64,000 nt of DNA from Vicugna vicugna (GCA_013265495.1 MU057701.1:682001-746000); one strand, 5' to 3'. Shown: positions 1 through 64,000, numbered from the stretch's first letter. The notes: a model not told the origin generated them from the letters alone. Made by a program: numbers and translations.

Positions 1-1811
1 AGTCCTTGTATTTGTTGTGGGCTGTGCTTGGGAGTCATAATGGACAATACAATAATAAGTAATGGGCAGGAAGACAGCTCTTAAAACCAGATCAGTAAAC
101 TCCTCCAGTGCCAGACGGAAAAATGCCTCCTGCAGTTATCAGGAAATCAAGTAAATTCAGCAGGCATTCACAGAGCTCCTGTTAGGTACCAGGTCCCAAG
201 CCTAACACTGAATATGTAAAGCTGATAGTGTTGTGTATTATCTCGGTTACCATTCACAATATCTCAAGGTAGATATGGTTATAATCAATTTGCAGATGAG
301 GGCACTGTTGTTGAGAGATGTTTAAATAAATTGCCCAAGGCCACACTATTCATAACTAACAAAACTGAGATCCTCAGTCTTTTGGCTGTGTTCTTTGCTC
401 TTTCCACACTCCACCTCAACTGCCAAGAAGCAGATCCTGTGGCCAGAGTGGGCCTCAGTGGGAAGCATCAGATGGAACCTTTCCAACCTAAAGTGGCTAT
501 CTGAATTAATGGAACAATGTGTGATGGGTGAAATGAGGGAACTATTTAGTAGTTTGGTTGAAAAAGTATTCAACAGGTAAACAAGTCTTACATAAATCAT
601 GGAAAATGGGGTTGGAGAAATGAAAGAAGAGAATAAAGAGATAAAAAATTTTTTTTATCAAGCCTTGAGAGTAAACACTTTCCCCAAATACCTAAGGTGG
701 TATTTCTCTCTCTATTTTTAATTGCTAAGATAAGTGACCCTTTTTCACCCAAACCCAGATTCAAATGCCTTCCAAGAGATGTTTAGAGAATGAAGCATTG
801 CATTGAAAATCGCCTTTTCCAAAAAGCACAAAGGAGCACCCTTATATTCAGCCCACACTTGGATGACCAGGTGTGGAGTAAGAACCCTTTGCCTGGAAGA
901 CTGTTCGTCCATCTCAGAAACATTTTTGAAGCTGAGTTTCATAATGGAAACGCTGACACAACCTATCAGCAACCACGATATTAAACAGGCACGGAGCCAA
1001 CAGCAATGGCTTGGAGCCAGGGAGGAGAGATTAGCATCACAAGGAAGGGATTTTAGGCTCTGAGCCAGGAGAGTTTTTTTCTTTTCACTAAAAAATTATA
1101 ATAAAAAGGGAAAGAACAAAAAAAAACAAAAACAAAAACAAAAAGAGGAAGGTGCACAAGAATTCTTGTTTAGCAGCCCTTTTCCAGGTGGTTCTCCTGG
1201 GATGTCCAGATAAGCACAGAAACAAACACTGTCTCTCTGAAAATTTGGCAGTTGCTTGACCTTAAAATGGTCTTGGCAGAAACCTTTCCAACTTGGCTGT
1301 CCTTAGTTGGCCCATGTGCAGAATGGGGTGCGTTACCTGCACTTGGAGTTGGAGGAAACTCCATTTGAGCAAAATTTGGGGTTACTACCTTCTTGTCCTA
1401 CGGAGCTCTAAGAAAGAAGTGTGCAGGGGATGGAAGCCTGTAGAAGCTGCTTCCTGGGTCATCATAATGGGGCCTGGTAAGACCTCTTGCAAGACTGCAC
1501 TTTTCTGACAAGCTGCTCCCTGTAGGGCACAGCCTTTTGAGCTTTGGGGAGAGGGAGCCAGCCGCAGGACTTCATGATGCCACAGAGCCCAGGTAGCATT
1601 TTTGAGGTGAGCTGTGGGACTGGCCATGCCCATTCCAGGGCACGCAGCACATACTGCTCAGAGCCTGACCACCCTGGATGGGCAGGGTGTTCTCTGCTGC
1701 AAATAACTCTTGAAGCTGGGAGGTGTGCCCAGTTTTCCTGTTAGCAGTTGCTTCTGGCATTTTAGCTGCTTTCTCCAAACCAACAAGAGATTGATTGATT
1801 GATTGTGACTT

Positions 1812-2410
1812 TCTTTTAAACTTTGCATTTAAAAAATTTCAAACCTGCAGAAAAATTGCAAGGATAACTCAGCTATTCTATACTCACCAGTGGTTAACAT
1901 TTTTCTACATCTGCTTTGTTTCTCTCCACAAATATTAACACATTATTATTTTTTCCAGAACCTTTGAGAGTAAGTTTCTGACGTCATGACCCTTCACCCT
2001 TAAATACTTAAGCATGCATGTCCTAAAAACAGGGACTTTCTCCTATGTAACCACAGTGCAATGATTAAATTCTGGAAATTTAATGTTGATACACTACTAT
2101 TATCTGATTCAAAGTCGCATTAACATTTTGCCAATTGTCCCAGCCATGTCTTTATAGTGAACAACAATTAAAAAAAAAAACCTTCATGATTTGTGTTTCA
2201 ATCCAGGCATACACGTTACATTTAGTTGTTACTTTCTTTGGACTTTTTAATGTGGAGCAGTGTCTCAGCTTTTCTTTGTCTTTCATGACACTGGCATTTT
2301 GAAAAAGCACAGGCCATTTTGGGGGTGTCCCTCTTTCTTGGGTTTTCCTAACTGTGTTCTCATGATTGGATTCAGATTTGCATCTTTGGCAGGAATTCTA
2401 TGTGACCAAC
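1812..2410 (-). mobile_element. Old L1 3' UTR fragment (L1MC-like)
   Basis: Characteristic antisense L1M 3'-end text (aatttcaaacctgcagaaaaattgcaagga ... tttggcaggaattcta). Confidence 0.65.
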
Positions 2411-3097
2411 GTTGGGTCTTGGTGGACTTTCAAAATGTCCTTCCCTGACGTGTGTGGCTTCCCTGCGTTTTATTTTCTGGCCTTTGTGGAGACTGTGGCC
2501 TCTTCAGTTTTCTGAGCTGTGTTTATCACGGAGCTGGAGTTGGGGGCCGAGTGTGAGGGGTCTGTGTGGCTGACATGTTCTTCTAGGACTGGAGAAGGAA
2601 TAGTGGCTGTCTGCTCTGAAGGGTCACCTGAGACAGAGCAGGAAGAATCCCAAAGCAGGGGCAACAGTAGACTCTTCAACTGGCCTCTAACTTCTGCAAA
2701 CTGCTGACGAAGCCCCAGCAGGCTCACTCAGAACCGAGGTGGACGTGATGAGATTTGAGGGAAAAGAGACCAAGTTCTCTCTCTCCGTTCGCCTTTTGCA
2801 CCCAAGTTGCTGAGCTAGAGAATTCCATTTGGATGGTTTTCCCCTCTAAGTGTTGCATCCATCCTATCTTCTCCATTTCAACTGCTGTTGCCCTAGTTAA
2901 GGTTCTTACCTCTTCTCTAGAACAATCTCTCACTAAACACGTCCCCCACAATGCTGCCTGAGGGGGTCCGTTTAGACCCCAGATTGGATTGTTTCACAGT
3001 GGCTTCCATTGCCACAATGGAATCCCCTCTACAGTGTCTTTATTTCATACTCCCTGCCTCAAATTTATATTCCCCAAATATCAGATGTTTATAGAGT

Positions 3098-3222
3098 CTT
3101 CAGCATCAGCATCACCCGGGGAGTTTATTAGAATCTCAGGCCCCACCCCAGACCCACTAAACCAGAACCTGCAAGCCTGCTCAAGTGAGTTATGTGCACA
3201 TGGAAGTCCAGGAAGTGCTATT
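3098..3222. mobile_element. MER5-type hAT-Charlie MITE fragment
   Basis: cagcatcagcatcacc...tctcaggccccaccccagacc core motif. Confidence 0.65.
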
Positions 3223-4005
3223 TAAAACACGCTGGAAAGATCTTTAGTCGCCCCTCAGGCTCTTGCTGTTGTTGGTTCTGAGGCATGCCTCTCAAACTAT
3301 TCTTTGATCAAGGGATTTGCAATCATTTTTCCTAATTTGCAGAAAGAAGGAAATTTCATGGCTGGGCTTTTTCTCAATTTTTCCCTTTCCTCACACAAAT
3401 TTTTTTCTAAACTTTAACATCTGCTGCTACTTGTTAGCTAACATGATGTCATCTGCTCGCAGACAATGAAATGAAACAACTACTAGCAAATAAATGTTCA
3501 TGTTAACATGCAAAGCTGGCGGTACTTAGCCCAACAGTTCAGGTCCACAACAACAAAAATTAAGAAAACAAAAAAATTAAGTGTTGAGCCTTGATTATAT
3601 GTGAGACATTAGAAGATTGAGGGATGCACAAATTAATGAGGTGCATTTGTTGTATAGCCTTTGGCCACCACCTTGGGGACCACATGGGCTCAGAATGCTA
3701 GGGCACTTGGTGGGACCTGAGTAGTGGCCATCTTCTTACTAGAGCCCTCGGGGTGCTACTCGTCCCGATTTGCAAAATTCAGCAAAATGAAAGACTTTTG
3801 CTGTCACCTCGCAAGTTTACTTCATCTTCCATGTCCAAACCAGTACAATCAGGACAGTTCCTCTGGATTCTCCAGTTTGATACATAAATAGTGTTGAAAA
3901 CAAAAATCACAATGGGTCTGCTACCACTTTGCTGGATTTGGCTTTACTTGGGGAGACTTCAGAAGCCTGGAGCTGAAAGATAATTGTTCGACTTTTCCTT
4001 GAGTG

Positions 4006-4180
4006 TTTCTTACTTATTTTCTTTAATTGAAGTATAGTTGATTTACAATGCTGTGTTAGTTTCAGGTGTACAGCAAAGTGATTCGGTCATACATATATAT
4101 ATTCTTTTTCAGATTCTTTTCTATTATAGTTCATTGTAAGAATATAGTTCCCTGTGCTATATGGGACCTTGTTATTTATC
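4006..4180 (-). mobile_element. 5'-truncated artiodactyl-type L1 3' end with 10-bp target-site duplication
   Basis: ttaattgaagtatagttgatttacaat...gttccctgtgctat, flanked by identical TCCTTGAGTG at 3996-4005 and 4181-4190. Confidence 0.85.
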
Positions 4181-4884
4181 TCCTTGAGTGCTAATGACGT
4201 ATGAGCCTCTAATTTAACCAAAGTAGCAACAGCTGAGACAAACCACTTACCAGCGTAGTGTTCCTGGCAATTCCATCAGGGAGAAAGTGTTGGGATTTCT
4301 GGGAACCCAAACCATAACCAAATGTTACCCGAAATAATAAATTATACATATTGTTGCTTTACTAAAAAGTGATCAAGAAAGGCTTGGCACCACTTGGCAT
4401 GACCTTGGAAGATGAGTTGGTGTGAGCCAGGCAGGTAGGGTCAGGAAGAGGCTTTAGGGCAAAAGGATGAGCAAGAGCCAGGGTGTGGAAGGTTGAAATG
4501 GTGAGTTGTTAGGAGGCTTGATGCTCAGAGGGGTGAGCAGGGCATGCCCTGAGCAAGAGAGAAAGGAGGAATTCCAGGCAGTGTGAGTTGACAGGTGGAG
4601 GCATAGTCCATACATTTGTGTAGCATTTTGGAGTTTGCCAAGCACCATCATACCTGGTTATCTCACCTGGTCTTGACTGCTCAGTGAACAGGCAAGACAC
4701 TTAGAGTGCTCACTTCCAGATGATGAACTAGAAGCCTGGAGGAATTTCTAGGGTCACACACAACTCATGATGCCAGAATTAGACCCAGATATTTTGACTC
4801 GTAGGCTCTGTCCTTTCCACCATAAACTGATGTGTTCCAGGAGCAATGAAGAAACCATTCTCGCATATTGGGAAGAAAACTCAT

Positions 4885-5375
4885 GCATGGGTGCGTAGAT
4901 GGATGGATGGATGGACGGACAGACAATGAATGCATGTATGAATGGTGACCAGGTAGATAGATGATGGCTGAATACGTGGATGATGGAAACCAGAATATTA
5001 AGAGAAAGGAAATTAGGGGGTCTACAATTGTCCAGTGAGATAGAGAACAGTCTGTCAGGCAGATGGATTCATGAGGTACAGAGGCAGATACAGAGGAATT
5101 AATAGAACTTACTTACCAGATGTGAGAATATGAAAGAAATAAGAGCCTAGGATGACACCGAAGTTTCTACCTTGGACGATTAATGGGTCACAAGAGGAAG
5201 AGCAGGCTCAAACCTTAGAGCCAGTGGGTAGGAATGAAGATAATGAATGTTATTCTGAATACATTAATTTTGAGTAAAACCAGAGACTTGTATCCAATAG
5301 TTGATTCCAAAAAGCCTGGGAATTCAGGAAGAGTGTCTGGGGTATATAGGAGATTTGTTAGGTCATTAGCAAACA
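4885..5375. mobile_element. L2 fragment with (TGGA)n-like degenerate microsatellite
   Basis: gatggatggatggatggacggac tract followed by purine-rich L2-type sequence. Confidence 0.5.
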
Positions 5376-5619
5376 AAGATTAACATTTTATTACAAGTGT
5401 TCACTGTAGTATTATAAACTGTGAGAAAAAAAGAGAAAAGACAAAAAGAAAAAAAGGGAAAATCTTAAACATTTAGCAATGGAAAGATTGGCTTGTTTAT
5501 GTTACAGTTATATAATGAAGTGTGATTCAGACCTTGAAAATGAGCACTTGTGTGGTGATTATTTTTCCGCTCTTAGTGATACTAACATCTAACATTGACA
5601 GTGTACTTACCACAACCAG

Positions 5620-6090
5620 GTCAAAATAAAGGGGGTTTACCTGCCGTTAACCAAAATTCCAGAAACAGAGACCTGACTGCAACAAAAAGGTGTTTACTGA
5701 GGGTTTTTCAAGACCTCAGCCCGGGAGACACAGATTTAAGAAGCACTACAAAGGGAGGTTTATAAAGGCAAAAATACTGCAAGGTTATGGTTAGTTACAT
5801 GAGTTGTTTATCACTGGAGCTGGCAAGGAGTAAGGGTGTCTGTTAAGTAAGGACTGGTTGGGGTCCGAAATGGATGCATGGTTACAAAGGGACATCTTGA
5901 GACCAAAAGTTTGCAGCTGGCATGTGTTGTTCTGAATATGGCTGGTGGTGTCCTGGGGGAGATACAGTTCAAAGAAAGTTCAGGTTCTTAGTGGTGCAGA
6001 GACGTGTCTGAGACCAAATCATCAATGGCCACCCAAGTCCATTTTCCTCTGTCTGGACTGTGATGACTCCATTATAATTTCAATTTGTCA
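5620..6090 (-). mobile_element. ERV1-like solo LTR inserted into a MIR
   Basis: Ends in ...tttgtCA. On the minus strand it has a TATA-like element (~5760) and an AGTAAA signal (~5695). MIR-like sequence resumes on both sides (5585-5619, 6091-6285). Confidence 0.55.
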
Positions 6091-6789
6091 TCACTGTTTA
6101 TGTCATTGAGTCCTCGCTGCTACCAGACGAGGGAGGAAGTGATACTGCTCTTACGTTACAGAAGAGAAAAGTGAGGTCCAGTTGTCCTCGGTGGCAAACC
6201 CAGGTCACCCAGCCCAGCAGCAGAGCCTGGTCTCAAACCCAGGTCTGCCGGCTCTGGAGTTCGGACTCGTCACCACCACACTATATTTTCTCTGTACAAG
6301 TTTCTGACTCTACTTTCCATAATAAAGAGGTATTATGATAAGGAAAAAAGAAGAGAGTAAAGGTTGTCATATAAGAATGCCGTGACAGTCTAAAGTTGAT
6401 CCACGATTGCATTTTTGAGAGCTGGTCGGTCCAGGCAGGAATGAGGCAGCAGGGTCCTCACCACTGGGGAAAACAGAAGCCACAGGCCCTTGCAGGGGTC
6501 TCAGGTGACCTAGAATAGAGCTCAGGAAGCCAGCCCCTCCCGTCTGCTGGCCCACGCCTGGACGGCTCCCTCTGGAGCCTTCCGGTCAGCGGCCTGGGGC
6601 CAGGCAGGTCTGTGGAGCTCAGCCAGAAGGCCCTGCCCAGTTCCCCAACTTTGCCTGGGGGGGTATTTAGAACCAGTCCACGCAGAAGGGAAAACCAAAC
6701 AAGACACAACCCACCAGAACAATGTAACAATTTGTTCCCTGGTTGTGTTTTTTCTGACATCAGATGCACTCTATCATGATTCTTAAGTG

Positions 6790-7520
6790 GTTTCGGGCCA
6801 GTGCCCCTTCCGTTGTGTTGCCCAGAGAGGCACGCCCGGAAGGAGCTTGGAGACACGAGGCCCTGAAGTACCTCAGGACGCTTGTCTGGTGAACAAGAGA
6901 GGGAAGCTCTCCGGCCTCTAGGGAGTGAGGCTGCTGGCAGCCTTCTTGTTGACTCCCCGCACTGCCTTTGGACTTCGCGGTGTGGCCGCCCCCCCAGGCA
7001 CAGGCCTCTGCAGGCCGCCTCCCTCCGCGTCCTAGTGCCCTCCCTGAAGGCTGAGTTAGTAGCTTATCAGGGAAGAGCAAAGAAGTCACCATTTTTCTGT
7101 GTGAGGAACTTTGCCTCTTTGTGCAGAGGATTCGGTGGGCTCAAAAAAGGGTTAGAGCAGGACGGGATCAACGTCACCTCGACGTGGCAAACCCCTGAAG
7201 GCTGGCGACGGGCCAGCCCCGAGCGCCTCCAGGTGAAATGTCCATTCGTCAACTTACGAGAAAACCAGCAGTTCTAGTTCCTGGAGACCGCCCTGGGAAT
7301 TGAAATAAGAAGGAACGAGGAGAAATGGAAACGATTTAAGCTCAGCTTCTGAGACCTATTTTAGGAAGCATTATTGATCATGCTGCAGGGAAACCATGCA
7401 GGGTCTCGGGTGTCGGGAGCCGGCATCCACGTGTGCCCGAGTGGAGTGTTGGCTTGATCTCATGACACAGCCTGTGTCCAAAGGGGGCTGCGACCGCAGG
7501 AAGAATTCCGATCGAGGCTG
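6790..7520. promoter_or_regulatory. Intronic CpG-rich segment (borderline CpG island)
   Basis: About 35-37 CpGs by hand count in ~730 bp of GC-rich non-repeat sequence, well above the flanks. Confidence 0.4.
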
Positions 7521-8271
7521 TTCTGTGCTGAAACCAGCCCAAGCTTATGAAAAGAGCCTTGTTACAGCTGCCCTGGGAACCGTAACTTAGAGGCGTTTTT
7601 GTGCCCTAAAAGCCTTTTCACTCAATGAATTGAATCATAGCATTTGTGACCCTTCTGGGTTGTTTTAATTCCTTTCTTAATTAGTTACCATGATCAGAGC
7701 ATCTTATGAGAACATTGTTTTGCAATGGGAATCTTTTTCTCATCTGTCACCGTGTCACTTCAATTACTGTCTCTTGAACCTTCACCTTTTTTCTCACCCA
7801 AATGAACCAGGTTTCACCGCTGTTTCCTGCGTGGATCTTCCGGTCACAGCACAAAATGACTCTCAACCCTCCCCTGGTTTGCCGGTGCTCTTTCCAGACA
7901 TAGATCCTGGAATAGAAAGACGTGTTCCTTCCCTCAAAGGGAGCACACTGAATTCAAATCCACTGTCATGTCCTGTGACCCTTAGGCCTCCGCCCTGCCC
8001 CTCCCCCAGGCGTCCTTTCCCCTTTTACCTCTCTGCGTTCTCATCCCCAGGAGTGTTTATCAGCAGCTTTGTATTTTGAACTTCACTGATGAGCAGTGCC
8101 CTATGTCATTCCTGCCGTACGTACTGTAGTCATCGGGTTTCTGCCTGTTGTTTTTGAATTTTCTGCAACCTTTCAGGTGGGTGGAGAAAAGAAAAGGACA
8201 TATCTCCACCATTGGCTGATGTTAAAGAGAAAAAAAATTGTTCCTGACACTTGTTGAAGACAGACTGACTT

Positions 8272-8628
8272 CAGGGTGCCAGCATGGTTGGGTTCTAAGC
8301 TGCAGACTGCCAACTTCCCACTGTGTCCTCACATGGTAGAAGGGGCTAGGCAGCTCTTGGGGTCTTTTTTACAGAGCACTAATCCTGTTCATAGGGAATC
8401 CACCCTTATGACCTAATCACCTCCCAAAGGCCCCCTCTCCTGATAACATCACATTGGGCGTTAGGTTTCAACATATGAATTTGGCCGGGGGGAAGATGGG
8501 GCGACAAGCATTCAGCCCATAGCAATCCTTTACTAATTATATCTGCAAATACCCTATTTCTAAATAAGGTCACATTCTGAGGTTCCTGGTGGGCATGAAT
8601 TGGAGGGGATACTAGTCAATGCACTGCA
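8272..8628 (-). mobile_element. MaLR LTR fragments (MLT1A-like followed by an MLT1C-like end)
   Basis: gtgtcctcacatggtagaagggg...atgacctaatcacctcccaaaggcccc...tttcaacatatgaattt, then ccctatttctaaataaggtcacattctgagg. Confidence 0.8.
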
Positions 8629-8659
8629 GGAGTATTGATTCATCTGCTCATAAAGAAGA

Positions 8660-9165
8660 ATCAACATACGTCCTATAACCCAGCAGTCTCACTCCTGGGT
8701 ATGTGCCCTAGAGAAGTGAAAACTTGTGTTCACACAAAAACCTGTCCAGAGATGCTTTTACCAGCTCTGTTCATAACTGCCCCAAACTAGAATTGAGGAA
8801 ACAGATAAACAAATTGCTGTACATCCACACGATGGAATACTACTTAGCAATAAAAAAGAATGAACTTTGATTTGCATGACCACAGGAAAAATCTCCAAGG
8901 CATTGTCCTAAGTGAAAAGAGCCAGTCTCAAAGGGTTAAAATCTATGGTTCCACTTGTATGACATTCTCAAAAAGGCAAAAAACTGTAGGGATGCAGAAC
9001 GCATCAGCGGTTGCCAGAGGTTGGGGTGTGGGAAGTGGGAAGAGAAATGAGTTTCTTGGGGTGGTGACACTGTTCTGAATCTTAAGTGTAGTGGTGCTTA
9101 CCAGAATCCACGCATGTGTTAAAATTCATAGAACTACACACTCCCCTAAAATCAATTTCAAAAAA
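8660..9165 (+). mobile_element. Old L1 3' fragment (L1MB/MC-like)
   Basis: acccagcagtctcactcctgggtat...tacatccacacgatggaatactacttagcaataaaaaagaatgaac...ctaagtgaaaagagccagtctcaaa. Confidence 0.8.
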
Positions 9166-12100
9166 GATTGTTATAGGGGCAGGGAGCCTACAATAAAAAA
9201 CAAGGATCAGCATCTTACGAAAGGTGCTGAGTTGTCTTTTCTTGTGTGTGATTGATGAGATGGCACTAGTTTTTGTATAAAGTTAATTTTTAAAATTTTG
9301 TCCTATCCTGGAAGAATTAGAGGATTAAGATAGGTGTAGCCTTCATGGGTGGCTGCTAATTCTTCCCTGTACTTGACCCTTTTTTAAATTAAAAAGTCAA
9401 GCTCCTGAGAAACTGCAAGAAAAGAAAAGGAAAGAAACACTTTGGAGAGGGTGCTGTGCCCTTTGTGCTAGTTCAGCCATGAGGGGCAGACTGAACGATT
9501 TTGGAGTCTACCCCCTCATTTCTGTGTACTCAAACTGAGAATGACCATAATGTTGAATTTCCCCAGGCACCCATCTTGCAAGTCTTTTCAGCACAGAGTT
9601 CTATATTAGGAGTTTAATTAATTTGAACTAATATAGAGAAACATCACTCAGTGACTAGTGGAGGAAACATGCAATCCTCTGTCCCTGACACCGTGAATGC
9701 CCCAGTTTTTTACATCAGTTCCCTCAAGGTGTGGAGTTCTTTTCTATTCATGCTTCCTAGGCTCCCAAGGATCACTCCCCCCAGCCCACTGGCATTCTTA
9801 CTGTGCTGCCGAGGTGGGAGTGGTCCTCACTCGGTTGAGCGCTCTCCATTCCTCTTGGGAGCATTGGCCTTCCGCAAGTGTGTGCTGGCTTCCCCCTCGG
9901 TACTGTCCAGAGACCTGTGGGTAATGCAGAAAACCCACAGATGGTGCTGAAGGAAGCCACCTGTCTTTATCTCCGATCTAGGCTGTCTCTCACCACCCAA
10001 AGCTCCAGCCTTCCTCTGAGAGCTTAGCTTGTCCCTATCCCATGCTCTCCTAACCCAGTGTCCTCTCCCCAGTGCCATCTAAGTGCCACCCCAGAGAGCT
10101 TTACTCCATCCTCATCCACTCTGCCCTCTTCCAGCATCTTGTAACTAGAACGCCTGGAAGTGTAACCTAGACCCAAAGTCAGCATTCTGAAGAGAGGACT
10201 CTCTCTGTGTTCCTTCCTCCCATTGTCTGTTTAGACAATTTTAACTCAAACCCAGTACATTGGAAGTTAGGTGAGCTGGCTGTCAAAGGAGAGAGGGCAG
10301 TGTAAGGAAAATAAAACTGCACAACAAGAAAGTTCCGCGGAGATCCACAGAGGCATTCTTTGGGGCTCCTGTGCCCTGTCCCTTAGCCCTCTCCACCCCT
10401 GCAGCAGCTCAGCCCAAATGCCACTGCCAGCTTGTTGGGGGCAGAATTTTATTAGACACTTGTGCGTGGAAACCTTTGCCTTCAGTTTACTTTGTGACTC
10501 CCAATGGCTTTGGAAAAACAGTTTTCCTTTCTGCACTGAAGGCCTAATGATGCTGTTCACCAGGGAGCATTCTCTGGGGAAGCGCTGAAGTTTACCTGGT
10601 ACCAAAGACAAACTGCCCCAACCTTGATAGATGAGTTTCATTTACTCAGCCTTAATACCCCTAAATCCAATGGCAAGTGGAGCATTTAATGAGGATCAAC
10701 TCAAAGCAGGTCACCTCCCACCATATTACCAGATGGGGCTCCAATTCTGCTTCAAGACCAAGGTCCGTTCAGGAGTGGTCTGGGACCATCGCTTACCTCA
10801 ATGCCTCTGGCCCCAGCAGTCAGGTCTCTGGGCCCTCCCCAGCCATAAGATATACCCCAGGCTCTTATGTCTCTGAACCACAGTGGGGCTGGCGTCTCCG
10901 TTCCTCACAACACCAAATGGCTTTCTTTGGAATCACCCCTGCTGGTTAAATGATGGTCCTGGGCCCAGACCACTGTGGGTCTTTGTTAAGTTTCCTCCTT
11001 GTTGAATTCGTACTGGAGTATTTCCTGTCTGATACGCACCTTTTACTACTCAATATGTTAATAACAAACAGATGATTATAAGAACAGATAGATATATCTT
11101 TTATGGTGTTATTAATTAAATCTTGTGTTGAATCTAGTCTTTTCTACAAAACCATAAGCCCCCTTGAAAGTGGATCTTATCTCACACATTTTAAGAGGCA
11201 CAGTGTTGAACACAGAGCAGGTACTTCGTAAGTATCTGCTGACTTATTGATTGCTGTAAGCCTAGTCTCTTCTCTTCAGGGCATTGTCATTAAGTGCTTC
11301 TACCTTCAGGACAAATACATTACCCAACTCTCTATTCTGTGGTGGGGAGAGCAGAAAGAGACCAAAGGCCATCCTTTTTTATCTCTATCTTAATGGCAGT
11401 GTGGGGTGTGGGGAGGCAACTTGCCTGCTCTTGGGTTGGATCATATAGCTTACAGACTTTTGAAACAGCCACCACTGAATTGTGTAGACATGAAAATGTT
11501 CTTGGTGGGAACACCAGTATGATGGAGTAATGACACGACGGCTGTCTTTTTCGATAACTTGGACTATTTTTTTTTCCTGACCCATAAGTGCTTCTCAGGC
11601 TCCCCCCACCAGGTATGCTGCTGTTAGAGAATAATCAGTAAGCCATGAACCAACTCTAGCCCCATGTGCCTAATGTATTGACCAGGGACCCGTATCCCCT
11701 GCCCTGCACCAAACCAATGGCTATTTTGCAAACCAGAGCACTGAAATGAAAGCATTGTTAAAACAATAACTCTGCTTCCAGTGTTCCTTCTTGCTGAACC
11801 TATTCTTTGTTGGTATGTCTTAGACAGTTGCTTCCCCCTGAGACCTCCCAGGTGCAGTGAAATTAAGTTAGAGGAGAACAGCAGCTTAGCTGAGACTCTT
11901 TGTCCCTTTTATCATATCTGAAGCATAAAACAAGATGACTGGTAGATTGTTCTCAAAATCCCTACTAACCAACCACCTCTACTTTGCATCCTTGGTAGCC
12001 TGGACAGATGGCAGGAAGATAAAATCCATACAGCTACTAAGCTTGGATCTTTTCTCCCCACTTTAATTTTTTTTAATAATAGACTTTATTTTTTAGAGCA

Positions 12101-14007
12101 GCTCTAAGTTTATGGAAAAACTGTGCAGAAAGGACAGATAGTTCCCATCTAAACTTGGATCTTAAACCCCAAAAGTTCCTGTTTGGGGAAAGGGGCTGCA
12201 GAATCCTTGATTCTCAGGATTGTGGATTTCTGAAAAGTGTTCTCTCTAGATAGGCTGTTAACAGGAGAGATCACAAAACCTAGAAACATTGAAAAGCAAA
12301 ATAAGAGGTTATAAAATCTAGAAGAACACCCTTGTTCAAGGAAGAAATCTAGTGTGCCGTTAAAACACATTCCATGTTTATCAATGTACCTTTCCCTTTT
12401 GAGTCATGACCACGTGACTCACCATCTGTCTGTATTAAATATGGGGCATGTCCCCTTCTCCATCCCACCCACACCCATGCTTACCCTCCTGGGAAGATCT
12501 TTTTTAAGAATGGAGTTATTAATGGCTACAAAGTAGTTCATCAAATGGATTTATCATAATTTCCTTGGCCATTCTCCCATCCTGGGATATTTCAGCTGTT
12601 TGCTTTCTCTCTCTCCCTTTCTTGCCATTTCATTAATGTTGCAATAAAAATCTTTGTACACAAATCTTTTCCTTTACTTAAGATTCTTAAGATAAATTCT
12701 CAAAGCTTAAGTTTTCTAGGTCAAAGTATGTGGAGATTTGAAAGCTGCTTGATACTTAATGCTTTACATTAAGGGATGCTTTACAAAAAAGGGAAAATCG
12801 CCCCCTTTTCATTTTGGAATGTATAAGATAGTGTTTACCCAGGAGATCTGCCTTCTCATTGTAATATTGCTCAGTTCATATTATAAGGAGTTTGTTTTTT
12901 AAGTGTTCACTGCCTAGTTGTGGGTGGAGGTCAAGAGAATCGACCAGATTGGCACTAAAATCCATTACAGATTATTTGTGGGTGGGTATATCTCCAATAA
13001 ATTAACCACTGATGGGAACATTATTATAGAGGATATAGGGAAAGTACCACGACTGACTCCCAAACTCAACTCCCATCTCAGAAAAGGACAAATTCTGCCC
13101 AAGAAGCTCCCAAGAGCATGAAGGTGCACAACATCTGTGTCAGGTGCAATCCTGGTAGAGCTCTGACTTAATGTATCAACATCAAGATGCATCTTGTCAT
13201 AAACTATCTCAGCAGATCTCTTTCCACTTCAAAGAGCTGGTGGTTGGACCAGAGTTTCTGGCAGTTGCTGCTGTCGCTAAGGAAGCCCAAATGAATAGTT
13301 AGTCTTGCTGTTTTCCTTGGGGGCCTGGCTAAGCCTCTGTCTGTTTGTAACAGTGTTGGCTTAATTCTGGATCATGCCCTAAACTAAGCATGAAGATTAG
13401 ACTGTTTCGCTCCAGCTGAGGCTTCTGGTCACACTACATCATGACCACTGCCACTTCCTGTTTCCGTGCTGCAGCCCCTCCGCACATCACCCAAGTGGCT
13501 GGATGTGGGGTGAAGGGTCAGAGAAGGAATGAGCCAAAGAACAAGATGTAGGAGACTAGCATGACCCAGAAGTCACTCAACATCAGAGACATTTTAACTG
13601 GAAAGAATTTTAGTAGTCATCTGGGTCACTCGATCTCAACCTCCCTGGGGCCACAGATCTCTTTGATAAGCAGATGAGAGTGGTCAAACCCTCTCTCCAG
13701 AGAAAAAGCGCCTCCCCAAATTTGGGATGTAGTTCCAGGATATTTTACAACTCCCTGATGCCTATCCATCTGCAGATCCTCATCTGGAAGCTCCTCATCT
13801 GGAAGATCCAAAGGAGGTTCGGGGTCTTACCCAAGGTTACACAGAGGAGATAACTGAATTCAAACTCAGCTTTCCTGATTCTCGGCCTAGGAGCTGTCAG
13901 CCAGTACTATGAGGTTTACACTGTACGTTGAGCCCCGTACTGGGAATTATGGAAAGTTAATGTGCTTACCATCAAAGAAGTGGAACTTGGGCTCGTGGAA
14001 GGAATCT

Positions 14008-14221
14008 AAGATCCATTAGTAAGCAATATTCCTGCCATAGATTCTTGTTTGGAAATAGAAGCTAATATCTTCCAGGGATTCGGGAGGTACTTCTTTGAAG
14101 TGGAGTGGAGGGGTTGGTGTTGTCTAATAAAGATCCATTAGTAAGCAATATTCCTGCCATAGATTCTTGTTTGGAAATAGAAGCTAATATCTTCCAGGGA
14201 TTCGGGAGGTACTTCTTGAAG
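14008..14221. repeat. Direct duplication of an 88-bp perfect unit (14008-14095 and 14130-14217), offset 122 bp
   Basis: aagatccattagtaagcaatattcc...cgggaggtacttctt occurs twice with no mismatch. Confidence 0.95.
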
Positions 14222-15018
14222 ACCTACAAGCCTCTCCTAAAGTCTCTAATCATAGGGAGATTAATTATTTACTGGAAATTAAGACTCTTTGTAACCTCAA
14301 GCTTGGAGAGGGTGTTGAGGTCCTCAAAGTGATTTTTTGTGTGTGGCTTTGTTCAGGTGCTGGGGACACCACCCTGAAATGTTGACTACAGCAGTACTTG
14401 GTACTTCATGGACTTTGATGTGAGAATCAGTGTTGTATCAAAGCAGTAGTCCAGAGTTTGACCTGAAAGCTACCTAAGTAGATTCTACTGCAATCTCAGC
14501 AGAAAAGCTCCAAGTCTTTGGGGAGTTCCCAATGACAGCTGCTCAGGACGTACATTTCTAGGTAGCAGGAGGAGAACCAGATTCCAATTTCTTCTTTCTG
14601 GAAAAAAATTAGGAAGCAGTTTTGATTGATATTTATCTTCTCGATTGGGTGCCAAGAGGCAGCCTTTTATCACTGGAGGAGGCTGGTTGTGAAGCCTGGA
14701 GACTTGCCCTGAATCTGAACTTCTCAGCTGACTGGCTGTGTGACCGTGGGCAAAGCTCTTTACTTCTTTGAGCCTTTTCTCATCTGAAAATTGTAAATAA
14801 TAATACTATCCTGATCATGTAGTTGTTGAGTCAACCTAAATGACTCCTCTCCCTAGCTTTACAGTCTGTTCTTTGTTTTATAGCAAATACTTTATTCCAC
14901 CTTGGATTTTTGAGACTAGCTTCCCACTACGTGGGCAGGAACTCCTTAAGGGCAGGAACTCAGCCCTCCTAATCTATGCGGCCACAAAAGCCAAGGGCAC
15001 CATTTTGCATGCAATGGG

Positions 15019-15704
15019 TGTTTTAGTTGGGGCCCAATCAGGAAGCATAAATCACACAATAATTTGAACAGGGAGAGTGTAACGTAAGGAATTATTAAAC
15101 TTTGACAGGAGTAACTATAAAACTGTAAAGAGAAATCTAAAGGTTACCTAAGGCTGAGGGAGTGTACACAAGGAGGAACAAACTTGGAAGGGTCCACCTC
15201 TATGGCCAGGGCCCAGGCTTCCTTGCAGAAGTTGTGGTTGTAGCCCACTGGATGGCAGAGAAGTTTGCTTGGTTTCCTGGACCAGAGCTGGTCCACAGTT
15301 GCTGGGCAGCAGAAATCAGTCCTCTGGGTACAGGTGAGATGAGACTGGTGGGCAGGTACACAGAGTCAGGGCGCCACTGGCAATGCAAGGCCTGGAGCGC
15401 ATGGTGTCTACATCGGAAGGGCCACGGGGAAGGCCAGGACTCCAAGGTCACCAAGCAACCATGCCCCCTGGGCATGCAGCTTGGACAGAGCACCACTGAG
15501 TGTCCCCTCCACTGACAGATTCTGCAGCAGGAATAAGATCCAAACCAGAAAGAGAAGCCCCCTTCTCCCTGCAGGGTCCCTCTAAGCCACGGCCTAATGA
15601 CACACTCGCTGTAGTGAGGTGCTCACAGGGTCCAGTCTGCCATCTCAGAGCAGAGACTCAAGGGTGAATCAGGAGCTGAAGGGCAATAAAGTACTAATGC
15701 GACA
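15019..15704. mobile_element. Complete ERVL-class solo LTR (LTR40/41-like), 686 bp
   Basis: TG...CA termini and a perfect 5-bp TSD ATGGG (15014-15018 and 15705-15709). A 5-bp TSD is typical of ERVL/MaLR. Confidence 0.8.
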
Positions 15705-17465
15705 ATGGGTGATCCGAAAGTATCTGAATTAAATCAGACAAAGCTACCTCATCAGTCAATAACTTCCTTGACCCCTGTTGTACTTCCCCTTCTTTCAGTC
15801 CCGTAAATTTTACCACCAATAAATGTCAAACCTCTCTAACTTCGCTTGTAATTTACCGTCTAGAAGTTCATTTCCCTCGGGGGTGTTCCATTCTGTTTTG
15901 TTTTCTTAACGAGGCACATACCTTCTCTTGCACACACTTAAAAGAGACTCATGCCAGAGAGAGAGAGAGAAAAACACTCACACAAACCACCTGAGACCCA
16001 GTGTTTCATTTCACAATGTGTTTCTCCACTCAGACTCGAACTTGGTTTCTCACTATCTCTCCATTTCATTTCAAAGCAATCTACGCGTCCCTCCCAAACA
16101 CTGAGAGTGTCCCCAAGCGTTTGATTTCAAGTGGCTGAGGAAGGAATCAGAGCTGATCCAAGAGCCAGTTTTTCTCTGCCTGTAAGGAAAATGCAGTGGC
16201 CACCTCAGGTCAGAATGGGGAGTTAATCTCCTTGAACAGATCTGAAGGGTCCTGTCTCCCACCATTTCAGAAGAAAATCGGGGACAGAACAAACAGCAGA
16301 CTAGGAGGATAAATACCAGCACAAATATTATTCAGAAGGCGTTTGGAACGGACTAATAGTTTCAACCCAAGAACCAAACCAGGGAGAGTTTAACGTGTTA
16401 AGAGTCCTGCAGATGCTGTCCCGTGGGAGATTGTGTTGTTAACAGGCACCAAATTTGTATCCAGACAGCATTCTTAGGCATCAGCCACCCTGTTCTTCCA
16501 AAATATTTCATTCTCTTCAAGAGAGTCAGATTTAATTAAATCCTAGTGGATGACTCCCCAGTTTATTCCCCTGCTGAACAGTGAGCTAGGGATACAGTTA
16601 AGACTGTCTCCAAGGATGAAGTGATTTTGCAAACTTAATCTGTTTACTATCCTTCAGAAGGACCAGGAAGATCAACCCTTTAGATCAGAAAAAAATGGTT
16701 AACGGGAAAAACTGGAGAAACTAAATCTTTCCACGGAAATGTGTATCTATATGTATGGCTGTCTTACATATTTTTTTGCAAGCGATGGACATTCTGGGCC
16801 AATGGAACCTGGCATAGATTGGCAGGAAGCCATCTCAGTATCTCTTCAGGCTCTACCTTCTTACCACTCTGGGCACCAAGGACATCGTGCTCTTAAATGA
16901 TCAAGAATAATACACTGGATAATGGGGTTATGGACGATCTTTATTTTCTTCTTTTTGTTTATCTGTATTTTCTGCGATGGGCATGTATTATTTCTGAAAT
17001 TAAATATATGTAAACGTTTTAATGAAAAAAAAAAACCCACATTTTTTTTCTCTAAATCTCGGGCTATATTACTGCTTTTTGTCTCATATCCAGCCAGACC
17101 CTTTCTAGCCTCTTCCCTCCCCCCGTTCAGATGAGCTGCCAAAAATCAGCAGACCATTTTTGGAAGAGATTTATTTCTTCACTCTTGAATTTCTAAAAAC
17201 AGCCTGCTTTTTCTTCTTCCCTCACCAAGCGGTGATTGATGCTACACCTGCCTCTGATGTGACAAAATGTAAGCGATGAATAAAAGCTTCTCATGATTCT
17301 TGCACATTCTGAGGCAGGCGGAAAGCTCTAGCCAGAGGCACCGAGCCATGTGAAGATGCTCTGTGGGGTGTTATTCCGCCTCAAGCACCGTTGGGCCAAC
17401 CCGTGGGCACCTTGACGATCTCACCTGCTATCACTAACCTTTGATATGTTGCTCTGCTCTTTCAG

Positions 17466-17561
17466 ATTTTTGACAATGAAGCCAAAGACCTGGAGAGAGA
17501 AGTTTGCTTTATCGATATTGCCTGCGATGAAATTCCAGAACGTTACTACAAAGAATCTGAG
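17466..17561 (+). CDS. PITPNC1: PITPNC1 internal coding exon (96 nt, ~residues 123-154; exon 6 by human numbering)
   Basis: Flanked by tttcAG and GTGAGC. Translates to IFDNEAKDLEREVCFIDIACDEIPERYYKESE, which matches the RdgB-beta PITP domain. Consensus branch point CACTAAC at 17432-17438. Phase 0/0. Confidence 0.97.
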
Positions 17562-19239
17562 GTGAGCGATAGCTGGGGTGACATGTGGGAGAGAGTCATT
17601 CATTCATTCAACAAACATTTATTAAGTCTGCCCTGACCTGGGAGGCTTCCATATGTCTTTGTGTTGATTCAATTTGGTTTCACATCTTGCTGGATTCTTT
17701 ACTGTGAGTCTCAAAATTAAGTCCCTACTTCTCAGGGCCCGTTGTTAACCCCGGCAGCCACTCAATTTCAATTTCGTCTTCCTGTCTCCCCAGCTCTGCC
17801 ACCATTCTGGGCCGTGAAATATTCACAAGGCTGAACCACCCAACACCCTGGCCTCCCTAAAATACAGCAGCCACCTCCAGCTTCCTGTTTGGCCAGGTCT
17901 CTGCCCAGCCTGCCTTCCCCTCTGCAGAGGATGGGTTTTATTTGTAACTTTGGGGTCTAACACAAAAAAGATGCCCAATCAATCCTCCTTGGGTGAATAT
18001 TGACACTTGGACAGCTCATGTCTGCACAGAACCTTTCTCTCAAAACAGGAAGTGCCTTCGTGAAACTCTCTTCTTTTTCATCTTCACTGAGACTAAATTT
18101 AAGAGAATATCTTTCTCTAAGTCTTCCACCTACTAGGATCTCCTGTTTGCCTCAGTGCAACCTTTTTATTTTACCGTTGGTGCAAGTCACCATTTATATC
18201 CTGTTAGTATTTTATTAACGGCTGCTGACGGAACTTGGGTGACCCCCTTGTAAATAACGTCCCAGCCCTACAAGGACAACAGTTGCTGGGCTATTTTTGC
18301 TGTTTAGCAACATGCAGCCAATCACAGCATGTTTGGACTCAGGGCTCGAGTCTCGTCCTTGAGCTGTAACACATGGACCTTAAAACTCTTCGCTCAAATT
18401 CCCGAGGGCTGATTTAAGACATAATAAATAAACCCAGTAAAAATTAATTCTACCGTGACACACACTGGGCTCCCAATGTGGTTCAGGTTTTTCTGTCTCC
18501 ACATTTTGGGATTCGTTTGGATATCAAAGTCTAACCTGATCTTAGCAAAGGCTTAGCTGCTTAATTGCAGGCGTGTGCTCTGCAGCTGCCGTCCCTTCAA
18601 AGACTGGGAGAGGCCGATGTGAATTACTCTCAGTGTGACTCAAAGGTTGAGCTTTTGAATGTCATCGATTTACATTACACTCTGCAGCCAGGCACACTCG
18701 TGAATTTTCAGAGAAACAAAGTAAAATGCTGTCTGCATAACTGTGGTCCTCCTCAAGAAGGCTTTGATGGTGTGCAAACCATCATAATGCACTGGGTGGA
18801 GCTGCTGCCCCCTCACTCCGTGGCTCCTTGGCCCTGGGAGTCTGCTGTCTTACCCCGACATCCTTGCCTCTTTGGGAGCACAGGCCTTCTAGAAAGGCAG
18901 TGTTGCCAGAAAACTCTGAACTACTTGCAGCTCTTCCCCTTAGATAGCTTTGGTGTGGTCCTGCCTGGCACTCAGGGAGTTTCCTCCTGATTCGGTGGAA
19001 AGTCTTAGGACGAGTATGAAATACTGATGATGAAATCAACAAGTCTCATTTCTGGTCGTTGGGTGCCTGACTCATCTCCCAGTGCTTTGCTTTTATACTT
19101 CCAAGAAACACCACCAGAAGCTTCTTTTCACTTACACAGATATTCAAGGAGAATTTTTTCATGCTTCGCAGTCATTCATTTTCCTGGGTCATAAAGTATT
19201 CTTTTCTAGATGCAGTCTGACCAAGGAAATGAGGGGTGA

Positions 19240-20470
19240 ATAGTCATTCATCCAGTAAATATGTTCTGAGTAATCTCTTGAGTGTCACAGACAATATTTA
19301 GATGGTGACATGGCTTTGAGCAGAAGAGACACTGAGGGTCTCTTCTCCAGGACACTTCCAATCTATCAGGGGGGAGCTAAACAATAAAGAGATAATCACA
19401 TGAGTACATACAGAGTTAGAAGTCACACGTGCCATAAGGAAGCAGGCAGGGAGAGACCGTGATAGGGAAACCGAATTTAAGAGGATGAGATTAGGAGCGA
19501 TGTCCAGGAAGAGATGACACGCTGGGGCCCATAGGATGAAAAGAGCTAGGGAACAGTGCTCCCGGTGAAGGTGACAGCATGTGCGGGGGTCCCAAAGTGA
19601 CACATGTGAGGAGGCAAAAGAAGGCCAGCATGGCGGCAGCAGCAGAAACAAAAGGAAAAATGACACAAGGGGAGGTTGGATAGGAGGATGGGGCCATGCT
19701 GAGACACTTAGATTTTATTCAAGTACAGTAGAATGCACTCAGAGTTTATACAGTGGAATGCTTTGGAAGAAATTAAACCTGGGCATCATGTGATCTGATT
19801 TGTGCTTTTGAAAGTAGCTCTGGATGGAGAATGGACTGAGTGGGAGCAGAGTGGATGTCAGGAAACCACTGAGGTCATCGGACTTATCTACACTGTTGGT
19901 TATTTAGGTTCTATGGTAGTTTGAACTGGAGAGCTGAGAGCAGGTGGTTTTGAGGAATATGTTGAAGATGGAATTGACAGGGATTGGTCATGGACCAGAT
20001 ATGAAGATGAGAGAAAAGGAAGAGTCGGGATGACCTTAGGGTTTATGGCTTGGACAACAGATAGGTGGGGGTGAGAAGAGGAAGGGATTTTGGAGAAAGA
20101 TGGGCGGATTCTGTGATGCCAATGAGCCATGTAGAACAAACAGAAATGAGTCTGGAGCTTAGACAAGGAATCTGGGCTTGGAGACAAATTGGGGAGTATT
20201 TGACAAATAGACGAATTTAAGATTCTGAGGATGAATGAGGGAGAAAGCATACAGTATAATGGGAGAGCGATTCGGGACCAAGCAAAAAAGTCAGTATTTG
20301 GAGATCAGGAGGAGGATGGGGAAGCTCCAGGAACCTACAAAGAACTGGCCAGGCAGTTAGAAGGAAAACAAGGAGAGTGCGCCAAGGAATGCAGGTTCCA
20401 AGAGAAGTGGGAGATCAGTTTGCTGAATGCTGCTGAGCAATCCAGTAAGATGAGAATGGAAAACTGCCTC
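19240..20470. mobile_element. Extended degraded L2 fragments
   Basis: tcattcatccagtaaatat L2 tail followed by purine-rich L2 ORF2/3' text (ttggaggaat..., tgctgaatgctgctgag...agtaagatgag). Confidence 0.7.
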
Positions 20471-20475
20471 TAAGA

Positions 20476-20650
20476 GCCATGGCTTTCGCCTGGGGGTGAT
20501 CTTGCCCCATGAGAACGTTTTTGGCCGTCACAACTTGGGGGTGCTACCAGCCACTAACCAAATCCTATAAGGAACAGGACAGCACCCCTCCCCCACAACA
20601 AAGAATTATCTGGCCTCAAATGTCATTATGCCAAAGCTAGGAAACCCCGC
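20476..20650 (+). mobile_element. MER20 (hAT-Charlie), internally deleted
   Basis: gtcacaacttgggggtgctac...cccacaacaaagaattatctggcctcaaatgtc. Confidence 0.75.
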
Positions 20651-21129
20651 CCTTGAGGAAAAGGTCATTGGAGATGAACGAAGTCTAGTTTGAGCTCTCA
20701 CACTGAGTCACCCCTGCCTGCCTTATGGTTACTTAACGGATGTGAAGAAAGGGGCCCCAGAGGTCTCAGCCCTGCACACTGTTTGTCAGGCATGACTTGC
20801 CAGAGGACTGGCAGCCTACCTTGCAGGGAGAATTTTTTCTCACTCACTCTGGCAGTTAGACCGCAAAGGAAAAGGCATAGTTGGGACCCTGCGAAAAAAA
20901 TCATAGGAAAAGTCTTCTTCATGGGACTCCCTTGTGACCCAACCGCACCATCATTCAACTTCCAGAATCCAGTATGAACCCACCAGGAGAGAGAGAAGCA
21001 CTGTCCTAGCCTGTCTGGTTGGGTGTCGTTGCCAGGGACTAAGAGGAAGGGAAATAACCGGTACAGAAGGCAAGCCATTTCCAAATAAATCTCTCCTCCG
21101 TGCACCAAGTAATTAACATCCTTCTCCCC

Positions 21130-21540
21130 ACCATAAGAGTTTCCTCCTAAAATGAAATCTGACCGTGTCGTTTTCTGCTTAAAACCCTTCACTGGCCAGG
21201 GGGGAAGCCGGGTCCCTTAGCATGGCCCTCTGCCTTCTCCGCTCTCCGGCCCTCCTCACCCCCGTGCCTCTCAGTTGGGAAGCTTCCAGTTACGCCTCTT
21301 TAGACTTCAGTTCAAACCTGACATTCCCTCTGGGGGCTTTTCTACGTGCCCTGTTCCCTGCTCGCTGGCAGCAGAGTTCTGGTCTGGCTTCTAGATCATG
21401 CTAGCTCACGCTAGCTCACGGCTGCATATTGAGCTCCAGGAAGACAAGAGCTGTCTTCTTGATCCCCATACCCCGGAAGCTAGCATGGCGCCCGCACGTA
21501 GCAGCTGCTCACAGAACGGCTGTCGAATGAATAAGTGAAA
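21130..21540. mobile_element. L2 3' fragment
   Basis: ctgcttaaaacccttcactgg ... tagcatggcgcccgcacgtagcagctgctc...gaatgaat. Confidence 0.55.
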
Positions 21541-22949
21541 GCCATGGGCTTTCTTTTTCCCTTCTAGCAGCGAGAATTTCAGGGAAAGCATGATCACAGA
21601 AAATGGCATTTGTTGCCATTAAGCTAATAGTTGTGAATCAGAGTTCCTTTTTTTTTTTTTTAATCTGAAACCAACAGCTTTATGGGCTTTTTCTTCTGAT
21701 CCATCTTCGTAAGTTGACTGTGTCAGCATCATAAATAGGAGCACATTTTCTGTGGAGAAAGCCAAAATGCTGGTGGGCTCAATCTGTCCTGAGATTTCTG
21801 ATACTTAGGCATTCAAACCGGGGTTATCTGGGTCACCTCTCAGCTCCCATCACCCACCCACCGCCATCCAGGCTAACAGGGGATTGAAGTACTTTCTTTC
21901 CTTTTTCCCTTTCTCCCTGGAAACCTCCAAACCACATGAGAGGCAAGAATTCCTCTCTCGTTAAAATGACTGGAGCTGGAAATTTTCCGCTGGACACCCT
22001 CTGCTTGGTGGCCCTCGTGGCACCACTAACCAGAGATGCAGAAGGATGCTCTGGAGACAGAATCAGCTGCTGGCCCGCCTGGCGCCCTCTTGATCCTCAT
22101 CTTGCAGCGCTGCTGTTTGCCATCCACAGCAGGGGCCTGAGCTGCCCCTCCCAAGAGCCTCTTAGCCTCAGATTTTGCTCTCATATGAATGGCAGGACTC
22201 TGCAGGGCAGTGCTGCCTTGTTTCAAAAACAAAAAGACAAAACAAAACAAGATCCGTGTGATTTCTCAGGCACAGAGAACAGCTCCTTGAGTCTCAGCCC
22301 CACCAAGGCCCTGCCCCCGTCACACTCACAAATCTCTTTGCACCAAGTCACATTAGCACCACCAGAGCAGCAAAGACGAAGGGAAGCCAAAGTCTGAGCA
22401 GGCTGTACTTGTTGTGTGGTTGATACGCGGGTTCTTTCCTCTGCCAAGATTTCCATCCCTTTGCTGCTCTGCCAAGATTTCAAGGTGAAGAGCCCAGCGC
22501 AGGAATGAGAAACTTCGTACGATAAGTCATAGCATGCCCTCAGAGGACACAGGCGGTGAGCCTGGGCCTGCAGAGCTGAGCTGGCCATTTGGGATGCAGG
22601 AACTAATCTCAACACCCAGCCTCCAGAGCGAGTCCCGCCTAGACAGCATCTAGAAGTCAGTCGTAGGGAGCTCTAGCTCAGAGGCCTTTGGTGTTGGCTG
22701 AAGGCCAGCACTCTTCCTCCTGGGCTCACTGCAGTCGATTATGAGGCTTGGCGTCAGTTACAAGAACGGGGTGACCAGGGAAATGGCGTCTCTAGTGGCC
22801 TCCTAGTTGCTGCCCCCCCCCCGCAGCTATCCCCCAGAGACACGAAAGTGGAGGCACACACAGCTCCTAATTGTTCAGATGTGCCTTGAGTAGAAAGGGG
22901 GAAAAGGAAAAAGGAAACATGATTTTCTGGTGGAGGAGATGTTTCATGC

Positions 22950-23063
22950 TTTTTTTTAAATCAACATCATTTCTTTTTTTTTTAATGGAGGTACTAGGGT
23001 TGAACCCAGGACCTTCTGCATGCTAAGCATGTGCTCTACCACTGAGCTATATACCTACCTTCC
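22950..23063 (-). mobile_element. tRNA-derived SINE, camelid-type (Vic-1-like)
   Basis: Reverse complement reads gtatatagctcagtggtagagcacatgcttagcatgcagaaggtcctgggttcaaccctagtacctccattaaaa, with A box, B box and A-tail. Homologous to the copy at 63263. Confidence 0.85.
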
Positions 23064-23123
23064 TGTGCTTAGCTTTTTTTAATCTTCAATGATTTATGTA
23101 AAGCCAAGGGGGAGTCTATAGAC

Positions 23124-23338
23124 CAGTGGTTTTCCACTAGGGCCAATTTTGCCCCCCAGCGGCCCTCTGGCAATGTCTGGAGGTATTTTTGATTGTCTCC
23201 ACTGGTGGGGAGTTGTTTGCTATGGCATCTGGTGAGTAGAGGCCAGGGATGCTGTTAAACACCCTACAATGCACAGGATGGCCCCCACAACAGAGAATTA
23301 TCCAGCCCAAAATGCCCACCGTGGTGACGTCTCCACTG
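23124..23338 (+). mobile_element. Near full-length MER20
   Basis: CAGTGG...CTG termini; internal ggcatctggtgagtagaggccagggatgctgttaaacaccctacaatgcacagga matches the MER20 consensus. Confidence 0.88.
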
Positions 23339-25379
23339 TAGACCAACCCAAGGACACGGAATTCAGTAAAACCTTATTAGGAGCAGAACTCGTTGACTAA
23401 TTTCCTTAGTGTGCATTTATTAAGTACCTACTGTGTGCCAGGCTCTGTGCTAGGCACTGAAACTACAAAGGCCACGATTATGCCTAGTCTCCACTACCCT
23501 ATGAACTTGATCTTTTATATATATTTATATATATATAAAGAAAATTCCTCTTTCTCTTCGCTTTGGAAGATACAAAAGAAGTCTCCATTTTATCAGTGAT
23601 AAATAGAGCATAATAATTCTAACAGAAAAATTAGGGAAATTTACAATGCTTTGAACTCGGGTAGCAATGAAGGAATACGTGAGACTCTCCCAGAAGCACA
23701 CACCCCGGAGGTGGTATAAGTGAATGTAGTGGGGTGCCGGGGGAGTTTTTAGGCAGGATTTGATTCAGAGCCTTCCCGCTGAGTTGGGTGACTAAGGGGA
23801 CTCTTTGGAACTCACCCCTAGGCTCCTGGATTATAGAGTTTTACTGGACTAAGAAATCCTTGGCAGCCAGTTCATTGGTCACACCAACCTAAATATCCCC
23901 TAAATTGTCTCTTAAGGGAAAGGGAAAGGAACAGAGAGATACATCTAACTTTCCCTGTAACTGTCAAGGGTGAGAGACTAAATGCTGTTTGCTAAGGCCA
24001 ACGGGCCCCCAGAAAGAGAACAGAGAGATGAAATGAGTAAATATTGTCTGTCGTACTTAGCTGTACCCTTCAGTGCAAAGTGCTGTCTCCAAACCACTCT
24101 GCTCCCTCAAATTAAAAGTATTTTCATGATGGTCTACATCTTGGCGGTTGAGGGTGGTAAAAATTTTCAATTATCTCCAAATGGCCAGATTTAACCCAGC
24201 TGCCTCCTGCTGGGGTATGTGGTGGAGTTCAGTTTGTTGTTGTATTGTTATTGTCATTTTTCCCCCTTTTCCCTCCGTCCATCTTTTTCTTTCTGAGAAT
24301 AACACAGCTGTTTTGTGATGGGTTCCAATTTACTGGGGCTGGGCGCTCCTTGGATAATAAGAGGACTGGCTGCCCCGCTGGTGTGGGGCAAAGCCTCCAC
24401 TGCCAACAAGGTCACCGGTGATAGCCTCCAAAGCGAGGGCAGAAGCCTGCAAGGAGATGGACAGTGGAAGGGTCCCCAGCAGCTGCTCCCTCGCAGGCCC
24501 TGAGCCTCTCCCTTCGCAGGGTCCCCATGAGGCCAGTGCTGTTAGAGAGGCTGGCTCGCCATGTTGGCCTCTAGGAGTGGTCGGAGCAGTCAGTGAGGAA
24601 GGAAAGCCATTGGGAGGAAATTTTTCAGCACAGGTTCTCTTACCTGCTTCCTTGGAAGCCCAAGCAACAACACAAAGGCCATTTCCCCAGGGGCCTGCCC
24701 TCCAGTGGTCCCAAGAGGAGAGCAGCATGGTAACTTCAGTGTCATTACAAATGCCCTCCTGATCTGCAGGGAGAGTGTGAGTGATCTCCTGGGAACGGGC
24801 TTTCTTTTTCTTTCTCCCTGCCCCCCAGCCCCCTTTACAAGTTGGACGACATCCTGTCCATCAATCCAGGTTGATGGCATTAGAAAGGCAGTGGGTGTCC
24901 GGCCCAGAGAGAGGCTTAGGTGATATTTGAGTGGCTTCCTTTGTGTGGGAGTGGGGATCCGGTCAGCCTGGCCGGGGAGCCTCTGTCCCAGCAAGGCTGG
25001 AGAGGAGTTCTGCCCTTCCTCTGATCTTCGAGAACATAACGCTTTGTGAAGACACAGTGCAAGACACTGGGTGGGGACATAGTCTGTGGGGTAAAACGAA
25101 AGGCGGGACACCCTCACCTTTAAGAAGCCTGGTTGGGAGGATATGGTCTGACCCACAGGCTAAATGACAGCACAGCCCGAGGCAGCAGGAGAACTGCCTT
25201 CTCATCACGCAGGATTCACTCCCCTGAAACTCCTGTGCTCCACCGTCACCACAGCTCCGCAAACAGAAGTGGTCAGGGCAGGCTTTACAGGAGTGTGGTG
25301 GAATCTGAACTGGGCCCTTAAACGCTGTTTATCTTTCCTGTTTTATCTGTTCACACAGTAATTCGTGATCCTTTAAAAA

Positions 25380-26070
25380 AAAAAATTCCAATGTGATATA
25401 AATATGTAACGTTGAAAAAGCAAATGTCCTAAGATGCCTCATCACAGAGACAGGTGTCGTTAAAGTTGGTGTTTATGGTGTTCAGACTTCAATGTAATGC
25501 ATACATAACATTATTTCATAAGAATGAGCTCACACAGTGCAACTTTGCAGCTGCATTTTCTCACTAATGCTATAAAGCTTGCCATCTTTCCGGGGCAGCA
25601 CACATCTCTCCAGCAGGCTTTGTAATGGCTGTATAATGTGCCATTGCATGATTATGCCATTCTCCGTTTGGTGGCCATTTAGGGTATTTCCATTCTTTCG
25701 CTATTACAGTACCAGAAACATCCTCATGCTATTTTTTTTTTGGTACTGTTTTAATATTTCTGTAGAATATGTTCTAAAAGTGAACATTGTTGAGTCAATG
25801 GGTACATGGGTTTAAATCTTGTTAGAAAGAGCCAAATTGTCCCTACTCCAAAGCTATATTAAATGACCCTCTGATCCACACTTGTGTGGGAGCACACTGA
25901 ATTTTAAAGAAGTGGTATTGAAAAGCAGTGTAGTAAGTGAGAGCAAAAACAGTGAGAACGTAGGGGGTTCCACCGCATGTTTGAGGGTCCGTGAGCGACT
26001 GACTGAAACAGAAAAGAAGAGCCTTGAATACCGAGCCAAGGAATTTGGATTTTATTCAGCAAGTAGCCGA
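25380..26070. mobile_element. Old antisense L1ME-like fragment followed by an L2 fragment
   Basis: ttttcactaat...ttgttgagtcaatgggta...gccaaattgtcc, then gccttgaataccgagccaaggaatttggattttattc. Confidence 0.55.
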
Positions 26071-29000
26071 AAACTTTCCAAGCAGGGTCACCAGCCACCT
26101 TGCGAGATGTCTCCATCTGTGACCACACCAGAGAGGCTAACTCTCTCAGGGGATGGTAAGGGCAGGAGCCTGGACACCAAGAGGTTTAGAACTCTCCATC
26201 CCATCAACCTACTTCTCTCCCTCTTCCGTTACCCCTTTCATAAACAAATCACCTTCATCTGTATTGGCAGCAACAATGCTTTGTTAATGAAAAGAAGCCT
26301 TTGGAATAATAGGGCATTAAACAGGAGTCCAGCCTTCAACAACCCTGACTGCATCATTTTTAGGCCACTAATGGGCAACTCACTTCCCAGTGAACAAATA
26401 GGTATTCTCTTTCAGTTCTCATTTCTTCCAAGGAAAAGAAAGCTGGGCCACCAAGTCTTGCTGAAATACCATGCCGACTGCTGATTTTTAAAACCACTGC
26501 TGTTCTTTTGGCCTAATAATGTGGAACTACCACAATGCTGTGAGCAAAGCCAATTTTTACTGGGAGTACTAGGATGATGGTACTACCCAATTCCATCCTA
26601 GAGAAAGGATTTTTGTGTTTTAATTTTTCAAGGGGGAAAAAAACAGTTTAAACTCCTGAAATAATTTGCATGAATGAGGTTCTCCAGAGCTCAGTGCCCA
26701 GGGTAGCCATTCCAAATCTTACCAGTTGGATTTGGTAGTGAAACGCCAAACCAATTAGGTCAAACAAAACCAAGGCAAATGAGCTCCTAAACGTCAGATC
26801 AAAGCCAGAGATTCTAAGTCTGCCAGGAGTGGAGCTGCCGATTGTGGCATTGGGTCCCTGACTCAATAGAAAGAGCCCCTGGGGAAATGGCTCCATGCCC
26901 CAAGAGGCAGGATTAAACCTAACAAAACATCCACTGAAGGAAGAAACCACTGAGCTTGTTGAAGAGGGATCTCTGGGAAAGGTAACCTCTAGAACGTATG
27001 GATGGGGATTCCCAGCCCAGGCTTTCCATGTGGAGATGAAACTCAGCCCTAATGTAATAAGGGGCTCTGGCTTTGGGACACCTCCCTGGCCATCACAGCC
27101 ATTGTAGTTCATCAGCACCAATGAGGATTCACCATCTTGAATCTCCTCCTTCCTTCAAATGACTGGATGGATGGAGAGATGAGCAGAGCTGCAGTGAGAT
27201 GATGTGAAAGGCAAGGAAGGCATTAAAAAGACCAGCACGGTCTTGGCACATAATAAGCATTTCATGAATGTTCCCTCTTCCTGCTTTAACATTGAGATCT
27301 GCAGATGGGTTGCTGGGATGGTTGCTTAGTAGGAACCAAGTGTCTTGGGAGAGTGGCTGCCATGAGTTGGGCTATGGGATTTTGTTTGTGTATTGCTTTT
27401 TACTTGTTGGCGTGAATGGGGAAGAGAAGCAGAGGGTTGTTTTCAACACTCCAGTTCACAAGATCACAGAGTTTTCTGCAGGTGCAGCAAGATCCTTCAG
27501 AAAGTAGAGCCATCTGTACCATTGAGACTTTTTTTTTAAATGTGTTGTTATTACTTTTGTTATTGTTTAACCTGAATTCAGACTGGCATGTGTCTCTGAT
27601 ACATCACCTCTAAGAAACCTTAGAGGTTACATTTACTGTTTGGTTTGCCAGCTTGGAGCAATCTGTGGCACTGGGAGTCCCAGGATGCTACCCAAGGTAG
27701 TTTGAGCACTTCATTAACTGTGCACCATGAGCCTTTTACCCAGTGTTTTTAGAATAATAGTTAAGACTTTAAAAGAAGGAAGCAGGTTCCAAAAGGCTGA
27801 AGACTTTCAGCCAGAAGTGAATAGATGCAACCAAACTCTTCTTCAGTTCCATCTCACGGAGAACCTCCCTCTGTATTTTCAAGAAGACAGCCATTAAATT
27901 CACAAGTTGCTCAGAACTTAGGCCAGCTACAATAGCCTCTGCTGTTTTTAGTCTTATTAAAACACCAGAATTTCATGGCCCTTAGAGCAGAGTTCCCAAT
28001 TCTGATTAGAATCACCTTAGGAGGTTTAAAAAAAAGTACAGATGCCTGGGACCCTCTCTGCACCCACCAAACCAGACCCAGTGAGATGGAACCCAAGGAT
28101 CTGTGTGTAAATGCACCGGGTTCGGGGGAATAGCCTCAGAGCGGAGCTTCCTAACCTTTTTCATGCCATGATGCACGTAGAAAGTGATCCATTTTGACTG
28201 GCATATCAGGAGCTCCTGCGTAGAGATGACCACCCCACAGGGTCAGGAGGCCCAGTCTGCTTCCCCAGGGGCCAAAGTACCTTGTCCCACCTTATCCATT
28301 CAAGGTAGGGAAGGTCTGCCTCGGAGAGCTCCATTTACCGTGTTCACATTTTTAAACCATTTTATTACTACTTACCTTTGTAGAGGCAAAAGGAAACAGC
28401 AATGTAAGCCTGGAAGACTGCCCATTCCCCTACCGAGGGAGGGGTCAATACCTTTGAATTGCATTCCATCTGTGGAGAATCTGGTACCATCTGTCATGTG
28501 CAGAGTCATATTCAATGCCTTCCTTGCCAGCTAATAGTGTTTTTATAATATACATTTGTGCAGTTGTCTCCTAAGTTGCTCCTGAGTTGGGGACTGGCTT
28601 CAGATCAACCCTCATCGAAGTTTATTTCCTCCAGTCAAAGACCATAATCAGTGTCCATCAGCTCCTCTGGCTAGATCTTGCCTGAGCCCTTTCCCAACTA
28701 GCTCTGAGAATCTACGGCTGCAACTCTGGGATGATGGAAGTAGTTTTTTTTTTTTTTTTCCCTTGAGAACTAAGACCTAACCCAGTGACTCTCTCCTCCA
28801 CTTCGTCATTTTTTTTTTCATACTCCCAAGTACAACTGTTCAGCTTCTGCTCCAAAAATATCCAGAAAAGAATAGGTGCTATTAAGTTGCTTGTCTTCAT
28901 CTTTTATTGTTAAGGGGCCCAAAGAAAGACATACAATTACCAGCTCATTAACTTGGGCCTTCGAAGTTTCAACAGATTTCTCACAGGATTGCTAAACCTG

Positions 29001-31129
29001 GCTTTAGAAGGACAGGAACTAACTTTTGAGAAAAAGAAAAGTCTTGCTAAGTTGTTTTATTCTATTATATCATTTAATGCTAACCACCCAGTAGACTAGA
29101 TATTATTTCCATTTTATAGACAGGGAAACTGAGGCTCAGAGAATCTAAGTAGCTTGCTAGAAGTTTCAGGCAGTCTCGATTCAAACCCCAAAGATTCTCC
29201 TTCCCCACCAAGCTGGCTCCTTCAGGTAAAGCTGGGGGTACAAACACTGTTGTCTATCTTTTTAAGAACGCTCCTTTTTTTTTAAGAAAGAAATTTGTTT
29301 TCTCCTGAAATGTATCTTGCTACCCCTGAGCCTCACTGACCATATGAACGGAGGATCCTGGGGAAAGACAGAGTAAATAAGGAAGAGGAAGGGTTTTCCC
29401 AGCCCCTCGGTTACCCTCTTTAGGTTTAATGATCTGACAGAACTTGACTCCCCATCTTTTAGGAAAACTTTTCTCCTTGTGAACATTCTAGAAAATAGTG
29501 AGCTGGCCAAAACAAACCTGGTCCAGAAAAAAACAAAACCTGGCCAGCCCACAACTGAGTAATACAGGAATCTATTAAAGAAAAAATAAAAGTCATAGTC
29601 CCGAAGAGTATGCCCACAGACCACAGTTGGGGAAACATTCCTCTTCTCATTTTATCATCCCCACGACAGTCTTCAAGTTAAATAACTTGCCCAGGTTCAC
29701 ACAGGTAGCCCTTGCTGGAGCAGAAATTCAGACCCAGAGGTGTCTCATTCCAAAGCTCCCCACAGAAATGCTTTGAGCCCAGATAACAATAAAATATATT
29801 GTGTCAAACAATGAAGGCTGAAATAGTCCAAGAAATCCATTCATTATTTTTACCCTCTGTATATACTGGGATTCCAAATAATATTATATTTGGGAAAATG
29901 AGTTCTTAAGCTAAAATAAGTTTGAAATCTATTCCACCTTTGAAAATGGAAATCTTTTATTGCCTTCAAATACAGATCGACTGGCTTATTGAATATCTCT
30001 ATCCCAGTTTCTGTTCAACAAGCTGGAGGTCCAAGTTTCCCAAAATAATACAGTACAGGAGGAGCAAGCTAGATTCAGGGACAGTTAATCCAGCGCTGAT
30101 CGCCGTTGCCATGTTGCAAGTCATCAAGAATATTTGTTAGTCTATTATGAGTTTTTGATTTAATAAGCTTAAGCTGTCTATGGGCCAAATTGTATATCCT
30201 CAGTATGGATATATGATATGGTTGTCAGTGCTTCATGGCCTATGTCCAAACAGCACAGCTAAGATCAGAGTGAGCTGGGACCATCCACAACACACAGACC
30301 CAGCTCAAATTCTGCAAAGGGAGCCAGGTGCTAAGGGCCCCCTTTATGGGAAGAGCTTGGCTCACCGGCTATTAGGAGAGCTGGTGGCTGGCCTCTCACT
30401 GTCACACAGTAAGGTGGGGTCCTCTCCAGCGGGCCCTTGAATGACCTTATTGGTCTTGAGTAGAGGTGACCTTAAAAATATCAAGTTATATCTGTTCATG
30501 CCGAAAGGAACAGGTTAGCTTTATGGAACAGTATATTAGGGAGACGTCTCTTGTTGCTCTGGAAGTGGGGACCAGGCCCAAAGCTGGGGACAAAGAAGAG
30601 TTATAGGCCCACATCCCACAGGCAGCTGCTAATCCCGGGGGCCAGATACTCCCCAGGGCTGACCCAGTGGCCCAGCTGGCCCTCTCACCACAGCCCCGTC
30701 GTCCATCTCTCCCCATTCATAGTCTGTATTTGAAGATGGGGAGTTCTCTGAGTCATTGGGGGTACACTTCTTGCCTCACCGAAAGCCATGTGAAGGGAGA
30801 ATTCCAAGAGAATTAATTGCAGAAATTGGAGCATCTGTCCAAAAAAAGCTAACTATTTGCTGAGCTGGGAACCTGCAGGTCCACCCTCAGCACTGCCATC
30901 CCATGAACCTGGGGTGAGACTGAAAAGTGGCCCCAGAAGTTTGTAGGGGAACAGAGAGGTTGACTGATGCCTGTTGCCCACCTGGAGATTTCTGAAGGAG
31001 GAGGCTTATGGAAGGAGTCCATGGCAAGGGCTGAGACGGAACTGTGGGAGGGTGAGTCTGGGAATAGCATGGGGGCATTCCCTAGGACACTGTACAAAAG
31101 GAAGATAGTTGTGTCCTACTTCAGAGGTT

Positions 31130-31759
31130 TGTAGTGAGGAGAATTCCAGGGTGTTTACGCTAAGACCCACCAATTCTCCAATTCTCTGACACCGATCGGG
31201 TGTCAACAATGCAATTCAGTTCTGACACTCCCTGGCTTTAGCATCACACACTGCAAGTTAAAGGACTCAGTCCCAGCAGACCACTCTCACTCAGATGCCA
31301 GTCACAAGTCCAGAGCCACCACACGCACTGCTGTGGTTATTTTTCCCTCCTTCCCATAACGCTGTCCTCACGTTCGAGAACTTGCTGGGAAGGCTCACAA
31401 AACTCGGGAAAACACTTTACTTACATTTACTAGTTTATTACAAAGAGTACAGTTCAGGAACAGCCAAATGGAAAAGGTGCATAGGCCAGGGTATGAGGTG
31501 GGGAGGGAGGGGGGAAGGTATGGAGCTTTTGTGCCCTCTCCAGGCATCCCACCCCACCTGGGCACAGTGATGTGCTCACCAGCCCCGCAGCTCTCCAGAC
31601 CTCCTTGCCAAGAGCTTGTATATTCCAATCACCAGCCTCCCTCTTTCGCCCTCCTCAGAGGTCAGTGGACTAAGCTCTAGATCTTTCTGGTAACCAGCCC
31701 CATTCTGAGGCCATCTAGATACTGCAAACTAAGTCACCTCAAATACATCTTATACCACA
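31130..31759. mobile_element. MER21-like solo LTR nested in a MIR
   Basis: TG...CA termini; caattcagttctgacact, gatgccagtcacaagtcc and aaacactttacttacatttactagtttatt are MER21 hallmarks. The MIR core is split on both sides (31090-31129, 31760-31835). Confidence 0.8.
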
Positions 31760-32419
31760 GAGATTAAATGAGAGTAAATCTAAAGTGTCCCACCGAGACT
31801 CTGGTACACGGCAAGCATTTGAGGAACATTAGCTAGAAAGGTGACTTCTCCCTCCTTCCATCCTCCACTTCCTCGTGGCCACATCTCTTGGGGTTCTCTT
31901 TTGCCTTCATCTTCTCACTAACACCTAAAAGGCCCCTGCAGTGGTCCCCCTCCGGGCTAGAGACCGCTGACTATTACATTGTTTGGTGGTTTGTGCCCAA
32001 ATTTCCCATTCTCATGCTCCCTCTTCTTCAAGTAGAGACTTTTGAGTTTTTCTGGCACTGAATTCGAACTGAGAAGAGCTCAGAACACCCACCAAAACAC
32101 TCCCCCGACCACAGCCACCTTTTTCTCTGCCTTTCTACATGTCAGACACACCTTATGAGTCAAGCTCCTTTAAGAGAGTCGCTTTGCAGAGGACTAGCTC
32201 AAATCACTCGGTGTTCACAGTACCCGCTAGTGCCAAGAGCAAATGCTTTAAAAATAGCACTTTAGGTATTAACTGCTAACAAAGCAAGAATTGGCTGCTT
32301 CTGGCTACAATTTGCATTTAGGGGTTTTTTTGTTTTGTTTTGTTTATAAGCCGATGCATAGCAGGTGACCTTTTAAGTAAAGTTTTTGGTCAGTTCTCAA
32401 GCGCACTTATGAAAGCTCC

Positions 32420-32748
32420 TTAGTTCTGTTTTTTGGGGTTTTTTTTTTAACAGCTTTATGAGATGTAGCTCACGTACCATACAATTCACCCATTTAAAAT
32501 GTAGTATTCAGGGGATTTTAGCTGATTCACAAATGTGGGTAACCATCACCACAATCAAATTTAAAACGGTCTCATAACCCCAGAAAAGAAACCCTGTATG
32601 CTTTAGCTACCACCCTCCTACTCTTCTACCCCCAGGCCTAGCCAGGCCATAGGCAATCACCAGTCCTCCTGTCTCTGTGGATTACCCTGTTCTGGAATTT
32701 TCATATGAAAGGGACCCATTAATATGTGTCTGTTGGGACTAGCTTCTT
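32420..32748 (-). mobile_element. 5'-truncated L1 (L1MB-like) 3' end with TSD
   Basis: acagctttatgagatgtagctcacgtaccatacaattcacccatttaaa...; TGAAAGCTC occurs on both sides (32410-32418 and 32749-32757). Confidence 0.8.
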
Positions 32749-33731
32749 TGAAAGCTCTAATTTTTATGTGTATCCCTCTTAGGCTTCAAGTTCAAGAAGT
32801 GTTGGCCCAAATTCAGGGCTAAATTTTACCTGGTTGAAATGGCTATTCATTGAAGGGGCATGAAAATAATATCTGTAACACCTCGGGGTCTTCAAGGAAA
32901 GTTCCAGAATGCAGGGGGGAAATCTGATACTCTTCAGATTTATTCATTCGTTCCTATTTGAAGGCCGAGCATTATAGTTACATAATATAGCAATTCTTAG
33001 GTGGTTACTGCTTAGCCCTTTTTCATTTAACATTTATCAAAACCTTCTAATTTCAGCTAAGAGGGCAAGCCCCTGTTGGCTATAGTCTTTGGTGGTTCAA
33101 ACTGAAAGCATAATTAATCACGGAGACTTTATATCTTGGTGAACGTCAGCTGATAATATTGCCTCTGAGACGCACGCTGTGCTCCAACCAGGCCAAGGTC
33201 TCCTGCGGATTTCTCCTTGCACCTCCCAGGTGTGAGACTGATTCTAACAAACGCAGGGACACTGTTTCACATGGGCTGCGCTAATCAGGAAGCCCTTAGC
33301 GTCCCCTTTGTTCTGCTTTGTCCAAGTGCAAGATGGATGAGACCCGAAGGTGTGACTGACCCTGGGGAGAGGAAGCCATCTAAAGAAGATGTGCCCGCAC
33401 AGAAAGGTGGCCAGCGAGGTCCATCTGGCCCCGGGGAGACAGCCCTGGCACCGGCTCACCTCTCTCCATACAGATGGGCTTTAACAGCAAGGGTCCAATT
33501 TGCCATCTGCCAAGCCCAGGGAGTGCCGACAGGATCCGGAGCCAGAGCTCTCACTGTGGATGAATTTAGAAGCCCCCCAGCCAGAGGAACTTGCAGCCTG
33601 GCATGTTCTCAGCTAATCAGCTGCTGCGCAGGGCCCTCGAAGCAAGAGCATTGACCGAGAGGGTGAACAAGCTATGAAAGAGTCACAGGGGAATCTAGAA
33701 GACTTCCCTTGTGCAAACCTCTCTGACCTGG

Positions 33732-34189
33732 TATTATAGGTTGAATTGAGTCCCCCCAAAAGACCTGTTGAAGTCCTGGCCCCCAATACCTGAGAGCGTG
33801 ACCTTATTTGCAACTAGGGTCTTTACAGAGGTAATCAAATGAAATGCGGTTGAGTGGGCCCTAATCCAATATGATTGCGTCCTCACGAAAGGGGGAAATT
33901 TAGACACAGACAGACATGCCCAGAAGGAAGATGGTGCGAAGAGACATGGGGAGAACCGGAGTATACATCTGTAAGTCAGGGAACACCAAAACTGCCAGCG
34001 AACCAAACCACCACCAGAGCGGGCAGAGGCACAGAACAGAGTCCCCTTTGCAGCCCCCAGAGGGAACCTACCCTGCCGATACCTTAATCTCAGACTTCTA
34101 GCCTCCGCAACCATGAGACAATAAATTTCTGTTGTGCAAGCCATTCAGCTTGTGGTTCTTTGTTCCAACAGCCCTAGAAAACTAACACA
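33732..34189 (+). mobile_element. Full-length MaLR solo LTR (MLT1C-like)
   Basis: ttataggttgaattgagtccccccaaaa start, gaccttatttg...agggtctttacaga, acaataaatttctgttg and gccctagaaaactaacaCA end. Confidence 0.88.
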
Positions 34190-35379
34190 GCTGAGTTCCC
34201 CATTAGGGAAGTGAGCTCCGCCCCAGCTTGGAAGATTACTGGAAGGAAAGGATTGCGTTTATCTCCGTGTAGCTCTCGACTCCTCAACAGGAAAGCTTTT
34301 CAATAACCCCCAAGATGCTCAAAGCCTGTCTGACTTCAAGGCTGACCCATCCTGCCTTTGGGAGATGGCTTCACCTGCCGGGGAAGCTCCCAGCTTGGCT
34401 GGGACCAGCTCCTGCGTGTGCCACCGTGTATTTCCAGAACCCCGGTGCAATTAGTAAAATCCCTTCCTTTGAGGGACCAGCCTGCAGTAGAGCAGTCTGC
34501 TTTGCTCTCTGCCACGTCAGCCTGTAACAGAGTGTTCCTGAAACATAAGAGAAAGAGGGAAAGGAACTCATTTTAAGATTGAAGACTATCACTTGTCCTT
34601 GGCCCAGAACCTAGTCATAAGCATCCAATAAGCAAAACCATTTTCCTGGGATTTCATCCACCACGTACTGACAGGTGAGAGCTTCTGGAAGACGCAACTG
34701 CCCACCCTGCCTTTCACTGGCACGAGGACACCAGTGTGATGGTGGGCAGCTGTATTCTTTGGCACTTATTTTTCTATACACTCGACTACAGGATAACAAA
34801 GTAATAATAATCCTCCAGCACCTCAGAGATTCCTGCTGCCTGTCTTCTGAGGAGCTTAATGAGACTCGAGAAAATTGCATTACGATATCTCTTAAGGATG
34901 TTTCAGTGTCATGTGTTTCTTATTGCTCTGGGGTGTCTCCTGTATGTTGTGCATCACTTGTGGGGTGTTGGGCTGGGGACTTTGCCGACATTATCCAATT
35001 TAAGCCTTGCAGCAGTCCCACAAGGGAGTTAGTACTAACACCATCCTGCCGGTGAGGAGACTGAAGTTCCCCTCCAATAGATTGTGCCAGCATTTCAGAT
35101 GAGAATGTCCTGTCCACATGGACTAGGGGTGGAGAGCCCAGGTCTGGGAGTCAGGCTGACCTGAGCTTGAATCCTGGAGGACTGTGGATAACTCAGCCAT
35201 CATCTCTGAGCTTCGGGCTCCTCACCTGGAGCACAGAGATGACATGTGTACCGTAGAGCAGTGGTTTAACCTTGGCTGTACGTTCACATCACCTGCGGAG
35301 CTGTTGAAACGCTACATAGACCCCACCCAAGACCAATTTGATCAGAGGCACCGGGGGCTTAACCTCACTTCTCATCCCC

Positions 35380-35736
35380 AGAGGTTCCTGTCACACTTCC
35401 CGGAGGACAGAAGTCCTTAGTGAAGGTGAGGTTCTAGGGGAGAGTTTGCTTCTTCCAGCTTCTGGGGGCTCCAGGAATTCGGTGGTCTATGAATGCATGT
35501 CTCCAGCCCCTGTCTCCGACTTCAAGTGGCCTCCTCTCTGGGTCCTCTTTTCTGTCTCTTATAAGGACTCTTGTTTTGGGATTTAGGGCCCACCCTCTTC
35601 AGCTAGGATGATCTCACCCTCTAGATCCTTAGTTTCATTACATCTGCTAAGACGTTTTTTTCCCAAATAAGATCTCATTCTTAGGTACCAGAGGTGAGGA
35701 TTTGGACATATTTTCAGGGGATCACCAATCACTGCA
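35380..35736 (-). mobile_element. Partial MaLR LTR (MLT1C-like), antisense, next to MIR and MER5 fragments
   Basis: cttccagcttctgggggctccagg...tcttataaggac...ggatttagggcccaccct...ttacatctgctaagac...ccaaataag. Confidence 0.75.
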
Positions 35737-37768
35737 GAGAACCTTCACTGTGTTTTCTGACTGTACCCGGTTGGGATCCAGCAACAGTTTGGAGATGCAT
35801 AATCCCTCAGCCACACTAAATCAAGTTTTACGTCTTGTTAAAATAAGCCAACCCCTGAAACCAAAGTGTAGGAAGGCCCAGGGGATTTGTAGCATCAGAG
35901 ATGAAGGTGGAGGTTTATAAACTTTATTTTAAAATAAGGAAACCTGGAAATGAACGTTTAAGATGTGAAACAGTCCAGTTCTCTTATAAAGAGTAAGTGC
36001 TTCAACAGAGTTTAAATCAGAACCAAAATACCGGAGTAGCTATAGAAACACAAACTAGAAATTTAAAGAATAAAAAAATATAAAAAGATGTAAGAAAGGT
36101 CGACTGATGTATGAATGGGGCAATTTAGGTGTTTATGTTCACAAACTCAAGTGAGAACGTGAGAGTGGCAGATAACAATTTCAAGAGGAGTGGGTGTTTG
36201 GGGGGAAGGCGGGGAGGAGGCGTAGAGGGGAGGGGGCGGACCATGAAAAGGGGGAACGTTTGCAGTGACCAGAATATTTCAGATAAGATCCAGTGGTCTG
36301 GTTTTTTACATTCTGTTTGTTTAATTATTTCGCTTCTCTTCATCCGAAGGCGTTCAGCTGAAATGTTCATTTCTGATCTTGAGTTTTGATTAAAGGAGTC
36401 CTCTGGTAAATCCTTCTCCCTTTCCTCCCTCCAGCTCTTTGAAAGTGAATCCCTAATTACAGGCCACGTATGAGATTTACTAGATGAAATCAGCAGCTGT
36501 GGATATGACACCAGACTTGCAAAAAAATCAACACACACTGTTGCCATAAAAAGCCCAATTGTTAATTGCTTTTTGGGCATCTAGCTATAACAAAAACACC
36601 CTTTTGCTGTTTAACATTAAAAGTAAATGTAGTGGAAAGAACATTGGGTTAGAATTAGGGGAGGCTGGGATTCTTGTCCCAGCCCTGTTACCAAGCGCCC
36701 GTGGTTTGGGGACAAACTATTTCATTTCTCTCAGGCCTCAGTATCCTTACCCATAAAATTGAGGCTATGAAATCAAATTATCACTTCCAGCTTAAAAACC
36801 CTATTCTGTGCCTTGAAAATACAGAGTACTTCTCATTCCCATCTAGCCTTTTCCCTAAACATTACTTCACAATAGCCTAATAAAGTCTGACAATTGTGCG
36901 GTTCAATGGGGGATCACACACGGACATAAGTACCTGCACAGTTTCGCTGTGCAGGCAGTTCTTTCCCGGTCTTATTCAGAACTGAAGCTTACTGTGAGGC
37001 CCCACAATTCTTAACTGCTTTGGAAATAAAATCTGCCGGTGTTCCACGTTTAATGTGACAGTGTCATATTTCATTCTTCAGATGTCTGGAATCTACATGA
37101 AGATTCTAGAATAGGTATCATTTCAAGTTCAACAGTGGTCGGCTGAAGGAACAAGTTGAGGCTAATCCATAAATCAGGGGCTTGGGGAGGGGGTGGGGCA
37201 CAGCCAGCTGACCCCGGGCCTCCATCCTCAGGCCTCTGCCAGACCCACAGCACCTGTGGACCTGAGGGGAGTGAAGGCAGCTCAGGCCACTGGCACACCT
37301 GCTTTGTTCACTGGGTCCTTGGTCTGTTACGCGTCTGGGTTGCCAGGAGCGTTGGCCTCTTGCTTTCACCTGCCTGCTGGCTCTACAGCTGTCCTTTGCT
37401 TACAGCCTCCACTCAGGTCCACGAGGGTTGGCCTCTGTGTGTTCCGGTTGGCCACAGCGTGCAGCCCTTGTCTTTTGAGCCTCAAGATAATTGTCCACGG
37501 GCTGAGAATTATACTTATCACTTGCCTCTTGTGGGAAAGTCGAAGGGCAGATGGGGAAGGAAACCAGCTGCCCCGTTTGACCCCGGCTTTCGTATCTTTA
37601 AGTCATGGGAGCTGCGTGGCTGCTGTACACGTCTTTGTCTGTGGCACCTGTGCACATAGCTTGCTGTATGAATTTTTGGTGCGTTCTGTGCAAGGACAAA
37701 GCAGCGTGCCTTCTCTTCATCTTTGGAGATCCAGTCACTGCATCCATTTTGGAACCTACTTGATGCTT

Positions 37769-38240
37769 TGTTTTGTTATTTCTTGCTAAGGAACAATTAT
37801 CCCAGAATTTAGCGGCTTAAAACAAAAGTGCGTTATTTCTCAGAATTCTGCCATCTCAACTGGGCTTAGCTGGGCAGGTCTTCTGTTCCTCTTGGTGCGT
37901 GCTTGGACTGAAATATCAAAGATGGCTTTTTCACTCACATGCCTGGCTTTTCAACTGGAATGAGTGAGCACCTCTTCACGTGGGCTTCCTCAGCATAGTG
38001 GTCTCAGGGTAATCAAACTGGACTTTTTACATTGTGGCAGGCTTCCAGTCTCCAGCTTCCCTTAAAAGACCTGAACTGACCCAGTGTCTCTTCTGCCACG
38101 TTCTAATGGTCGAAGCAAGTCACAGGTCAGTCTAGATTCATGGGGAAGGAAGTAGCCCCCACCTCTTGGTGAGACAAACAGCATGAAGGCACAGTGAGGG
38201 AAGGAACTGATGGTGACCATCTTTGGAGATTATCTACCGT
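37769..38240 (-). mobile_element. Old MaLR LTR (MLT1H/I/J-like)
   Basis: aatttagcggcttaaaacaa...ctgggcttagctgggcagg...cttctgccacgttctaatggtcgaagcaagtcacagg. Confidence 0.7.
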
Positions 38241-39334
38241 AGTCTCCCTGGTGCTATGTCTCTTGATTTAATTATATCTCTTTGTTCTTAATGGCATTTT
38301 ATGGTATAGGAACACAGATCAGGGAGGAATTAGTCTCATGGCCTTAAAGATCAAATCTTTTACCAGCAATTCCGGGGTCCTTTGTAAAGGCATTGCTGTC
38401 TCTGCCCCAGGCTGTAGGATTGAGCATGTTACTCAAAGGCTTCACTGACTGCCTTGGAAAGTGCAAAAATGGCCAACATCACTTGAGCACTTGCCATGGG
38501 CCAAACTCTATGCTTATCCTTTTTTCATTTATAATGTTATTAAATTATTATACTCTTTCCAGGCCCATGCACATAATTTCAGTGGCCATTTCTGAGTTGA
38601 TCCAGGTGATAAAAATATAGCATGGCCAATTTGGTACCAAAGATTCAAAAATGCTATCCACACTCAACAACACCAACCCCTCCACTCCACTTCAATAAGT
38701 GCCTCCTGAATCCCCGGAAGACATTAGCTTCTATTTTCCAAAGAAGAATCTATGGCAGGAATATTGCTTACTAATGGATCTTAGATTCCTTTCACGAGCC
38801 CAAGTTCTACTTCTTTGATGTTAAGCACCGCAGAAGCACTTATTTTCTTGGGGTACTTAGTATGCATTCTCTTTTCCTCACACCCTTCCAGGATTCCTTT
38901 TGTCAGTTTTGCATCCTATTAATTATATATTTGCCCGACTCTGGTCCCTTTCTATCCCCAGGCCCATTAACTTCCTGCAGTTGCTACACATAAGGAAAGA
39001 CCCTGGAGGAAAGTTAGGGAACAGAGACCATCCAAGTAGATTTGAGTCCATTCTGTTGAGTGGAGGGAAGTGCCCTGTGATCACACACAGACCACACCCT
39101 TCCGACCACACGTACACCAGCTGCCCTCTGACAACCCTCAGCGTGAAGAAATCAGGTCGAGAGAGGCCATAATGTAATGCCTGACTCTATGCCGTGCCTA
39201 CAATGCGCATTCAGTAAACACACTTAGGTTAATGATTACTATAATATCATTTTATGCAAGAATATCAGCAAACCCAGAGCCAATGCACACCCTGAAAAAT
39301 TGTACGGAGATAGTACACAGCGTTTTTTTATATT

Positions 39335-39650
39335 ATTTTTATGTATTTTTCACAGCTTTATTAACATCTAATTTATATGCCATAAAGTTCACCCATTTAA
39401 AGTCTACAACTCAATGGTTTTTAGCATGTTTACAGCGTTGTGAGCCATCACCTCAAATCTAATTTTAGAGCATTTTCATCATCCCAGAAAGAAACTTCGT
39501 TCACATAGCAGTCAGTCGCCATACCAGCACTCTCCTCTAGCCTTAGGGACACAGATCTACGGCCTCCATAGATTTGCCTATTCTGGGTGTTTCATATAAA
39601 TGGAATTTTACACTGTGGCCATTGGTGACTGGTTTCTTTCACTTAGCTTC
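39335..39650 (-). mobile_element. L1MB-like 3' end, ~85 bp upstream of exon 7
   Basis: acagctttattaacatctaatttatatgccataaagttcacccatttaaag...tagatttgcctattctggg...tttcacttagc. Confidence 0.8.
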
Positions 39651-39734
39651 CCTTCTTCACTTATGTCATATAAATGATGGTTGAATTTTTAAGTTATCCT
39701 TTTCTCTCATATATATATATTTTTTTTCCCCCAG

Positions 39735-39890
39735 GATCCTAAGCACTTCAAATCTGAGAAGACAGGACGGGGACAGTTAAGGGAAGGCTGGAGAGACAGT
39801 CATCAGCCCATCATGTGTTCCTACAAGCTGGTGACGGTGAAATTTGAGGTCTGGGGGCTTCAGACCAGAGTGGAACAATTTGTACACAAG
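39735..39890 (+). CDS. PITPNC1: PITPNC1 internal coding exon (156 nt, ~residues 155-206; exon 7)
   Basis: ccccAG acceptor and GTAAGT donor. Translates to [52 protein letters not shown], containing the PITP-family motifs KTGRG and MCSYK. Confidence 0.98.
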
Positions 39891-42680
39891 GTAAGTGAAT
39901 GGACGGCAGTTCCTGGACTGTGGACAAAGTGACTCTATGATGTAAACTGGAGCGTCCGATGCCCAACAGGTGTACAAGTGCTGAGTCAACACGAGGTCCC
40001 TGCATCTAGAAAACCCTGTTTTCATGAAAATGCATTTTGCCTACAGTTTAATGTTCTTCCACTAACAGATACTTGACACTTCATCTCTCATTATGTGACC
40101 TCCATGTCTATTGGGTGAGTATGTTCAGGAAGTTGGACTTTCAAAATATACTCCCTCTCTGACATCAGGCTAATCTAGTTCCAGGTAGAGGTACTTGGGG
40201 TCTGGGGTTCCAGGCAGAGGCACCCAAGGAGAGTTCTCACTCAACAGATCGTGCAGATATAGACAACTGAGGTAGAAGATGCCCCAAGAGACAGAACAAG
40301 AAATCCCAGTGGTCCCTTTTGGTGGTGCACCTCAGCCGTTCTGCTCAGTTAATAATTCTGCTACCAAAGAACTATTAATAATCTCAAAACACAGATTTCA
40401 ACTGTATACCTACTTTGAACATGTTAATTTTGTAGCAGGAACCCACTTGGTGATGATTGAAGTTTGTTAGGGGCCTTCTAACATGACTCTCATCCTTATG
40501 GAAATTAATGGGAAATGCAGTGTTAAACATTGTCCTTTGTAACTCCTATTTTCATTAAAAAAAAAAAAATACTACCCAAGTTGTCTCTCCATTCCAGACA
40601 GGCTGAATATCTGCTTATTTTTCCACTTTAAAAAAAAAAGAAAGACTGATAAAGAGCAGCTTTCTGAAATTCCTTTCAGGGCACTGGTATTTAACCTTAA
40701 TGCACTGAGTTTTTTGTTACTTGGATGAATTTGTCTACTGAGATTGGGGGGAGCCAATTGATAATAAAATCTGTAAATCTGGAATTTAGGTCCAAGGGAT
40801 AGATCGAACTTGGGCTCCTGATAATAACAGACCCTGGAGCAAATCTGAGACAGAGGAGTGTCCTGATCTTCTGCTGAGCTCCAGAATCCATTCTGCCCAG
40901 CCCAAGGTGGAAGCCAGGTGGGACCCATGGAAATCAAGTTTTGGTACCTCCCGTTCTCCTGCTATGTCCCAGTTATCAAGCAGGAAGACAGTCGGGGCTC
41001 CCAGAGTAAATATTTTCCAGCCTCCCTTCTGTCTCTCTCAGGCTGTGTATTCTCATCCTCCTACAACATCCCACATTTTTTTTTTAAACCCCAAATGATC
41101 TCCTCTTACTAGGGCACTACCACGGTAATGTTTTATTATTTCCTCTTCTCACAGAGCATACTGAGATGGCCACAGGGCTCATTGTCTTTTTTTTTTTTCC
41201 TCTCACAGATGACTTTGGTTAGTTTTGAGGATCTATTTCTTCAAAACACTTGTAAGAATTACAGTCTAGTAATAGGCATTCTCAGTGCCCATTTCCAAAT
41301 ATAATGAAGTGCTATCAACACCCCAAAAACACACCTGCTCCGGCACATGAGCCGCTAATGAGGATATGAAGCTAGCATTTGCATCAGTTTTAAGTGCCAG
41401 GGATGCCTTTCCCTGAACACCTTTGTTCTTTAAGAATCTATTCACAGTTAAGGGGAAAGAATATTCAAAAGCGAGCCATTAGCACATTATTGAATTCTTG
41501 TTTCAAGCAGACAGCTGTGTTATTCGTAACGCAATAGGGTATATTTGCTGATGCCTCGACGCTGTTCTTTTGACTTCCCTGAATTTGACACACTCAGCAC
41601 TCAAGTGCATATGGCTTCATGTTGTTTCTTATTTTCATTACATGTTTCCTCCTTCTGAATCATAAAAGCCTCACTAGATATCCAGAGGCCTAGAGTAATA
41701 AACACTTCATTATGAAAGCTTCCCTTGTCTCCACAAATTCACCGAATTAAAAATCCTTCATTTATTGAAACATGCTTGAAACTTTCCACAAGAGGTTTTT
41801 GACAATTGCTGGATTTGTTTGGCAGGAAGAATGGAATGTTGGAGGGAGAGTGTGAGTATCCAAGAAATGTAAAAAGGCATATTTATAGAAGAAAAAAAAA
41901 TACCACGAAATAAAAGCACATAAGTAGTGTTACGCACACTATTTGTTCTCCTTGGTCTTCTATTGCCATTATGTGTCACTGTAAGAAACAATCCCATTCC
42001 TTTTGTCTCCAGTCAGGCTTATCATTCCCATTATGTTCTGCTCTCCTTCTGGCCTCCTATTTCATCTCTTTCAATAATAGTAGACTAAACTGCTTTTTTC
42101 CCCTCACTTCTATTACATGAAAGTCAAACCTAGATAAATTTACTACTTACTTATCTTGTATCCCACACCTTCAGTTATATATATTTTTAAAAAACCCAAT
42201 ATTTAGGATATTTCATTAGGGAAGAGTGTTAAGTGCTTTTGGCTTAGAAGTGATTTGCTACCCAGACAAGTGTTCTTGATTTCCACCATTTATGACCTCC
42301 TGGCACCAGTGAGACTCACCCTTCTGCAAATGAAAAGTAGAACCTGTTTTAGGTAAAGATCAATGAAGAGAAAAATCTCAAGGTGATTAGCCCTAGAGAT
42401 TCATTCCAGTCACTGCTGAGTGACTGCCAAGTCATTGTCATTAGTTTGAAAAACCTCCAGCTCAACTTTCAAATAAGATGAAGAGATTAATTTACAGCAA
42501 GGATATGCCCACCATGGAAAGAGCTGAGTAAGTATATCACCCTGTAGTTGTCATCACACATGGACAGAGGGATGGAGAAATTTGTAATTGTCAGAATTCC
42601 TAGTATTGGGAACCACCAATTTTCCAGATAGTTTTAATCAAACATAGTATTCTGTCAACCGCCTTCTTTTGCTTTTTTAG

Positions 42681-42744
42681 GTGGTCCGAGATATTCTCCT
42701 GATTGGACATAGACAGGCTTTTGCATGGGTTGATGAGTGGTATG
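42681..42744 (+). CDS. PITPNC1: PITPNC1 internal coding exon (64 nt, ~residues 207-227; exon 8)
   Basis: ttttAG acceptor and GTAAGT donor. Translates to VVRDILLIGHRQAFAWVDEWY plus one base (phase 1), containing the PITP HRQ..W.D.W motif. Confidence 0.98.
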
Positions 42745-45124
42745 GTAAGTCAACTTCCCCCAAATAACTTACAGAACAACTTCATAACATGTTGGCTTGG
42801 GCTTCCAGTCCATCTGGCTTCTACCGCTACCTAGAGAGACATCAACAAAGGCAGGGCTTTTGTTTCCTGTATTGGAAATAGCACTGTCCAAGGACATAAT
42901 GAGGAAGGATGTGATGACAGAAGCTTGCTCTAAAATAGCCACAACACTCAGTTATTGACTAAATAGGACCTCCGTATGTTTGATGCTTGCATACTTGATA
43001 ACAAAGGGCTCATGATTGATTCTCTGTTGGATGGGTTTCAAACCCATCCCCATTTATCCCAGACTTCAAGATCAATGCTGTCTGAAGCATCTTATCAAGT
43101 GAAAGCAGCCCTTTAATGTAGCGAATACTTGAAACACTCCATCTCCAAAAACGCAGAAGACTTCAAGGGCAGGGGCTTAAGTGTACCCTTAATCCTGAGA
43201 CTATTGTTCTAGTTTTGTTTAAAATGATTTGGGAAGAATTAAACAAGTTCTGCTTACTTCCAGCAAATGGAAAGAAACAAGATATGTTTCATACCGTGAC
43301 GGACGGACCACCGTTCCCAGATCCCCAGCACGATCGTTTTGTCCACGTGAATCCTCCACATTCCCAGAATCAGTCATCAGAGGCTAGTGTCCTTGACTAT
43401 AAATAGAAACAAACATGCCCAGTTGGTGACTTGGGGTAGATCTGATTGCCTAATGAAATGCCCTTCTCCTCGGCCTTTTCCTGAGTCCCACTGAATTTGT
43501 TCTCAGTGTTACCCTAGATTGCATTTTGGTGCCTTTCTACCATTGTTCCACCAACCCCCTTCCTCCTCTTAGCAGAAGGCATCAAACTTAAATTGAAAAG
43601 TTACATTGGACTGAGTGGGCAAAGCCAGTGATTGTTATTAATGTTTGCTGTTTCCAAACCACATTTTAAAAGACAGGGTTCTGTAGGCTATGGGCATGCT
43701 TTTTTTTTTTTTTTTTTTGCACACTTTTCCCAGATCCACATCTTCTGGAAGGCAAATGCATCCTTGCATCTTCCTGGGTTTGCCCAAATGCAGACCTCTG
43801 AAAGAGATTCTTTCGAAAGAGCATCATTTGCTGTCTCTTATCACACACCCCCTCCCCAGGGTGCTGCTCACATGCAGCAAGTGCGCTGACTCCCCACACT
43901 GTCTTCCTAACACCTATTTGTGATTGTCCTTTGTGAGGGAAGTGGAGGGAAAGTTGCTTGTGATTACTTCCCCTGATCATTAAACAAATCTTTCTGGTTG
44001 TTTTTTTCTGGGGAGATTTTCTCAGATTCTTAGAGGGAGCACAAACACCCCAAAAGGTTAAGAACTGCTGGTCTCCCCCAACTTGCACACCTCCACGCTC
44101 TTGGCATCCTTGCCACCCGACAGAATTTCAAAAGGATATTCAAAGAAAACTAGGCTCAAACGAGTGAGAAGTTTGGCAAGTGAACAGAAGCCTGAAGGGC
44201 CAAAACACTGCCACACTGAAGACTGAGAGACAGGGCGCGTTAATAGATGTCTATTGAGTGCCGGGTCACCATAGAGGACTTTTCAGAAAAGGCAGCATCA
44301 GAAAGGGTAGCCGCACCCCGATTAAGAGGACAAAACCCTGCAGGCCTGTGGATCAGAAAAGAGAGTTTAAGTAGAGGCAGGATATAGAAAAACAAAATAC
44401 GGGCAGGCGTCTAGTAAGGGAACAGCTGGAGTGCAGAGGATGGGGGCCAGCTGAACCCTCAGCAAGGAAGAGACTTAAAGACTTTCAGTTAAAAAAAAAA
44501 TTTCTCAGACTACTGCAGGGGCCCAAAGCTAGAATAATGCTTCAAAGAAAGCCCTTTAAGAAGAAAATATCTACCTATTTACTTAAGATGGGTGAGGTAG
44601 AGACAGAAATTAACTCAAGGAGTCTACAGACAAAAAGCTCTTTCTATATCTGAATGCAAAAAAACAGAGTGTGGTTTAGTGGATGTAGATCGTCAGGGCG
44701 CCTCGTACTCCCCAGAGAAGCTCTCCACCCCCTGTGTACACAATCTTAGCCCCAACCAAAACAAGCAGCCTTTTCACTCAGTAAGGGGTCTGAGAACCAC
44801 CCCATCAATTTCATGTAAATTACTGGCATTGCTGCCCCCAGCCTGAGCTGCTTGCCAGGAAAACCGTGGTTCCTTCATTACCCAGATGCAGACACTCAGT
44901 CAGTCAAATGAATGGAAATGGCCCTGCCCACAGCCCCTTGTTCAAGCAAATGCTGGGGACTGCAGACCTTTCGGGTAAGTGAGTGTGTCACTGTCCACCA
45001 GAACAGCCTTTCAGTTTGGGGTACCTGAATTTGCTTATTTTTCTTTGGTCAATACAGGCTCAGTGAAGCCCTTGTTAGTAAACAGAAAAGGTTCAAAGTA
45101 AAGAAACCCTTTCCTATAGCTTGT

Positions 45125-45312
45125 AGCGCTTATTCTCAAAGTGAGGTCCCTGGGCCAGCAACATCAGCACCCCTGGGATGTTATTACAAATTTAGATTCT
45201 CAGGCCCCACCCCAAACCTACTGAATCAGCTACTCTGGGGGGATAGCCCAGCAGTCTGTGCTTTAATGAGCCCCCCAGATGACTCTGGTGCTCACTAAAA
45301 TTTAAGAATGAC
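45125..45312. mobile_element. MER5A-like MITE, near full length
   Basis: ttctcaaagtgaggtccctgggccagcaacatcagca...ttctcaggccccaccccaaacctactgaatcag...aaaatttaagaa. Confidence 0.8.
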
Positions 45313-46984
45313 TTTAAATCAGATTAGATGAAAGGAAAGTTTAATTAATTCAGTCCAGATTTAATTAGGCTAGAGAATGGGAAATGTCTTCAGGGCCAAC
45401 TGCTAAAAACTCTGATGGCTTCTTAGCATTAGAAAAAGGCGCCCCTTCTGGGCGGATTCAGCTGCTGCTATCAGCTTAGGGCTGAATTTTAGCTCCACTG
45501 ACCTGCTGGGTTGTGTCCAAACTGTACGCCTGTATGCTGTGGCAGCCCTGGATGTCTTTTTCCCTAATTAGACTCACCACCTCCAGTGCTTAATTAAGAG
45601 TTAAAAAAAAAAAAAAAGCACATCGTAGCTGACAGTGATCTTTTCTTGCCCAAAAATCAATTTTGTATCTTTTCTGAGTTTCAGCATTTGGCTGTCACAT
45701 AACTGTTTCCCTAAATAGATTTTATTCTGCTCTTGTTCGTTGTAAAGCATAACCATTTCCCCTGTTGGTGGAGTTGAGTTTGTCTTTCAAAGCTTCGACT
45801 GGTCTTTATCCGTGAGCCTTGGCTATCCCCTGCATGACGGGAGCACTGATCAGAAGAAACAACAGCACATTTCAGAAGATAGGGTGGAAGGGGAGGTGGA
45901 TAAAAATAGGCAGCCCAGCTTCCCCAAAGCATGGTTTTGCTTCACAAATGTGACAGTGTTTTGAGAGAAGAACACAGAGGGCTGCCCGAGGGAGGCTGTG
46001 ATTGAGTGGAACCTCATGAATCCTGACCCTTCCAGAAAAGTATATGGGATAGTTCTGGCTAGTATGGCTGAAACTCCAGAATGAAAGTGACTGAGCGAGC
46101 ATTCAGGAGTCCTTAGAGCTTCCTAACAATGAGTGAAGCAAGCCCAAGGTGGAAAAGAAGACTGCTTAGGGACTAGCATTAGCTGGTTGAGTTCACCAAG
46201 CCAGCGTTTTCCAGCGGCCTCAGGCTTCCTGAAATACGATCTTGAGTGCCGTGGCTCTTACGCAACCCTTTATATGTGCTTGCTTACATTCGTTTTTATG
46301 GGAAGAGAATCCATAGCTTTCCATTAGATTTTTAAAGGGATCTGTGACTCCCTCCACCTCCCCAAATTAAGAACTATGGAAAAAAATCATAACTGTAGAT
46401 TACAATTCTAGATCTTAGTGGTCTGAATCACATGGAAAGGGTATGCACCAAGCCTTGAGGATTGGCTTCTTTTACTACAAAAGAGTGGAGCCACCCCTAA
46501 GCTATTTATAACAAGCATCTATTGAATTTATAACCATTTTAAGGAGTTTAAAAAAAAAAAAGCACTTCCCAAAGGATGGCCACCATTTTGCTAGAGTCAG
46601 AGATATCAAATCTAATGTTGAAGCTTTCTCCAACCCCTGACCCAACCACTTGTTTAAGACTTTCATCTTGATTTAAAGCCAAAAATAATTACTTCTGTTT
46701 AGGCTGACAAGCCTGGAAATGGAGAGACAATGTTTGTAGGAGGAAATAAAATATAATGTGCCACTGGACAGGTCATTGAATTAAAGTATAAGGCTCTTTA
46801 TTAAAACTGCAGCTGCTGCAGCTATGCAGTACAATGAAGGAAAATTCTTACTTGCTGGCGTTTTGTTCCATGGCATTTATAGTTCATATTCAACTGACTT
46901 CTATCCTAAAGGCCTTTCAAATATACAGTCTTGCCTCTACTTCCTGTGAAATCAACCTGCCTTCTAGAATAAAATGATTGAAAG

Positions 46985-47870
46985 AAAACTGCCACCATAA
47001 ACAAAGTTGAAAGACTAAGAAAAGCTACTTGCAACATATGTAGCCAGCAGAGGACTAATATCTATAATATATAAAGAGGTCCTATAAATCAAAAATCCAA
47101 CAACTCAATAGAAAAAAAGTAAAGGACATGAATAGGTAAACCGTGGAAGAAGAAATGCGAATAAGCAACAACATTACTACTAATCACAAGAAATGTCAGG
47201 AAAACAACAAGAAGATAAGACATTTGCCCATCTAATAGCAAAAACTTAAGAGTGATAATAATCCAATTTTGGATAGGTGGGAGAGCACACTAACAATTTC
47301 TATTTTTTAAAAATGACAACGATAAGTACAAATAGCCTATGACCCACTGATTCCACTTATACAAATTTATCCTTAAAGAATACACAGTGTTCATGAGTAC
47401 AAGTGCAAAGCTATTCAGTGTAGTGTTGTTTCTAAAAGCTTAAATCTAGTCTCCATGTAAATGTCCATTAGCAGAGATATGGTCAAGTGAATTATGAAAC
47501 ACTCACACTATGAATATTGCGTGCAATGATTAAAAAGAATAAGATAGTTCCATATGTACTGATATGGAAATATGCACATTTTCCATTAGTGGAAAAAGCC
47601 AGAACAATATGTATAGTATAGTGCATATAGTATGATTCCATAAATGCAAAAATAAGTGAGACTGTAAGAGTGTGTGTGTGTGTGTAATAACAACATACAT
47701 GTGAGTTCATAGGGAAAAATCTGGCCATGGTTATCTCCAAGAGGCATAGGATTGATAAGGGAAGTTAAAAGGAACTAAACTCTTTTCTCTGTATAAACCA
47801 GTACTGTTTGAATTATTTCTGTGGAGCATAATTCATGCACTAGTTAAGTGATTCAATAAGTAAATAATAA
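46985..47870 (+). mobile_element. Old L1 (L1ME-like) 3' fragment
   Basis: ggactaatatctataatatataaaga...caactcaatagaaaaa...aaaggacatgaatagg...tatgacccactgattccactt. Confidence 0.7.
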
Positions 47871-50494
47871 TTGAAACCCATACTTTGTTAAAAAAAAAAA
47901 AAAAGGCCAAAAATGGCTAAAGCAGACCAAGACTCGGATTGCTGAGGTACATTTTGCTGTTTAACAAAGAACCTTAGTTCACGGTTTAGGAAATGGAAGA
48001 AGCTTCCTCAATTAACAAACTCCCTGAGTCCAGAGCATCTCTGACAAAGCTGGGCTGGTGGTAGAGAAGAGGGGCCCACCCAGGCCAATTCAGTGTGGCC
48101 GCCACATGCTGGGATAGGAGACTGGGTCTGCTTACTCCCCTCACCTGAAGGCGGGCGAGAAAGAGGAGGAAGAAATGGTCTTGCAAGAGGGCAAAGATGG
48201 GAAGTCTTGCAATGAAGAGGACATTTTTACCCCCAGATTATCAGGCACTCACTGACAACCAAGTGTCAAAGATACTAGGATATACATTCCTTATCAGAAG
48301 AAATTTGGTTCTAGTTGGAATAATGTCTTAAATCAGGCAGGCCAGTGTTATTTTGTTTAAGAAGCCTTCATTTAAGAAAGTTTGCTTAAGAAGAGTAAAA
48401 TATGACCTTTCAAATCTATAAATTTAGTGATTATCAGTTTATTTGCAAAATGATTGACATTGGATTCCTTTCATTAAGAGTTTCTCTGATCACATAAGCA
48501 CTTACTTGTTTGCTGGGAGCAAAGAGACCTGAACCTAAATTGTGAGAAGTCACTCTGATCATTGAAAATCAATCAGTAATGAAGATGAATCATCACTGAA
48601 AGTATAATCTGTCATTGGGCACGTGTAATTGAATTTACTAAAAAATTGATTCATATATATAGATTTCGAGGTAATATACTTTGCAGAAGCAAGACATAAT
48701 GCATTTTACCAGATAACCTGAACAGGAATATTTTCGCTTGATTAGGCTCTCCATAAATTACTGAGGAATACTGAAAATGTTGACATCATTTCCTTAAGCG
48801 TGTATGGTATGTGGGGATAGTTCAGGATTTGATCAGCATCAGCTGGGACCAAATTATCATTTTTTTAGAGGACTACTTTACTAGAACTGTTCATTCTTAT
48901 ATAGTCTGAGAGATTTTTTTTCTCTAAGATGAAATTTTCTGCAACTTTCTTTTCTTTAAAAAAAAAAAAAAGGGATCATGTTTCTAGAACAAGGAGAAAT
49001 TCTAGAAAAGTGTCTCCTTACCAATTCACAAATTTGTGGTATCTGTCTACTGATGACCCCAAATAATAGATTTTTAAATAATGTTCTTTTTCTTTGTTAC
49101 ATAAGTAATGCATATTTGATGTAGAAAATTAGGAAATAAAGATAAGCAAAAAGGAGAAAGTGCAAATTACCTATAATTCCAACTCCTCAAAACAATCCCT
49201 GTTAACATTTTGAAACATACCATTTCAGTTTTTTTAAACGTAACTTTTGTGTTTTTTTAATGTATATTGTGCAAAAATGATTTCATACGTGTACAATCTT
49301 TTTACTTCCAATTTTTTTAATTTAATAATATACCAAGAACATTTCTCTATAGTGTTAAATATTCTTCTACATCATTTTTAGTGACTGTATAACACTGTCA
49401 GGTCTCTGAGTTGTTTTCAGTTTTTCACTATGATGAACAAGATAATGACGGGTATCTTTATGATTAAATCTTTCTTCACATCCATAAAAACTGATGTATC
49501 TTTGAAAGCACATAGTCACATAGTTTAAAGACCTCTCTTAAAATTGAGCTAATTAAAGATAAAGAGTGATTTCTGTTGAGATTCACAAGAACAAAGAAAC
49601 TAAACAACCTTTGTTTTTGTTTTCGAAATTCCTGTCATGCCGGTGAGGGGGAGAAGTAAACTGTATAATGAACATATGTATAGAGAAATTCTTTCAATTT
49701 TAAACTTTTAACTTAAAAATGACCTTAGTATTCATTCCAGGTGTATTTGTGTTTAAGAAATTTTGATGGCTAGTCATTGAAATTAAAGTGATTGTATTGA
49801 AATGATGTGTTATTGTTAACTAAGATATATTTGTTCTAATCACAAAGCAGCATCTCTTTACTGCTTTCCAGTTACCTTGATTTTCTAAAAGAAAAGCATG
49901 CTCTTCGCTTGGCCAGACTGTTGCCTAGCCTTCTTGATACTTGCATTGCTCACAGACAGCATTTCTTATTAACCATTTTGGGGTGTGGGAAGATGACCAG
50001 CTAAATAAAATAGCCCAGGTCTGGATTTAGAGCTGCCCTCCGTCTTGGCCCCAGACCACACTGAATTCATTCATACACTTCTGGCAGGTCTGCCCTTTGG
50101 AAGTGAAGAGACTCTCACATGACACACATGGAGTGATATAAAAAGACACCGATCCACATGATGCAGAAAATACTTAAGGAGAAATTCCAGCTGTGAATAC
50201 CCACTCTAAATCCCCACCAGGCTAACTGGTGATGAGGGCAGTCGTTTGATTAACCAGTTGTGGAGCATGTACAATTCATTGTAAAGAGGCATGAAGTTAA
50301 ATTCTGCCAGGAGAGCAACAGAGGAATGCCCATCTGGGGAAATTGCTGGTAAAATGTAAAATAACCAGGGAGTGGAGTGGGGAGTAGAGGATAAAGCAAC
50401 AGAAGTATTTAAAGTGAGATTAACTGTTATTTGTATGCATTCCACATTCTGGAGATGAATGGGTTCTTTAAGCTTTTTATCAGTCGGATTTAGA

Positions 50495-50687
50495 CAGGGT
50501 TTCTCAGCCTCAGCACCACTGACATTTTGGACCGGACAATTCTTTGTTGGGGGGTGCAGGGGAGTACTGTGCATCATAGGATGTGCTGCAGCACCCCTGG
50601 CCTCTACCCACTACATGCCAGTAGCACCTGCACCCCAGCTGTGACAACCGAAAATGTCACAAAACTGGCGCCTGTTGAGAACCCCTG
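50495..50687 (-). mobile_element. MER20, antisense, with 8-bp TSD
   Basis: cagggtttctcagcctcagcacc...ttgagaacccctg; flanks GATTTAGA and GATTAAGA (7/8 match, hAT-type TSD). Confidence 0.88.
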
Positions 50688-51411
50688 GATTAAGAAACCA
50701 TTATTCTGAAATACCAAAAAAATCACAGGCTCAGACCAAAAATCGTAATGTCACCTGCCATTTTATTTATAGACCAGTGGAGGTGGGAGTAGTGCCAGCC
50801 ATCTTCCAGCTGTTAGGCTAGACTTGAAGTTCAGTGTAGACCTGCACTCTTGGACACCATGTATTCTGTGCAAAAGTACATCTTGGTGTGAGCATTGCAC
50901 CAAACCTCAGCGGTGCCAGTGAATGTCATTTCTCTGCCTTCTATGTCCTGTCTCTTATAATAGCAATGAAAGTGTCCTTTCTGTTGTTGAATGCATTGGT
51001 TTAAAGAAGCGCCAAATCTATTTTGAAAGGTATATGAAAGGTAAGTATTTAACCACACAAACCTGACCCCGTCCCTCAAAAGGATCTTCTAACTATGCTC
51101 TTAGGAGATCTCGGGCTACGGCACCCTCCATGTGCTAATACTTTCTCCCACCGAGCTCACTTTACAAGAATCATCCCTAAATAATCTCCACTCTTCTCCG
51201 TTCTGACTATTTTGACTTAACTTCCTTGTACTGACTCCCCCTTTGGCTGGTTTAGCTAACTTTATGATTGACTCTTCATAAAGTTAGTGAATCCCCTGCT
51301 TTTTACACCTCTCCTTGGCTTCTGCTAAGCTACCATCATTCCCTAAAGTCTTCCCCATTGAAAAGTTCGCCTTTAATAATGGAAGTTGCCAACGTCTTGA
51401 CCTTCTTTCAG

Positions 51412-51530
51412 ATATGACAATGGATGATGTTCGGGAATACGAGAAAAACATGCATGAACAAACCAACATAAAAGTTTGCAATCAGCATTCCTCCACTGTG
51501 GATGACATAGAGAGCCAGGCCCAAACAAGT
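51412..51530 (+). CDS. PITPNC1: PITPNC1 alternative cassette exon (119 nt) of the short 268-aa isoform (sp2)
   Basis: tttcAG acceptor and GTATGT donor. With the G from exon 8 it reads DMTMDDVREYEKNMHEQTNIKVCNQHSSTVDDIESQAQTS. Splicing to 55266 adds ACA TGA (Thr, stop), giving the known short-isoform C-terminus ...AQTST. Confidence 0.93.
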
Positions 51531-53396
51531 GTATGTAGAATTTTTAAAACATGTTGCCCACCCTTTACCGAACGTACACCTAAACTGATCTTTGAAATGA
51601 CTTCACACGCTCAATTCTCAAACTTGCACAAAAAAAGTGTCGTCGCCCAAAGGCTGTCTGTGAAGAACAGGAGCGGGTCTCAGTTGGACAGCGTTGCCTC
51701 TTGCTTCCAGACATTTCCATTCTTTTAAGCTGCTTGAATTGGGGGTTTTTTTGGTCGTAAAACCAAGAACACAGAGAGTGGAAACAATTTGTGGCCTGCA
51801 CCACAAGAGAACAGAGGGGTAAAAACAGATGTCATACAAAAGCTAGACCATCAATGCCAGTAACTTTTAAAGACATAGTTAACAGTCAGTTATTCATCTA
51901 AGGGAGGTCTTCGGGCTCATCTGGTATTTTAGGTTTCTTTACATTTGCTTTGAAATGCTTTCTACGGCTCTTTAAGGCTGTTTTACCCAAACAGTTCCTT
52001 TCTACTTGGGTTCGTGTCAAGATGGGGCTGCCGTCTATGCATACACACTGGCTAAGCAGGGAAGGAGTAGTGACCAAGGACCATTCTAGATCTAGCCTGG
52101 GACTTAGATAAGCCCCAGAGAGCCTGAGGTTATTGAATGCATGTTGGTGATTGAGAGCTGACTATATGGTGTATGCCAGCATCTTCAATATAGTTCTATC
52201 TCAATCATTCATGCTGGTGAAGGGGAGTTACAGATAATAAAGAAAATGTGATCACTAAGTCTTTTACATGTATCTTTGGCCAGAGCTGTGATCTCTTTGG
52301 GTGCCAGCTTGCGCATGCCTGTTAGCCTCAGAATAATACACGGTGAGGTACTTAAGAAATTGACAGTGTGGTTATAGAAAATTGAGAGATGGCTATTACT
52401 GTCAATACTTTCAATTTGTGAAGACCTTTGATTGCACTTTGGAAATTTCTAGTTAACTTTTAAGAGCATGTCTTTGGAATGTGCCCTGTGAAGGCTCATG
52501 CACTGCCACTGGATGCATGCGACTGTCCTTGAGGTTGAAATGGCCCTAACTCTTCCTCCCCAATCTGCATGCAGTGATTGGATTTGCAGAAAGCTGTTTG
52601 GACCAGGCTTAACTGAGGTGTTCCTCTGTAGGCACAGACCATTTCAACAGGACTTCCCCTTTCCTCTCTCCCTTTTCTAAAGATAGAAATGCTCATTTAA
52701 GAAACTGTCCTTGAATTTCCATCACTTTCAGTTACCTTTTCTTTAGGAATGTCAGACACCAGTCCCCCCTCAGCCGCTCTCTGAAAGCCGCTCACTATAA
52801 GGATAAGCGTGGCCAGACCGAGGAAGCCAGAGGAAAGGGGAAGACACCCAGAGGATATCCACAGTGCTTTCCTCATTCTGAGTTCTCCCGGCTTACAGCT
52901 GAAGACCGGTTTTCTTTCCGTTTTACTACGGTTGCTATTAGGAAGTCAGTTTACTATGTAGAAGGTGATGCCTGCAATGGTTCCCCCCATGGGAAAGCCC
53001 ATGCATTCTCTGCCTGCAGGCCAGTCCTTCCCATGACTTCTGTGTTAGAAGTTACACAAAGTGGTTATCTTTAAATATTTGCCACATTTCCCTTATTCTT
53101 TGGAATTCTGTCAAATTGGGGGTCGTTTATTTTTCCATATTTTTCTTCTCTGTCATAATGAAAAAGTTGAAATCAAGAGGCTGCTGTCCATCACAGATAA
53201 AAACTGCATGGGTGCTCAATAAGTTTGAATCATCGGCCTGAGTAGAGACAAACTGGATTGAAATTAGGCAAAATCAACATCCATGACCATGGCAATAGGG
53301 AAATAATGGTCTCCTTTTCAATACTTTCAAGGAAGGGAACTTCTAAGAAGACTCTGAAGGCAGTGTAAAATCAAAATTCTGTACTTTGGATGATTT

Positions 53397-53427
53397 CTGC
53401 CCCCTGCTGGATATGTGGTGTAGAGCA
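53397..53427 (-). promoter_or_regulatory. CTCF binding motif with upstream (zinc finger 9-11) module
   Basis: The minus strand reads TGCTCTACACCACATAT-CCAGCAGGGGGCAG. The core fits CCASYAGRKGGCRS exactly, and a TGC-initiated module starts 17 nt upstream of the core. Confidence 0.65.
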
Positions 53428-54142
53428 CTATACTCAGCCACATACAGAAAACCTGATTTTTCAAAGATGATATCCATTTATGATAGCAGAAATATACTGC
53501 TGAAATTCCTAGAGGTTTTTCTGAGTCTCAATTTTATTTTGAAATAACTTTAAAAAATTTAGTTGCATTTCTTAGGTGGTTTAATAGCCTTAGTATTTTG
53601 TTTAAATGGTTAGTCTCCAGGTAACAAATTTTTCTTGCTGTATCCTGAATTTTATATTCTGTCAACACAGTCATAATTTTTTATTTCCTTGTAAATACTT
53701 TTCTCTTTCAGAAAATTTTAATAGTTGACCCCAGGAAATCCTCTTAAGGATTTTGTTTTTTGAACAACATTTCTGGTTGGTTCATATGTTACCATATGAC
53801 TGTATGTGATTAATACCATGTTATGAATATTCACTCCATAGTTAATATTTCCAAAGCAGCTGTATTGTTTCATGCTAGCTTATGCAGTATCATCTAGTGA
53901 AGGTTTCACCTACTAAGTTCACGGGAGAGGGCGAGAATGAAAAATGGGTCTCTGGGAAGCTAAAACAGACGTAGAGATCCCTAGGCAGCGGATTTCACCT
54001 TTTTCTCAAGGACAAGCTTGTAGGCCTTCACTCAGTACTTTTTCTGATAAGCCCAGTTACCCATTTTCCCTGTTACCAGTAATACAATTGGCAAAGGATA
54101 CCAGGGATATTCCAGCCTGAGAGGGATTAATAATAACCTTAA

Positions 54143-54186
<44 letters not shown>

Positions 54187-54199
54187 ATAGTAGTAATAG
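54143..54199 (+). repeat. (TAG)14 microsatellite with degenerate TAA/TAG tail
   Basis: 14 perfect TAG units at 54143-54184. Confidence 0.97.
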
Positions 54200-55265
54200 A
54201 GTTCCTGAGAATGAGAGAAGAGATATAAAACTATATAAAGCAAATTGGCCCTAAGAAAGAGGTCATCACTGTACTGTAACACAGTGTTATACTTTCAGCC
54301 TATTATGTGTTAAAGATAATAAGTGTATATAGTACATTATTTAATGTATTTACATTAGGGAGAGATTCACATTTAATGAGTTTCGGTTTTTTGTTTTTGT
54401 TTTACTTTCTCACGTAATAAGAACATTTCAGGTATTTAGAAAATCTACATCATCTGACAATGCCTGTTAAATGAATTTATTTCTGAAGTGCCAAATAATG
54501 CTCCTTTTTTCTTTTAAGTAAAATTCTCACCCATTAAGCCATCCTCTCTTTTTGTTCTCTACTCTTTTTCTCTTTATGTTTACGTGAGAAATGGTTTTCT
54601 TGGTTTGGGGATAATTAGCAGAATTTGTTGTTGTCATATCTTACCTGTTTTTTAAGATGAAGTGCTTAAAACACAGCATCTAAAATCTTGGGATGGATAC
54701 ACAGCCAGGAAACAAGTAACCCCTAGAACGCAAAAAGTATGTTTATTGAGTAAGAGCATAGTGTGTTGAGAAATTCTGATCTGCCTGTTTGCCCTATAAA
54801 GATATGCTTGTATTTTCATGATCTAAAGTAGGTAATAATATGTATCATCTTTGAGCCATTGATTGCTTTAATTACCTTCCCTTTATAGAAAGGATGGCCA
54901 GGCCTAATAATAGCTCCACGTCACCGCACCTTACCTACAACACACAGGCGCACATACACACACAGCTTTGCTGTGGCTCCCTACCCCCTCATAAGTTCTT
55001 ATTCAGAATACTTAAAATACTCACTGAAGAGTGCTTTGGAAAATCTTGGATGGATATTCATACAGGAGTATCTTTTCAGAGGTTTGCCTCAGTAAAAAGA
55101 TAATTCAGGGTTTAGCATTTCAATGACAATTTGGGTTTATAATCTGGAGACGCCCTTTGATCGTAGGGTTCTGATAGGTCCTTTAAAAACAGGAAGAAAG
55201 AGGTGAATCCCTTGGCTTCTCTTCTAAATACCCTCTCATTTTTCTTTCTATTTTTTTCCTCTAAG

Positions 55266-55582
55266 ACATGACAATGGATGAAGTCCGAGAATTTGAACGA
55301 GCCACTCAGGAAGCCACCAACAAGAAAATTGGCGTTTTCCCACCTGCCATTTCTATCTCCAGCACCCCGCTGCTGCCTTCTTCAGTCCGCAGTGCCCCTT
55401 CCAGTGCTCCATCCACACCTCTGTCCACAGATGCACCAGAATTCCTGTCAGTTCCCAAAGATCGGCCCCGGAAGAAGTCCGCCCCAGAAACTCTTACACT
55501 CCCAGACCCTGAGAAAAAAGCCACCCTGAATTTACCTGGCATACACTCTTCAGATAAGCCATGTCGGCCCAAATCAGAGTAA
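55266..55582 (+). CDS. PITPNC1: PITPNC1 terminal exon coding part, long 332-aa isoform (sp1) with Ser/Pro-rich PEST tail and 14-3-3 sites (S274 codon 55403-55405, S299 codon 55478-55480)
   Basis: A long polypyrimidine tract ends in ctaAG. G+AC encodes Asp228, followed by ORF 55268-55582 MTMDEVREFERATQEATNKK...RPRKKSAP...KPCRPKSE*. Confidence 0.97.
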
Positions 55583-56191
55583 CTTCATATGAATATTTAA
55601 TAGGGTTTTATATTTTCAGTTTTGTTTTTTCTTTTTTTTTTAAGACTCTTCTGATACAGAAAAAGACTGTTTTGTCACTCAGACGTGTTCCTTTGATCTC
55701 TTGAGTGTGCATGTGGTTAAGTAATTTCACATATAATATGAGTCCCTAAGTATGCCACACAGCGTCATATTAGATGTAAAATGAAAAACTCGCAAAGGAC
55801 AGAAGGAATCTTCTGTAGCCACAGCTGGATGCCAGGGAGGAAGCCTTGTTATTGGGCATTTGAGGAGGTTGGCATCGACGTCAAGGGTAAATAAATGAAA
55901 ACTCTGCACCACTGTGTTACAAGGTGCAGTAAAATAGTGAAGTCAGATTCCTCCCATCAAGCCTGAAATTCTCAAAAATATTCTCAGGTGTAACATACCT
56001 ACTTGTTAAATTTTGAACTGCTCATTACCAATACTTGAATACCAGTAGTTACTGAGATTCCTATTTTGATTAGTCTGACTCAGGATTTGGGGCCTAATTA
56101 ACTCTTTAAAATTGGGGGAAATTTTAATTATCAACCTGTAGAGGCTCCAAGTGCAATTAATGATAACTTATTTATACCTTTCACAGAATTT

Positions 56192-56197
56192 AATAAA
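56192..56197 (+). terminator. Candidate proximal polyadenylation signal
   Basis: AATAAA followed ~10-25 nt later by U/GU-rich sequence (cttgtttctgtctttt). Confidence 0.45.
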
Positions 56198-58243
56198 GAT
56201 TCCACTTGTTTCTGTCTTTTAATAACTTTCCCCTTTGTGCCCTTGTGGCCTCAGAAATCTTTAAGAATTATGTGGATGAATGTGACCATAACTGACTGAT
56301 TTTTGAATGATTTGGCTTAGGAACCAAGAGACCCAGGTGAGGCAAAACATCTTCTTTTTCCTACAGGTACCAACGAACCTTGACCTGTCGACTTCCATCA
56401 TCCATTAAGATTCTCAGAATTTGTAGTTAATTGAGTAGAATTCACTGACTATTTGCCCATTCAAAGAAGTTTAAGGGTAGAGAAAGCTAACTGGACTTTA
56501 ACACTGTCAGAATTGTCTCCCATCCCCCTCCTCATTTTACCCTTAATGACATCCAGGCTTCCCTGGAATCGATTGCCCATCTCCAGACCTTAGAAAAGAG
56601 TGGCATTCTCTTGCTCCTTACTTGGGAATGTCGCAGAAGTCGAGCAGACAGTCAAGTGGGAGGAGAGAATGCGCAGGCTTGCTGACTCCAATATGTAGAG
56701 TGAAAGGAAGGAGTGATAAAAGATGCCCCTCTGTCTAGCTTTCTTTTCTGCGAGTCGTGGTAACGCAAGATTAGAATCAAGGTTGACGGGAGACAAGATC
56801 ATTCACCAAAGTGGCGGAAAGAGAACTCTCCTTTGACCTAAAGAGAAAAAACTCTGCCACCTTCGCACCTCACTGCCTTTAAACACAGAAGGAAGAGCAA
56901 ACAGAATCTAGCATTTACTTCTGTCCTCTGAGAGAGGAAGAGAACAAGGTAATTGGGCAACTCCGAGGCCCCAGCTAGCCTTCCTGACCATAACCTCCAA
57001 CCTCAGGTAAGGGACCTTCCCCAAACAGATTCCAAAGGACACAACACAGACCAAGGAGCGTATCCTCCTCCTCTTACACAGCCTCTCAGCCAGTGGACCC
57101 TGCCTGCTTCTCTCTCTCAGTGCCCAGCACTCTGCATAGTGTCTTTCAAGTTGACAAACTCTCCCAAGGTGCAGGTGCTGGCCCCAGGAGCCCAGCACCA
57201 AGTGTTCTAAGTCATATGTCAGATTGTCAAGATCATTTCTTTATCTGTAGGTTAACATTTAGCTTAGTAAATAAATAAACAAACCCAGAACTCAAAGGAA
57301 ACCCATTGCAAATAGCTTAGATCAACAGTGCATCTCTTCCCTAAGAACGATAGCACCATAGTAAGACACTTTTGCATGGTATGGTAGCATGATTTTTGCT
57401 TGTGGGAAAACTCAAATCTTTTATCCAGACCTCTTGGACTTCTCAATGGCTCCCTCTCGACCCAGTAGTACTTAACAAGAACGTTTGGCTTTAGAAAGCA
57501 AAATGCTACTTTTCAGAAGACACTGATGTAGTGTGTGTATTTGCTTACCATTTGCAAGCTGAAATCAGGTGGGGTGGGGTCATTATTTTCGCATGGAATG
57601 GATTTATTTTGTGCAGGCTGGTAACACATCTGGCACCTAGTTTTTCCACTGATGCCTTTGCTGTTTTCAGTTTTTGTAGAGTAGCTTCTGCCACCAAGGT
57701 CAGCAATTCTTTATGCTTTAGAAAGCTAATTTCTCATTTCCTACTGTGAGTTTTCTTTCTCTTATAGCCAGCACAATACCAACGACATTATGCAAAGCTA
57801 CCAATGATCGTGTGATTCTTAGCCAACAAATATGTGTGCTTTTAAAGTATGTTCAGTTTTTCTGTCTCCATGTGGTTTGTGTGCATTTTAAAAGGGGGGA
57901 GGGGTGCGGATATTCCTTTGGCTGCTTTGAATATTTAATCAAGTCATCACAGGGCATAAATGACTTCAATATTTTATCTGTCTTGATTTTCAAGTGTCAT
58001 TTCACAGTCTCCGTATATGAATTTGTTTATTGTGGGGTACAAGCCTGCGATGAATGTGTATATAGACCATTAATAATTCCTATATGGATGGAAATTAAAT
58101 GGCTGCATGATGGAAACAGAAGAAAAAAAAGCAGAAACTTGAATTCATTAAGCATGTTTGGGGAAACATAGAATCTTAACTCAGTGCCTCTGTCTGCAAT
58201 GTGGAAACCTTCAACTTTGTTCACCAAAACTGTATTATACCTG

Positions 58244-58275
<32 letters not shown>
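58244..58275. repeat. (TA)n microsatellite in the 3' UTR
   Basis: tatatatatatacatatatatatatatatata. Confidence 0.9.
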
Positions 58276-59894
58276 AATGTAGTATAGTGAATCTGACACC
58301 ACTAGTTTTAAGTCTCTGGTAGCCAAATTAAAATAAGTAATCCACAGAGTAACACAAATGTTCACCCCATCTTCATCTTTGACATTAAGTGGAGACCATC
58401 AAAATGATGATAAATGTCCTTACTTTGAATGGATTTCCAGTTACGAAATGCCCCCATGCTTTCCGCTGGCTGTAGCACAGCCTGTGGCCTTAGCTGTGCT
58501 TTCCCAGAAGAAGAAGGTCTCAGTGCATAAACTGCATAAACTTTGTCAGAAGTCAGCTCTGAAGACCATTATATTTTCTTGCTTTTGGGCTGTAATAAGA
58601 CAAAGCAAAGAAAAAGCATAACAACCAAGGAGTCCATGACATTTTTTGGTTACCACATTAAAAACAAAACACTGAGTTTGCTGGTGAACTAATTTATAAA
58701 CACTTCCTGTTTTGGTTTTGCATCTGTGTGTGGGAAAAACGGTTTTAATTTATTTGGAGGTATTTATTAGCCAGGGTTTTGGTTGTGAAAATAAACCTCT
58801 ATAAATAGCACAATTATGTGCATATAAGGCAGACACTTAAAAAACCCAGCAAAGCCCCCAAAAGTAATGATGTGGTTTTCTTCCAAGACACTGTAATAAA
58901 CAGTGACTTAACAGAATAGATTCTGACACTTCTCAAGAAATCATTTTTCCAAGAAAATTTCAAGGCTAATGTATTTATGTGTATTTTTAAATATTACTTT
59001 CCTTAGCATCTAATCTATTCATGGTTCATAGACAACATGGTCACTGGCTGACATAGGTCAATAGGAATTTTACTTTTCAGAAGAGTCAGAGCACCATTTA
59101 CTTTACATGTGATGTGTACTTAAATAATCACAAGAGAGGATTGTTTAAATAGTTTTAGTCCCTTTCTGACCATCTGATTCAATAGGTTTGGTGACAATAT
59201 GCCATCTGAGCCATAATTCTTGAAATTAAAAAAAAAAATCTGTCCAGTGACTGCAATTGATCAGAAATAGGCTATTTAAAACTATTCTTTCCTGCTGAAA
59301 CTGAAATGTTACACAACAGCACAACGATGATATCTGGAGGCCAGACATATCAGATTCTTCTGTGTTCTACCTTCAAAACAATCTGTTTCCTTTGAAATGT
59401 AAGTGTTTAAGCTTTTTAGGCATTAGTGCAATAAGAGAATGTGAATATATTGAGACCTTTCCAGATGCTGTTATTCCTTGTAATTTTGTTGTTACGTTAC
59501 CAAATGGCTTTAGGGTAAGCCTCTCAGTGTTTTTGCTTAAAACCGAAAGCATGTGTGTTGAATCGCAAGTCTCCCTTTAGTTTCTGTGTGTCACCAAGGA
59601 GAGGTTCTTTGAGTTGATGTTATACCTATGCCACTTAGATGTAGCTTCAGGTGTCATTTTTAGTGTTTACATTTCGAGCTGGGATCTTGATTAGTTAAAT
59701 GAGTCAGGACACCACTGCCACTGCTGAAGGACCAAGCATTGAAATGCACAGTGTCACTGACGACACTCAGAGCAAACAAAAGTTGATCCTCACACGTGCC
59801 ATCCTCCTGTGTCATTTTATGGCTGTTTTGTGTTTTTTTTTTCCAAGTTATTTATTATTGATAATGACTTACTTTTTTCTTACATTCTGTTGTA

Positions 59895-59900
59895 AATAAA
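59895..59900 (+). terminator. Distal polyadenylation signal of PITPNC1
   Basis: AATAAA preceded by U-rich/UGUA elements and followed by a GU/pyrimidine-rich downstream segment (gtgtagcttcctctctttcc). Confidence 0.75.
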
Positions 59901-60518
59901 GTACAAAGCAATCTCCTTTCCAAGTGTAGCTTCCTCTCTTTCCTTCTCAGCTGTGCTCAAGGGAACGTGGACAATTAGGAACTTGCGGGCCGAAGGGAAA
60001 GAAGCTGTCAAGCCAATAGCCGGTACTTAGACCCAGTGCTATGGGACTTGTGTGCAAAGACGCCTGGCCTGCTAAAGAGCATATGGTGTCTTCAGGGCCG
60101 GGCCCCTGGTAGGAACTGCCTGGGTGCCAGCTCTAACTATCTAGCCAAAAAAATACCCAAAGTGAATCTATAACTCAGTGGGATACACATCTAGATTCAT
60201 CCATCCATCCAACAGGTACTTGGTTCCCCCTCATCAAATGTGAGGCAACCATCTTAGTGGTTAACCAAGAGAAACCACCCCAAGTGACTCTGTAGGAACA
60301 CCACTCCAGATTCTTTCCACGGCAGGCAGGCCAGTCTCAGCTGAGCGGAAATCACTCTGATCTGATGATGGTGGTCTCTCTATCTCAAGTAGCTCCTGTC
60401 ATTTACAAAAGGGAGTGGGTGGAGTGAGCACAGAAAGGCTTTACTGCCCCTTGTTCAACAGTCTCCTCCGAGCTTAAGCAGTGATACACCTCCCCCTCTG
60501 CACTCTTCCAGTCAATCC

Positions 60519-61043
60519 TGTTGAGGTGGGAAGCCCCATGAAAAAGACCAGCAGGCCCCCTAGGGAGGACCATTACTCTCCTGCCAGCACCATCCAGTTC
60601 CCTAGCCCAGCAGCATTATCTCACTTTTTGCCTCTGAAATGGCTCACTTCTAAGAAAGTGGACGTTACCCCTAAGAGTCTATTGGTTCCCTGAGCTAACT
60701 CCTGATTGGTCCACTTGTAGCACTTCATCTGCATGGAGCTTACTCCTGATTGGCCCATTTCTACAAAGCTTGTTCCTAATTAGTCACCTTTGTTATACTT
60801 TATTTGCATATGATGTTGCAAAATGTTGCAAAGTCTGTCTAGACTGGTAGCCTATAAAACACTGCGTAAACCTAGAGACGGGGTCCACAGCTTGGAGTGT
60901 TAACTCCTCTGGGCCCGCCAGCATAATAAACCTGAGTTCTCCGACTCTACTAGTGCTGCCTGGTCTCTCGCCCGGATCCAGGTTGTTGTCACAACTGAGC
61001 TGAAACACTGAGCTGTAACACACTTTGCTGCAATGCTGTAACT
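60519..61043 (+). mobile_element. ERV1-like solo LTR with recognisable U3-R-U5 signals
   Basis: TG start; ATTGG at 60681, 60705 and 60749; octamer ATTTGCAT 60802-60809; TATAAAA 60853-60859; AATAAA 60925-60930; repeated gctgtaac at the 3' end. Confidence 0.8.
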
Positions 61044-62399
61044 AATGTCAAGATCCATGTTCTGTGCACTAATCTCCAATTGTATCAGGCCAGAGCTTCT
61101 GATAACAGTGCACCTAGCTAGGCTTTCTACACTGAAGATTTTCCCACAGATTATGTAACACTAATTCAGTTCATGAAAGAAAGCATGCTTGATTTTGGAG
61201 CTCCAACTTCACCATCATCACTCCTGCCCTGCATTTTAGCTCTCCCTTCAAAACACGCAAACCCCACACACTGTTGCTGGCTGAAAACAAACTTGGTACA
61301 ACCAGGCTGGCTGTTTATTTCTGGCACTTAAACTATAGAGGTTATTAAATATTTGGATGCCTGATGTTAAATGTGTAAGTGTTTATCACACCCCCAGTTT
61401 CCCTGTACAGCTTTTAATCATGATGTTGTCTCATTTGAGTGTTACTCTTTTCGAAAACTTCCTGTTTCTTTCAGTACGTTCATGGGGTTTTTTGCCTCCA
61501 ACTTCCAACTGCACCTGGGCCTCTCAAGCTTAAGATAAATCACATATCGTTTCTCCAAGGGCTGATCTGAAATATTCCTATATGAAAATGTTACTCTCAA
61601 ACCTAAAGTTTGGATGGCTTTGGAAGAACAATCAACCTTGGTATACAGGTACATACATGTGTGTACGTGAGTGTGTGTATGAGTGTGAGCCTGTAACTTC
61701 GTGTGGCTGATCCAGGCAAGCCATGTTTTCAAGTTCATTATATTGACTTTCTCTACTTAATTATTAGCCCTCTAATATTCCATGCCCCCTTAAATTCTCC
61801 CTTTTCCGCAGCATGCAACCTAGTAGGATATGTCATTCAAGTACCATCATTTAACTACTTCTCCTGGGAAAACTGGAAACAACCTGGTCCATTGCCTTAA
61901 TGTTCTTGCCCTGGTCCCAGCACTGAGGCCTTGAGCCAATAAGTAGCCAAAGGCACTGGACATGGCTTCAGGTCCTACTGACCCCAGCCATTCAGTACAG
62001 CAACATTAAACAGCTAAATTAAACACCTGGAATCAAGGGGGTAATTATGTTTAACTAGAAGTACCAACTGTCTGCCCTAAAAGCAGACACAAAGGACTGG
62101 GACTCATCATTTCCCCTCTTTTAAAGAAAGGAGTTTTGGCCATCTGTCACTCAAGGTTTTGAAGGGCAGCCAAATCTGGACTTTTTGATTTTTTTAAAAA
62201 AATGTATTCCAAAATAACTTTCCTGCTCCCAAGGGCTTCTGCGTGCAAGACGCTGGCAGTTTACTGCTCTTTAGCAACACTTGGGAATCATTCTGTGATC
62301 TTTGGCACACACGTGATTATATTCAGAGCAGCCCAAAGATAGCTTCCCGCTCTCTGGGTGCAGACTGCTGCTGGGCCAGTCATCAATATTAATGTGTGT

Positions 62400-62985
62400 T
62401 GTACCTCTTCCCAGAACACAACGTGAAAATCTAGAAATATGTCAACAAGTTTGAATCTTCCCATTCATCTTAGAGTTATTCCATTTCTTTGCATTTTGTT
62501 AAAATCTATTATACAGACCCAGGGATGTGAGTTTTCTTTTCATCTTCATTAAGTACTTTAGAATTTGCTCTTTCTTCTGTGGAAGTTAACTCATAGATGT
62601 GTATCTTTCTACAAAATGCTTTGATGATTTTGAATTGTTTCATAAACACCTTTACATTTGGTACATGGCATGGCTATCATTTTTCATAGCTGTGTTATAT
62701 TCCATTCAGTTGGCATTCTATAATCTACTTAAACATTCCTTTATTATTTGGCATATAGATTATTTTCTGGATTTGATTATTATAAAGAGTGTTGTCAGGA
62801 ACATCTTTGTAACATAGTTTATGTCTTCTTTTTAATTACATGTTTTGGATAAATTCCCAGAAATTAAATTAGTGAATCAAAGGATATGAATATTTTTATG
62901 ACTTTAAGTATTTACTGCCAACATCTCCTCCACAGAAAATTGTATCAAGTTGAAAGTCTACTGACAACAGACGAGTGAGAACATT
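62400..62985 (-). mobile_element. Old L1ME-like fragment
   Basis: tattccatt...taatctacttaaacattcctttatt...ggataaattcccagaaattaaattagtgaatcaaaggatatgaatatttt. Confidence 0.6.
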
Positions 62986-63262
62986 TGTCTTTTTAAACAA
63001 CTATTTGCAGTTTGAAAAAGTTCACTAATCTCAACTTGTTAAGCAATGGCTAGCATCCAATTCCTATAAGAGACTGTTGTTGGTTCAGTGTATTAATATC
63101 TCTTTTTGAGTGTTCATGTGATGAAGGTCAAGCCCAGACAAAGAAGTTCTCTGATTTATTTAGATGTTCAGTGCTTCCTCTAGTTCAGAAACATTGACTG
63201 GCTACTACACAAAGAAAAGTATAAGGAATTGCATTTAATTGAATAAACAAACATGACTTTGC

Positions 63263-63417
63263 AGGGAAATGTATGCTCAGTGGATAGAGTACATGCTTAG
63301 CATGCACAAGGTCCTGGGTGCAATCCCCAGTACCTCCATTAAAATAACTAAATAAATAAACTTAATTACCTCCTCCTCTCCAAAAAGGAAAAAAAAAAAG
63401 GCAACAACAAAAAAAAA
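63263..63417 (+). mobile_element. tRNA-derived SINE, camelid-type (Vic-1-like)
   Basis: gtatgctcagtggatagagtacatgcttagcatgcacaaggtcctgggtgcaatccccagtacctccattaaaata...taattacctc plus an A-rich tail; homologous to 22950-23063. Confidence 0.85.
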
Positions 63418-64000
63418 TCACTTTTAGCCATTTTGTTTTCAAGCTTTTAGTGATAAGACACATTGAATGCATCTTTACTTGAGGATTTCCTGAAAACCAG
63501 CATATGTGTGCCAACAAGGTTTTTTCTTTTGGTTTTGGTGTTTTTTTGTTTTGGGTTTTTTTTTTTTTTTTTTTGCTTGTTTTTTAACCAAGAGAGAATC
63601 AAAGTGAGAACTTGAGCTCACCGTTATTTCAGAATCAGTGATTTCCTGATTCTGACTGAACCTTGGGAAGGACAGAGCAGAGTCTTTCCAAAGTCTTTCA
63701 TCTAACTTCTTGGAAAGAATGTGATGATCGATTGCACATGTGCTCCAAAAAAGGAAGGTAACGGTCTGTGCGTCATCCTCTCTTGAGCCTCATGAGAGCC
63801 ATTCCTGAGGAACAGAGAATTCTCAAGGAGAATGACTGACCATTTCTCACACATAATGACGAGATAAAAAACTGACCCTCAAGTGAGCCTGGAACCTGAC
63901 TGCAGCCTTGATTTTTTTTGTTGTTGTCATTGGTGTGCGTTTACGTTAAACTTTCTATTTTGAAATAATTATGGTTTCAACGAGAGTTACAAAGAAATGT

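Follow-up and report, generated by a model that had tools for sequence, protein, structure and literature searches.

The 119 nucleotides at 51412-51530 are best explained as a conserved cassette exon that supplies the ending of the short form (sp2) of PITPNC1, and the DNA downstream as the intron flank of a regulated exon together with a neutral open reading frame that would be exposed when the intron is retained; we give this reading a probability of about 0.85. Positions refer to the window, that is, the whole stretch of 64,000 nucleotides of Vicugna vicugna DNA that was analysed. An earlier note on the same DNA had proposed that the exon belongs to a duplicated last exon, and that its frame, if read through a weak donor, may yield a third PITPNC1 C-terminus.

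Comparison of fetched PITPNC1 proteins with the window by tblastn located the 3' part of the gene on the + strand, with the following exons:

17466-17561, + strand: PITPNC1 exon, from tblastn of PITPNC1 proteins.
39732-39893, + strand: PITPNC1 exon, from the same comparison.
42681-42743, + strand: upstream constitutive exon encoding VVRDILLIGHRQAFAWVDEWY, matched by tblastn with P0037 and P0006 at 100% identity over 21 aa; ends approximate.
51412-51530, + strand: cassette exon of the short form (sp2), 119 nt, from sequence, translation and protein matches.
55266-55582, + strand: coding part of the terminal exon, encoding the long-form (sp1) tail of 104 aa from MTMDEV.

The splice partner of the exon at 42681-42743 is either 51412 or 55266. 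The initial AT of the cassette exon completes an Asp codon and is followed by 39 codons that read MTMDDVREYEKNMHEQTNIKVCNQHSSTVDDIESQAQTS; the exon (2 + 117 nt) thereby ends on a codon boundary, and its translation contains the sp2-specific peptide MTMDDVREYEKNMHEQTNIKVCNQHSS... The terminal exon begins ACATGACAATGG. When the cassette exon is included, the terminal exon is read ACA TGA, and translation ends ..QTST at a stop in 55269-55271, giving 268 aa; when it is skipped, the same exon is read (G)AC ATG ACA.. and the long tail results. In a protein search that covered the whole cassette exon, identity was 100% to the Ovis and Balaenoptera PITPNC1 models and 95-97% to felid, canid, horse and primate models and many others. 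The terminal-exon tail shows 92% identity to a rat model over 105 aa (tblastn). The cassette exon and the tail that follows it are present as a single copy in the genome to which the window belongs (2.03 Gb, 12,405 contigs). The hexamer TGCATG, which we take to be an RBFOX-type motif, lies inside the cassette exon at 51451-51456, within the codons of NMHE; since it is fixed by residues M13, H14 and E15, invariant in alignment A1, its conservation alone is no sign of a regulatory role.

Two PITPNC1 variants are described in passages of PMC8266687 and PMC6092267: sp1 (332/333 aa) and sp2 (268/269 aa), the latter being the RdgB-beta short form. The 14-3-3 sites S274 and S299 and the PEST sequences are assigned there to sp1 only. 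Among the papers listed on splice variants, intron retention and RdgB-beta exons, titles and opening lines of abstracts mention no third PITPNC1 isoform, which is weak evidence of absence.

The relationship between the two alternative exons was examined within the window. A tblastn match of 22 aa (59% identity, E 1.5e-4) joins the cassette exon to the 5' part of the terminal exon. Among the first 39 residues 13 are identical (ungapped score +44), almost all of them within residues 1-22; a count from the translations gives only 1 identity in 17 for residues 23-39. These alignments indicate paralogy between the cassette exon and the 5' part of the terminal exon, limited to the first ~22 codons. 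The earlier proposal of a whole duplicated last exon thus holds for this initial segment and fails beyond it, where a weak colinear similarity between the tails had been claimed. Every shuffle test of that claim was negative. Ungapped BLOSUM62 comparison of the tails scored -71 against -55 ± 15 in 5000 shuffles (p 0.86), with 2 identities in 65 positions; the Smith-Waterman score was 17 against 21.8 ± 4.1 (p 0.94), and global protein alignment gave p 0.81. At the DNA level, p was 0.57 for global and 0.39 for local alignment, with an ungapped identity of 24.6%. Moreover, the other two frames of the tail DNA outscore the supposed coding frame against the terminal tail (22 and 24 versus 17), and the motif pairs quoted in support of colinearity stand at offsets of 0, 1 and 4 residues, as counted from the translations.

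An electric eel model (isoform X2, P0075) ends ..NIKVCNDQQEHTTSAPPSLGGLGTLDKVST; its exon is longer, and shows the same succession of exon, T and stop (..KVST). Judging from this model, the cassette layout seems older than the divergence of ray-finned fish from tetrapods.

The features that follow the cassette exon are these:

51531-51536, + strand: 5' splice site GTATGT, weak, preceded by AGT, with no G at -1 and with T at +4.
51531-51728, + strand: open frame of 65 codons in the exon's frame, closed by TAA (51726-51728), from translation; read here as intron.
51531-51600, + strand: conserved intron flank, in which placental tails align in frame 0 and bird and turtle tails in frame +1.

The donor AGT/GTATGT at 51530/51531 matches 4/7 consensus positions in a simple count. 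Translation confirmed the 65 codons past the donor that had been reported, and the 104 aa from MTMD to the stop: 51414-51728 is free of stops and reads MTMDDVREYEKNMHEQTNIKVCNQHSSTVDDIESQAQTS followed by VCRIFKTCCPPFTERTPKLIF...FQTFPFF. The terminal-exon ORF (55268-55582) was likewise confirmed to encode 104 aa. Open runs of at least 65 codons start, nonetheless, at 4.8% of the positions of the + strand of the window and at 5.1% of those of the - strand, compared with a mean open run of 20.5 codons in the background. The figure is 3.5% for local positions (49-54 kb), and of the window's 62 GTRWGT sites 8% are followed by such a run. The frequency of runs of exactly 65 codons is 0.2%, a coincidence chosen post hoc. 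Stops in the three frames of 51531-51728 number 8, where equally long window segments have 9.8 (P 0.37). Regional depletion of stop codons was also considered and rejected on comparison with window segments, with P values of 0.37 for the tail, 0.22 for 51531-51860 and 0.06 for 51600-51728. Hence, the 65-codon frame is at chance level and is accidental in this genome. That the terminal-exon ORF is also 104 aa long, which had been taken as meaningful, is a coincidence: orthologous tails run from 2 to 206 aa.

Conservation of the tail was examined in a panel of public protein models, ORFs and gene calls, with species names as the sources give them; for some members of the panel the end may be that of a contig and not a stop. 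With the 104-aa ORF as query, 64 matches were found among longer proteins and 28 among proteins of 57-182 aa, and cluster look-ups added more. The 123 fetched proteins are distributed as follows:

Canonical sp2 ending, one residue past the cassette exon: 49/123 (P0037, P0023 and 47 others).
Donor read through, with an intron-derived tail: 50/123.
Donor read through, then a later donor into the last exon: 3/123.
Other models: 16/123.
Exon motif absent: 5/123.

Read-through models or ORFs are thus found in other species. Of the three results named beforehand as arguments against a third C-terminus, two were obtained here, namely frameshifts in most orthologues and a tail alignment no better than shuffles; the third, absence of read-through transcripts, does not hold for other species. 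The NCBI isoform X models that read through include manatee X2 (XP_023585073.1, 331 aa), pika X2 (XP_040845468.1, 286 aa) and red colobus X2 (XP_023067766.1, 344 aa), the red colobus models spanning 333-356 aa. UniRef models of this kind come from macaque, marmoset, chimpanzee, gibbon, two lemurs, musk deer and opossum and, outside mammals, from duck, pheasant, owl and turtles; a Xenopus laevis X3 model can be added. In P0007, the product of a 1489-nt contig from another species, the exons of the PITP domain are spliced together and the tail is read through; the spliced exons indicate that the source is either processed RNA or a retrocopy. Read-through transcripts probably exist, to judge from these models, and could be translated. 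As to the earlier suggestion of read-through, its first half stands, since predicted isoforms and ORFs continue past the donor in other species; the second does not, as the tail is not maintained as coding sequence.

Three models (P0006, P0008 and P0011, from rat, kittiwake and godwit) continue for 30-63 codons past the donor, use a later donor and enter the last exon in frame. Possession of both endings suggests either that the intron contains several cryptic donors or that the gene models are over-eager. Another GT is found at 51529-51534 (CAA/GTGTAT), two bases upstream of the used donor and with the same 4/7 consensus positions. Its use would give an exon of 117 nt with the frame kept (..AQTN-MTMDEV..) and a protein of 371 aa that carries both endings. 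P0016, an ab initio model from naked mole-rat, has exactly this construction.

The tails of the 50 read-through models and ORFs range from 2 to 206 aa. The stop position, proposed as a check of the coding reading, is scattered: the 28 mammal-type tails have 18 different lengths (19, 43, 46, 48, 49, 50, 55, 64, 65, 67, 74, 78, 89, 90, 99, 114, 116 and 206), the shortest being that of pika, which stops after 19 aa, at codon 20. Frame conservation fares no better among these models and ORFs. Frameshift-aware alignment of 19 of the 28 mammal-type tails required a frameshift relative to frame 0 of the window in 18; the sole colinear tail, that of Prolemur, stops at 50 aa, and sauropsid tails shift within three codons of the donor. 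The closest tails, those of P0098 and musk deer (P0088), follow frame 0 to 51674 (tblastn, E 7e-22 and 1e-18) and then frame 2 over 51611-51724 (E 3e-7 and 5e-7), ending in LLLPDISIL. They too have 65 codons, with a different frame over the last ~17, and the shared length is therefore not a shared protein. P0100 passes from frame 0 to frame 1 (tblastn, E 2e-16), and the distal tails of monkeys and manatee (..ELDLNWAVSPLSSRHFDPLKLL..KPRTWRVET) match frame 1 at 51679-51786, in which the window has a stop. In a rat-like read-through tail, 47 of the 106 aligned residues match, a count that includes 22 conserved exon residues. A search with the tail only (residues 40-104) against 5.8 billion proteins of 183-2000 aa returned no match at E<=1. 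A search for orthologous DNA with a profile of alignment A1 gave pattern matches at 23 stretches in metagenome contigs and 4 in genome contigs, none of them confirmed. Altogether, the alignments indicate that the tail DNA is alignable among orthologues without keeping its frame, and that the tail, with its frameshifting indels and scattered ends, is not maintained as protein.

One group shows a different pattern. Six monkey sequences keep a colinear tail of 89-90 codons, with 6-10 differences in 89 between marmoset and the other monkey sequences; the gibbon tail loses the frame at codon 30. These differences are probably fewer than free drift would produce. Coding or non-coding constraint may lie behind the monkey tail, as both fit the protein-level data.

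The segment next to the donor (51531-51600) behaves otherwise than the rest of the tail. Aligned placental tails stay in frame 0 to at least 51575, and most of them to ~51600, with aligned segments running to 51575-51800; over the first ~12-23 codons they have in common both frame 0 and the motif VCRIFKTCCPPF. Alignment A1 shows V40 without variation and C41, K45 and P50 conserved to at least 90%. Variation is also seen, in the form of C41R in primates, K45E/Q, T46A, C47R/P, P50L/S and F51C. Bird and turtle tails (FLKHIAHPQLIHLH; VCQFLKHIAHPQLIHLH..) match frame +1 of the window (EFLKHVAHPLPNVHLN*) at 51538-51597, with E values of 8e-4 to 2e-3 (tblastn), and are in that frame within three codons of the donor. 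Because the flank can be aligned in birds and turtles in another frame, the nucleotides just after the donor have been kept since the split of mammals and sauropsids and the frame has not, which points to constraint at the nucleotide level. The flank contains the U-rich run AATTTTTAAAA. U-rich elements after weak 5' splice sites can act as TIA1-type enhancers. The segment is probably a splicing-regulatory flank of the alternative exon, and the open frame beside it looks like an ordinary, unconstrained intron ORF.

RNA structure was examined as a candidate feature of the same region and discarded: the fold of 51500-51610 has -10.8 kcal/mol, against -14.9 ± 2.7 in shuffles (z +1.5), and 190 of 200 shuffles fold as well or better. 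Within that minimum-energy fold, which as a whole is no better than shuffles, the donor GUGUAUGU (51529-51536) forms an 8-bp helix with the perfectly complementary ACGUACAC (51572-51579), 36 nt downstream.

Signals for 3' end formation were sought in the intron 51531-55265. One was detected:

52236-52241, + strand: AATAAA, the sole one in the intron, located 508 nt beyond the TAA; no indication of a poly(A) site.

From the density of the window (0.70 per kb), ~2.6 AATAAA would be expected in the intron, and ATTAAA is absent from it. Five sequencing runs recorded as RNA contained a fraction of 0.33-0.41 of the sampled words of 51412-52300, and no conclusion here rests on that figure. A scan of 51000-52600 with Rfam found no family above its gathering score; a mir-9-like match at 51252-51291, in the intron upstream of the cassette exon, reached 24.6 bits against a gathering score of 58.6 (E 0.11) and is probably due to chance. 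A (TAG)19 microsatellite with 92% matches occupies 54143-54199 in the last intron.

Several readings of the tail other than a neutral intron ORF deserve consideration. One is that the cassette exon doubles as a functional alternative terminal exon: read-through combined with intronic polyadenylation would yield a maintained third PITPNC1 of 332 aa, devoid of 14-3-3 sites. The open frame of 65 codons, the read-through models present in many species (50 of the 123 fetched proteins), the 65-codon tails of the musk deer model and of P0098, the closest ORF found, and the presence of one AATAAA 508 nt downstream all speak for it. We nevertheless regard it as extremely improbable: those two tails arrive at 65 codons through a different frame over the last ~17, the frameshifts in 18 of 19 mammalian tails and the spread of lengths from 2 to 206 aa are not those of a maintained protein, the tail-only search was empty at E<=1, AATAAA is under-represented in the intron instead of enriched, and only two variants appear in the portions of PMC8266687 and PMC6092267 mentioned above. 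A related idea is that placentals regularly retain the last intron, downstream of the weak sp2 donor, and translate it, with selection on the Cys-rich start VCRIFKTCCPPF and a remainder that drifts and is tolerated. The selected start may be, for instance, a lipidation or membrane-contact motif. In favor of a coding tail one can invoke the 28 mammal-type tails of 19-206 aa, to be compared with a background of 20.5 codons, with the proviso that the sequences are related and that one search admitted only those of at least 57 aa. The frame 0 and the VCRIFKTCCPPF start shared by placental tails can be invoked as well, as can the six monkey sequences, whose colinear 89-90 codons would be one sign of regular, translated retention if this reading were true. 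On balance we find it very unlikely.

If function is restricted to the first 12-23 residues past the donor (VCRIFKTCCPPF...), these might form a placental-specific Cys-rich extension produced by intron retention, with the rest of the tail as a neutral spacer. The maintenance of frame 0 in aligned placental tails to 51575 or beyond, in most cases to ~51600, and the conservation of V40, C41, K45 and P50 are what such an extension would predict. However, birds and turtles conserve this DNA in a different frame, the residues themselves vary at C41, K45, T46, C47, P50 and F51, and pika stops at codon 20; we see only a slender chance that the extension is functional. Taken together, a functional read-through product of some kind is improbable. 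Lastly, the tail might be the decayed relic of a duplication of the whole last exon, without any coding role at present. The two exons share homology in the acceptor region and over their first ~22 codons, and the cassette layout is old, as the electric eel ending (exon + T, ..KVST) illustrates; yet codons 23-39 (1/17) and the tail retain no residual similarity, and a tail whose frame is unstable even among mammals cannot have kept a signal of that age. We consider the relic proposal unlikely.

The reading that we favor, a regulated sp2 cassette exon followed by its intron flank and a neutral ORF, can be put together as follows. The cassette exon probably originated long ago, when the acceptor and first ~22 codons of the last exon were copied in tandem. 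If it is spliced in, translation ends four bases into the last exon and gives the form of 268 aa. The sequence after the weak donor is the last intron, which by chance lacks stops for 65 codons in the exon's frame. Should that intron remain unspliced, an sp2-like protein of 332 aa with a species-specific junk tail could be made. An mRNA that retains the last intron, with its stop in what becomes the last exon, should escape nonsense-mediated decay; as the intron in question is the last one, its retention would probably give an mRNA that escapes such decay and could be translated. Conservation, which is strongest over the first ~35-70 bases of the intron, probably reflects a regulatory flank, in which the U-rich AATTTTTAAAA and its surroundings would help or restrain the use of the donor.

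The distinction has consequences. If the tail were a maintained third C-terminus, there would be a PITPNC1 form free of 14-3-3 control and of PEST turnover and distinct from sp2, and it would bear on the division of labor between sp1 and sp2 in brain, heart and metastasis. Public annotation already contains equivalent read-through isoforms as predictions. PITPNC1 'isoform X' models of this type, whose tails are long and species-specific, call for caution and are not to be regarded as conserved proteins.

Comparison with the known forms of PITPNC1 helps to place the sequence. With regard to sp2, 51412-51530 encodes its 39 specific residues, and splicing to 55266 gives the sp2 ending; failure to use the donor would replace the final T of sp2 by a tail of 65 aa. 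With regard to sp1, the read-through product would equal its length, 332 aa, and the two alternative endings are paralogues over their first ~22 residues. In contrast, no similarity to the sp1 tail can be detected in the read-through tail, which also lacks the RKKSAP site context (residues 68-73 of the terminal-exon ORF) and is unconserved, whereas the window and rat share 92% identity in the sp1 tail. The read-through isoforms of public annotation share the architecture found here, with a PITP domain, the cassette exon and continuation past the same donor into V[CR]R[ILF]F.. Their tails, all of them computational models, differ in frame, sequence and length (19-90 aa), and none matches the tail of the window beyond ~48 codons. 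A further known form, mouse PITPNC1 'isoform 3' (BAE42401.1, P0069; 234 aa), ends ..WVDEWYGKSDGPK and departs directly after ..WVDEWY. Its sequence leads us to infer that it reads past the preceding donor; it thus differs from the read-through discussed here in its junction, which follows the exon at 42681-42743, and in its tail of 7 residues.
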